From an uncultured delta proteobacterium (GTDB lineage Bacteria > Desulfobacterota > Desulfuromonadia > Geobacterales > DSM-12255), in assembly GCA_963787125.1 (NCBI GenBank), contig CAWBBV010000005.1, forward strand, positions 1-64,000: a DNA stretch of 64,000 nucleotides. Reading direction: 5' to 3'. The position numbers and the translations under genes are program-made. The number at the start of each line of letters is the position of its first letter. The first letter of the stretch is position 1. Positions 1-64,000 of the stretch are shown here, piece after piece. The notes beneath the pieces were generated by a model, which was not told where the DNA came from, searched no databases, and worked only from the letters and a program-made list of their open reading frames with translations.

Positions 1-14778: not shown

Positions 14779-15922
14779 CTAATCCAGCGTTCTTCGATAG
14801 CGCCTGACCCCGACAACAACGGCCAGAAACGCAAACAGCCCGATTTGCCACAGCTGGTGCCAGACCTCCGCAATACCATTCCCTTTAAGCAGTATCCCCC
14901 GGACAATTCGCAAAAAATGCGTGAGCGGCAACAGCTCACCGATCATCTGCGCCCAGACCGGCATGCCGCGAAAGGGGAACATGAAGCCGGAGAGGAGGAT
15001 TGAGGGGAGAAAGAAGAAGAACGTCATCTGCACGGCCTGCAGCTGATTGCGCGCCAGAGTGGAAAAAGTTATCCCCACCGCCAGGTTGGCAATTATGAAG
15101 ATCATGGCAACTGCCAGCAACAGCGTCAGACTCCCCTGCATCGGCACATGGAAGACGATTTTTGCGGCCAGCAGAATCAGGATTACCTGAACATACCCGA
15201 CCAGAATATAGGGGATGATCTTCCCGAGCAGCACCTCCAGGGGACGAGTCGGCATGGAGAGCAGATTCTCCATGGTGCCGCGCTCCCGCTCTCTCGTTAT
15301 TGCCAGGCCGGTTATCATCGCCATGGTCATGGTCAGGACAACCCCCATAAGTCCGGGGACGATATTGTACTGAGTGATGCCTTCAGGATTGTAGCGCGGA
15401 TGGATTCGCACTTCCAGCGGGTCACCCCCCGGCAGCAGATAGCCAATTGACCCTTTCAGGTCATGTTCCAGCGCAGTTCGTGCCACTGTCCGCAAGGCAC
15501 TGATGGCGTTGCCGGTCGCGGCAGGATCGGTAGCATCAGCCTCCACAAGAACAACCGGCTGCTCCCCCCGAAGCAGTTCCCTGGAAAACTGCGGCGGTAT
15601 GGTAATGAAAAACTGCACCTCCCCTCGCGCCAGGAGCTTTCCCCCTTCGGCTTCGCTGTCAACCTGCCTGACAATATCGAAAGTAGCCGCTTGCCTTTAG
15701 TGCCTGCAAGAGGGTTCGGCCAATAGGGTCATGGTCGGCGAGCAGAACCGCCGTGGGGAGGTGTTTCGGGTCGGAGTTGATGGCAAAACCGAACAGCAGC
15801 AGCTGCAGGAGCGGAATGCCGATCATCATCCCGAAGGTGAGCCGGTCGCGGCGCATCTGGATGAACTCTTTGGCGACAATCGCCCAGAGTCTGGCTGGTG
15901 AGAATTCGATGCGGCGGCTCAT
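14779..15922 (-). pseudogene. ABC-2 type permease split by a one-base frameshift near 15680
   Basis: ORF 15659-15922 (KEFIQMRRDRLT) and ORF 14779-15618 (RERERGTMENLL) join as ...GYF-DIVRQVDSEAEG... if one base at ~15679-15682 is removed. Confidence 0.8.
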
Positions 15923-16653
15923 GGCGAATAGTTGTCCGGGCAGCTCTCCATCAGGCGAATAAAAACCTCTTCAAGGGTGGAATCCTGCGCTATTTCACCG
16001 GGAGTGCCGTGGGCAAGGAGATTACCGTAGGCCAGGTAGGCAAGGGAATGGCAGCGCCGGGCCTCATCCATGTAGTGAGTCGAGACCAGTACGGTCATGC
16101 CGGTGGCAGCCAGTTCGTGGATCCTGTCCCAGAAGTCGCGGCGGGCCTTCGGATCGACTCCGGCGGTCGGCTCATCAAGGAGAAGGAGCCTGGGTTTGTG
16201 AAGCAGGCAGGCCGCCAGCGCCAGACGCTGTTTCCACCCCCCTGACAACTCACCGGCCAACTGGCTACGCCGTCCGCCAAGGCCAAGCTGGTCAAGACTC
16301 TCCTCAACAGCGCGTTTGCGGTCGGGAACAGAGAACATCCTGGCAACAAAGTCAAGGTTTTCAACAATACTCAGGTCTTCATAGAAACTGAAGCGCTGGG
16401 TCATGTAACCGGCTTCCTTGCGGATCGCCTCGCTCCCGGTAATGACATCGTACCCCAGACAGCTGCCGCTGCCGCCATCCGGCCTGAGCAGGCCGCAAAG
16501 CATCCGGATAAAAGTCGTCTTGCCGCTGCCGTTGGGACCGAGAAAACCGCATATCTCGCCCCGGCGGACCTGCAGGTCGATGCCGTTCACCACGGTCTTG
16601 CCGCTGAAAACCTTGGTCATCGCTTTTACATCGATTGCGAACCCGGCAGACAT
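15919..16653 (-). CDS. ABC transporter ATP-binding protein
   Basis: GPNGSGKT, LSGGWKQR, LLLLDEPT; likely ATG at 16653. Confidence 0.93.
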   Translation of the reverse strand: MSAGFAIDVKAMTKVFSGKTVVNGIDLQVRRGEICGFLGPNGSGKTTFIRMLCGLLRPDGGSGSCLGYDVITGSEAIRKEAGYMTQRFSFYEDLSIVENLDFVARMFSVPDRKRAVEESLDQLGLGGRRSQLAGELSGGWKQRLALAACLLHKPRLLLLDEPTAGVDPKARRDFWDRIHELAATGMTVLVSTHYMDEARRCHSLAYLAYGNLLAHGTPGEIAQDSTLEEVFIRLMESCPDNYSP

Positions 16654-16657
16654 GGTC

Positions 16658-17638
16658 TCAGCGCCCGAAATGAACATCAACCGGCTGTCCCGGATGAAGG
16701 CGCGGCGGAGTTTCAGGAGGGAATGCGGCCTCCACCAGATAGACAAGCTTTGCCCGGCTCTCACGGCTGTAGATGACCGGCGGGGTGTATTCGGCCCGGG
16801 GAGAGATAAAGCTGACTCTGGCGGCAAGATCCCCCTTCACGCCGTCGACAGTCACAGTAAGCGGATCGCCCGGATGAAGTGCAGCACTCTTCCCTTCAGG
16901 TACAAAAAACCTGACTTTAATATTTTCGGGCGGCAACAGTGAGACAACCGGACGGCCTGCGGCCACCCACTCACCGCTACGGTAAAGAGTGTCATAAACA
17001 GCTGCCGCTGCCGGAGCCGTGCGGCTTTTCTGGGCAAGTTCCCACTCTGCCCGCGCCAGCGCCGCTTCAAACGCCCCGACATTGGCCTGCGCCGCAGCGA
17101 TCTGGTCACTGCGGGCCCCGAGGCTGGCGGTCTTTAAGTCAGCTTCAATCCTGGCAACCAGCTGGTGCTGCTGCTCTCGGGCAGCTCTGGCCGCGTCCAG
17201 ACTCTGAACGGAAACGACAGCTGCACGAAAAAGCCTGTCCTGCCTGCCGTACTCTGTCTCTGCCAGCGCTGCAGCCGACTTCGCCTGCTCCAGCTGTGCA
17301 TTAAGGGCTGCCACTTCGGTCGGTCGCAGCCCTTTGCGCAGATCCTGCAAAAATGACCGGGCCTGAGACAGCCTTCTTTGCGCCTCATCACGAACATTTC
17401 TTTCAGCGTCGCTTTCAAGGGCAAAGAGCGGCTCCCCCTTTTTCACCAGGCCCCCTTTTGCCACCATAAGGGTGACTGTGCCTGGCAAAGGCGAGGCAAC
17501 ATAGATGAATTCACCTTCTACATAACCGTGCAGAGCGTCCGGAGAGGGGCTGCTACAGGCGGAGAGCAGCAGAGATAAAGAGCTGACAAGAACAATTAAG
17601 AACTGCTGCGACGCTTTTTCATTCCCAGAAATTGTCAA
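16658..17638 (-). CDS. HlyD-family periplasmic adaptor (lipoprotein)
   Basis: LLSAC lipobox, GYVEGE, coiled-coil hairpin, AEYTPPVIYS. Confidence 0.9.
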   Translation of the reverse strand: MTISGNEKASQQFLIVLVSSLSLLLSACSSPSPDALHGYVEGEFIYVASPLPGTVTLMVAKGGLVKKGEPLFALESDAERNVRDEAQRRLSQARSFLQDLRKGLRPTEVAALNAQLEQAKSAAALAETEYGRQDRLFRAAVVSVQSLDAARAAREQQHQLVARIEADLKTASLGARSDQIAAAQANVGAFEAALARAEWELAQKSRTAPAAAAVYDTLYRSGEWVAAGRPVVSLLPPENIKVRFFVPEGKSAALHPGDPLTVTVDGVKGDLAARVSFISPRAEYTPPVIYSRESRAKLVYLVEAAFPPETPPRLHPGQPVDVHFGR

Positions 17639-17769
17639 TTATGACTCCGACATAAGTTTTCATTCCAAACGCTGCCACCTTGGGAGTCTGACTGAATAAA
17701 TACACCTCAATCTTCTTCTGACACCTGCCAAAAGGTGCCGGCAACCTGACCGTCCCGATTTAAAATGAT

Positions 17770-18072
17770 TCAATCGCCTCTGATCGCCGCATTCCCCCAT
17801 ATTGCGAGCCACTGTTCTTGGGGAGTACGGGCATCGCCGTACTGGACGATGACGCCATCCTCCCGTTGATAGGAACAAAACCAGCCTGGCCGGTCTGCTT
17901 TGGCAAAAGTTGGATACTCGTATTGATGGTTCAAGGGGTCATAGGGCTCAGAGTATTTGCTCCAATCCTTTGGCGGGGGACAACGCTCATCGCCCCGATA
18001 ATCACCTGCGGCGTAAACCGATGACAAACTGCAAACTATCAGGCAGGCAACAACCAGAATAACTCTTCTCAT
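17770..18072 (-). CDS. Small secreted hypothetical protein
   Basis: Signal peptide ending VYA; GGAGA RBS. Confidence 0.65.
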   Translation of the reverse strand: MRRVILVVACLIVCSLSSVYAAGDYRGDERCPPPKDWSKYSEPYDPLNHQYEYPTFAKADRPGWFCSYQREDGVIVQYGDARTPQEQWLAIWGNAAIRGD

Positions 18073-18120
18073 GCGATCTCCGTTGCAATCTTTTTTAAAT
18101 TAAGCTCCTGACTGGAAGCT

Positions 18121-20040
18121 TCAGTGAAGCCTCTTGCTCTTTAGTCGGTATCTATCTGTTTCGGCCTTAAAAAATACATATCCCTTCGTCCCTCTTCGTT
18201 TACGCCAGAGAATAGAACCAGCCACCAAAAGGATGCCAGCCATGACGATACCTTTCGTCAGCACTGAGGTATGCAGGAGAAACATGGCAGCGCCAATCAG
18301 GGGCAAGAGCAGCAGCCGCACCAGCGGTTTACACCAGGGGTGGGCATTGATGAAGGCAGCGCCAATGGGACCGTAGCGGTAATACCAGCCAACAAAAGCC
18401 CTTCCGGGGGGGTTGGTCAACAGATAGCGGTCGCGGAAATCCCGCAGTGTCTGAACCTGGGGGGCGGAATAATGGCCATAGGCAGCAGTGGCGATGAAGC
18501 AGGCAGCCGCCCCGCCACCCCACACCCCATCGCCCCAGCCGATACTTATTGGCTGTACAGCCGGCATGGCACTCATGATATTCGACAGGGCGCTTTCCCG
18601 GGCGGTACCGAGATACTGGGCCACCTCCGGCGCATAGCTGCTTTCGTTGCTGACACCGGGAGTGCCACCGCCGGCGTTGAAGGCGGTGACCGTCAGAAAA
18701 TAGGTGGGCTGGGCAATGGCAGCAACCGCCACGTAATAGTTCACGCCATTAGTGAGACCTAAAAGGGTGACTCCAGAGGCATTGGCGCCATTAACCCGCT
18801 TAAAGGTTGCCGGTAATGATGCTGCAGAGAATGATGTGGTGCTGTAGTAGACTTTGTAGCCCGTGGCATTGACTGCAGGGGTCCAACTGACAAATAATGC
18901 CTCGTTTGCCGGGATGAGCGCAACGCCGGTTACTGCTGCGGGGGTAGCCGGCGTCACGAGGGGCAGATTACTCAAGGTGGCGCTGTTCACCCCCTGAGCA
19001 ATCGTCAAGGGCGAATTCCCCTCAGTTGCACCCGTGCCGTGGCGATCCCCGGAGGTCGTTCCGTAGTACAGATGGTAGCCGTTGACCTGATAACCCATGT
19101 TCAACTTCCAGCTCAAGGCGACAGCATCGGCGGCGACCCCACCGGTGGCCGTCAATCCAAGGATCCTGAACGGGATGGTGTCGCTGTCCGGCCCCCCGTA
19201 GGCGCCCATATCAAAAAAAGCAGGATTGTCCGCGTTGGGGTAGCCCGGATTGCCGGCATTGACGCCGCCATAACTATGGCACGGCGAACCGCTCTGCAGA
19301 TGAAAATCGTTGTTGGCCGGATCAACAAACAGCGGACCGGGATTAGTGACACTGCTGTTGGGCAGTGAGTTGGCATCCAGGGTGATGGCTCCGTTCGTGC
19401 CATTGTTGTGATAGGTATTGTACGTCAAGCGGGACAGATTCGTTGTGGTGGCGATTGCCGTGCTGTTGCCGGCAAAAATATTATTGGTGATGAGACTGTC
19501 GGTGTTGATGCTGAGAGCGGTGCCGCTCTGATAAAAGGTATTGTTGACAATAGCGGTTGACGGTGAGCCCTGGACCTGCAGGGCGGTACCGCCGGAACCG
19601 ACCCTGAATATGTTGTTGGCGATGGTGATCGCGCTGCTGTTGGTTACGGCAATGCCGACCTCTTTTGAATAAATGGTAAAATTCCTGATAGTGACATTGG
19701 TGACGTTATTCAGCGAGATGAGCGGGCCTAAGTTGAACTGGTCCAGGTACGTTCGGGATGTTTCGCTGCCGATGATGGGAACATTGCTTATGGGTATAAA
19801 GGATTCGTAATAGGGGTTGGGATCAGCCGTTACGATGATCCGGAACGTACTGGTGCCTGGCGGCGTTCCGCTCAATTGACTGCCGGCATAGTCGATAGCG
19901 GCCTGAATACTGTAAAAATGTGTGGGGTCGGTCGGACTGTGCTCGACAATCAGATCAATGGCTGCTGACAGCCGGGGGAACAGCAGGACAATGGAAATGA
20001 AAGTTGCGATCAAAAACCGCGGATTAATTGGAACTTTCAT
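18121..20040 (-). CDS. Surface protein with beta-helix and FN3-like domains and a CFI-box-CTERM tail
   Basis: Signal peptide, NNIF/NNTF repeats, PLFVD...DFHLQSGSP, VSWTP..GYKVYY, C-terminal CFIATAAYG...LRDFRDRYL...YYRYGP and TM; likely ATG at 20040. Confidence 0.85.
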   Translation of the reverse strand: MKVPINPRFLIATFISIVLLFPRLSAAIDLIVEHSPTDPTHFYSIQAAIDYAGSQLSGTPPGTSTFRIIVTADPNPYYESFIPISNVPIIGSETSRTYLDQFNLGPLISLNNVTNVTIRNFTIYSKEVGIAVTNSSAITIANNIFRVGSGGTALQVQGSPSTAIVNNTFYQSGTALSINTDSLITNNIFAGNSTAIATTTNLSRLTYNTYHNNGTNGAITLDANSLPNSSVTNPGPLFVDPANNDFHLQSGSPCHSYGGVNAGNPGYPNADNPAFFDMGAYGGPDSDTIPFRILGLTATGGVAADAVALSWKLNMGYQVNGYHLYYGTTSGDRHGTGATEGNSPLTIAQGVNSATLSNLPLVTPATPAAVTGVALIPANEALFVSWTPAVNATGYKVYYSTTSFSAASLPATFKRVNGANASGVTLLGLTNGVNYYVAVAAIAQPTYFLTVTAFNAGGGTPGVSNESSYAPEVAQYLGTARESALSNIMSAMPAVQPISIGWGDGVWGGGAAACFIATAAYGHYSAPQVQTLRDFRDRYLLTNPPGRAFVGWYYRYGPIGAAFINAHPWCKPLVRLLLLPLIGAAMFLLHTSVLTKGIVMAGILLVAGSILWRKRRGTKGYVFFKAETDRYRLKSKRLH

Positions 20041-20450
20041 GGGATCACCTCTAAAAAAAGTTATCACCATGCTCAGGATTGTCAAGCTGTGAACCTTGCA
20101 AACTGCTTGCAAAAAACCTCCACCGGAGCTGACAGCGTATCATCATGATATTATTACGTAAAACAGCCAACAAGTTACTTGACACTGAAAATGGAACCGT
20201 GTAAGAAAATGAAAAGTTTTTCACTATAATGAATTCAGGAGCGAGAGTGCTGGTATCCGCTATGGGTGCAGACTCCTTAATCAGGGCCGTCATGATCAGC
20301 TTCAGGCTTGATCGAGCGGCCCTTTGTCGTTTTGGCGCCAAAAATGGATTCACACTTTTTGGGGAGCTGTTGCCAAAGCGGAAAAACTGAAAGCAGAAAA
20401 CAGCCGGGAAGATACCGCGCCAGCGTCAATAACTGCGCAAAGGGGACAAA

Positions 20451-22154
20451 ATGGAGACTGCCCGCAAGGTCATTGTTGCCGTACACGGCATTGGCGATCA
20501 GACCGCTTTTGAAACAGTCCAGGCAATCGTCAGACAGTTCTGCAAGTTCTACGCTCAACCGGCGACAGTATCTCTTGGTCGCCTCGACAGCGACATCAGG
20601 TCAGGCGGGGGCGCCCTGGCGCTCCTCCCCCCACTCGACCCGCAGCTCCCCCTGAACGTCGGCTTTACGGAAGTCTACTGGGCCAATATTGCCCGTGAAG
20701 TTGAGACAAATGGCTACCGACTGGAGGATACCCGCCACTGGGCCCGGACGATCATTGAGCGCCTCAAGCTGCACCACGAAAACGGCACCCTGTTTACCCC
20801 CCAGGACTACGGCCTCATCAAGGTGGTGCTTGAGGAGACAATCAACGCCATCACGGTTTCAGAACTGGTCATGACCCTCTTCAAGAATGTCGGCTCTTAC
20901 AGGCCGAAACTGGAGAACGTCCTGACGAACTATCTGGGGGATGTGCAGCTGGTAGCCGAATTCCGGGTGATTCGCGAGCTGATCCTTGAACAGTTCGACA
21001 AGGCGATGAACGCCGTTTACGCTAACGATCCTGACGCCGGGATTTACATCATCGCTCACAGCGAGGGGACGGTCGTCGCCTTTCTCGGCCTGCTCCGGGC
21101 GCTCCGGAGTCGGGCCAATGGCGGCTCAGCCGCGCAGCATCCGTGGCTCGGCAACATCAAGGGGTTCATCACCCTCGGCTCTCCCATCGACAAGCATCTG
21201 GTACTCTGGCCCGAGCTCTGGCACGAGTTCGACTTTCGCGGCAAGGATCCGGGAGTAAAACCTATTCCGTGGCTCAACTATTACGACTTCGGCGATCCGG
21301 TCGGCTTCAAGCTCGACACGGCGCGGTTCTGGCTCGACAATATCGGTTGCAACGGCTTCGACTTTCCAAAAAGCAACGACTTCGGCTTCAGTCGCAGCTA
21401 TTTGCCCGGCAAAGCCCATATTGACTACTGGACCGACACTGAGCTTTTCGGACATATGATCAAGACGCTGATCGCTCCTGAAGCCGATCAACCGAAACCG
21501 GCAAGCAAGTATCCGGCCATGCTCACAAGCCGCATTCTCCCCTACATTGCGGCGTTCCTGCCGCTACTGGCAGGAGTTTATCTGCTCTATTGCAGCCTGG
21601 ACGACACCGCCGCCTTTGGCGAGAACGGGGGGATAATCGGGCGCAACTCATTTTTTATCGCCCTGCTGCTGGCGGGGGTCACGGTGCTGTCGCGGGTTGT
21701 CCGCCTGACCAAGCTCCATTGGCTCCGCTTTCTGGCAACGCTTTTCTACCTCGCCACGACCGGCCTCTTTACCCTCTGCGTGTCAAAAGGGGCCAGGGAG
21801 AGCATCGGCAAAGGGCTGACAGCCCTGCTGCCCATCAGCAACGACTACCTCGCCCTGGTGACTGCCTCCCTGTTCATAGCCATTTGCGGACTCTATTCCC
21901 GCAGATACAGCCTCATCCCGCTCCTCTTGCCCGGTTTTATCGCCGTCGCCTGGGTATTAGCCTGGATCCTCTTCCAGTGCGATGAAGTTTATGCCGTCGG
22001 CTCGCTGCTTGTTACCACCATCGGCTTTTTCTGCCTCTGGTGGCTCAGCGCCATCATCTTCGATCTGAGCTTCATCTGGCACGCCTACATCCGCAACAAT
22101 CGAGCAGTTGATAAACTCCATGAGATGTTTGTGGCGAAGCTGGGGAAGGAATAG
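20451..22154 (+). CDS. Hypothetical membrane protein with an N-terminal alpha/beta-hydrolase-like domain
   Basis: VHGIGDQ, IAHSEGT nucleophile-elbow-like motif, TLGSP, DPV, AHIDYW; several C-terminal TM segments. Confidence 0.7.
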   Translation: METARKVIVAVHGIGDQTAFETVQAIVRQFCKFYAQPATVSLGRLDSDIRSGGGALALLPPLDPQLPLNVGFTEVYWANIAREVETNGYRLEDTRHWARTIIERLKLHHENGTLFTPQDYGLIKVVLEETINAITVSELVMTLFKNVGSYRPKLENVLTNYLGDVQLVAEFRVIRELILEQFDKAMNAVYANDPDAGIYIIAHSEGTVVAFLGLLRALRSRANGGSAAQHPWLGNIKGFITLGSPIDKHLVLWPELWHEFDFRGKDPGVKPIPWLNYYDFGDPVGFKLDTARFWLDNIGCNGFDFPKSNDFGFSRSYLPGKAHIDYWTDTELFGHMIKTLIAPEADQPKPASKYPAMLTSRILPYIAAFLPLLAGVYLLYCSLDDTAAFGENGGIIGRNSFFIALLLAGVTVLSRVVRLTKLHWLRFLATLFYLATTGLFTLCVSKGARESIGKGLTALLPISNDYLALVTASLFIAICGLYSRRYSLIPLLLPGFIAVAWVLAWILFQCDEVYAVGSLLVTTIGFFCLWWLSAIIFDLSFIWHAYIRNNRAVDKLHEMFVAKLGKE

Positions 22155-22508
22155 CGCGGAAAGAACAATTGGCTACTGATCAAGGCCGAAGAGGCAAATG
22201 AGCCGAAACGTCCCAAGACTCTGCGCAGCATCCTCATCATCATTGCCAGCGCTAAGACGCCGGAGAAGATGCTGGCCCTCTATACCAGATACAAAGAGAG
22301 CGGCCTGACGTACGGTGACATCAGGAAAAAGACAGCTCCTCTCAAACCGGCTGATGCGCCCATTGATCTGGCCTTTGTGGATCAGTTTTGCGAGCGGCTT
22401 GACACACTTGATTTAACCAGGCTGACCGTGGATCAAAAAACAAGCCTTAATCTCAGCCTGGGCAAGCTACGCGGTCTGGCCTACCAGCGGATGAAATTGT
22501 TGAAATAA
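22155..22508 (+). pseudogene. Start-less gene remnant, possibly chimeric
   Basis: Frame open from the stop at 22154 (RGKNNWLLIKAEE...TLRSILIIIASAKTPEKMLALYTRYKESGLTYGDIRKK...) with no good start; family assignment is a guess. Confidence 0.4.
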
Positions 22509-22703
22509 TGAGAAAATGAGCGGAAAACAGTCGAAAATCACCGAAATATTTGGCCTGTTTTTAGTGATGAATCGTTGTAAATCAGTTGGTTAAGTCAAAA
22601 CTTCGGGCGCCGGAAGTTTTATATTTTTTAATGATTAGCGTTGTGCTACAACGACATACTGCAAGAGTTACTTAAGAGGGTTAGTCATTGTGAGGGATAG
22701 ATT

Positions 22704-22831
22704 ATGCTCAAGGATATGAAAGCATATGCCCACCTGAAGCCGGGGCAGATGGGATAAACAGATAAAAATGTGGTTCGCCCTATGGACTGGTCCGTGGCAC
22801 AAAGCTCGAAGCAAGAATAATGGCAAGGTAA
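22704..22831 (+). pseudogene. Decayed small gene (MLKDMKAYAHLKPGQ...GRWDKQIKMW...YGLVRGTKLEARIMAR*)
   Basis: GAGGGA RBS and ATG at 22704; protein-like segments in three frames joined at GGGGCAG and at GCCCTATGG. Confidence 0.5.
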
Positions 22832-22844
22832 TCCGTAGGCAAAA

Positions 22845-22929
22845 GTCACTTATATAGGTAATCATGGTGGTTACTTATATAAGCTGCAAGTTACTGGTAT
22901 AGGTAGCAAGTTACTTATTTACTGAAACC
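22845..22929 (+). repeat. Four imperfect ~20-bp direct repeats (GTTACTTATATAGGTAGCAA-like)
   Basis: Units start at 22845, 22870, 22890 and 22910. Confidence 0.75.
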
Positions 22930-22930
22930 T

Positions 22931-22948
22931 ATGATCAACGAGTTGGAC
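22931..22948 (+). other. Putative attI-like core site ATGATCAACGA-GTTGGAC
   Basis: GTTRRRY at 22942-22948, 10 bp before the first cassette ORF; near-complement GTCCCAAC closes this cassette at 23733. Confidence 0.6.
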
Positions 22949-22958
22949 GGAAATATAA

Positions 22959-23276
22959 ATGCGATCAAAGCTGATAATATTTGTGTTTGCCTTATGCATT
23001 ATAATCCCGTCACTTTTGTTTTGGTCATACCTTACGTGTAAGACCAACGTAGCGTTAATATTAAAGACCAACCCTAAAACAGCAAAGGTAAAATTGATAT
23101 TTTGTGGAGCAAACCTGCGACTCATACCAATTGGCGATAACAAAATCCGCCTTGGGTGGTCTCTGGGTTACACCACGTCAGAAGATGTTTTTTCTGATCT
23201 TTATGTTTATGTCTCTTTGATGGGCAATATTTATTTTGACAGTGGCTCCGTAATAAAAAAACCAAAGATGGATTAG
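22959..23276 (+). CDS. Cassette ORF, hypothetical protein with N-terminal TM
   Basis: 105 aa ORF directly after GTTGGAC. Confidence 0.6.
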   Translation: MRSKLIIFVFALCIIIPSLLFWSYLTCKTNVALILKTNPKTAKVKLIFCGANLRLIPIGDNKIRLGWSLGYTTSEDVFSDLYVYVSLMGNIYFDSGSVIKKPKMD

Positions 23277-23340
23277 CGCCAGCAGAGAGCTATATCTAGA
23301 GCAAAACTTGAGCTGCAATGACGTATCGCAATGAGGATTC

Positions 23341-23727
23341 ATGGAAACAGAAATTGATAAATATGTTGGTAATTGGATAAACGACGAAGGTTGCCGTCTC
23401 GTGATTGAAAAGGGACTGAGACAGGAAGTAATCGTTTCATATTTTGCAGGGGAAACGGGTCTTCCAGTTGCCCGACCATACTGCGACAATCTTACTTCGA
23501 TTAATATGGTCGCTGAATTATCAGAGTATGAATTGTCATTAGATGTTGAATTATGGTGTCAAAACAAAGGCTTTACTCTACATCTTTCTTATGAATATTC
23601 ATATGATCTGGACAAAGAGCACCGTAATTCGCTTGTCCCAGCATTATCCCGCTATGAGCGTGATGATTTTCTTGACCAGTATTTTTCACTTTTTGGCCAT
23701 CTAAGACACTATGTTCGTAAAAGCTGA
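23341..23727 (+). CDS. Cassette ORF, hypothetical protein
   Basis: GAGGA RBS; stop 5 bp before attC1. Confidence 0.7.
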   Translation: METEIDKYVGNWINDEGCRLVIEKGLRQEVIVSYFAGETGLPVARPYCDNLTSINMVAELSEYELSLDVELWCQNKGFTLHLSYEYSYDLDKEHRNSLVPALSRYERDDFLDQYFSLFGHLRHYVRKS

Positions 23728-23732
23728 TAAAT

Positions 23733-23806
23733 GTCCCAACCAGCCCCATGGACGCCGACCGCCCGAAAAAGCTGGGCGGGCGGGTCATGGGGGCACCCCG
23801 TTGAAC
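23733..23806 (+). repeat. attC site 1
   Basis: GTCCCAAC...CCCCATG..CCGCCC-loop-GGGCGG..CATGGGG...GTTGAAC. Confidence 0.75.
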
Positions 23807-23844
23807 AGGGAAAACCTGATAAAGACAATAGGAGGACTTTATTT

Positions 23845-24831
23845 ATGAAGCGACTTGTTCTTTCGGGAGTTGTTGTGATGTTGTGGGCGGCGGTTGCCAT
23901 TGCGGGAGCCGGGGAAGTTAAGAAGGCTAAGGGATTCATAAAGTCGGGACAGTTACCACAGGCTATTGCTCTGCTGGAAAAGGAGATCAACGCCAATCCG
24001 ACCAGTGCCGAAGCGCACTATGAACTGGGTAATGCCTACATTCTCTCCGGGCGCTACAACAGCGGAGAAGAGCGATTTAAGAGCACAGTACAGCTTTCAA
24101 CCGCTTATGCCGACAAAGTCGGCATCCTCTACCGTACTGCCGGATTCAATCAACTGAAAGCGAGTAATATTGACGGCGCTGACGCCTGTTTCACCCGTTA
24201 CCTTGAATATCAGCCGGATGGACGCAGCAAGCTTGCTACTGAACTTTACGATCAAGGCATGAAGGCTGCAAATCAAGGGCACTGGCAACTTGATTTTGCT
24301 CCTCTTCTTCTTGCCAGCAAAATCAACCCGAGCCTCAGACCTCAAATTGCAAAGTTCTATCTCGACAAAGGCGACAAGGCAACCGATGAAGAGTGCAGAG
24401 CTTTATATTCCAAAGCAAAAACATTTACCGATAATTTTGAAGAAAAGGCCGGACGAAGACTACTTGAGATAGCAAAGCGTTATGCCCGTCAACCGGGGCG
24501 AGAAGCACAGAGCAAGGATTTTAAAGATGTTGCTCGCCAGTTTTTGGGAGAAGCCACCATTGCATTGGACCTACCGGACATCAAAAATTATAAAAAAGGC
24601 ACATACACCTTCAACCTTAATGCTAAGGAACAAACAGATCATTGGATTGTATTGCCAACCGATCAATATGTGAAATACAACGTAACCTCAGCGGATGAAT
24701 CGAGTTTTAATTTGTTATTCGATGATGGTCAAATTTTCAACGGTGCCGCATCTTCTGTCCCGTTTAGAAATTCCATTAAATTCAAAGTTATTTCAGATAA
24801 AAATCAAGTGGTAACGTTAACCGTCGATTGA
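23845..24831 (+). CDS. Cassette ORF, secreted TPR-repeat protein
   Basis: AGGAGG RBS, signal peptide, NPTSAEAHYELGNAY TPR; true start probably 23845. Confidence 0.8.
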   Translation: MKRLVLSGVVVMLWAAVAIAGAGEVKKAKGFIKSGQLPQAIALLEKEINANPTSAEAHYELGNAYILSGRYNSGEERFKSTVQLSTAYADKVGILYRTAGFNQLKASNIDGADACFTRYLEYQPDGRSKLATELYDQGMKAANQGHWQLDFAPLLLASKINPSLRPQIAKFYLDKGDKATDEECRALYSKAKTFTDNFEEKAGRRLLEIAKRYARQPGREAQSKDFKDVARQFLGEATIALDLPDIKNYKKGTYTFNLNAKEQTDHWIVLPTDQYVKYNVTSADESSFNLLFDDGQIFNGAASSVPFRNSIKFKVISDKNQVVTLTVD

Positions 24832-24884
24832 TTTTTATTGCCACTTGACCTTAATCAGGTTTGTTCAAAGAAATGACAAAAAAC

Positions 24885-24931
24885 GTTCAACCAAGCGCAG
24901 CAGCGGTGAACCCGCTGTGCTCTCAGCCGTT
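24885..24931 (+). repeat. attC site 2 (R' box split by an intron; completed by GAGC at 27182-27185)
   Basis: GTTCAAC-caagc-GCA(G)CAGCGG-tgaac-CCGCTGTGC-tctcagcc-GTT|GAGC; very similar to attC6. Confidence 0.85.
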
Positions 24932-27181
24932 GTCGCGACACGATGTCGCGTTGATGACTGTCTGGCTGAATGATGATTATTCTGACCAGACCCCGTGTTC
25001 CCCCGCGGGTATCCTAGGAAGGCGTGCTGCCATGGTGCATCCATGCTGGTGCGGAGCCCTTCCAACAATGTAGCCGAATTCCGCTGTTGCGGGAGGGGCG
25101 GAAACCGTGAGGCGACCGCCCTCCTGGAAGCCTTGATCCGGGTGAGGGCTAGGATTCAAAGGTGATATGGTCAACACAAGTGAACGTTCGCTCGCGCCGT
25201 CAAGGGGAGCAAGCCAAATGAGGCTGACAGGCTTGAACCAAAAGGTATGCAGCCGGTCAGGGGATGTAACGGTGCCCCTGCGGGGACAATAGTGCTGCCG
25301 GTGTACAGAATGGACCTAAGTCACCCATCGTCAGAGACGTGGAACGTGGAAACCCCGTATTTCCGCTCCGGTAGACTGGAGCAGGTGAAACCGTAAGGCA
25401 CACTGTCGGGAGTGCGGGAGTAAGAGGCCGGAAGAAGCGAATGCCGCCCTGTAATGGGACGGATACGGGTTGAAACATCACTCGGCCCGAAAGGGAGCTG
25501 ACGTCCAATGCCGGTGCTCCATTGCGAGATCGTTTGGAGAATCTTCCTTGGGAGGGAAAGCAAATGGCGGCAATCGCAAGATTGACTGGTGCACCCTCCG
25601 CCAGCGGCAACGACTGGAAAGCCATAAACTGGCAGAAAGCCCGCCGCGAAGTCCGAAGACTGCAAATCCGTATCGCAAAGGCTGTCAGGGAAGGTCGCCG
25701 CGGCAGAGTGAAAACCCTGCAATGGCTTCTGACCCACTCGTTTGCCGGCAAAGCATTAGCCGTCAAACGGGTTGTTTCCAATCGAGGAAGAAAAACCCCC
25801 GGCGTGGACGGAGCAATCTGGTACACGCCGAAGCAGAGAATGAAAGCTGTACACACCTTGCAACGTCGCGGTTATCAAGCCCGGCCACTACGGCGGGTCT
25901 ACATACCGAAGAAGAACGGCAAGATGCGCCCTTTGGGTATCCCCACCATGCATGACAGGGCTATGCAAGCGCTTTACGCACAAGCACTGTTACCGGTGGC
26001 CGAGACTAAGGGTGATCCCAATTCATACGGATTCCGCCCGTATCGAAGTTGCGCCGACGCCATCCACCAATGCTACATCGGACTGGCAAAGAAGTACTCG
26101 GCACAATGGATACTGGAAGGAGACATCAAAGCCTGTTTCGACGAGATTGGCCATGACTGGCTCATGAGCAATATCCCCATGGATCGTCTTATGCTCCGGC
26201 AGTGGCTGAACGCAGGGTACTTCGACGAAGGCAGACTCTATCCGACCAAAGCGGGAACCCCGCAAGGGGGAATCATCTCCCCGCTCTTGGCCAACATGAC
26301 TCTGGACGGTCTGGAAGCGGCAGTAAAAGCCGTCACCCCTTACCGCACCAAAGTCAACGTTATCCGCTACGCCGACGACTTCGTCATCACCGGGAAGACG
26401 AAAGAACTTCTCGAAGAGACGATCAAACCAGCGGTAGAAAGGTTTCTTCAAGAAAGAGGTCTCACCCTCTCCCCGGAGAAAACCCGGATAACGCGGATAG
26501 AGGACGGATTCGACTTTCTGGGGCAACACCCGCGCAAGTACAGCGGGAAGTTCCTAACGAAACCGGCCAGGAGCAACTACAGAACCATCCTGACCAGAAT
26601 CAGGGAGACGATCCGGAAATTCTCGGCAATGAAAGCCGGTGATATGATCCGCGCCTTGAATCCGATCATTCGGGGCTGGAGCAACTATCACCGGAACATC
26701 GCCGCAAAAGCCACCTTCGCCGCACTGGACAGCCAAATCTACCGCTACCTGCGGGATTGGGCAAGGAGAAGGCATCCGCACAAGGGGAAGCGCTGGCTGA
26801 CGAAGACATACTGGCACAGCACCCCCGTGAGCACGTACTTCTCCGTGATGGAGAAAACCCCGGAAGGAAAACGCCGGGTAACACTCATTCACGCTACCAG
26901 CACCAAGATCGAGAGACACATCAAGATTCGCGGTGCCGCCAATCCCTTCGACCCGGAGTATGAAGCATACTTCAAGGCGCGAAGAGCCGAGCAACAAAGA
27001 AGGCGAGCAGGTCGCGCCGCCCGAAAAGCGGCGTGAAGGGACAACAACACCGAGGAAAGAAGCAGATAGCCGGGTATCCCGAGAGGGAGATTACTTTGGA
27101 GGGCTTGAGCCGTATGACGGGAAACTGTCACGTACGGTTCTGAGGGGGGAAAGGAGCCGAAAGGCTCCTGACCTACCCGGT
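24932..27181 (+). mobile_element. Group II intron, CL1/IIB-like, inserted in the attC R' box
   Basis: Domain V GAGCCGTATGACGGGAAACTGTCACGTACGGTTC at 27107-27140, domain VI with bulged A, RT ORF; removal restores GTTGAGC; boundaries uncertain by 1 nt. Confidence 0.88.
25564..27036 (+). CDS. ltrA: Group II intron reverse transcriptase/maturase (CL1-like, no HNH domain seen)
   Basis: WKAINWQKARREVRRLQ N-terminus, TPGVDG, RPLGIP, GTPQGG, RYADD, LNPIIRGWSNY, ANPFDPEYEAYF. Confidence 0.92.
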   Translation: MAAIARLTGAPSASGNDWKAINWQKARREVRRLQIRIAKAVREGRRGRVKTLQWLLTHSFAGKALAVKRVVSNRGRKTPGVDGAIWYTPKQRMKAVHTLQRRGYQARPLRRVYIPKKNGKMRPLGIPTMHDRAMQALYAQALLPVAETKGDPNSYGFRPYRSCADAIHQCYIGLAKKYSAQWILEGDIKACFDEIGHDWLMSNIPMDRLMLRQWLNAGYFDEGRLYPTKAGTPQGGIISPLLANMTLDGLEAAVKAVTPYRTKVNVIRYADDFVITGKTKELLEETIKPAVERFLQERGLTLSPEKTRITRIEDGFDFLGQHPRKYSGKFLTKPARSNYRTILTRIRETIRKFSAMKAGDMIRALNPIIRGWSNYHRNIAAKATFAALDSQIYRYLRDWARRRHPHKGKRWLTKTYWHSTPVSTYFSVMEKTPEGKRRVTLIHATSTKIERHIKIRGAANPFDPEYEAYFKARRAEQQRRRAGRAARKAA

Positions 27182-27197
27182 GAGCAAAGAAAAATAA

Positions 27198-27557
27198 ATG
27201 GCTGAAAAAGCATTTTTGAAATCATGGTGGTGGCAATCTCTTGCGTCGTTCCTGATCTTGGTGACGGGAATTATCTTTTGGAGGCTTTTTCTCGTCGGAT
27301 ACATCTACGAACGCCTACATATTGGTATAGGACTTGGAGGAGCTGTCTATCCTGCATTATTCGCACTTCCTGTGCTGGGAGGAGCAGCAGTCTGGCAATG
27401 CCTGATAAGAAGCAGGATAAAAGCAATTTCAGGCATGGAAATCATTTTCATGACTGCAGTGATCCCATCGATAATCACAATCTGCTGTCTTTTCATATTT
27501 TGCCCAACTGATTCCGGTAACTGGCTTCCCGGACTTTTGTTCGTCAAAGGCAAGTAG
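27198..27557 (+). CDS. Cassette ORF, small multi-TM membrane protein
   Basis: 119 aa with three hydrophobic segments; starts 12 bp after the restored R' box. Confidence 0.7.
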   Translation: MAEKAFLKSWWWQSLASFLILVTGIIFWRLFLVGYIYERLHIGIGLGGAVYPALFALPVLGGAAVWQCLIRSRIKAISGMEIIFMTAVIPSIITICCLFIFCPTDSGNWLPGLLFVKGK

Positions 27558-27743
27558 AAAGATGAGACTTAAGCACCGAGCAATAGTTTGGACAATAGTT
27601 GCCATATTTGCATCTTTACTCACATCACTTGGTATTGCCACATCTGTGTATCTATTTAATGCGGTTATTTTAGGTAACCAAGATAGAGGAAGCGCAACAG
27701 TCATCGAAGCAATAAAGTTTTGTATTTATTATCTGCCATTTAT

Positions 27744-29417
27744 CCCCAATCCGCAAAACTATTGGGTTAATATAGTGTAACATGCTATAATCCTTCACAT
27801 AATTGTAGTGAAGGAGCTCACCCGAATGGTGAAAGACAATCTCGGTTTTCAGTATGTAGCAGCCCGACAGACGCTAACTTCCGTAGCAGGATTGGAGCTG
27901 CTCACCACCCTCATACGCCGTCTCGATCTGATTCGAGCCATCAGAAACGAAGTGCGGGTCAAGAAGATCGACTACGGCTTCCGGGAAGAGGAACATCTAA
28001 TCCCGCTGTTACTAAACATTTCCTTACGCCGGACCAGCTACACTGATCTTGCCTGGCTGGCACGGGAAGAGAAACTGCTCAAGAAATCGCTCGGCTTTGG
28101 CAAACTCCCCAAAGAGCGAGCTGTTGCCATGCATCTGGAGAAATATGGCAAAGAGGAAATAACCGGTCTCAAGCGGGTCGGCGCAAAGATTGTTTCCCAG
28201 GCAACCATCACTGCTGAACCGGGAGCTGAAGGTTACATCCCTTGCGATATTGATCCAAGTATTTTTGAGCAGTTTGCGCCCAAACGAGAAGGTGCTCAAA
28301 CCACATACAACGGCAAACTCTGCTATACCCCCGTATTTGCTGTTGTAGGTCGCGAACGGTTCTGCATCAATCACTGGCTGTTGCCAGGACGAGAGAAAGC
28401 TGTCGAACGGATTGACGAATTCATCAGGGAAACGGCAGAGCTGCTCCCCGAGAAAATAGATCGGAACAAGCTCCTGTTTCGCTACGATGCCGGGCTTTAC
28501 AGCATCAAAACTGTTCAAGCCAGCGAAGATGCTAAAGCATACTATCTGGTCAAGGCCCGAGCCAGCGGCGCATTGGATCGAGTGGTAAACGAGAATCTCG
28601 ATGTCGATGTTATGAGCCTCAAAGTCACTGACTTCGGCGGCGAGTTTTACGGAGAATTCGAGTACACCCCAAGCGGCTGGAAAACTCCCCGCCGTTTCGT
28701 CTTCTGTGTTCAGATCAAGTCCGTAGACGAAAAAGGGGAGCCACTGCTGATCAATGATGTCCGCTATCACGTACTGGCCACCAACCTGCCCAAAGATGTT
28801 ACCCCGCAGCGGGCATTCGAACTCTATCGGGGACGTGGAGCGGCAGAGGAGGCAAACAAAGAGCTTAAGCACGATCTGGACCTGGAACGGTTTCCCTCCC
28901 AGACCTTCAGTGTCAACGAAGTATTCCTTACATTGGGAACCATGGCCTACAATCTGCTAATTTTGCTGGGCCAGCAGTGGCGGGATGAAACTGGTGATAT
29001 AGAGACGGACAGTCAGGCAACACCAGTGCGGCGGCGGATCAAGACCATTCAGGATTATCTGCTGCGTAGTGCGGCAATCGTGGTCAATCATGCTCGCAAG
29101 AACCTGCTAAAAGTCAACGGCTGGTGGCTGGAGAAACTTCGCCCTGACAGGATTCAGGCAAGAATCGGCAGGCTTCAGCCGGTAACCTGCTAAAGAAAAG
29201 CTGAAAACGAGATTGTCAAAGAACAAAAAAGCAAGAACAAGGGGGCAGTTCGTCTTCAGTCCGGCAAAAAACATCGTCTGAAGAGGCAAATAGCGCGTCA
29301 CTTTTTGAATTTTAGAGAAAATATGTGTTTTCGACTCCCATCAAAGGGAGCTCACTGAAAAAATACCCCCGAACTCACGCTGCCTGAATGTGTCCGGCAG
29401 AGATTTGCGGATTCGGG
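27744..29417 (+). mobile_element. IS1380-family insertion sequence
   Basis: 17-bp terminal IRs (CCCCAATCCGCAAAACT / CCCGAATCCGCAAATCT, 15/17 match); 5-bp target duplication TTTAT at 27739-27743 and 29418-29422. Confidence 0.88.
27808..29193 (+). CDS. DDE transposase, IS1380 family
   Basis: LTSVAGL, DIDPS, RYDAGLYS, LATNL, YRGRGAAEEANKELK, AYNL. Confidence 0.88.
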   Translation: MKELTRMVKDNLGFQYVAARQTLTSVAGLELLTTLIRRLDLIRAIRNEVRVKKIDYGFREEEHLIPLLLNISLRRTSYTDLAWLAREEKLLKKSLGFGKLPKERAVAMHLEKYGKEEITGLKRVGAKIVSQATITAEPGAEGYIPCDIDPSIFEQFAPKREGAQTTYNGKLCYTPVFAVVGRERFCINHWLLPGREKAVERIDEFIRETAELLPEKIDRNKLLFRYDAGLYSIKTVQASEDAKAYYLVKARASGALDRVVNENLDVDVMSLKVTDFGGEFYGEFEYTPSGWKTPRRFVFCVQIKSVDEKGEPLLINDVRYHVLATNLPKDVTPQRAFELYRGRGAAEEANKELKHDLDLERFPSQTFSVNEVFLTLGTMAYNLLILLGQQWRDETGDIETDSQATPVRRRIKTIQDYLLRSAAIVVNHARKNLLKVNGWWLEKLRPDRIQARIGRLQPVTC

Positions 29418-29491
29418 TTTATCGCATTTATCGCCTTCGAGCTGTATTTCTACAGAAGGAAAATAAGGCCAAATACAACGGAAAAGCTCCA

Positions 29492-31391
29492 ATCGGGTAG
29501 CCGGGGGTTTTTCTCCCCCAGCCCCCACACCACCCGGCATGCGGGTCCGCACCGGGCGGTTCGATAGAATTACCGGGCCGTAGCCGGGTAGTGAAGCTTC
29601 ACCCACAGTTCTTTGACAGATAATAAGCCTTGATCCTTCAGACATTTGTTGGTCAAACCGGTATGAGCAGCCAATCTTCGGGACATCGCCCACGGGCCGC
29701 TTCTATTCAGGCCCGCTCGGATGGCGGTGCCAAGTTGCGTACCAAGTGCCAGTAGATTCTTGATCTTGGTACGACACCAGCGCCACTGCTTCCAGTAGCA
29801 GAGCCGTATCCTGCGCCGTATCCAGCCGTCTATTTCCGGGATTTCACGGTAATACTCCGAGATTCCGAAGTACCCCATCCAGCCACGGAGATATTGAGCC
29901 AGTTTGTACATCCGGTACTTCATGGAGACCCGCCAGCTTCTTCCGGTGTACTGCTTGACTCGGCGTCTGAACTCCTTGTATGCCTTGTCAGACCAGATGA
30001 TGCGGGTTCCGCTGAAGATGAAGCCAAGGAAGTCTATGCGGGATGTTCTTGCTACCGCACTCTTGGTCTCATTGACTGTGAGTTTGAGTTTGCTGGTCAG
30101 GAAGGTTTTCATTCCTTCCATTACCCGGTCGCCGGCGCGCTGGCTTTTGACGAGGATGACGAAGTCGTCTGCATAGCGGACGAATTTGTGACCGCGTTTC
30201 TCAAGTTCTTTGTCCAGTGTGTCGAGCAGGATGTTGGCTAGAAGCGGCGAGAGTGGGCCACCCTGGGGGACACCCAGTCTGGTCTTTTCAAGACGCCCTT
30301 TTACCTCTACACCTGCCCGTAAGTACTTGCCGATCAGGGCTAGTACCCGCTTGTCGTGAACTTTCTTGCTCACAAGGTGCATGAGCAGATCATGGTTGAC
30401 CGTGTCGAAGAACTTGGCAAGGTCAATATCCACGGCAATCCGGTATCCCTGCTGGATGTACTCCCGCACCTTTCGGACAGCATCTTTTGCTGACCGACGG
30501 GGACGGAAACCGAAGCTCGATGCGGAGAAGTCCGGATCGAAGATCGGTGTCAACACTTGGGCAATGGACTGTTGGATCAGCCGGTCAAGTACAGTGGGTA
30601 TCCCCAGCGGACGGGTTCCACCCGTTGCTTTGGGAATCTCTACCCGCTTTACCGGCAAAGGTTGGTAACTGCCTGTCATTAGCGATTCGCGAATAGTGTT
30701 CCAGTGAGAACGGGTATGGTCGGGGAATTGTTCGATGGTGATGCCATCGACGCCGGGTGCGCCCTTATTGGCTTTGACCCGTTTCCACGCTTGCTCCATG
30801 TTCGCACTGGAGAGTATCCGCTCCAGTAGGTGCTGCTCAGGGGTTGGCTGATCAATGACGCGCTCCATGGGCATTCCCCCGGACGGGTTCGATATGTCAT
30901 GAAAGCTCATTGGTGCTACTCCCCTTTGCTATCGTTCGGCCCTTTGGCGGGGTAAGGCTTCCCGGACTCTCCCGGGCTTGTTTCCAGTTGCCGGATCGCT
31001 TGCGGCAACGTCCTTCGCCTACTATGGCTTCTGCTGACTTCTGCTCCATCACGGCAGCTGTTACCAGATGCCGCGCCATCAGGAATCAATGGCATGCGGA
31101 GCAGATCTCCCCGGATAAGAACGTGAACTGTGGCTACACAACCGCAGCATTTACCATTTCTCCTGAACCCGAGGGACTTCGTCATGTTGTGCTGACTTGC
31201 CCGGATGATGGCCTTGTATGCTGTTTCTGTTCGTCGGCTCATAGCTTTGCGCTCCGGCTTCCTCCAGACCCCTCCTCGCGGAGACGCCCTTGCCTTCGGC
31301 TAGTACTTGGTTTACGCTGTCATCGCGACAGTGTTGGATTCACCGTACAGGGGACTTGCACCCCATAAGTTCACGCCCATGACGGGCGTAC
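29492..31391 (-). mobile_element. Group IIC-attC intron, copy 1
   Basis: 5' GTACGCCCGTCATGGGCGTG, short domain V GAACCGCCCGGTGCGGACCCGCATGCCGGGTGGTG, 3' CTACCCGAT; inserted at A|AC on the bottom strand. Confidence 0.92.
29570..30910 (-). CDS. ltrA: Group IIC intron reverse transcriptase/maturase
   Basis: NKGAPGVDG, RPLGIP, GVPQGGPLSP, RYADD, RRRIRLCYWKQW; start may be 30874 or 30868. Confidence 0.93.
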   Translation of the reverse strand: MSFHDISNPSGGMPMERVIDQPTPEQHLLERILSSANMEQAWKRVKANKGAPGVDGITIEQFPDHTRSHWNTIRESLMTGSYQPLPVKRVEIPKATGGTRPLGIPTVLDRLIQQSIAQVLTPIFDPDFSASSFGFRPRRSAKDAVRKVREYIQQGYRIAVDIDLAKFFDTVNHDLLMHLVSKKVHDKRVLALIGKYLRAGVEVKGRLEKTRLGVPQGGPLSPLLANILLDTLDKELEKRGHKFVRYADDFVILVKSQRAGDRVMEGMKTFLTSKLKLTVNETKSAVARTSRIDFLGFIFSGTRIIWSDKAYKEFRRRVKQYTGRSWRVSMKYRMYKLAQYLRGWMGYFGISEYYREIPEIDGWIRRRIRLCYWKQWRWCRTKIKNLLALGTQLGTAIRAGLNRSGPWAMSRRLAAHTGLTNKCLKDQGLLSVKELWVKLHYPATAR

Positions 31392-31442
31392 ACCAACGCT
31401 ATGCACCCGTCAAGCGGGTGATGCTATTACGTTGATCAAAAA

Positions 31443-31991
31443 ATGAGGAGAAAAATGAAATATCTCTGCATGCTCCTTTCGATTCTTTTCCTCTGGTTCG
31501 CCACGAACGTATTTGCCGCCAATATCCCCTCTCAAACCGAAACGCCTGAAGATGTCGTGAAATTGCTATATCGGAACTTTAGCTGGGAAATCACGACTGA
31601 CAATAACTCAAAAGCAATTCTAGTGGATCAATCAACAAGTGTGCTGAGGCGATACTTCACCCCAAAATTGGCAGGACTGATAATCAAAGACAGAAAGTAT
31701 GTAACAAAAACAAAGGAAGTCGGGCACATTGACTTTGTCCTACTCTGTGGCAGCCAAGACCCTGACGGAATCCGCAACATCAGGATAAGTCAAAAGCCAG
31801 GAAAGAATATTGTGGCAGTTACTTACGATCAAAACAGCGAAAAAGACATTATGAAAATCGATTTTGATACCGTTAAAACCGAGAGCGGATGGCGAATTTC
31901 AGACGTCCATTACAAAAGCAAAAAATCCAAGGCATTTCCTGATGCAGGGGTTGACTTCTCGCTACAAAATCTCCTGTCTCAGCCTTATTAG
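31443..31991 (+). CDS. Cassette ORF, secreted protein (DUF3828-like)
   Basis: Signal peptide, TPEDVVKLLY...YFTPKL...IDFVLLCGSQD...GWRISDV; start may be 31455. Confidence 0.7.
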   Translation: MRRKMKYLCMLLSILFLWFATNVFAANIPSQTETPEDVVKLLYRNFSWEITTDNNSKAILVDQSTSVLRRYFTPKLAGLIIKDRKYVTKTKEVGHIDFVLLCGSQDPDGIRNIRISQKPGKNIVAVTYDQNSEKDIMKIDFDTVKTESGWRISDVHYKSKKSKAFPDAGVDFSLQNLLSQPY

Positions 31992-32046
31992 ACGATAGCT
32001 ACGGAATAATCGAATGATTAACGAGTTGATTTTCAGGGGTGCTAAA

Positions 32047-32586
32047 GTGATAAATCGAGTTTTATTCAGTAGCTTGGTTCTGATGATCGGTTTCTGTTTG
32101 ATAGGGAATATTGTTTCGGCTGAAATGCCGGAAATGCCTCTATATGACAAGTACTTGGGCTGTGGAAAAGACAATCTGATAAAATCTATTTCAACATATG
32201 ACGAAGACAACTCTTCAAAAGTGCCAGGTACATTGGAAGTGACTTCGGGTAAAAAGAAAATTATTTTACCTTATGATGAAATGGTTGCTGAAGGACCTGG
32301 TGCATCATGGATGAGGGACTATTACTTTAAAAATGGAAAAGTAATTGCAATTACTTACGAAGGGAGGAGCATTCTCGGAGCAAAAAAGGATTCTGACAAC
32401 TTCTTTACGTATTTATTAAAAAAACACCGCGATAATGGCTATAAAGTATTAAGGAAATCAGGTAATACATCTGCGGAAATGGAGAAAGGCAAAGTGCATT
32501 TCAATTTAATAATTAGCGACAAATATGGAACCAATTCGGAAATGTGGAAAGTTGAATATGGTTATGAATACTTTCTGACTCCTTAA
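32047..32586 (+). CDS. Cassette ORF, secreted hypothetical protein
   Basis: GTG start after AGGGGT, signal peptide ending VSA; stop just before attC4. Confidence 0.7.
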   Translation: MINRVLFSSLVLMIGFCLIGNIVSAEMPEMPLYDKYLGCGKDNLIKSISTYDEDNSSKVPGTLEVTSGKKKIILPYDEMVAEGPGASWMRDYYFKNGKVIAITYEGRSILGAKKDSDNFFTYLLKKHRDNGYKVLRKSGNTSAEMEKGKVHFNLIISDKYGTNSEMWKVEYGYEYFLTP

Positions 32587-32598
32587 AACATGGATCAA

Positions 32599-32656
32599 TC
32601 TCAACCAGACAGAAGCACCGGCCAAAAACCGCCGGTGTTCTGCCCAGCCGTTGGGC
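32599..32656 (+). repeat. attC site 4
   Basis: TCTCAAC-cagac-AGAA(G)CACCGGC-loop-GCCGGTGTTCT-gcccagcc-GTTGGGC. Confidence 0.85.
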
Positions 32657-32665
32657 AACACAAAC

Positions 32666-33001
32666 ATGAAAGGATCAAAACATCATATGTTTCGTTTTTA
32701 TTTAATATCGTCGATATTCGCGACAATTCTTTATACATCTGGGTGCACAACCTTAACACCACGAGAGAATTTCATAAGCTTTAGAAACTGCGACATCGGC
32801 ACACATATTAGCCAACTGGGCGTTGGAGATAAGCTTGGAGAGAAAACGCGGACTCTTGAGAATGGAAATGTTGAATATACCCGTGATTATTCGAACTGGC
32901 GCGGACGCTGCGTATTTGTAAGAGAGATTGATTCGAAGACTGAGAGAATAGTCGCGTGGCGTACTGAGGGCGACGATATTGGTTGTCAAATAGTTCCTTG
33001 A
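32666..33001 (+). CDS. Cassette ORF, lipoprotein
   Basis: TSGC lipobox-like motif; paralogous to the next ORF. Confidence 0.7.
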   Translation: MKGSKHHMFRFYLISSIFATILYTSGCTTLTPRENFISFRNCDIGTHISQLGVGDKLGEKTRTLENGNVEYTRDYSNWRGRCVFVREIDSKTERIVAWRTEGDDIGCQIVP

Positions 33002-33017
33002 TTAACCGAGGATTATC

Positions 33018-33335
33018 ATGAAAATTGGATTTCTAATTTTGTGTTCAATGCTTTTGTTGCCTGGGTGTACAAGCCTATACATGCGTGAGGCTGCTCCTTA
33101 TCAAAGCTTTAAGAAGAATTTAGGCGAACAATACCCCTCTAGCTCCCTTCCACCCTATTTATCGAAAGAAGTTTGGCTGGGATATGAAATACTGCCAAAC
33201 GGAAATCAAGTAAACCTAGTTGGTGCAGGAGGGCAATGTGTGTTTGCTTTTGAAGTGGATACAAAAGCAAGACGACTGACAGGATGGCGTTTTGCCAGTA
33301 AAGATGCTCCACCGGAATGTATGCCCCGTCCGTGA
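33018..33335 (+). CDS. Cassette ORF, lipoprotein
   Basis: GAGGA RBS, LLPGC lipobox. Confidence 0.75.
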   Translation: MKIGFLILCSMLLLPGCTSLYMREAAPYQSFKKNLGEQYPSSSLPPYLSKEVWLGYEILPNGNQVNLVGAGGQCVFAFEVDTKARRLTGWRFASKDAPPECMPRP

Positions 33336-33346
33336 TTAGGTACCAA

Positions 33347-33408
33347 GCCCAACCACGTCCTTGGACCTGCCCTAAAAAACCGGCAGGTCAAGGCCGACCC
33401 CGTTATAC
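33347..33408 (+). repeat. attC site 5
   Basis: GCCCAAC-cacgt-CCTT(G)GACCTGCC-loop-GGCAGGTCAAGG-ccgacccc-GTTATAC. Confidence 0.88.
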
Positions 33409-33425
33409 CACTGAAAGGATAAGAG

Positions 33426-33896
33426 ATGACTATTATCAAAGATCCGAATGTCGGGGGATCGGCAAGCCCGGCGCTTTTGGCAGGTTTTGAAGAATCAATA
33501 GGTGCAAAATTACCAGAGGATTATAAGGCTTTCGTATTGTCCACAAATGGAGGGACGCCTTCCCCAGATACTTACGTCATCAACGACGGGAAGGAAGAAT
33601 GGGAAAGTAACGTCTTCTTCTATGGACTGCAAACTGGGCCGCATTCTCTTTATTCATTGCCAGCAAATTATGAAGAATACGTCGGCAGAATCCCATCAGG
33701 ACTGATACCGATAGGCAATGATTATGGTGGGAACTTGATCTGCATTTCTATAGGCACAGAAAGTTACGGGCAAATATTCTTTTCACACCACGACTACTTT
33801 TCCTATGACGATGAAGAACCTTCCGACAGTGGAACCCACTTTTTAGCACCATCCTTCTCAGTATTTTATGACAGTCTTCACGAACCAAGTGACTAA
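33426..33896 (+). CDS. Cassette ORF, SMI1/KNR4 (SUKH) family protein
   Basis: FEESIGAKLPEDYKAFVLSTNGG...LIPIGNDYGGNLICI...GQIFFSHHD...LAPSF. Confidence 0.9.
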   Translation: MTIIKDPNVGGSASPALLAGFEESIGAKLPEDYKAFVLSTNGGTPSPDTYVINDGKEEWESNVFFYGLQTGPHSLYSLPANYEEYVGRIPSGLIPIGNDYGGNLICISIGTESYGQIFFSHHDYFSYDDEEPSDSGTHFLAPSFSVFYDSLHEPSD

Positions 33897-33903
33897 GAAC
33901 AAG

Positions 33904-33956
33904 GTATAACCAGACAGAAGCAGCGGTGAACCCGCTGTTCTGCCAAACCGTTCGGC
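33904..33956 (+). repeat. attC site 6 (53 bp)
   Basis: GTATAAC-cagac-AGAA(G)CAGCGG-tgaac-CCGCTGTTCT-gccaaacc-GTTCGGC. Confidence 0.88.
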
Positions 33957-33975
33957 AACACAATCGAGGATATAT

Positions 33976-34890
33976 ATGAATAGAAAAGCGTGTGTAATCT
34001 TATGGCTTCTATTAATGAACGTAGTAAGTAAAGGTTATGCTATTACCATCGTGCAACCTGAGAACAATGCTGTTTTTCATGCAGGGCAGAAAGTAAAAGT
34101 TGTAGTTCTTCCTTCGCATGGAGAAAAGCTTAATGGAATGTGGATTAAAACAACAAGAGGTAGTTCGGAAATTCTTGAAGGGCCACCTTTTGAAACTGAG
34201 CTAAAATTAGATGATAAATATGTAGGTAAAGAGAAAATTACTGCGATTTCAAAAATTAACAAAGACAGAGATATAGTGGAATCATCAATAAGTATCACAG
34301 TTCAACTTCCATCGGATGTGAAACTGGAAAAAATTAAGACTAACCCAATTATGGTAATATACATTGCACCTAAATCGGAGCCATTAAATACAAGTAAAAT
34401 ACAAATTAGCTCATTGTTTTCAGATGGAATTTGGAGAGATCTCCATATTCTTAGCGATGTCAGATTCGCAAGTAGTGATACCAATATTGCTACAGTTGAC
34501 AAACAAGGCATTGTCACCGCTAAAAATCTAGGTTTAACGACAATATCAATTAACGCAGGCGGTAAGAATGCATCAGTTAAGGTTCATGTTAGCCTTGATA
34601 TTGAAATAGATGAAGTATTACTCGTTAAACCAACAGATACAGGCATTCAACTAAACTGGAAGCTCTCCCCGCAAGACCCGGAATGGGTCACCGGTTACAT
34701 GGTATTCAGAACCGAGGATCCGGACGGTGTAATTAAAAGGAAAATTGCCGATCTGCCAAACGGCACGAACACCTATATTGATAGGACTGCGGAGAAGTTG
34801 AAGGCTTATTATTACGGTGTGCAAGCTATTTCTACGTCTACAAATGAGCGATCTAGAATGACTAATATGACACCCATGGTGTTGCCTTGA
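33976..34890 (+). CDS. Cassette ORF, secreted Ig-like and FN3-like domain protein
   Basis: Signal peptide, FASSDTNIATVDKQGIVTAKNLGLTTISI (Big_2-like), LNWK...GYMVFR...YID...YYYGVQAI (FN3-like). Confidence 0.82.
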   Translation: MNRKACVILWLLLMNVVSKGYAITIVQPENNAVFHAGQKVKVVVLPSHGEKLNGMWIKTTRGSSEILEGPPFETELKLDDKYVGKEKITAISKINKDRDIVESSISITVQLPSDVKLEKIKTNPIMVIYIAPKSEPLNTSKIQISSLFSDGIWRDLHILSDVRFASSDTNIATVDKQGIVTAKNLGLTTISINAGGKNASVKVHVSLDIEIDEVLLVKPTDTGIQLNWKLSPQDPEWVTGYMVFRTEDPDGVIKRKIADLPNGTNTYIDRTAEKLKAYYYGVQAISTSTNERSRMTNMTPMVLP

Positions 34891-34927
34891 GCGAGAGAGC
34901 AAGCAGTTAGCAAGGAAAGACTGCCGA

Positions 34928-36827
34928 ATCGGGTAGCCGGGGGTTTTTCTCCCCCAGCCCCCACACCACCGGACATGCGGGTCCGCATCCGGCGGTTCGA
35001 TAGAATTACCGGGCCGTAGCCGGGTAGTGAAGCTTCACCCACAGTTCTTTGACAGATAATAAACCTTGATCCTTCAGACATTTGTTGGTCAAACCGGTAT
35101 GAGCAGCCAAGTCTTCGGGACATCGCCCACGGGCCGCTTCTATTCAGGCCCGCTCGGATGGCGGTGCCAAGTTGCGTACCAAGTGCCAGTAGATTCTTGA
35201 TCTTGGTACGACACCAGCGCCACTGTTTCCAGTAACAGAGCCGTATTCTGCGCCTTATCCAGCCGTCTATTTCCGGGATTTCACGGTAATATTCCGATAT
35301 TCCGAAGTACCCCATCCATCCACGGAGATATTGAGCCAGTTTATACAACCGGTACTTCATGGAGACCCGCCAGCTTCTTCCGGTATACTGCTTGACTCGG
35401 CGTCTGAACTCCTTGTATGCCTTGTCAGACCAGATGATGCGGGTTCCGCTGAAGATGAAGCCAAGGAAGTCTATGCGGGATGTTCTTGCTACCGCACTCT
35501 TGGTCTCATTGACTGTAAGTTTGAGTTTGCTGGTCAGGAAGGTTTTCATTCCTTCCATTACCCGGTCGCCGGCGCGCTGGCTTTTGACGAGGATGACGAA
35601 GTCGTCTGCATAGCGGACGAATTTGTGACCGCGTTTCTCAAGTTCTTTGTCCAGTGTGTCGAGCAGGATGTTGGCTAGAAGCGGCGAGAGTGGGCCACCC
35701 TGGGGGACACCCAGTCTGGTCTTTTCAAGACGCCCTTTTACCTCTACACCTGCCCGTAAGTACTTGCCGATCAGGGCTAGTACCCGCTTGTCGTGAACTT
35801 TCTTGCTCACAAGGTGCATGAGCAGATCATGGTTGACCGTGTCGAAGAACTTGGCAAGGTCAATATCCACGGCAATCCGGTATCCCTGCTGGATGTACTC
35901 CCGCACCTTTCGGACAGCATCTTTTGCTGACCGACGGGGACGGAAACCGAAGCTCGATGCGGAGAAGTCCGGATCGAAGATCGGTGTCAACACTTGGGCA
36001 ATGGACTGTTGGATCAGCCGGTCAAGTACAGTGGGTATCCCCAGCGGACGGGTTCCACCCGTTGCTTTGGGAATCTCTACCCGCTTTACCGGCAAAGGTT
36101 GGTAACTGCCTGTCATTAGCGATTCGCGAATAGTGTTCCAGTGAGAACGGGTATGGTCGGGGAATTGTTCGATGGTGATGCCATCGACGCCGGGTGCGCC
36201 CTTATTGGCTTTGACCCGTTTCCACGCTTGCTCCATGTTCGCACTGGAGAGTATCCGCTCCAGTAGGTGCTGCTCAGGGGTTGGCTGATCAATGACGCGC
36301 TCCATAGGCATTCCCCCGGACGGGTTCTTTATGTCATGAAAGCTCATTGGTGCTACTCCCCTTTGCTATCGTTCGGCCCTTCGGCGGGGTAAGGCTTCCC
36401 GGACTCTCCCGGGCTTGTTTCCAGTTGCCGGATCGCTTGCGGCAACGTCCTTCGCCTACTATGGCTTCTGCTGACTTCTGCTCCATCACGGCAGCTGTTA
36501 CCAGATGCCGCGCCATCAGGAATCAATGGCATGCGGAGCAGATCTCCCCGGATAAGAACGTGAACTGTGGCTACACAACCGCAGCATTTACCATTTCTCC
36601 TGAACCCGAGGGACTTCGTCATGTTGTGCTGACTTGCCCGGATGATGGCCTTGTATGCTGTTTCTGTTCGTCGGCTCATAGCTTTGCGCTCCGGCTTCCT
36701 CCAGACCCCTCCTCGCGGAGACGCCCTTGCCTTCGGCTAGTACTTGGTTTACGCTGTCTCGCGACAGTGTTGGATTCACCGTACAGGGGACTTGCACCCC
36801 ATAAGTTCACGCCCATGACGGGCGTAC
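34928..36827 (-). mobile_element. Group IIC-attC intron, copy 2
   Basis: Near-identical to copy 1 with the same termini; inserted at bottom-strand TTGT|T. Confidence 0.92.
35006..36347 (-). pseudogene. ltrA: Group IIC RT/maturase copy 2 with a one-base frameshift near the C-terminus
   Basis: Extra G at 35111 relative to copy 1 changes ...SRRLAAHTG to ...SRRLGCSY. Confidence 0.8.
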
Positions 36828-37095
36828 ACAAGGCTTACGACCTGCCCGAAAACCCGGCAGGTCAAAGCCATGCCCGTTATGTGAACAAGGAAAAAGGCAT
36901 GGAATTTAACGTAGCCCCTAAGAGTCAACGCCCCATTCCCCATTTTTAGACAATGGAGGCCTTTGGCTGACATTCCTTTCTATTTGACTGGCTAAAGCCA
37001 ATAGTCAAAAACCTGTGACACTCCCAACAACACTCTTGACAGTACTATTAATAGCATGGTTAAATATGCCAAAGCCAATGTTATGGAGGTTTATC

Positions 37096-37350
37096 ATGCC
37101 GCAGATATCTGCCAATGATCTTAAAATAAAAGGGGTTTCCGCCATTGAAGCGCTGCTTGCCACTCAGCCGGAAGCGGTTATATCTGTTCGCGGCAAGGAG
37201 CGGTATGTTGTCATGGATATGGAGCAGTATCATTACCTGCGCGAGTGTGAACTGGAATCAGCCCTTGCCCGGACCCGTGCCGATCTTGCTGAAGGACGTT
37301 TTGTCAAAGGTAGCGCCGAAGATCATCTGGCCCGTCTGAAGGCAGCTTGA
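37096..37350 (+). CDS. Phd/YefM-like antitoxin
   Basis: GGAGG RBS; ISANDLKIKG...AVISVRGKERYVVMD; overlaps the toxin start; upstream TTGACA with CTATTAATAG palindrome. Confidence 0.82.
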   Translation: MPQISANDLKIKGVSAIEALLATQPEAVISVRGKERYVVMDMEQYHYLRECELESALARTRADLAEGRFVKGSAEDHLARLKAA

Positions 37351-37625
37351 TGAGCTGGTCTCTGGTTTTTACCGAGCAGTACGAAAAACGCGCCCGGAGT
37401 TTTCTGAAACGCCATCCCGAGATTGAAAGACAGTATCTGAAAACGCTGCAACTGCTGGAAGCCAACCCGTTCCATCCCTCACTCCGTCTGCATCCGCTGT
37501 CAGGGCGGCTTTCCGGGCTGCACCAAGTCTCAATCAATCTCAGCTATCGTATCACCCTTGAGTTCATTATTAACGATCAGGAGATTATCCCGGTAAATGT
37601 CGGCGATCACGACACGGTGTATTGA
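37347..37625 (+). CDS. RelE/ParE-superfamily toxin
   Basis: NPFHPSLRLHPLSG...SINLSYRI...VGDHDTVY. Confidence 0.85.
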   Translation: MMSWSLVFTEQYEKRARSFLKRHPEIERQYLKTLQLLEANPFHPSLRLHPLSGRLSGLHQVSINLSYRITLEFIINDQEIIPVNVGDHDTVY

Positions 37626-37817
37626 TCCCCAAAAAGGCAGTTGGCCACAGATAAAGGCCGATAACTGCGGATAAAAGCGGATCGTGATAAATTTAAAAGT
37701 TTTCAAATTCGGCTGGTAAAAGCAGGCAAACTCATGATAGGTTGCCATTTTCATGAAGCACCCAGCCGCAAGCAGCGGGGAATTGAGCCGTATGAGACTA
37801 ATACTGGAGAGAGTAGA

Positions 37818-38018
37818 ATGAAAGCAGCGTTCAACGTTTATGCCGCGTTTCTCAACGAGGCTCGAAAAGATGGGAAGATTGTAACGGTTATTTTTCTTGA
37901 TGGGACATCATGTTGCGGGGTTGTGACTTCATTTGATGACGTGGCCATTATGCTGATTGACCCGAGCCAGGAGAGCCCCGCCATGATATTCAGACACTCT
38001 ATCCGCCAGATACGCTAA
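37818..38018 (+). CDS. Divergent Hfq/Sm-like RNA chaperone homologue
   Basis: FLNEARKDGKIVTVIFLDG...GVVTSFDDVAIML...MIFRHSI follows the Hfq Sm1/Sm2 pattern; GGAGA RBS. Confidence 0.75.
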   Translation: MKAAFNVYAAFLNEARKDGKIVTVIFLDGTSCCGVVTSFDDVAIMLIDPSQESPAMIFRHSIRQIR

Positions 38019-38286
38019 GAGTTCCCGTCAGCTGATAGTTTTAGAGCACCCCATAGGGTCGCACCTACACATTTCACAAAACAACAAAATGCAAACGCCG
38101 TAAATCCCGTTACAACAGGGCTTCACGGCGCTTGCACTGGTTTTTGCTTGACCCCTTCCATCAAAACACAGCTCTTTTGGGTTTGAAAGCCCATCGGAAT
38201 ACATCCGGGCCGGTATCCGGCGGCTCCGCTTCGCTACGCACCGTATAAAGTCTTAATCGTTGAACGAACAATACAACCCAAATATA

Positions 38287-38332
38287 TGCTATCAAATTAT
38301 GATTGCAAATATCATCACTTCATGGCTATAGT
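38287..38332 (+). promoter_or_regulatory. hicAB promoter and operator
   Basis: Inverted repeat TGCTATCA-aatta-TGATTGCA overlaps TTGCAA-18 bp-TATAGT; ATG follows 6 nt after the -10. Confidence 0.6.
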
Positions 38333-38338
38333 CTCCAT

Positions 38339-38593
38339 ATGATCAAATCGCATCGAAAAACCCTGAATGATATTTTCTCGCAGCCAGCTCCAGCGACATT
38401 AGAATGGCGCCGCATGGAATCGCTTTTTGTCTCGTTAGGCGCAGAAACTATTGAGGGTTCCGGCTCACGGGTTCGCTTTGTGTTGAACGGCATAATTGCC
38501 ACATTTCACCGACCTCACCCGGCAAAAGAGGCAAAACCATATCAAGTCAGAGACGCTAAAACATTTTTGGAAAACGCAGGAGTAAAGCCATGA
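38339..38593 (+). CDS. hicA: HicA-family toxin
   Basis: EGSGSRVRF...FHRPHP.KEAKPYQV. Confidence 0.9.
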   Translation: MIKSHRKTLNDIFSQPAPATLEWRRMESLFVSLGAETIEGSGSRVRFVLNGIIATFHRPHPAKEAKPYQVRDAKTFLENAGVKP

Positions 38594-38916
38594 ACACAAT
38601 GATTTTCAAAGGATATGCAGCAAGAATTGAATACAGCGATGAGGACGGATGCTTCATTGGTCACATCGCAGGAATTAAAGACGTCATTGGTTTCCACGCC
38701 GAATCTGTAAAAGAGTTACGAGCGGCATTTTATGGGGCTGTTGATGACTATTTGGCTACATGTGAAAAACTGGGAAGATCACCACAAAAACCCTATTCCG
38801 GCAAACTGATGTTACGAGTTCCACCTGAAGTCCATGCCCATGCCGCAATGATGGCAGAAGCTCATGGAAAGAGTTTGAACCAGTGGGCTGCGGACGTTCT
38901 TATGTATGCAAACTGA
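38590..38916 (+). CDS. hicB: HicB-family antitoxin
   Basis: KGYAARIEYS...AVDDYL...KPYSGKLMLRVPPEVH...SLNQW. Confidence 0.92.
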   Translation: MNTMIFKGYAARIEYSDEDGCFIGHIAGIKDVIGFHAESVKELRAAFYGAVDDYLATCEKLGRSPQKPYSGKLMLRVPPEVHAHAAMMAEAHGKSLNQWAADVLMYAN

Positions 38917-39145
38917 AAGCTTGAACAAATGAAGTAAAAAAAGGGTCGTGTTTCAACTTCGGAGAATTATGAGTTGGTTCACGGCCCTTATATTTACTAC
39001 CATGGCAATGGTTCAACCATCGGCGACACCGGTCGAAGGGGCCCTTAAGGGTCAACGCTCCATTCACCGTTTCAGCCAAAGCGGAACGTAACTAATTCCA
39101 ATTTTGAGATTGATGCTTAAATCAAGACGGCGACAACAAGGCCCT

Positions 39146-40045
39146 TTAGCCCGCAGAGAAGCTGTAACTCCCCATGCCGTAGGTCGCCCCTTTGCCGATG
39201 TTGAGCCGGCTGCCAAGGGAGAGAAAGGGGTTGAAATCCGTCAGATCACCGCGATAAGTCACCGCCCCTTCCACCCCTTGCAACCCGCCACCCCGGTTTA
39301 CCCATGAAAGTTCCGTAGAGACGCAGCTGATCTCCCGGCTCCGCTCCGCCAGCCATTTGAAATCGTGGGGTAGCTCCTCCTGACCGTAGTAATAGGCCAG
39401 GGAAGAGATGCGTCTGAACAACGCGCCGGCAACAGCGGGGAATGGCAGCTCCCGCAGGGGGAGGCCTTTATGGATGAGCCGCACGGGAGTCAGGAAATTA
39501 ATGGTTAGCTGTGAACAGGCGGCGCACTCGTGGGAGAAAAGTTCGTCAAAAGAGAGCAGCGGCAGGGAGGAGAATTCGTCCCCGACAATCTCTGCCGGGA
39601 GCGTGACACGCGTGCCATCCCCTGAGGCCGCTTCTACAGCGGTAATGCTCCAGTTATTGAAGCATCCGGAAGAGGCAAGGATGAATCTCACCGCTTTGAT
39701 GAAGAGGCCGAGCTGACTGATTGCATCTCCGGCAATGACAAGGGCGAGTTCAACCCCCTTGCGCTCCGGCCGCGTCCCCGGGAGCACCGGGATTTTGAAG
39801 GCAAACGGCAGCGGCGGCTTCTGGTAACGGCGCAGCGCCGCCGGATCGGAAGTAAGCGTCTGGTCGAAAACAGCCCGGCAGGGGCAGGCAGGACCGGCGC
39901 TGCAGCCGAGGTCACTGGTCAGGCAGCCGGTCACCCGGCGCAAAGCTGCCGGGAAATGCTGCTTTATAGCGAAGAGCACGTGGGGGTTGAGCTTTTCCGC
40001 AGGGGTGACCAACTTGAAATAAATCTGCACAAAAGGGGTGTTCAT
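39146..40045 (-). CDS. cas6: Stand-alone Cas6-like RAMP endoribonuclease
   Basis: C-terminal G-rich loop NIGKGATYGMG, FLTPVRL, LFRRISSL, N-terminal Cys cluster. Confidence 0.8.
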   Translation of the reverse strand: MNTPFVQIYFKLVTPAEKLNPHVLFAIKQHFPAALRRVTGCLTSDLGCSAGPACPCRAVFDQTLTSDPAALRRYQKPPLPFAFKIPVLPGTRPERKGVELALVIAGDAISQLGLFIKAVRFILASSGCFNNWSITAVEAASGDGTRVTLPAEIVGDEFSSLPLLSFDELFSHECAACSQLTINFLTPVRLIHKGLPLRELPFPAVAGALFRRISSLAYYYGQEELPHDFKWLAERSREISCVSTELSWVNRGGGLQGVEGAVTYRGDLTDFNPFLSLGSRLNIGKGATYGMGSYSFSAG

Positions 40046-40054
40046 AGAGGGCGA

Positions 40055-41383
40055 TCAGAGCCGGTCGCGGTAATCTTCAGGGGTATTCAGGTTGACGAAC
40101 GATCTGAAATCTGGAGAAACAGCCGCTATCTCTTTGGCCGGAATTATCCTGGCCTGCATGAGGTCCAGAAGATCGATGATTTTTTTTCTGTCGGTGCGCA
40201 GAGCCTCCTCAAGAAAAGGCAAGGCGCTCCGGGCATAAAACGCGTGCAGCGGTTCATACCCACCCGGACTTGCAGGAACAAGGGCGGTCTCATCGCCAAG
40301 CTGCAGCGCCAGCCAGCGGACAAGCTCCTGATCCATAAACGGCATATCACAACCGACGACAAAGATCCGCTCCTCCGGCGACCAGGAGAGTCCGGCATGA
40401 ATACCGGCAAGCGAGCCCATACCGACATACTGATCCGGGATTTTCGGACAGGGGAGAAAAGCGTACTCTTGCGGGGTGTTGGTAACCATGACAATTTTGT
40501 CGAACAGCTCGGCCATCGACTGGTACACCGATTCAATCAACGGTTTACCGTGATACGGGAGCAGCGCCTTGTTTTGGCCCATACGGACCGATTTTCCGCC
40601 GGCCAGAATTACCCCGACCACCCCGGTAATTTTTTTGCGGGGGAGCAGCAACCGCTGCTGATGGCTGTAGACCTGAAAACGCCCGGCGCGCAGGTAGCCG
40701 ATCAGGGTAATGCCCGACTCTTCGCAGAGTTTTACCGCCATATCGGTGGGAGAGGTCCGTGACGCAAGGAGGACGATACCGAGCTGGGCCGCCTTGGCCG
40801 CCATTTCGGTGGAGATGCGCCCGGAAGTCACCAGCATCAGCCCCTCCAGATCAACCTCCTTCAACAGCGCTTCACCGGCAATCCGGTCAAGGGTGTTATG
40901 TCTGCCGAGATCCTCGGCATAAAGAATCATCCGCTCGCCGTCACCGACTGCGGCAGAGTGAATGCCACCATGGGTACGGTAGCGATCAGCCTGCGTGCCC
41001 AGCTCATCCATCAAGGCAAAAATCTGCGCCGGACTGTATCTTTTTTCGGAGGAGACTTTTGTGGAGCGGGGGGTGGAGAAGGTTATGCCGGTGCCGCACC
41101 CGGAGGTGAGCACCGGTTTGAGGCGTTCAGGGAGTTCACCCTTTATTTTTACACTGGCAGCGCCGAAATCCTGACAAACGGAGAGGAAGTCGAAATCTTC
41201 CGGACTGGAAACGAACCCCTGCAGGCGGAGAAATCCGGCTACCAGGAAGTTCAGCTCATGGGGAGAAGCAACCAGTGTGGCAATCTCCCGGCCATTGACG
41301 GTGAGAGCCAGCGGGAACTCTGCAACAACCAGACCTTCATCCTCTTGCAGGTCCCCTTTGGCGTAGGTAAAAATCTTCTGCAT
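40055..41383 (-). CDS. fdhD: FdhD sulfurtransferase fused to MobA molybdenum cofactor guanylyltransferase
   Basis: TSGCG, HGGIHSAA, EDLGRHN, SGRIS, then ILAGGKSVRMGQNKALL, GCDMP, NLNTPED in one frame. Confidence 0.9.
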   Translation of the reverse strand: MQKIFTYAKGDLQEDEGLVVAEFPLALTVNGREIATLVASPHELNFLVAGFLRLQGFVSSPEDFDFLSVCQDFGAASVKIKGELPERLKPVLTSGCGTGITFSTPRSTKVSSEKRYSPAQIFALMDELGTQADRYRTHGGIHSAAVGDGERMILYAEDLGRHNTLDRIAGEALLKEVDLEGLMLVTSGRISTEMAAKAAQLGIVLLASRTSPTDMAVKLCEESGITLIGYLRAGRFQVYSHQQRLLLPRKKITGVVGVILAGGKSVRMGQNKALLPYHGKPLIESVYQSMAELFDKIVMVTNTPQEYAFLPCPKIPDQYVGMGSLAGIHAGLSWSPEERIFVVGCDMPFMDQELVRWLALQLGDETALVPASPGGYEPLHAFYARSALPFLEEALRTDRKKIIDLLDLMQARIIPAKEIAAVSPDFRSFVNLNTPEDYRDRL

Positions 41384-41895
41384 CAGACTGCCTGGAGATT
41401 ATAGTGAGCAAGCAGTGACGCTATTTTTACCAGATCGGCAAGATTCTGCTCGGAAAAATCGTCCCCCGCTTCAGCCAGCGAAGTCCCTTTGCGGACGACC
41501 TGAAGAACGGCCTTCGCAGTACCGTCAGCGATCACCGGCACACTCATGATCTTCTGAATCGGAATCCGGTCGCTTTTTTCAGCAAGCATGAACTCGAATA
41601 TGTACAGATGGCGGCTCTTGGCAAAGGAGTTGTCAAGGGTTGTGACCAGCTCGTTGGCAGTTCTGGCGACCAGGGAATTGACGGCGTTGAGCGGAATATG
41701 ACCGGCGTTAGTCATCCCCTGAGGCCAGAGAAAGGCAATTTCGTGTTTTTTGCGGTTTACCGAGAAGATCCCCACTTCATGCGCCCGTAGCGAAAAAAAG
41801 CCCGCTATGTCGGTCGCTATGGTTTTCAGCAGCTCCTCACTACCCTGCAACGCTTCACAACGAACCTTTAGTGATTCAATAAAACTGTTGATCAT
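41383..41895 (-). CDS. GAF-like domain protein
   Basis: IQKIMSVPV...VLQVVRKG...FSEQN. Confidence 0.65.
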   Translation of the reverse strand: MINSFIESLKVRCEALQGSEELLKTIATDIAGFFSLRAHEVGIFSVNRKKHEIAFLWPQGMTNAGHIPLNAVNSLVARTANELVTTLDNSFAKSRHLYIFEFMLAEKSDRIPIQKIMSVPVIADGTAKAVLQVVRKGTSLAEAGDDFSEQNLADLVKIASLLAHYNLQAV

Positions 41896-42032
41896 AAAAA
41901 ACCCTCCTCACATATCATGATTTTTGCAAAATGGATAATAACGGTAGCGAAAACAATTATCAAGCGTTCTGACCATACGCAAGCTACCCGCAAGTATTAC
42001 AAGCCGAACGGAGCGCCATACATCTTATTCCA

Positions 42033-42148
42033 CTTCTAAAGCAAAGATGAAATCAAGGCGGCGAGGATTGAGGCGACGAAGCAGTACATCAGTACGCTGA
42101 GGAGCCGAAGATAAGCCAACGAAGATAGCGCTTTGATTTAGGATTGGA
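42033..42148. repeat. Intergenic MITE-like element
   Basis: Imperfect terminal IRs (TCTAAAGCAAAG / CTTTGATTTAGGA) around a central GTACatcaGTAC hairpin; single copy in this window. Confidence 0.45.
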
Positions 42149-42149
42149 A

Positions 42150-45149
42150 TTACCGCTCAGCCAGTTTTTGGGCCGCCAGCAGTTTGACCTTGGGCAAAAA
42201 TGAACTCATGAGCGGGGCGCTCTTCCCGGCACTCTGCGCCCGTGCCAGTTCAGCCCGGTAGAACCTGTCGATGCTTGCCATAATGTCGGCTGTCAGCTCC
42301 CTTGCGTCTTCCTCCCGCTGCAAGCCGATAAGCCGCTGCTTCCCGTATATATACTGAGTCGTCGTCTCCATGATCACCAGGGAGGCTCTTGCCGGAGCTT
42401 CGCGGCTGATGAGACTCGCCAGATTAATGCTGTTTGTATGACCATCCTGATCAAGCAGTTCAAATTTTATTTTCGCCAGCTCCTTGCCGGGCTGCTTTTT
42501 CTCGATCGCAGTGGTCCCGGCAAAAAACTTCCAGGGGGCATAGTCGGCATAATCGGTATCAAGTTCGGTGACGATCTGTTCAAATTCAGGCTCCCCCATT
42601 TTCTCCAGCAGGTAAAGCACATGAACTCTGTCAGTTAGCCGGGCGGCTTTATCCCAGGCTTGCCACTGTTTTTGCTGTTCCGGCCGCAGCGCTGTGCCAG
42701 TCGCCCGGGTCAGATACGAGCTTACGCTTTCCCGGAAACCGGCAAGACCGGCTATGTTGGCAGCAGTCAGGGCATATTTGCCGATGCTGCGCGGCGCTGA
42801 AAACTCCAGATAGAGATTATTGTCGCTGTTAATCCGGGCATCACGACTGTACTGCCTGATACCGCTATCGCCCATGACAAAACTGCTCAACAGCTCCTGA
42901 GCAGACCCCATCCCGAACAGACTCAGATCGGCGTGCACCTCTTTTTCATGGAGCCGCCGCTCCAGTTCATGCTCGTCAAGCATGAGCGGCGTGTTGCTGC
43001 CGATCAGGACGGCATCCTCTTGCGCATACCAGAGCATGGTATAGCGAAAAGCGCTGGCAAAGGTCTTCATAACCGACTTGATATTATCGGTGGATAGCTC
43101 GTAGAGCGGCAGCCACTGACAGGCGATGCCGCCGGGGTTCAAATGCTTTGCAGCGAGCGTGAAATACTCCCGCGAGTAAAGATAGCCTGCCCCGCTGAAC
43201 CAGGGGTGCACCGGATCGGCGGTGATGACGTCGAACCTCTCCTGTGAGGTCAGAAGGTAGTTGCGGCCGTCATTAAAAGCGATGCGGAGTTTGGGATTGT
43301 CGAGCACCTGGTGGTTGTAAATACCGAAGCTGCGGGTGACCCCCATCAGCTGCGGCTCTATTTCAGCCAGGGTTATCTGTTCGACTTCCGGATGAACGGA
43401 CGTGGCGCCAAGGGTCATGCCGGTGCCAGCCCCGAGGACGAAGACCCGCTGAGGACTTTTGTGCAGCAGCATCGGCAGGTGCCCCAGCATGAACTGCAGC
43501 TTCATGTCCTTGATATCGTTAGACGCTTCGATTCTGCCGTTGGTGATAAAGAACTGCTCGCCCCAGTTATGAATGGAGCTCACCAGCGCCTGCAGCCCCT
43601 CCCCGTGATATAAAACCTCAAAGTTGTTCAGAACGGTCTGAAACCGCTCGGAGCCGGTATCATCCCCCCGTTGGTAGATGGCAAAGATCTTCGGCTCCCA
43701 GAGACTCATGAGATTCGGGAACTGCACCTGTATCCCCACTGACATGAGCAGAAAGGCTATTGCTGCACTCAGAGCAGTTCTGCTTGTCCGGGTGCTGGCG
43801 ATAACCACCAGCCCCAGACCTATATTGATCAGTATTAACAGCTGGAGGGAACGCTGCAAACCGGCAAAGCTGAGCAGAAAATAGCCGCAGGTTGCCGCAC
43901 CGATGATATCTCCCAGCGTATTGCTGACAAGAACCCGGCCGATAATGCGGCTGGGAATCTGGCGGCGTTCGGTGAGAATGGCAACCGCCAGCGGAAAAGT
44001 GATCCCCATGAAAAACGCGGGGACAAACATGAGCGCCGTAATCAGGGTGAAGGTAGTCAGCTGTCGAATTTCAAAAGAGCTGCCATGATTGAACTTTAGC
44101 TGAAGAAAGTTGCCCAGCGAAGTCATGTAAGTTGTCATTTCATCCAGATGACTGGAAGCGAAATAGGCTGACACACCGATGATAATCTGCACCAGGCCAA
44201 AAGCGATGGTGGCGCCGCCTGGTCTGGCGGTCAGCCTGCGGCAGAGTTTACTGAGCTCGCCATAGGAGGCGCTGCCGCAGGCAAGACCGGTCAGAAACGC
44301 CATGAGCATGAGGGTAAAGGCGTAGACACTGGCTCCGGCGATAATGGAGAGGATCCGGGTCCAGAAGATTTCGTACCCCATGGCACAAAAACCGCTGATA
44401 CCGACCCCCCAGAGCACCACTCTTTCGGCGAAGTCCGGGGCGGAGCTGCTGACGGTCAGTGAGCCACCGTTAGCGCCTTGGGCAGGAAACTGTTCCCCGG
44501 CTGCTTCTGCCTGAACAGTCTCAGCCATCCTGTTGAGAATCAGGCAGAGCCCGCCAACCGTCAGATTAGTGATCAGCGCCGCAACCAGGGCGATAGTGAG
44601 CGAAAAGTACGGAATCAGGAGAAAGCCGGCAATGGCCGCACCCATGACTGCGCCAAAGGTGTTAATCGCATAAAGCAGTGAAACGCCGATCCCGAGCTGT
44701 CTGCCGTGGCCTGACAACAGATTGGCCAGTACCGGCAGTGTCCCTCCCATGAGGGTAGTGGGGATAATCAGAGCGACGCACGCCAGCGCCACCCGGATGA
44801 CGGTGAGATAGGTTATGGAGGTGGTATTGGTCTGTGCCAGGAAGATGTAGATCGGTTGATAATAGTGCATCAACCCCAAAAAGAGCAGGGCTGCCAGGGC
44901 GATGCCGAATTCAATGCCGGCATAAAGGATAAACAGCCTGGATTTTGCCGTGATTCTAGTGCCGAACAGGTAGCTGCCAAGGGCAAGCCCACCCATAAAT
45001 ACCACCAGCACCGTGGTAACTGCCAGATGGGAACCGCCAAAAATCAGGCAGAGATAGCGGGCCCAGACTATCTGGTAGATGAGCGCAGAAGCTCCGGAAA
45101 GGAGCAGCATGGCTGCAGCCAGGGCAAAGAACAGGGGACGGGTTATCAT
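42150..45149 (-). CDS. Fused multi-TM membrane domain and spermidine-synthase-like protein
   Basis: SGASALIYQIVW, LYAINTFGA, VLGAGTGMT, EIEP, DGRNYL, FDVITADP, QWLPLY. Confidence 0.88.
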   Translation of the reverse strand: MITRPLFFALAAAMLLLSGASALIYQIVWARYLCLIFGGSHLAVTTVLVVFMGGLALGSYLFGTRITAKSRLFILYAGIEFGIALAALLFLGLMHYYQPIYIFLAQTNTTSITYLTVIRVALACVALIIPTTLMGGTLPVLANLLSGHGRQLGIGVSLLYAINTFGAVMGAAIAGFLLIPYFSLTIALVAALITNLTVGGLCLILNRMAETVQAEAAGEQFPAQGANGGSLTVSSSAPDFAERVVLWGVGISGFCAMGYEIFWTRILSIIAGASVYAFTLMLMAFLTGLACGSASYGELSKLCRRLTARPGGATIAFGLVQIIIGVSAYFASSHLDEMTTYMTSLGNFLQLKFNHGSSFEIRQLTTFTLITALMFVPAFFMGITFPLAVAILTERRQIPSRIIGRVLVSNTLGDIIGAATCGYFLLSFAGLQRSLQLLILINIGLGLVVIASTRTSRTALSAAIAFLLMSVGIQVQFPNLMSLWEPKIFAIYQRGDDTGSERFQTVLNNFEVLYHGEGLQALVSSIHNWGEQFFITNGRIEASNDIKDMKLQFMLGHLPMLLHKSPQRVFVLGAGTGMTLGATSVHPEVEQITLAEIEPQLMGVTRSFGIYNHQVLDNPKLRIAFNDGRNYLLTSQERFDVITADPVHPWFSGAGYLYSREYFTLAAKHLNPGGIACQWLPLYELSTDNIKSVMKTFASAFRYTMLWYAQEDAVLIGSNTPLMLDEHELERRLHEKEVHADLSLFGMGSAQELLSSFVMGDSGIRQYSRDARINSDNNLYLEFSAPRSIGKYALTAANIAGLAGFRESVSSYLTRATGTALRPEQQKQWQAWDKAARLTDRVHVLYLLEKMGEPEFEQIVTELDTDYADYAPWKFFAGTTAIEKKQPGKELAKIKFELLDQDGHTNSINLASLISREAPARASLVIMETTTQYIYGKQRLIGLQREEDARELTADIMASIDRFYRAELARAQSAGKSAPLMSSFLPKVKLLAAQKLAER

Positions 45150-46390
45150 CTGTGGCGAGGATCCTTAATCAGCCACCTCACCCGCTCGACAACCGGCGGA
45201 TGCGAATAGTAAAACGCCGCATAGAAAGGGTGCGGATGCAGGTTGGCAAGATTTTCGCCGGAAAGCTTGACGAGCGCCGTTGCCATTGATTCCGGATCTG
45301 CGGTCAAGTCACTGGCGAATCTGTCCGCAGCATACTCCTGCCTCCTGGAGAGCCAGGCTGACAGGGGGGTTAAGGGGAAAAGCAGCAAAGAGACTACAAA
45401 GCCGAGCAGCACCATCCTGGCGGCAAGTGACAGCTCCGTATAACCAAGCAGTCCCGGCAGCCCTTCCCAGCCAAGTGCTTTAAAGGCGCCCCAGGAAGAG
45501 ATAAAGGCGATCCCTTCGGCGACAACCAGTCGTTTCCAGATATGGCCCAGCTTCCAGTGACCGATTTCATGGGCAAGGACTGCGACGATCTCCCGATGGT
45601 TCATCTGCTTGATCAGCGTATCATAAAGCACAATCCGCTTGAGCCGGCCGATACCGGTAAAATAGGCGTTGGAGTGGCCGCTCCGCTTGGAAGCGTCCAT
45701 CTGCATGACACTCCCGACCTTGAGGCCCGCCTTCGCCATCATCGCCCGGATCTCCTCCTCAAGCCCTGGCTCTGTCACCGGTTCGAACTTGTTGAACAGC
45801 GGTTCAATGACATAAGGGGAGATAAACATCATAAAGAGGGTAAAGAGCGCCATGAACCCCCAGACCCAGAGCCACCAATGGCCACTGCTCCACTGAATCA
45901 GGGCGAAGACAGCCCCGAGCACCAGTGACAGCAGGATTGCGCCTATCAGCTGGGATTTGAGCAGATCCGCCAGCCAGAGCCGCGGTGTGGTCTTGTTGAA
46001 GCCGTAGCGCGCCTCTACCACAAAGGTGCTGTAGAGCGAGAACGGCAGCTCCAGAATCGTCTGGACAAAGGTGAGCAGCAGGAAAAAAACGACCCCCTGA
46101 ATGATGAAGGAGCCGCTCAGAGTGATGATGAAATGATCAAAGGTAGCCAGCAGCCCGGCAAACAGGAACAGTACCAGGAGGAGATTATCGAAAAGCGAAC
46201 CCCAGAGCCCGAGACGGCTGCTCTCAAAGGTGTAGGCCGATGTTTTTTCCAGAGTTTCGCTGGTCACCAGCTCTTCAAAACCTGCGGGGACCTCTGAGCC
46301 ATGGAGTTTCAAATGGTTCAGGTTGATATGGCGGAGCCAGTAGGTGAAGGCGGTGGTGGCGGTGAAGAAACAAAATAGTAAGGCTTTCAT
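45146..46390 (-). CDS. M48 family (Ste24-like) metallopeptidase
   Basis: SNAYFTG, AHEIGH, EYAADRF, YSHPP. Confidence 0.93.
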   Translation of the reverse strand: MKALLFCFFTATTAFTYWLRHINLNHLKLHGSEVPAGFEELVTSETLEKTSAYTFESSRLGLWGSLFDNLLLVLFLFAGLLATFDHFIITLSGSFIIQGVVFFLLLTFVQTILELPFSLYSTFVVEARYGFNKTTPRLWLADLLKSQLIGAILLSLVLGAVFALIQWSSGHWWLWVWGFMALFTLFMMFISPYVIEPLFNKFEPVTEPGLEEEIRAMMAKAGLKVGSVMQMDASKRSGHSNAYFTGIGRLKRIVLYDTLIKQMNHREIVAVLAHEIGHWKLGHIWKRLVVAEGIAFISSWGAFKALGWEGLPGLLGYTELSLAARMVLLGFVVSLLLFPLTPLSAWLSRRQEYAADRFASDLTADPESMATALVKLSGENLANLHPHPFYAAFYYSHPPVVERVRWLIKDPRHR

Positions 46391-46408
46391 AACGTCCTTT
46401 TGCTGAAG

Positions 46409-47308
46409 CTACAGCCGGATCAGATCTACATGCTCTTCCTCATGGGGGTTGATATGAATCATGACATCGCCCATATTGGGGTAACTGTCAAAAATGACTT
46501 TTTTAACCGCCGTCGCAATGCGATGGGACTCTTTCACCGTCATCTCCGGATCCATGTCCAGCTTGAGATCAATAATCAGATACTGCCCGGAGCGCCGCCC
46601 TTTTATTTCGTGAACATGTTCAACCCCGTTCACCTCTTCAGCCAGCGCTGTTATGGCTGCAAGAACGGTTTCATCGGTCTGACCGTCCATGAGATCATGG
46701 GCAGCGCTTTTAAAGGTTTCCCAGCCGATATGAAAGATAAAAAAGGAGGTCAGTCCGGCGGCAAGCGGGTCCATTATGGCTATTCCGAAATAGGCGGCGC
46801 TGACACCTATGAGGGTCGCCACGGAAGTGACGGCATCTTTTCGGTGATCTTTGGCAACAGCAAGCAGCGCGGGACTCTCCAGACTGCTGCCGGTCTTCAT
46901 GGAGAAGCGGTAAAGCCACTCCTTGATAAGGATGGTCAGAAAAGCCGCAACCACGGCAATCATCTGGGGCGGAGAATATTCGGCCCTGATAATCGTCATC
47001 ACCGAGTTGTATAGAATCCAGCCGCCGGTGCCGAAAATGACCAGGGAGACAATCACCGCTGAAAGGCTTTCTGCCCGGCCATGGCCATAGGGGTGATTCG
47101 CGTCGTATGGTTTACGGCCAATCTTGAGAGCAATCATGGTTGAACCTATGGCAATAAAGTCACAGGCGCTCTCCATACCGTCGGCAAAAACAGCTTCCGA
47201 GCCGCCAAAATAGCCGGCTGAGAGCTTCATAATCATCAAAAGGGCGTTGACCCAAAACCCGATAGCAATTATCCGGTCCGCCCTGCCGAACCGCTCACTC
47301 CTCTCCAT
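46409..47308 (-). CDS. Cation diffusion facilitator transporter
   Basis: HPYGHGRAE, DHRKD, C-terminal dimerisation domain. Confidence 0.92.
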   Translation of the reverse strand: MERSERFGRADRIIAIGFWVNALLMIMKLSAGYFGGSEAVFADGMESACDFIAIGSTMIALKIGRKPYDANHPYGHGRAESLSAVIVSLVIFGTGGWILYNSVMTIIRAEYSPPQMIAVVAAFLTILIKEWLYRFSMKTGSSLESPALLAVAKDHRKDAVTSVATLIGVSAAYFGIAIMDPLAAGLTSFFIFHIGWETFKSAAHDLMDGQTDETVLAAITALAEEVNGVEHVHEIKGRRSGQYLIIDLKLDMDPEMTVKESHRIATAVKKVIFDSYPNMGDVMIHINPHEEEHVDLIRL

Positions 47309-49031
47309 CTAAACCTCCGGAACTGCGGATATCTTTAAGTTTCAATTGGATGCTTTCCCGGTTTTTCCAGACATTTATCTCCGGGGTGAAAACTATATCA
47401 ACAAGCTCGCTCACGGGCAACTTCCCCGCCATTTTAAAACCGATGGCATCGATGACGCCGCCATTGATCTGCAGGCCGAGCTTGAGGTGAGCATCTTTTA
47501 TCAACCGGGCGCTGACAACCGGCACCCTTTTCAGCAGGAAAAGCGGTTCCGGATTCCCCATCCCATGGGGCTTGAGGCTTGCCAGCATTGTGATGAGCAG
47601 CCTGTCAACATCTGCCGGCACCAGTTCGGCATCAATTGCAAGCTGCGGGACCAGATCTTCCGGGGTGAGGTTGGCAGCTGCATAGGCGTCGAAGGTGTCA
47701 TAGAAGGAGAGCAGCTTTTCTTGCTGAATAGCAACCCCTGCTGCCTGCTGATGGCCGCCGAATTTAAGCAGATGCGCTGCTGACGCTGAAAGCGCATTGA
47801 AAAGATGAAACGCCGGAATACTCCGCCCCGACCCCTTCCCTTCTCCATTGTTCAGCGCGATAAGAATAGTCGGCCTGTGGCAACGCTCAACGACACGCGC
47901 AGCGACTATGCCGATAACGCCCGGGTGCCAGTTTTCCGACGCCATGACAACCGCGGTCCGGCCGTTAAGAGTTGCGTCACTCTCCAGCCGCTCAAGGGCT
48001 TCGGCCAGGATCTCACGTTCAATCTCCTGCCGCTCACTGTTGGCTGCATCAAGTTCACCGGCAAGCGAATCGGCAAGCTGAATGTCTGCGGTGAGCAGCA
48101 GCTCCACCCCTCGCTTGGCGTCATCCAGGCGACCAGCCGCATTAAGCCTCGGCGCCAAACGGAAGCCGACATCGACGACGCTGATCTCCCCTGTGACGGC
48201 AGAGACTCTCTTCAAAGCTTCCAATCCTGCCCGTCCGGACTTTGCCAGCTCTTTCAGTCCGAACAGGGCAATTACCCTGTTCTCGCCGACGAGCGGCACA
48301 AGGTCGGCAATTGTCCCAAGGGTAACCAGATCGAGGTACTCTCTCAGGTTCGGTTCCGGCTGCTGCGCGAAAAAACCTCTGCTCCTGAGGCGACTCCTGA
48401 GTGCCATTGCCAGCTTGAACGCCAGCCCGACTCCGGCAAACTTCTGAAAAGGGGCAGTGCATCCCGGCTGGAGTGGATTAATGACTGCAAAAGCTGCCGG
48501 AATTGTTTCTCCTGGGGTATGATGGTCGGTAATAATCAGATCCATACCTGTCTCGCTGCAATACTGCGCCTCTTTGACCGAGGTGATGCCACAGTCGACA
48601 GTAATCAGCACCGTTGCACCAAGCCGTTTGGCTTCGTCAACCCCCTCAAAAGATAAGCCGTAACCATCTTCCAGCCTGTTAGGAATGACATAGCAGACCG
48701 GAATATGGACTGCTCTTAGAAAAGCTGTTAAAAGCACTACCGCTGTGACGCCGTCGACATCATAATCGCCATGAATGCAGACAGTTTCTTGAGCTGTTTT
48801 AGCCTGGATAAGCCGCTCAACCGCCTGTTCTACGCCCTTCATAAGGAAAGGATCACTCAAGGAGGAGAGCTTCGGGGCCAGAAATTCAGCTGCCTGGGCC
48901 GCGGTTCGAATCCCCCTGTTTACCAGCAACTGCGCCTGCAAAGGCGGGATTTTGGCATTTCTGGAAAGTTCTGCAACTATTTCCGGCTCACTGTTTTTCA
49001 GGCGCCAGCAACGCTCTAAATTCTGTTTCAC
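47295..49031 (-). CDS. recJ: ssDNA exonuclease RecJ
   Basis: GDYDVDG, TVDCG, TDHH, PRLNAAGR, FGGH; likely GTG at 49031. Confidence 0.95.
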   Translation of the reverse strand: MKQNLERCWRLKNSEPEIVAELSRNAKIPPLQAQLLVNRGIRTAAQAAEFLAPKLSSLSDPFLMKGVEQAVERLIQAKTAQETVCIHGDYDVDGVTAVVLLTAFLRAVHIPVCYVIPNRLEDGYGLSFEGVDEAKRLGATVLITVDCGITSVKEAQYCSETGMDLIITDHHTPGETIPAAFAVINPLQPGCTAPFQKFAGVGLAFKLAMALRSRLRSRGFFAQQPEPNLREYLDLVTLGTIADLVPLVGENRVIALFGLKELAKSGRAGLEALKRVSAVTGEISVVDVGFRLAPRLNAAGRLDDAKRGVELLLTADIQLADSLAGELDAANSERQEIEREILAEALERLESDATLNGRTAVVMASENWHPGVIGIVAARVVERCHRPTILIALNNGEGKGSGRSIPAFHLFNALSASAAHLLKFGGHQQAAGVAIQQEKLLSFYDTFDAYAAANLTPEDLVPQLAIDAELVPADVDRLLITMLASLKPHGMGNPEPLFLLKRVPVVSARLIKDAHLKLGLQINGGVIDAIGFKMAGKLPVSELVDIVFTPEINVWKNRESIQLKLKDIRSSGGLDGEE

Positions 49032-49073
49032 GGAATCACTCCTAACCCTTAAAACCCTGATGACACCTCTTTT

Positions 49074-49161
49074 GTAGGGGTGCCCCTCGTGGGTACCCGC
49101 TTTGGTCTTATGCCGGTTTGAGCGGAGATAAAACCTGGGCGGGCACAAGACCCGCCCCTAC
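49074..49161. repeat. GTAG-type REP doublet
   Basis: GTAGGGGTGCCCCTCGTGGGTACCC and inverted GGGCGGGCACAAGACCCGCCCCTAC. Confidence 0.75.
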
Positions 49162-49165
49162 AAAA

Positions 49166-49190
49166 AAAATCCCCGCAAAAAGCGGGGATT
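49166..49190 (-). terminator. Intrinsic terminator
   Basis: AATCCCCGC-aaaaa-GCGGGGATT with a T-run on the minus strand. Confidence 0.7.
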
Positions 49191-49197
49191 CTATAGT

Positions 49198-49794
49198 CTA
49201 TTTCCAGTTACCTGTTTTTGGTGGGCCGCCACCGGCTTTCAGCTCTTCGACCATGGCCTTTACCTGCTGCCCTTGCGGGCTCATGGCGTCAAGGACAAGA
49301 TAGCGCTGCCAGGCAGCAATAGCTTTATCCTTCTGCTTGAGGTCATTTGAGTAGACCACACCAAGATTGAAAAGACTCTGGGCATGCTTGGGATCCAGCT
49401 TATTCGCTTTTTCAAAGTTTTCCACGGCTTTGTCGAAAAGCCCCATCTTCCGGTACATAACCCCTTGATCAGTCAGCAGATTCGGAGCGCTCTGATTCAG
49501 AGGTTCGAGCTCAAGAGCTTTTGCGTAGGCATTGACAGCTTTTTGGGGTTGCTCTGTATCAAAATAGTCGTTGGCGAGTTGAACCCAGGCTTTGTAATTT
49601 TTCGGGTCCTGAGTGACGATTTTTTCAGCTTCAATGATCCGCTGGGTATAGTCAGAAGGAGAACCATTACCCATCGGGACTGACGCTGGCGCCTCAGCAT
49701 TTTTGTTCTTATTGGCAACACTGAAGATAAGAAATCCGCCCAAAAGGCCGACCAGAAGTGCAACAATTATATAAACCAGATTCTCCTGTTTCAC
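49198..49794 (-). CDS. Membrane-anchored TPR protein
   Basis: AGGAGG RBS and GTG at 49794; TM followed by TPRs (AWVQLANDYFD, SLFNLGVVY). Confidence 0.85.
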   Translation of the reverse strand: MKQENLVYIIVALLVGLLGGFLIFSVANKNKNAEAPASVPMGNGSPSDYTQRIIEAEKIVTQDPKNYKAWVQLANDYFDTEQPQKAVNAYAKALELEPLNQSAPNLLTDQGVMYRKMGLFDKAVENFEKANKLDPKHAQSLFNLGVVYSNDLKQKDKAIAAWQRYLVLDAMSPQGQQVKAMVEELKAGGGPPKTGNWK

Positions 49795-49885
49795 GAAAAC
49801 ATCCTCCTTAGCAAGTTGGAAGTTATTTCCTGCGCGTTTGAGGCAGAAAATAACTTCGTTGACACACTTAGCCTGCTTGTCAGGG

Positions 49886-50794
49886 TCAAGCTTTTGCTTG
49901 AATACCGCGCTCTTCCCAGAGAGACACAATCGGACTGGCAACAAAAACAGATGAATAGGTGCCGACAAGAACACCAATCAGCAGAGCAAAGGCAAAATCA
50001 TGGATCACTTCGCCACCGAACACAAAAAGCGAACATGCCGCCAGAAAAACAGTCAGAGAAGTTACAATCGACCGGGAAAGCACTTCATTAATACTACGGT
50101 TAAAAATTACGTGCATCGATTCCTTGAGATTCTTATGCAGATTTTCGCGGATCCGGTCGAAGACAACAATCGTATCGGTGAGCGAGTAGCCGGCGATGGT
50201 GAGCACAGCAGTAATGAAAAGGAGATTCATCTCCTTGTTCATAAGGTAAAAGACTGCGAACATCGCCAGGATATCATGAGCAGTGGCAATTATGGCGCCG
50301 ACTCCAAACTTTGAATCAAACCGCCAGGCGATGTAGATGATGATACCGATCATTGAAATAACAATAGCAGTCAGGGTGTCGGTGCGAAGTTTGTCGCCGA
50401 TTGAAGGCCCTATTTCGGTAGAGCTTTCAACGATGAACTGATTACCGGGAATCTCTTTCTTGAATGCATCCTCAATGGCATCAGCAACTTTACCGGTTGC
50501 AAGGGTCGTTTTACCGACTTTTATCAGGAGTTTATTCGCGTCCTTGATATCCTGGAGGCTTGCATCCTTCAGATTGTGCTTTGCCAGAGCCTCACGCGCC
50601 TTGTCAATGCTGACAGCCTGAGTAAACTTGAGCTGGACAGCTGTTCCGCCGGAAAAATCGATCCCCATATTGGCAGCACCACGCGCCATCTGGATAATGC
50701 CGATGAGTCCGACTATGGCTATAATTGAGGAGATGATGAAGGATACCTTCCTCATTCCAATAAAATCTATTTTTGTTTTGCCGATAAGTTCCAT
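49886..50794 (-). CDS. secF: Protein translocase subunit SecF
   Basis: GIDFSGG, GYSLTDTIVVFDRIRE. Confidence 0.96.
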   Translation of the reverse strand: MELIGKTKIDFIGMRKVSFIISSIIAIVGLIGIIQMARGAANMGIDFSGGTAVQLKFTQAVSIDKAREALAKHNLKDASLQDIKDANKLLIKVGKTTLATGKVADAIEDAFKKEIPGNQFIVESSTEIGPSIGDKLRTDTLTAIVISMIGIIIYIAWRFDSKFGVGAIIATAHDILAMFAVFYLMNKEMNLLFITAVLTIAGYSLTDTIVVFDRIRENLHKNLKESMHVIFNRSINEVLSRSIVTSLTVFLAACSLFVFGGEVIHDFAFALLIGVLVGTYSSVFVASPIVSLWEERGIQAKA

Positions 50795-50802
50795 GGTTCC
50801 CC

Positions 50803-52413
50803 CTAAATGCTCATTCTCTTCACGTTCATTCTATTGAGCGCGAAGTCAAAGACCACTTTGGTGGCCACTAGAGACGTAAACAGGTTGATTATGATACCGA
50901 GACTTAAAGAGACCGCAAAGCCTTTGACCGGGCCGGTACCGAACTGAAAGAGAACTGCTGCGGTTATCAAGGTGGTTACGTGGGAGTCCATGATCGTCAG
51001 GAACGCCTTGTCGTAACCGGCGTCAACTGCCGCTATCGGCGGCTTGCCAAGACGCAGCTCTTCACGGATCCGTTCGAAGATAAGGACGTTGGCATCAACC
51101 GACATACCGATCAACAGGACGATAGCAGCAATACCCGGCAGGGTCAGAGTAGCTCCGAGAGCAGCCAGCGCCCCCATAAGGAAGATGATGTTCAGCACCA
51201 TGCCGTAGTTTGCCACCAGACCGCAAACTTTGTAATAGATCGTCATAAAAACGACAACAAGAAGAACGCCGATCAGACCGGCTGACAGCCCTTTTTTGAT
51301 TGAGTCCTGTCCAAGGGATGGCCCGACGGTAACGTTCTGGATAATCTTTACCGGCGCAGGGAGTGAGCCGGCACGCAGAATTATGGAAAGATCGGCTGCA
51401 TCCTTATCGGTAAAAGAACCGGAAATCTGGGCGCTACCACCTGAGATTCTCTCCCGGATTACCGGGGCAGAGTAGATGGTGTTATCCAGAACGACAGCGA
51501 AGCGCTTACCCACATTGGCAGCAGTCACCTGGTCGAAGAGTCGGGCGCCGGTAGAGTTGAATTCTATGGCAACGTAAGGCTGGTTGAACTGGGAATCAAT
51601 CCTTACCTGGGCATCTGTGAGCAGATCACCGGTAATGATTGCTTTCTTCTTTACTACCAGCGGAATTTCAGAAACGGCACCGGTTGTCGGATCGATCTTC
51701 TTCTCAGTGAGAAGCTCATCGTCTTCAGGCACGGAACCAGGAGTGGCAATGGCAGGATTTACATTTTCATCAACGAGCTTGAACTCAAGCCGGGCGGTCT
51801 TGCCGATCAGCTCGATGGCGCGCTTTGGATCCTTGATACCGGGGAGCTGGACAACAATGTTAGTCAACCCCTCTCTGGCAATGATCGGCTCGGAAACACC
51901 AAACTGGTCTATCCTGTTGCGAATGGTTTCAAGCGCCTGGGAAACAGACTTGTCCTTGCGGTCAGCGGCAATCTTTTCATTCATCCGGATCTGCAGCACA
52001 GTGAAACCACCCTCTTCAAACTGGGGCAGGAGTTCCATTTCCGGATACTTCTTTTTGATCATCGCCTGCACTGTCTCAAGAGTCCCCTTGTCATAAAGAG
52101 TCATCTTGACCTTGTCACCACCTTCTCTGGCGATACGTTTGAAGCGCAGGGTCTGGGCGGTAAGCGAATCCTCAAGATCCGTGGCAATAAGGTCCAGCGC
52201 CCCTTCAACAGCCTTGGGAGTATCAACCTCCATTATGAGGTGGGAGCCACCTTGAAGGTCAAGCCCCAGATGAATCTTCTCTTTCGGCAGGATTCCGCTC
52301 CACCAGGACGGCAGTTTGGGGACAAGGGTCGGTGTCATGTAGACAACCGACAGAACAAGGAAAGCGACAATCAAGAGAAAGCGCCAGTTAAATCCTTTTG
52401 GCATTCCGGGCAC
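50803..52413 (-). CDS. secD: Protein translocase subunit SecD
   Basis: LGLDLQGG, RIDQFGVSEP, VDANVLIFERIREE. Confidence 0.96.
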   Translation of the reverse strand: MPGMPKGFNWRFLLIVAFLVLSVVYMTPTLVPKLPSWWSGILPKEKIHLGLDLQGGSHLIMEVDTPKAVEGALDLIATDLEDSLTAQTLRFKRIAREGGDKVKMTLYDKGTLETVQAMIKKKYPEMELLPQFEEGGFTVLQIRMNEKIAADRKDKSVSQALETIRNRIDQFGVSEPIIAREGLTNIVVQLPGIKDPKRAIELIGKTARLEFKLVDENVNPAIATPGSVPEDDELLTEKKIDPTTGAVSEIPLVVKKKAIITGDLLTDAQVRIDSQFNQPYVAIEFNSTGARLFDQVTAANVGKRFAVVLDNTIYSAPVIRERISGGSAQISGSFTDKDAADLSIILRAGSLPAPVKIIQNVTVGPSLGQDSIKKGLSAGLIGVLLVVVFMTIYYKVCGLVANYGMVLNIIFLMGALAALGATLTLPGIAAIVLLIGMSVDANVLIFERIREELRLGKPPIAAVDAGYDKAFLTIMDSHVTTLITAAVLFQFGTGPVKGFAVSLSLGIIINLFTSLVATKVVFDFALNRMNVKRMSI

Positions 52414-52448
52414 TCCTTTTTTTAGTATAGTGAATATTTACAAAAGGT

Positions 52449-52769
52449 TTATTTATTAATAATTGCGGCGATATGGCCTTTATTGAACTTGATGTTGACA
52501 TTGTTGGCAACTTCCAGTGTTACGATATTTTCATCAACAGCGGTGACCTTGCCGTGCATACCACCGGCAGTTACGACCTGATCCCCTTTTTTGAGCGATT
52601 CCAAAAGTGCTTTATGCTCTTTTGCCTTTTTCTGCTGCGGGCGGATAAGCAGAAAGTAGAAAATTCCGAACATGATAACCAGCGGAACCATGCTCGTAAT
52701 CGCCGACTGTCCACTGCCACCGGTGGCACCGCCAAGAGGTGTGCCCATTGCAAATGCCAAACCGATCAT
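52449..52769 (-). CDS. yajC: Preprotein translocase subunit YajC
   Basis: FYFLLIRPQQK...GDQVVTAGG. Confidence 0.95.
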   Translation of the reverse strand: MIGLAFAMGTPLGGATGGSGQSAITSMVPLVIMFGIFYFLLIRPQQKKAKEHKALLESLKKGDQVVTAGGMHGKVTAVDENIVTLEVANNVNIKFNKGHIAAIINK

Positions 52770-52838
52770 TTATTGTCCTCCGAAAAAATATTAGATTCTT
52801 TTTTGAATCATGGATATTGCCTCAAAACAGCTCGAATA

Positions 52839-53981
<1,143 letters not shown>

Positions 53982-54036
53982 TTACTGCCTGACAAAGAAA
54001 AAGCACCTGCGTATGAACGCAAGTGCTTTGATTATT

Positions 54037-54111
54037 TGGAGGCGACGGGCGGATTTGAACCGCCGAATAAAGGTTTTGCAGACCTTTGCCTTACCACTTG
54101 GCGACGTCGCC
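54037..54111 (-). tRNA. tRNA-Cys(GCA)
   Basis: Cloverleaf with AAAGG-TCTGCAAAA-CCTTT arm and CCA; TTGACA-17-TATAAA promoter at 54139-54167; hairpin at ~54000-54029. Confidence 0.93.
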
Positions 54112-54182
54112 GAAACTATGCAGTTTCAAAGAATGCTTTTTATACCCTGTTTGGAAAATGGTGTCAATGCTGAATTGCATTT

Positions 54183-54737
54183 TCAAGCGGACAGGGCTGT
54201 TTTGACTCTTTCGACCCCGGCCTCAATAGCTTTAATATTGGCAGGGATGAACCGGTGATTACGTTCCGGAAGCGTTTTCTTCAAGGCTTCATAAAGCGAA
54301 GGCAATTCCAGAGCCCCACTGGCGGCCACGTAGGCGCCACAGGCCACCATGTTGACCATACGGGGATCGCCGAGATCTATGGCAATCTGGTTCATTGGTA
54401 TCCGGATCAGGGTGACCCCCGGCAGAGACTCCTGTGCAGCTTCAACCAGAGACGAGTTGACGATACAGAAGCCGCCCGGTTTTACCTTGGCGGCATATTT
54501 ATCATAGGACAACTGGTTGAGGATAAGCGCAACTGAAGGCCGGCCGACAACGGGCGAACCGGTATCGCCATCTGCAAATACAACCGTACACATGGCTGCA
54601 CCGCCACGCTTTTCAACTCCGTAGGAGGGGAAAAAGGAGACGTTCAACCCTTCGTGAATTGCAGCATAGGAGAGCAGATTGCCGGCCAGTAGTACCCCCT
54701 GCCCGCCGTAGCCTGCTATAAAAAGATCATTACGCAT
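54183..54737 (-). CDS. 2-oxoacid:ferredoxin oxidoreductase gamma subunit
   Basis: AGYGGQG, SYGVEKRGG; ATG at 54737. Confidence 0.9.
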   Translation of the reverse strand: MRNDLFIAGYGGQGVLLAGNLLSYAAIHEGLNVSFFPSYGVEKRGGAAMCTVVFADGDTGSPVVGRPSVALILNQLSYDKYAAKVKPGGFCIVNSSLVEAAQESLPGVTLIRIPMNQIAIDLGDPRMVNMVACGAYVAASGALELPSLYEALKKTLPERNHRFIPANIKAIEAGVERVKTALSA

Positions 54738-54827
54738 CGACACAGCTCCTTGCCCTGAGAGACAGGGTAAGTGCATTAACGAAGCTGCTTTCTGTCATAA
54801 CCTGTGCAGAAAACAGCTTCTGGCGCA

Positions 54828-55571
54828 CTAAAGGTTTTCGGTGTCCTTATAGACACCGAGCGGGAAGTAGGGGATCATTTCACTGGCAAGCCGCTCGTTT
54901 GCGGCTAAAGGCTGCAGGCCCCAGTTGGTCGGGCAGGTTGACAGCGCCTCGATAAAAGAAAAGCCTTTCCCTTCAACCTGATAGCGGAAAGCGGTTTTGA
55001 TCAGTTTTTTTGCGTTGAGAACGTTTTTAGGACTGTTGACCGCCACCCGTGCAGAAAAAGCGACGCCGTCCAGATTCGCCAGTAGCTCGGCCATCTTGAA
55101 GGGGGCCCCATCATTGTTGACATCACGACCATAGGGCGAAGTTGATGTTTTCTGGCCGGGCATGGTAGTCGGCGCCATCTGGCCGCCGGTCATCCCGTAG
55201 GTTGTGTTGTTGACAAAAATCACGGTGATATTCTCGCCGCGATTGGCAGCGTGAATGATCTCCGACATGCCGATGGCAGCCAGGTCACCATCGCCCTGAT
55301 AGGTGAAGACAATGCTGTCAGGACGGGCGCGTTTAACCCCTGTTGCCACGGCTGGTGCCCTGCCATGAGGTGACTCCACAACATCGACATTGAAATAGCC
55401 GTAGAGGAAAACAGAGCAGCCGACCGAGGCGCAGCCGATGGTTTTTTCACGAATGGCAAATTCATCCAGCGCTTCTGCCACCAGGCGATGAATCGAGCCG
55501 TGATGACAGCCGGGGCAGAAATGGGTCTGCACATCTTTGAGGCTGGGGGATCTGTCAAAAACCTGTCTCAT
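54828..55571 (-). CDS. 2-oxoacid:ferredoxin oxidoreductase beta (TPP-binding) subunit
   Basis: [12 protein letters not shown]...NN, YGMTGGQ, CPTNW. Confidence 0.92.
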
Positions 55572-56629
55572 GGGTACACCTTCCTGATCTGCTCGAAAAT
55601 CTCCTCAGGCGTCGGTAGAGAGCCTGCCCCCGGCGGACGACCGTAGAACGCCACTTCCGCATCACGCTGGACGGAAAGACGGACGTCGTCAATCATCTGG
55701 CCGGTACTGAGCTCAATGTCGAGGAACAGCTTGCAGCGTCGAGAGAGATCCTGATAAGCCTTTTTAGGGAACGGCAGCAGAGTTATCGGCCGCAGCAGTC
55801 CGACCTGCAGCCCCGCTTCACGGGCCATCTCCACAGCTGTTCTGGCAATACGGGCGGTAGAGCCGAAGGCGGTTACTATCAGCCTGGCATCGTCGGTACA
55901 GTATTCCTCCCAGCGGCTCTCCTTTTCACCAAGAAGCTCATAACGGGCAAGCATCTCCCAGTGAAATTTCTCCATCTCGCCATCGCCCAGCTTGAGCGAT
56001 TTCACCACATTCTGATCGGTACCGGCATGCCAGCCACGCACCGCCCAATTCTTTTCAGGCAGAGCGCAGACGGGACGAGGATTAGGAGATATGGACTCCT
56101 TCATCTGTCCAAGCACCGAATCCGCCAGCACCATGGCCGGGATACGATACAGATCCGACAGGTCAAACGCCAGCATAGTCAGGTCGTACATCTCCTGCAC
56201 TGAAGCCGGTGCCAGCACAATAATCCGGTAGCCGCCGTGACCGCCGCCGCGGGTCGCCTGCCAGTAATCGGCCTGGGAGGCATCAATACCGCCAAGACCA
56301 GGTCCCTGACGCATGATGTCAACAATGACACCCGGCAACTCTGAGCCGGCCATGTAGGATATTCCCTCCTGCTTGAGAGATATTCCCGGACCGGAAGAGG
56401 AGGTCATTGCCCTGACTCCGGCGGCTGACGCACCAAGAACCATATTGATGGCGCCTATTTCGCTCTCGGCCTGGATAAAGGTACCGCCGACCTTTGGGAG
56501 TTCGCGGGAAAGGTATTCGGGAATATCGCTCTGGGGAGTAATGGGGTAGCCGAAATAACAGCGGACACCCGCCTCTATGGCTGCCATGGCAACAGCTTCG
56601 TTCCCTTTGACAAACAGTTTATCACTCAT
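55568..56629 (-). CDS. 2-oxoacid:ferredoxin oxidoreductase alpha subunit (Vor-like)
   Basis: GNEA, GYPITP, QAESE, TSSSGPG; ATG at 56629. Confidence 0.92.
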
Positions 56630-56630
56630 G

Positions 56631-56840
56631 TTACTGCTCCTTGAACACCATAATGGCAACATCAGGGCACATCTCGGCACAAAGAGCGCATCCGGTGCAC
56701 TTTTCAGGTTCAGAAAAAACGGCTACCGTGTAGCCCATGCTATTCGGGGTATCGCTCAAGGATATAAGTTTTCTCGGACAGGCGATTGTGCAGAGTCCGC
56801 ACCCCTTGCAGCGTGCCTCGTTGATGACTATTTTTGGCAT
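56631..56840 (-). CDS. 2x[4Fe-4S] ferredoxin (delta subunit)
   Basis: CKGCGLCTIACP and CTGCALCAEMCP. Confidence 0.92.
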   Translation of the reverse strand: MPKIVINEARCKGCGLCTIACPRKLISLSDTPNSMGYTVAVFSEPEKCTGCALCAEMCPDVAIMVFKEQ

Positions 56841-57095
56841 TTTCTTTTCCCGGGATTTTATAGCTGGAGGGCTACGATTTTTAATTTGGTACAAATTAGC
56901 AGAGAGTTTACCTTAGCGTCAACCATTTTATCTCAGCATAATCTGTCTCGTTAGATCAGTCGACTTCAGGGTCGTTTTTTGTTATTGCAACAAGGTTGAT
57001 AGCTGTCTATTCTGGAAAGATTAGAGTAATCAGGGGGCAGTCGCCGGGCTTTATTCTGACTACTGATTACTGACTATGAATTCAAGGACTTATCC

Positions 57096-58568
57096 ATGTC
57101 TCTCTCAATACTTATATCCGCAGCAGAAGCGGTTCCTTTTGCTAAAAGCGGCGGCCTTGCAGATGTGGTCGGTTCTCTGCCCAAATATCTGCGCCAGCGT
57201 GGCCACGACGTCAGGCTTGTCATGCCACGCTATTACAGGATTGACAGTGAAACCTTCGACCTCAGACTGCTCCCCGGAGCCCTTGTCGTCCCGATGGGGA
57301 TTCTGGGCAACGAATACTGTGCGGTCTATGAAGGGCGATTGCCTGAGACGGATATTCCAGTCTATTTTCTTGAGCATGAAGGCTATTTCGGCAGAAACGG
57401 CCTGTATGGTGAGGAGAATCTGGAATTCCCCGACAATGACAGACGTTTTATTTTCCTTTCCAAAGGGAGCCTGGAACTGTGCAAGATGCTCGATTTTCAT
57501 CCGGACATTGTCCATGCACATGACTGGCATACCGCCGCGATTCCGCTGCTGCTCAACACATCCTACCGCCTGGATTCTCATGTCGGCAAGGCTGCCTCTG
57601 TGCTTACAATCCATAACATGCAGTATCAGGGGAGCTTCCCGCCGGCAACGATGGAAGTTCTTGACGTCGGCTGGGACCAATTCACGTTTCTTGGGGTGGA
57701 AAAGGATGACCGGGTTAATCTCCTCAAGGGGGGGATTTACAATGCCAACATTCTTAATACCGTCAGTGAAGGCTATGCGGCAGAGATAAGGACACCTGCC
57801 TATGGCTGGGGGCTTGAAACTGTTCTCAGGGAGCGGGCAGGCGACCTGTTTGGGATCCTTAACGGTGTTGATTATACGGAATGGGCCCCGGAAGCAGATG
57901 GTTATCTCGCCGCGCAATACTCCCGAGGGGATCTGCCCGGAAAAAGCATCTGCAAGGCCGACATCCAGAGGGTGATTGGCCTGCCGGTGAGAGCTGATCT
58001 TCCTCTTATCGGGGTTGTCAGCAGGATGGTAAAGCAGAAGGGGATTGATTTTCTTGCAGCGGCGCTTCCGGAAATTTTAACGCTCGACCTGCAGCTTGTC
58101 ATGCTGGGAGAGGGGGAACCGTGGGCTCATTTTTACTTCGGCGGCATGGCTGCAAAACATCCGGACAAGCTGAAAGTCATTATCGGTTACGACAATGCCC
58201 TTTCTCACAAGATAGAGGCCGGGGCAGACTTCTTCCTCATGCCCTCAGCCTTTGAGCCGTGTGGACTCAATCAGATGTACAGCATGCGCTACGGAACGCT
58301 GCCGATTGTCCGGGCAACCGGGGGGCTGGAAGATAGTGTCGAGAATTTCAATGAGGAGAGATTGACCGGGACAGGGTTCAAATTCAGGGATCTTACCCCT
58401 GGAGCCCTTTTCGACACCGTCGGTTGGGCGGTACATACCTGGTACCATCATAAAGACGCCATCAGCAGCTTGGTGTTGAATGCAATGGAGAAAAGATTCA
58501 CCTGGGAGGTTGCCGCCGAGAAGTACGAACGGCTCTATAACATGGCCATCAGCCGGCTTCGGCAATAA
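57096..58568 (+). CDS. glgA: Glycogen synthase
   Basis: [20 protein letters not shown]. Confidence 0.95.
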
Positions 58569-60738
58569 CAAACTGCTTCATCTCTTTTTTCAGAAGCTCA
58601 CTCTGGTTGGAAAGACGTCTGACGGCTTCATCGGTAACCCTGTTAGCGTCGAGCGCACCTTCCGTAGACTGCTGAATTTCGTGGGCAGAGTGCATGATCA
58701 AAGCGCTGCTCTTCGCCTGCTCGTCACTGGCAATCTTAATTTTCCGGATCATGACTGAAATACTTTCCGTCGATTTGCCGATGAACGAGCCGACAGTACT
58801 CTGCTCACGGGTAGAGTTGCGGACCTGTGAGTTCAGGTTTTTCATCTTCTCCGTAGCAGCAATAATCATATCCGCACCGCGCCCCTGCTGGCCGATGGCA
58901 GTCGCAATCTGGGCAGCCATGTCCGAGATTTTTTCAACGGCACTCCTGATCTGCTGACTCTCTTTTGCCTGAGATTCAGTGGTTTTGGCAATCTCAACTA
59001 TCTGTGAGCTCGACGTTTTAACGCCCGAAACAATCTTGGCAAGCGCTTCGCCGGATTGGTAAGAAAGCTGCTCACCATCTTCGATACTCTGTTCGGCAAG
59101 CGTTATGGATTCAACGGCGCGATGAACCTCCTGCTGAACCGCAGCAATTACCTGGGCAATCTCTTTTGTCGAGCTGCTGGTACGCTCCGAGAGCTCCTTT
59201 ATCTCCTCGGCAACAACCGCAAACCCCTTGCCATGTTCACCTGCCTGAGCCGCTATGATGGCGGCGTTCAGAGCCAGAAGATTGGTCTGCTCGGCCACTT
59301 CATCTATTACCTGAAGGATCGAACCGATATCCCTGGCTTTTTCCGAGAGACTTGAGATTGCCGCAGAAGTGATAATTGATGAATTCTTTATTTCAGTGAT
59401 ACCGGCAATAGTAGCCTCGACCGACGCTCGCCCTGTTTCGGCATCACTAAGAAGCCCTTCCGAAATTGCGGCGCTTTCGGTGGCATTCTGCTCAATCTGC
59501 CTGATGGAGATATCCATGGCAGCTACCGAGCTGGCGGTTGTCATTGAAGAACCGACCAGACCGGCGACATTATTGTCGATTGCACGGATAGACGCCGCCA
59601 TCTCGGTTATCGAGGAACTTACCTCTTCAACTGCCTGTGAGAGCGTCTCCACATTAAGCGCAACCTCTTCGATGCTTGCAACCAGCTGCATGGTAGATGA
59701 CGAGCTTTCCGAGGTAGAGAGGAACAGGCTGTCAATCGCCTGGGAGATGCCGTTGATGGAAGAGTTCATTTCTGTGATAGCCGAAGTTGTCTGGAGAACG
59801 CTTCCGGCCTGAATTTCAGCGGTTGTCACATTTTTCTGGGAACCGTCACGGAGAGTTGCAGTGATATTTCCCAGCTCTCGGGCAGATAGCTTGATTTTGC
59901 TGACCATTTCCGACAGCTTTGACGCCATCAGATTGAAGTCACAAACAAGGGTCCCTATCTCGTCTGTCGAGCTATCCTCCAGGGTTACGGTCAGGTTCCC
60001 TTTTGAGCCTTCAGCAAGTGCTTCTGCCATTTTTTTAATTCTGTTGACAATACTTCGGGAAACAATGGTGCCGAAAGCTATCGCTGACAGGATTGCGCAG
60101 ATGATTACAATGATAAGAGTGAGCTGGGCGTTACGCTGGATGGAGGTGGCATCACTGTTGGCCTGTTTCATCAGGCTGTTTACCGTTACCAGCAGTTCAT
60201 CGACCGCTGTTGCGACCTGATCGGTTTTCTCCGGGAGTTCGGTTTTGATTATTGCCGCTATTTCGCTATCTGAGGTGGTCACACCTTTACCTTTGCCAAG
60301 TAGCCCCTCTTTACGCTCTAAAAGTTTCTCACCCGTAGCGCTGAACTCCTTAAACATTGCGACAACCGACTTTGCCCGTTCTTCGAGTGGCGACCCTTTT
60401 TGGGCAGCAGGCAGTCCCAGCTTTTCATTGCCTTTGAGGATGATGTCCAGATAGCCGTTGAGTCGATCCCGCTTTGACTCATAATCGCCTTTGATAAGTT
60501 CAAGATCGTCAATCTTTGTGACGGATGCCGCTTCGACAAGATGGAGACGACACTCCTGCAAGGCGGTCTTCATCAGCACGACCTGATTTGACTGTGTTGA
60601 GCCGGTCATGATGACATCCTGGATGGTATGCCCAACCTTGTTCAGACTCAAAATGCCGAAAAATCCGGTTATACCGACGATTAAAGCCATTATCAGGAAG
60701 AGACCTACAAGCTTTTGGCCAAGCTTGAGATTTTTCAT
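58549..60738 (-). CDS. Methyl-accepting chemotaxis protein
   Basis: Two TMs, [31 protein letters not shown]. Confidence 0.95.
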
Positions 60739-60838
60739 AAGCGACTCCGTAAAATGAGTGAATTATTTGTAAAACTATTTATTAAACAGTCGATTAAAAG
60801 CCTGATATTTATAGCAGAGACAACTGATCAGCTCAAGA

Positions 60839-61723
60839 CTAATCGATGTATCTTTTTATAAGTTCCTGATAGGAGTCTGTCCGCCGATCCCGCAAAAAAG
60901 GCCAGATCCGCCTTACAGCTTCGCTCCTTTCACGCTCCAGAGCAACAACGACAACCTCTTCGCTGGAATGAGACGAGCTGTGGAGAATCTCACCCTGGCA
61001 ACCGGCCACGAAACTATTCCCCCAAAATTCGATTCCACCAACGCTATCTGCCGGATTAGCCTCAAAGCCGACACGATTAACTGCTACCACCGGTATGCCG
61101 TTGGCAATGGCATGACTTCGCTGCACAGTGATCCAGGCGTCAAGCTGCCTTGCCTTCTCCTCTAACGAGTCAACCGGATCCCAGCCGATAGCGGTCGGAT
61201 AGATAAGAAGCTCTGCGCCTGCAAGGGCCATGAGCCTTGCGGCCTCAGGGTACCACTGATCCCAGCAGACCAGCACACCAAGCTTGCCGATTGATGTCTG
61301 TACCGGTTTAAAGCCAAGATCCCCGGGGGTGAAGTAGAATTTCTCATAAAAGCCCGGATCGTCAGGGATATGCATTTTGCGGTAGATTCCGGCAATGGAG
61401 CCGTCACTCTCTATGACAACTGCAGTGTTGTGATAAAGGCCCGGAGCACGCCGTTCGAAAAGTGAGGTAACGATGACAATACCGAGCTCACGGGCAAGGG
61501 CGCCGAAACATTCGGTTGACGGCCCAGGAATCGCTTCGGCAAGATCGAAGTTAACGGCAGCTTCAGTCTGACAGAAATAGAGCGAGGTATGAAGCTCCTG
61601 GAGGACCACCAGTTGAGCGCCGCGCTCTTTGGCCTCACGGATCATTGCGACGGTTTTGGCAATATTTGCGGCCGGATTGTCGTAGCAGCGCTGCTGAACC
61701 AGAGCTACAGTCAGAATATTCAT
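60839..61723 (-). CDS. aguB: Carbon-nitrogen hydrolase (N-carbamoylputrescine amidase-like)
   Basis: QEL, YRKMHIP, CWDQW triad; coupled to agmatine deiminase. Confidence 0.85.
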   Translation of the reverse strand: MNILTVALVQQRCYDNPAANIAKTVAMIREAKERGAQLVVLQELHTSLYFCQTEAAVNFDLAEAIPGPSTECFGALARELGIVIVTSLFERRAPGLYHNTAVVIESDGSIAGIYRKMHIPDDPGFYEKFYFTPGDLGFKPVQTSIGKLGVLVCWDQWYPEAARLMALAGAELLIYPTAIGWDPVDSLEEKARQLDAWITVQRSHAIANGIPVVAVNRVGFEANPADSVGGIEFWGNSFVAGCQGEILHSSSHSSEEVVVVALERERSEAVRRIWPFLRDRRTDSYQELIKRYID

Positions 61724-62760
61724 GCAAGTGCCCCTTTTGGCAACTGCATGGTGAGGCAGTGCAGTGAGCCGTGCTGAAGAATTATGCTACGACAGTCGAT
61801 CCCGATAATCTGCCGGTCCGAAAACGCCTGCTGTAGCGCGGCAAGAGCTGCTGCGTCGCTGTCATCGTTATATGTCGGCACAAGTACGGCACCGTTAATG
61901 ACCAGAAAATTCGCATAAGTCGCCGGAATCCGCTCCCCCTCCAGACCATGACAGGCCCGGGGGAAAGGGAGCGGTATCAATCTATAGGGATTGCCTGTTC
62001 TGGTACGGAATGACTCCAGCTCACTCTTCATGGCAGCAAGAGCTGCATAATGCTCATCGGACGGATCATCGCAGGCAACATAAAGAATGGTATCATCCGG
62101 GCAGAGACGGGCCAGAGTGTCGACGTGAGAGTCGGTGTCATCTCCTGCCAGGTAGCCGTGATTAAGCCATAAGAAGCGATCAGCACCCAGTTGCGCTGCA
62201 AGCTCAATTTCAAGCTGCTCCCTGGAGAGATGGGCATTTCTGTTCCGGCTCAAAAGACATTCTGCGGTAACCAGGAGTGTTCCCGCGCCATCGGCTTCGA
62301 TGCTGCCCCCTTCAAAAATAAGAGGTAAGGTCAGGAGATTACCGTTAAAAACCTCTTTTTCTGCCAGCAGACTGTTCAGTTGGTTATCAAGGTTGGCCGG
62401 GAATTTTAAACCCCAGCCGTTGAAGCCGAAGTCGAGCAGCAGCGGCTCGCCGTTTTCGTAAACTGTTATCGGCCCGAAATCCCTTGCCCAGGTATCGTTG
62501 GTCGGCAGATTGACGAAGGTTACGTTTGGAAAGTTTGCGCCTGCGGCGTTTAACATACTGTCAGCTGCCCCGCTTTCGGGAACGATCAGAATAACTCGCT
62601 CGAAACCGCTGATGGCAGCTATTATCGCGGCAAATACCGGTTCAACCAGGTTAAGGACTGAGTCCCAGTCACTGTTTTGGTGCGGCCAGGCCAGCAGGAT
62701 TCCGTCTTGCTCTTCCCATTCGGCCGGGAGCCTTCTTGTTTTTACAATCTCATTATTCAT
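61720..62760 (-). CDS. aguA: Agmatine deiminase family protein
   Basis: PAEWE, WARDFGP, EGGS, DDTDSHVD, GSLHCLTMQ. Confidence 0.9.
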   Translation of the reverse strand: MNNEIVKTRRLPAEWEEQDGILLAWPHQNSDWDSVLNLVEPVFAAIIAAISGFERVILIVPESGAADSMLNAAGANFPNVTFVNLPTNDTWARDFGPITVYENGEPLLLDFGFNGWGLKFPANLDNQLNSLLAEKEVFNGNLLTLPLIFEGGSIEADGAGTLLVTAECLLSRNRNAHLSREQLEIELAAQLGADRFLWLNHGYLAGDDTDSHVDTLARLCPDDTILYVACDDPSDEHYAALAAMKSELESFRTRTGNPYRLIPLPFPRACHGLEGERIPATYANFLVINGAVLVPTYNDDSDAAALAALQQAFSDRQIIGIDCRSIILQHGSLHCLTMQLPKGALA

Positions 62761-62892
62761 AAGAGGAGATTATAAGGACGGAGTTGCCACGGGTCAATTT
62801 TTTCGTCGGTTTACAGATAAAATAAATGCGGTAATATTTCATACAGGCTTAAATTAAAATAAAGATTCGCTAATTTTAACGGAGGTAAATTT

Positions 62893-63246
62893 ATGAACGA
62901 TTGTGAAATCAAACAAAATGCGATGGTTGGCGGGATAATGCTGATAGCCGGCGGGCTCCTTGGCGCAGCAGCAGCGTTGTTGTACGCACCCCAGTCGGGC
63001 AGGCAGACAAGGCGGGATATTTCCCGCTACAGCCGGAAGGTCAGACGGCAGACTGAAGACATTGTCGATGATTTTGCCGGAAATGTTAACGGGATGGTGG
63101 AATCGATAGGCGAGCGCGCCGAAGACATTCTCGATAAAGGCAAGGATCTTGCCCATGAGGCTAAAGTAGAGCTGATTAAAATAATTGATGAGGGCCAGGC
63201 AAAACTTGAAAAACAGAAAGCGCGGCTGGCTAAGATTATCGGATAA
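62893..63246 (+). CDS. YtxH domain protein
   Basis: GAAAALLYAPQSGRQTR; GGAGG RBS. Confidence 0.88.
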   Translation: MNDCEIKQNAMVGGIMLIAGGLLGAAAALLYAPQSGRQTRRDISRYSRKVRRQTEDIVDDFAGNVNGMVESIGERAEDILDKGKDLAHEAKVELIKIIDEGQAKLEKQKARLAKIIG

Positions 63247-63312
63247 AAATTTCCACTTTACAGGAGTTTATGGTACAAACCCCGTTAGTACATGCTATTA
63301 GCGGGGTTTTTA

Positions 63313-64000
63313 TTGTCTGAGAAAAAGAATATCGCTCGTGCCGCCGGTGTTCTCGGCTTTGCCACCATCCTTTCAAGAATCATGGGGATGGTACGTGACA
63401 TGGTTGTTTCGCGTCTTTTCGGCGCCGGCTTTGCAACCGACGCTTTTTTCGCCGCCTTCCAGATACCGAACATGCTGCGCCGCTTTTTTGCTGAAGGGGC
63501 TCTCACTTCCGCTTTTGTGCCGACCTTTTCGGAGTGCTATACCCAAAAGGGAGAAGTTAAGGCACGGGAGCTTGCCAACACCTGCTTCACTCTTTTGACA
63601 ATCACCATGGCTATCGTGACGATCCTCGGCATCCTGTTCTCACCGCAGATCGTCAAACTGATGTTCCCCGGTTTTGCGGCAGAACCGAGCAAACTTGAAC
63701 TGACCATCTTTCTCAATCGCCTCATGTTCCCGTATATCTTTTTTGTCAGTCTGGTTGCGCTCTGCATGGGGATTCTGAATACACTGCGCCATTTCTTTAC
63801 CCCTGCCATTTCCACAGTATTTCTCAACCTCACCATGATCTTGTCTGCCCTGCTGCTCCATAACCTGTTTGCGGTGCCGATAATCTCCCTTGCTGTCGGT
63901 GTACTGATCGGCGGGCTGTTGCAACTTCTGCTGCAGCTACCGATTCTCTGGCGAAAACAATTCCCTTTACGTTTCCGCTTCGATTTCAGCAATCCGGCGG
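63313..64000 (+). CDS. murJ: Lipid II flippase MurJ (runs off the window)
   Basis: TTG start; LSRIMGMVRD...FGAG..TDAFFAAFQIPNMLRRFFAEGALTSAFVP; absent from the ORF track because there is no stop in the window. Confidence 0.93.
   Translation, partial: MSEKKNIARAAGVLGFATILSRIMGMVRDMVVSRLFGAGFATDAFFAAFQIPNMLRRFFAEGALTSAFVPTFSECYTQKGEVKARELANTCFTLLTITMAIVTILGILFSPQIVKLMFPGFAAEPSKLELTIFLNRLMFPYIFFVSLVALCMGILNTLRHFFTPAISTVFLNLTMILSALLLHNLFAVPIISLAVGVLIGGLLQLLLQLPILWRKQFPLRFRFDFSNPA

Follow-up and report, generated by a model that had tools for sequence, protein, structure and literature searches.

The window analysed here is the whole stretch of 64,000 nucleotides. A group II intron of 2249 nt lies on its top strand at positions 24933–27181, beginning with UCGCGAC and ending with CCCGGU, as delimited by Rfam matches, an identical second copy, covariation and an RNA-library contig. 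The intron splits an attC site. The 5′ part of this attC (24885–24932, top strand), defined by its fold and by a scripted test, consists of R″ GTTCAAC, an imperfect hairpin, a spacer and the GTTG of R′; the 3′ exon begins with GAG (27182–27184, top strand), the three bases that complete the interrupted R′ core, according to the sequence and a comparison with the second copy on contig C4. In the top-strand fold, R″ GTTCAAC and R′ GTTG|GAG flank the imperfect hairpin, and the site passed the scripted test (47 nt, dG −9.1). The extra bases on the attC 5′ arm are clear in sister sites, and a paralogous intron-free attC is located at 33904–33956. The attC assignments were made with our own regex-plus-fold script, which is crude, and with reading by eye; the script misses attCs recognised by eye, e.g., those of C4, L009, L012, L048 and L053. 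A MAFFT alignment of 12 attC sites gave no consensus structure. Sequence and fold confirmed the first-pass annotation in placing the insertion in the attC R′ core on the top strand, co-oriented with the cassettes. The insertion follows the GTTG of the core and, in the window copy, its distance from the G|TT crossover is 3 nt, not 2 nt as previously stated.

Seven attC-like sites were located at 23.7–36.9 kb of the window, six of which end with CCGTT, the same count as proposed earlier; the seventh, near 31393–31440, ends with ACGTT. The genome scan for attC sites covered the arrays. No intI was found on the contig of the window array, which is therefore of the CALIN type. The array also carries an IS and two IIC introns. 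Downstream of the intron, a cassette ORF of 119 aa (27198–27557, top strand) was assigned to no family in the Pfam search and has a paralogue in the C4 integron array. A search for an empty site via this downstream cassette returned only paralogues at 69–72% identity (C4:131799–132130 and G150), with leaders too diverged. The intron interrupts no ORF; consequently, splicing would only remove 2.25 kb from a polycistronic transcript, and the earlier suggestion that it restores an mRNA does not apply.

The ribozyme was recognised by two Rfam models. RF02012 (group-II-D1D4-7) matched with 91.3 bits (gathering score 34) over model positions 1–151 of 151, defining a domain 1 segment at 24991–25149 (top strand), and RF00029 (Intron_gpII, D5/D6) matched over its full model (1–77) at 27105–27181 with 69.8 bits (gathering score 40). 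On the top strand, the Rfam alignment places domain 5 at 27107–27140, with the AGC triad at 27108–27110, and domain 6 at 27144–27178, with a bulged A, identified by eye, at 27175, the 7th base from the 3′ end. A 5′-terminal hairpin, CGCGAC-ACGAU-GUCGCG (24934–24950, top strand), recurs in every aligned relative, even where the start is the canonical GUGCGAC.

The intron encodes a 490 aa RT/maturase (25564–27036, top strand) with a YADD motif and no endonuclease domain. Pfam E-values were 1.3e-31 for RVT_N, 1.3e-42 for RVT_1 (profile positions 1–203 of 205) and 1.4e-22 for GIIM. The best solved relative was 6ME0_C (E 1.8e-163, 548 bits; next 1e-39), with RT residues 3–478 aligned to 7–483 of 562. 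We take 6ME0_C to be the T.el4h protein. The T. elongatus introns are described as CL/IIB1 in the part of the source available to us (PMC2882425). The intron is thus probably of the chloroplast-like, IIB type, with the RT class read from the best solved relative; this supports the previous classification, as does the presence of an EBS2 loop. EBS1 and, probably, EBS2 pair with the 5′ exon, with strong covariation for EBS1 and weak pairing of EBS2 in some copies.

Exon recognition was examined by covariation. Alignment and covariation place the EBS1 hairpin at 25258–25280 (top strand) and EBS1, UAACGG, at 25267–25272. In the register set by covariation, its partner is IBS1 CCGTTG (24927–24932, top strand; exon −6 to −1), and all six positions pair in the window copy, one of them as G-U (24932 with U25267). 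In the C4 copy, IBS1 is CCGTTA. Columns 25267–25272 pair with exon positions −1 to −6 in 30–40 of 40–42 cases each. Altogether, 219 of 252 EBS1/IBS1 cells were paired, against a mean of 125.6 after shuffling; since none of 2000 shuffles was as high, chance can be excluded for this pairing. In introns with a variant EBS1 (AACGGG, TGATAG, TGCATG, GCAGTA, CCATTC and others), the exon matches that variant. The hairpin had been correctly identified in the first-pass annotation, but EBS1 was read there as AACGGT, in the register 25268–25273 instead of 25267–25272.

A probable EBS2, GGGAGC (25205–25210, top strand), was located in the loop AAGGGGAGCAAG by alignment of relatives. The complementary sequence GCTCTC (24919–24924, top strand; exon −14 to −9) is the probable IBS2; position and complementarity of both motifs are as originally proposed. 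In the alignment, read by eye, the EBS2 loop and the exon change together in L010, L022, L013 and L011/L012/L023, while the pairing is weak in the C4 copy (about 4 bp), L116 and L049. The predicted pairing of this loop with the L′–R′ spacer can be regarded as partly shown by these sequences. A search for EBS3 by covariation with the +1 exon base revealed no covarying column, only conserved U columns. The +1 base was G in 12, A in 8 and T in 4 of 24 cases, i.e., a purine in 20 of 24, which is pairable with a fixed U. C25281, the partner formerly suggested for the first 3′-exon G, is invariant although the +1 base varies (n = 24), which leaves this pair without support.

The target is shared by a whole lineage. 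An attC hairpin plus CCGTT had been predicted in the 5′ flanks of close RT homologues; among the 24 junctions of the clade with at least 73% RT identity, 23 end with CGTT(R), mostly with attC-like hairpins (about 20 of 24, by eye), which does not amount to the refutation named in advance, homologous introns at unrelated non-attC sites. The scripted attC test was positive at 15 of 24 junctions versus 30 of 3000 random CGTT sites (1%). EBS1 is exactly complementary to the R′ end, −1 to −5, in 21 of 21 distinct clade members. In a quick IQ-TREE tree, a single clade (23 of 79 rows, SH-aLRT 94) contains all 19 CGTT-target rows, and we infer from this one origin of CGTT targeting; more distant relatives use other targets. 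Clade members come mostly from Geobacteraceae/Desulfuromonadales-type genomes and from sediment and soil metagenomes. At L045, a related intron is located in a 45-nt look-alike attC.

Recognition might also be mainly structural, as in IIC introns, with base pairing fixing only the exact site. The hairpins at about 20 of 24 junctions are consistent with this, and Sonbol & Siam, in the part of their paper available to us, speculate on a role for the top-strand hairpin (PMC7923331). In addition, at least 10 attC-like sites of the genome carry CCGTTR without an intron, so either mobility is low or further determinants exist, and something other than the IBS1 sequence would matter. However, both IBS1 and IBS2 are part of the 3′ arm of the hairpin, which must therefore open for pairing, and a 6-nt EBS1 combined with an EBS2 loop sets the intron apart from class IIC. 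At L050, IBS1 matches in full but there is no hairpin, and L057, whose EBS1 has changed and matches an exon outside attC, has left attC altogether. Mainly structural recognition is thus unlikely, and the data favour the sequence-based EBS/IBS route put forward in the first-pass annotation, which differs from that of IIC-attC introns in using the top-strand R′ rather than the bottom-strand R″.

A second copy of the intron, 100% identical over 2249 nt, occupies another attC at C4:152977–155225, and an integron integrase (TIGR02249, 340.9 bits; intI at C4:161732–162667) is encoded about 6.5 kb away. This array contains nine attC-like sites on the cassette strand, eight of them besides the intron site. 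The intron is full-length and probably mobile, and the identical copy at another attC indicates that its movement was recent.

The intron ends are UCGCG...GU instead of the canonical GUGYG...AY. These ends are common to the whole clade, with the 3′ end CCCGGU kept in all close relatives, whereas more distant relatives retain GUGCGAC. In model introns, non-canonical ends impair splicing, and G1 matters for both splicing steps. Accordingly, the absence of GUGYG and AY could mean that the copy, with U as its first base and GU at its 3′ end, is a splicing-dead relic that neither splices nor moves. We consider this very unlikely. There are two 100% identical copies at different sites, the ORF is intact, and the same ends are kept across the clade together with covarying EBS1/IBS1, which implies continuing mobility. 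Similar ends, UUGCG...GU, were reported for the intron UHB.I2 discussed below. Furthermore, in a 413-nt contig from an RNA library (run X2), the intron end at 27181 is fused directly to the intron start at 24933, and the contig contains no ambiguous bases. This one contig comes from an ORF-less relative, skipping 25599–27071, and from a library that may contain DNA. RNA of the source organism was sought among the runs, the best of which contains at most 0.12 of the sampled words; the RNA-library contigs are those of relatives, and their depth and gaps are uninformative on the window locus.

The predicted 5′ boundary of the intron is 24933, one base to the right of the position annotated previously, because of the EBS1/IBS1 covariation (42 distinct pairs) and the relative's 27181–24933 joining contig. 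The first-pass anatomy comprised an intron at 24932–27181, an EBS1 AACGGT paired with GCCGTT, the C25281–G pair and an insertion 2 nt from the crossover. Its arithmetic was correct, as removal of 24932–27181 does give GTT + GAGC, but the 5′ splice site lies one base further right. This anatomy would provide the window copy with a canonical G as first base and would restore a textbook R′, GTTGAGC, pairing 7/7 with R″ GTTCAAC (hand count); AACGGT also does pair with GCCGTT in this copy. Nevertheless, it is highly improbable. Base 24932 is G in the window copy and A in the otherwise identical C4 copy, and in aligned relatives the base before UCGCGAC is G, A or absent. Of the 42 distinct intron/exon pairs, only 12 show pairing between column 25273 and exon −7, compared to 36 of 41 for column 25267 with −1. 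The RNA-library contig joins 27181 to 24933 and not to 24932, and C25281 stays invariant while the +1 base varies. At the window site, the restored R′ is closer to consensus with the 24932 boundary (GTTGAGC) than with 24933 (GTTGGAG); across 15 sites, however, a full fit to GTTRRRY was obtained at 3 with the 24932-type and at 8 with the 24933-type boundary (hand count).

An explanation without real targeting, in which insertions elsewhere were lost by selection and harmless intergenic ones in attC survived, would suit the non-coding nature of attC junctions and the tolerance of arrays for mobile DNA (the IS and two IIC introns here), but is scarcely credible given the complementarity of EBS1 to the R′ end in all 21 clade members, an insertion point fixed to the base and the 1% frequency of attC-like context at random CGTT sites in the scripted test.

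Taken together, we interpret the element as a full-length, probably active CL/IIB1 intron with an endonuclease-less RT, belonging to a clade that homes into top-strand attC sites (probability about 0.85, from sequence comparisons). EBS1 UAACGG pairs with the end of the attC, CCGTT followed by a purine; the pairing covers the one or two bases preceding the conserved R′ triplet, GTT itself and the first R. Insertion therefore occurs at GTTR|RRY, and introns of one sub-branch, with the EBS1 AACGGG, insert at GTT|. An array would offer many homing sites, since every cassette junction repeats the R′ core. Lacking an endonuclease, the intron presumably primes cDNA synthesis from nascent strands at replication forks, as other introns without this domain do. 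Since the intron is co-oriented with the cassettes, splicing could remove it when transcription reads through the array.

A comparable case has already been published: UHB.I2, a IIB1/CL1 intron in sense orientation that directly follows an attC in a cassette array from the metagenome of the soda lake Tanatar-5 (Sonbol & Siam 2021, Mob DNA 12:8, PMC7923331). The novelty initially attached to the window intron was thus overstated. The two introns share sense orientation relative to the cassettes, a position directly at the attC end, an endonuclease-less RT (about 500 aa in UHB.I2), non-canonical ends and the lack of a detected EBS3 bulge. Table S1 of that paper, among the parts available, gives the IntegronFinder attC as c(7295..7364) and the intron as c(5096..7296), a 2-nt overlap suggesting that UHB.I2 is also inside R′ (PMC7923331). 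By eye, the equivalent loop in the printed UHB.I2 sequence is AGAACG, which would pair with a CGTT-containing exon. Unlike the window intron, UHB.I2 belongs to a different clade judging by its UUGCGAC start, a comparison made by eye; loci at 54–59% identity also start with UUGCGAC, and their flanks are not attC-like. In the available part of their paper, the authors describe one case and 'poor conservation' of flanking exons and do not propose R′ as a base-pairing target (PMC7923331). The window intron therefore adds a well-documented example to an element type already described; new here are the targeting logic shared across the lineage and the non-canonical ends.

In many bacteria, mobile adaptive genes are stored mainly in integron arrays, and, to our knowledge, the only well-studied introns invading these arrays are of class IIC, on the other strand. 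IIC-attC introns have a short IIC ribozyme without EBS2 and rely on an upstream hairpin. Those of the S.ma.I2 and Ge.s.I1 lineage, as far as the accessible parts of the sources describe them (Leon et al. 2010, PMC3001079; review PMC8876359), resemble the window intron in being mobile, attC-specialised and equipped with an endonuclease-less RT. In contrast, the window intron is inserted in R′ of the top strand, in sense orientation, and has a 6-nt EBS1 plus EBS2 and a CL-like RT. Two IIC-attC copies are present in the window itself (34928–36827 and about 29493–31392, 98.5% alike; about nine in the genome); both are bottom-strand insertions at TTGT|T in R″ and run antisense to the cassettes.

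RmInt1-type class D introns also lack an endonuclease domain, with priming presumably from replication-fork DNA, but differ from the window intron in RT class and ribozyme subclass and in using insertion-sequence targets. Among CL/IIB1 introns, TeI4h and TeI3c of Thermosynechococcus elongatus and EcI5, as covered in the available part of Mohr et al. 2010 (PMC2882425), share IIB1-type target recognition by EBS1 and EBS2, and ORF-less derivatives exist in T. elongatus as they do here (the run X2 contig). These introns differ in having canonical ends and diverse genomic targets other than attC, and the TeI4h protein has 562 aa with an endonuclease domain, compared to 490 aa without one in the window RT.

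These results provide a base-level account of a second route into attC, in which a IIB1 intron carries an EBS1 complementary to the conserved attC end, as many relatives also show. They also correct the delimitation of such introns, whose first base need not be G and which annotation pipelines tuned to GUGYG would misplace by at least one base. The system lends itself to two questions: by what means a IIB intron lacking an endonuclease exploits a structured DNA site that occurs in many copies, and whether recombination remains possible at attC sites that carry an intron.

With its position 3 nt downstream of the IntI crossover, the intron would formally form the 5′ end of the next cassette. 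The block of cassette excision suggested in the first-pass annotation is a possible effect of this insertion. More tentatively, and with the balance clearly against it, the lineage, positioned 2–3 nt downstream of the crossover, may travel by cassette excision and capture as well as by retrohoming, be spliced from transcripts and possibly alter cassette excisability. If true, this would be a retroelement with the integron as a second transfer vehicle. The recurrence of the same attC types beside related introns, with differing upstream cassette genes, fits this possibility. L042 and L043 share 300 identical bases downstream of the intron and have different upstream attCs; this pattern could reflect co-movement of intron and cassette or chimeric short-read assembly across the repeat, since the two flanks may be joined artificially in metagenome contigs built from short reads. 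Full-length intI was detected in three of five intron-bearing MAGs; in one of them, G001, it is on a contig other than that of L008.

A group II intron of the IIB type lying sense-strand in an attC site is a well-supported, real feature of the window. It occupies positions 24933-27181 (+), splits the attC R' core, has the ends UCGCG...CCCGGU and contains a complete ribozyme and reverse transcriptase (RT). Rfam searches located a group II domain 1 segment (RF02012, 91.3 bits) at 24991-25149 (+) and domains 5/6 (RF00029, 69.8 bits, full model) at 27105-27181 (+), and a domain search identified an intact ORF at 25564-27036 (+) with RVT_N, RVT_1 and GIIM domains and without an HNH/endonuclease part. 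The closest solved relative of the RT was chain 6ME0_C (E 1.8e-163, residues 3-478 aligned), which we take to be the T.el4h retroelement of Thermosynechococcus; the next solved hit matched far more weakly (E 1e-39). Mohr et al. 2010 (PMC2882425) class the TeI4h family as CL/IIB1 and describe an En domain in the TeI4h protein; the focal protein has none. The probable CL/IIB1 assignment is based on this nearest solved relative and is made at the level of CL rather than CL1.

A second copy, 100% identical across 2249 nt, was found in the same genome (30 contigs) on the minus strand of contig C4 (152977-155225), demonstrating recent duplication of the intron into a second attC. It is flanked by eight other attC-like sites, all on the minus strand, the orientation expected for cassettes of the C4 integron, whose integrase gene (TIGR02249, 340.9 bits) lies ~6.5 kb away at C4:161732-162667 (+). 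The window's cassette array spans ~23.3 to 38.9 kb and comprises small plus-strand ORFs, toxin-antitoxin pairs, a SUKH protein, an IS and two further introns. Because an array of such content occurs here without intI on the contig, it is of the CALIN type. A DDE transposase gene (DDE_Tnp_1_4, 1.4e-29) lies at 27808-29193 (+), between the cassette downstream of the IIB intron and an IIC intron copy, and immediately beyond the array end a CRISPR Cas6 domain (PF10040, 8e-14) is encoded in the ORF at 39146-40045 (-). The genome also carries a second full-length integron integrase gene (C23:106715-107650, 337.8 bits); a scripted scan of 27 kb on its expected side found no attC-like array.

The placement at 24933-27181 follows from a difference between the two copies, EBS1/IBS1 covariation and a junction in a contig from an RNA library. 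The base preceding UCGCGAC is G (24932) in the window and A in C4; in close relatives it is G, A or missing. In a domain 1 alignment of the focal intron and 47 related introns, loop bases 25267-25272 (EBS1) pair with the six exon bases immediately before UCGCGAC. Across 42 distinct intron/exon pairs, 219/252 EBS1/IBS1 cells were paired (shuffled mean 125.6; 0/2000 shuffles as high), and restricting the count to the 21 pairs with RT identity under 70% gave 100/126 (shuffled mean 52.8). Pairing drops one position on, where 25273 matches exon -7 in 12/42. EBS1 variants match their own exons: UAACGG/CCGTTR, AACGGG/CCCGTT, TGATAG/CTATCA, TGCATG/CATGCA, GCAGTA/TACTGY and CCATTC/GAATGG. This pairing fixes the insertion point, which is GTTR|RRY in general and GTT| where EBS1 is of the AACGGG sub-branch.

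A 413-nt contig (depth ~147) from run X2, an ice metatranscriptome library, joins 27071-27181 directly to 24933-25113 with no ambiguous bases. It also covers 25536-25599 and skips 25599-27071 (1471 nt), and therefore stems from an ORF-less relative. The end-to-start join is what a full-length intron circle or circular intron RNA would give, as seen in a single contig of a relative from a library that may contain DNA.

The first-pass annotation had recognized a IIB intron in the attC R' box, an outline that holds; its 5' boundary (24932) and its EBS1 (AACGGT) were each one base off, given the pairing register, the copy difference and the X2 join. At the window site, the R' obtained with the earlier boundary (GTTGAGC) is closer to canonical than that obtained with the 24933 boundary (GTTGGAG), which counts against the latter. 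Among 15 sites for which both flanks are available, however, a full GTTRRRY match results at 8 with the 24933-type boundary versus 3 with the earlier one, by a hand count in which flank pairs of metagenome contigs may be chimeric. Across the clade the first intron base is a pyrimidine and never the canonical G; in two related loci, L046 and L059, it is C (CCGCGAC) instead of U.

By eye, the EBS2 loop (25202-25213) and exon positions -14 to -8 vary in concert in several relatives: CGCAC/GUGCG in L010, CAGGC/GCCUG in L022, UAUGA/UCAUG in L013, and AUGAG/CUUAU common to L011, L012 and L023. In the window copy GGGAGC pairs with GCUCUC, also by eye; the match is poor in the C4 copy, L116 and L049. 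For EBS3, no domain 1 column covaried with the first 3'-exon base over 24 junctions (G 12/24, A 8/24, T 4/24). The proposed pair of C25281 with the 3'-exon G thus lacks support, as C25281 is invariant while its partner varies.

Related introns were collected from 112 loci (32 from genomes, 80 from metagenomes), with the 5' junction locatable in 47. The clade at ≥73% RT identity comprised 24 junctions, including the two of this genome, and 23/24 end in CGTT, CGTTG or CGTTA (22/23 distinct, L051 and L052 being duplicates). A scripted attC test, requiring an R''-like box 44-90 nt upstream and a dominant hairpin, was positive for 15/24 clade junctions versus 30/3000 random CGTT sites on contig C1; reading by eye gave 20/24 attC-like. 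The L042 flank is only 40 nt long, and L049 shows the 3' arm alone. L050 has a 6/6 IBS1 match yet no hairpin, and L057 has an altered EBS1 with a matching exon that is not an attC; together these argue for recognition by sequence rather than by hairpin.

In a quick IQ-TREE analysis of 79 RT rows (HSPs ≥420 aa, stop-free, duplicates removed), all 19 rows with CGTT targets fell inside one 23-row clade (SH-aLRT 94), the others being L057 and three rows for which no junction was available. Sister clades begin with UUGCGAC or GUGCGAC and are inserted at other, non-attC-like sites. Downstream flanks open with a short leader followed by ATG on the same strand, consistent with cassette starts and sense orientation. 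Outside the clade, metagenome locus L080 (53% RT identity) combines EBS1 CTAACG with exon CGTTAT, including the AACG/CGTT pairing, in a flank without an evident hairpin; its use of CGTT may be independent or ancestral. L042 and L043 share 300 identical bases downstream of the intron and differ in their upstream attCs and -1 base (G and A); either intron and cassette moved together, or short-read assembly was chimeric across the repeat.

We infer that the intron would reverse splice into the top strand of the unfolded attC and, since the endonuclease is absent, cDNA would probably be primed from replication-fork DNA. Splicing would remove the intron from cassette read-through transcripts. In IntI terms it would belong to the downstream cassette, because the crossover G|TT is 3 nt upstream; 4/7 bases of the split R' remain beside L'. 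CCGTTR occurs without an intron in at least 10 attC-like sites of this genome, so activity is low or limited by IBS2 and other determinants.

In full-text literature searches, Sonbol & Siam 2021 (PMC7923331) was the one paper found to connect IIB introns and integrons. It describes UHB.I2, an endonuclease-less, sense-oriented IIB1/CL1 intron located 'immediately after an attC'; this intron has UUGCG..GU termini, no EBS3 bulge and, per the authors, poorly conserved flanking exons. In Table S1 of that paper the predicted attC and the intron overlap by 2 nt. By eye, the loop equivalent to EBS1 reads AGAACG in the printed sequence and, like the focal EBS1, would pair with a CGTT-containing exon. 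The focal intron is a new example of a kind with one earlier published case, and its clade is the best-documented.

Two minus-strand introns of the IIC-attC type, at 34928-36827 and about 29493-31392, occupy the same array. They are 98.5% alike, antisense, and present in about nine genome copies, three of them in the C4 array. Both lie in the bottom strand of an attC at TTGT|T of R'', the habit reported for IIC-attC introns (PMC3001079; review PMC8876359). The window (34850-34928) and C4 (155281-155359) share a Big_2 cassette end with its attC at 95% identity. The window attC carries the IIC intron in R'' and the homologous C4 attC the IIB intron in R'; one attC family is thus targeted from opposite ends and strands by the two intron types. 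The ORF of the 34928-36827 intron (34812-36347) extends ~115 nt beyond the intron 3' end.
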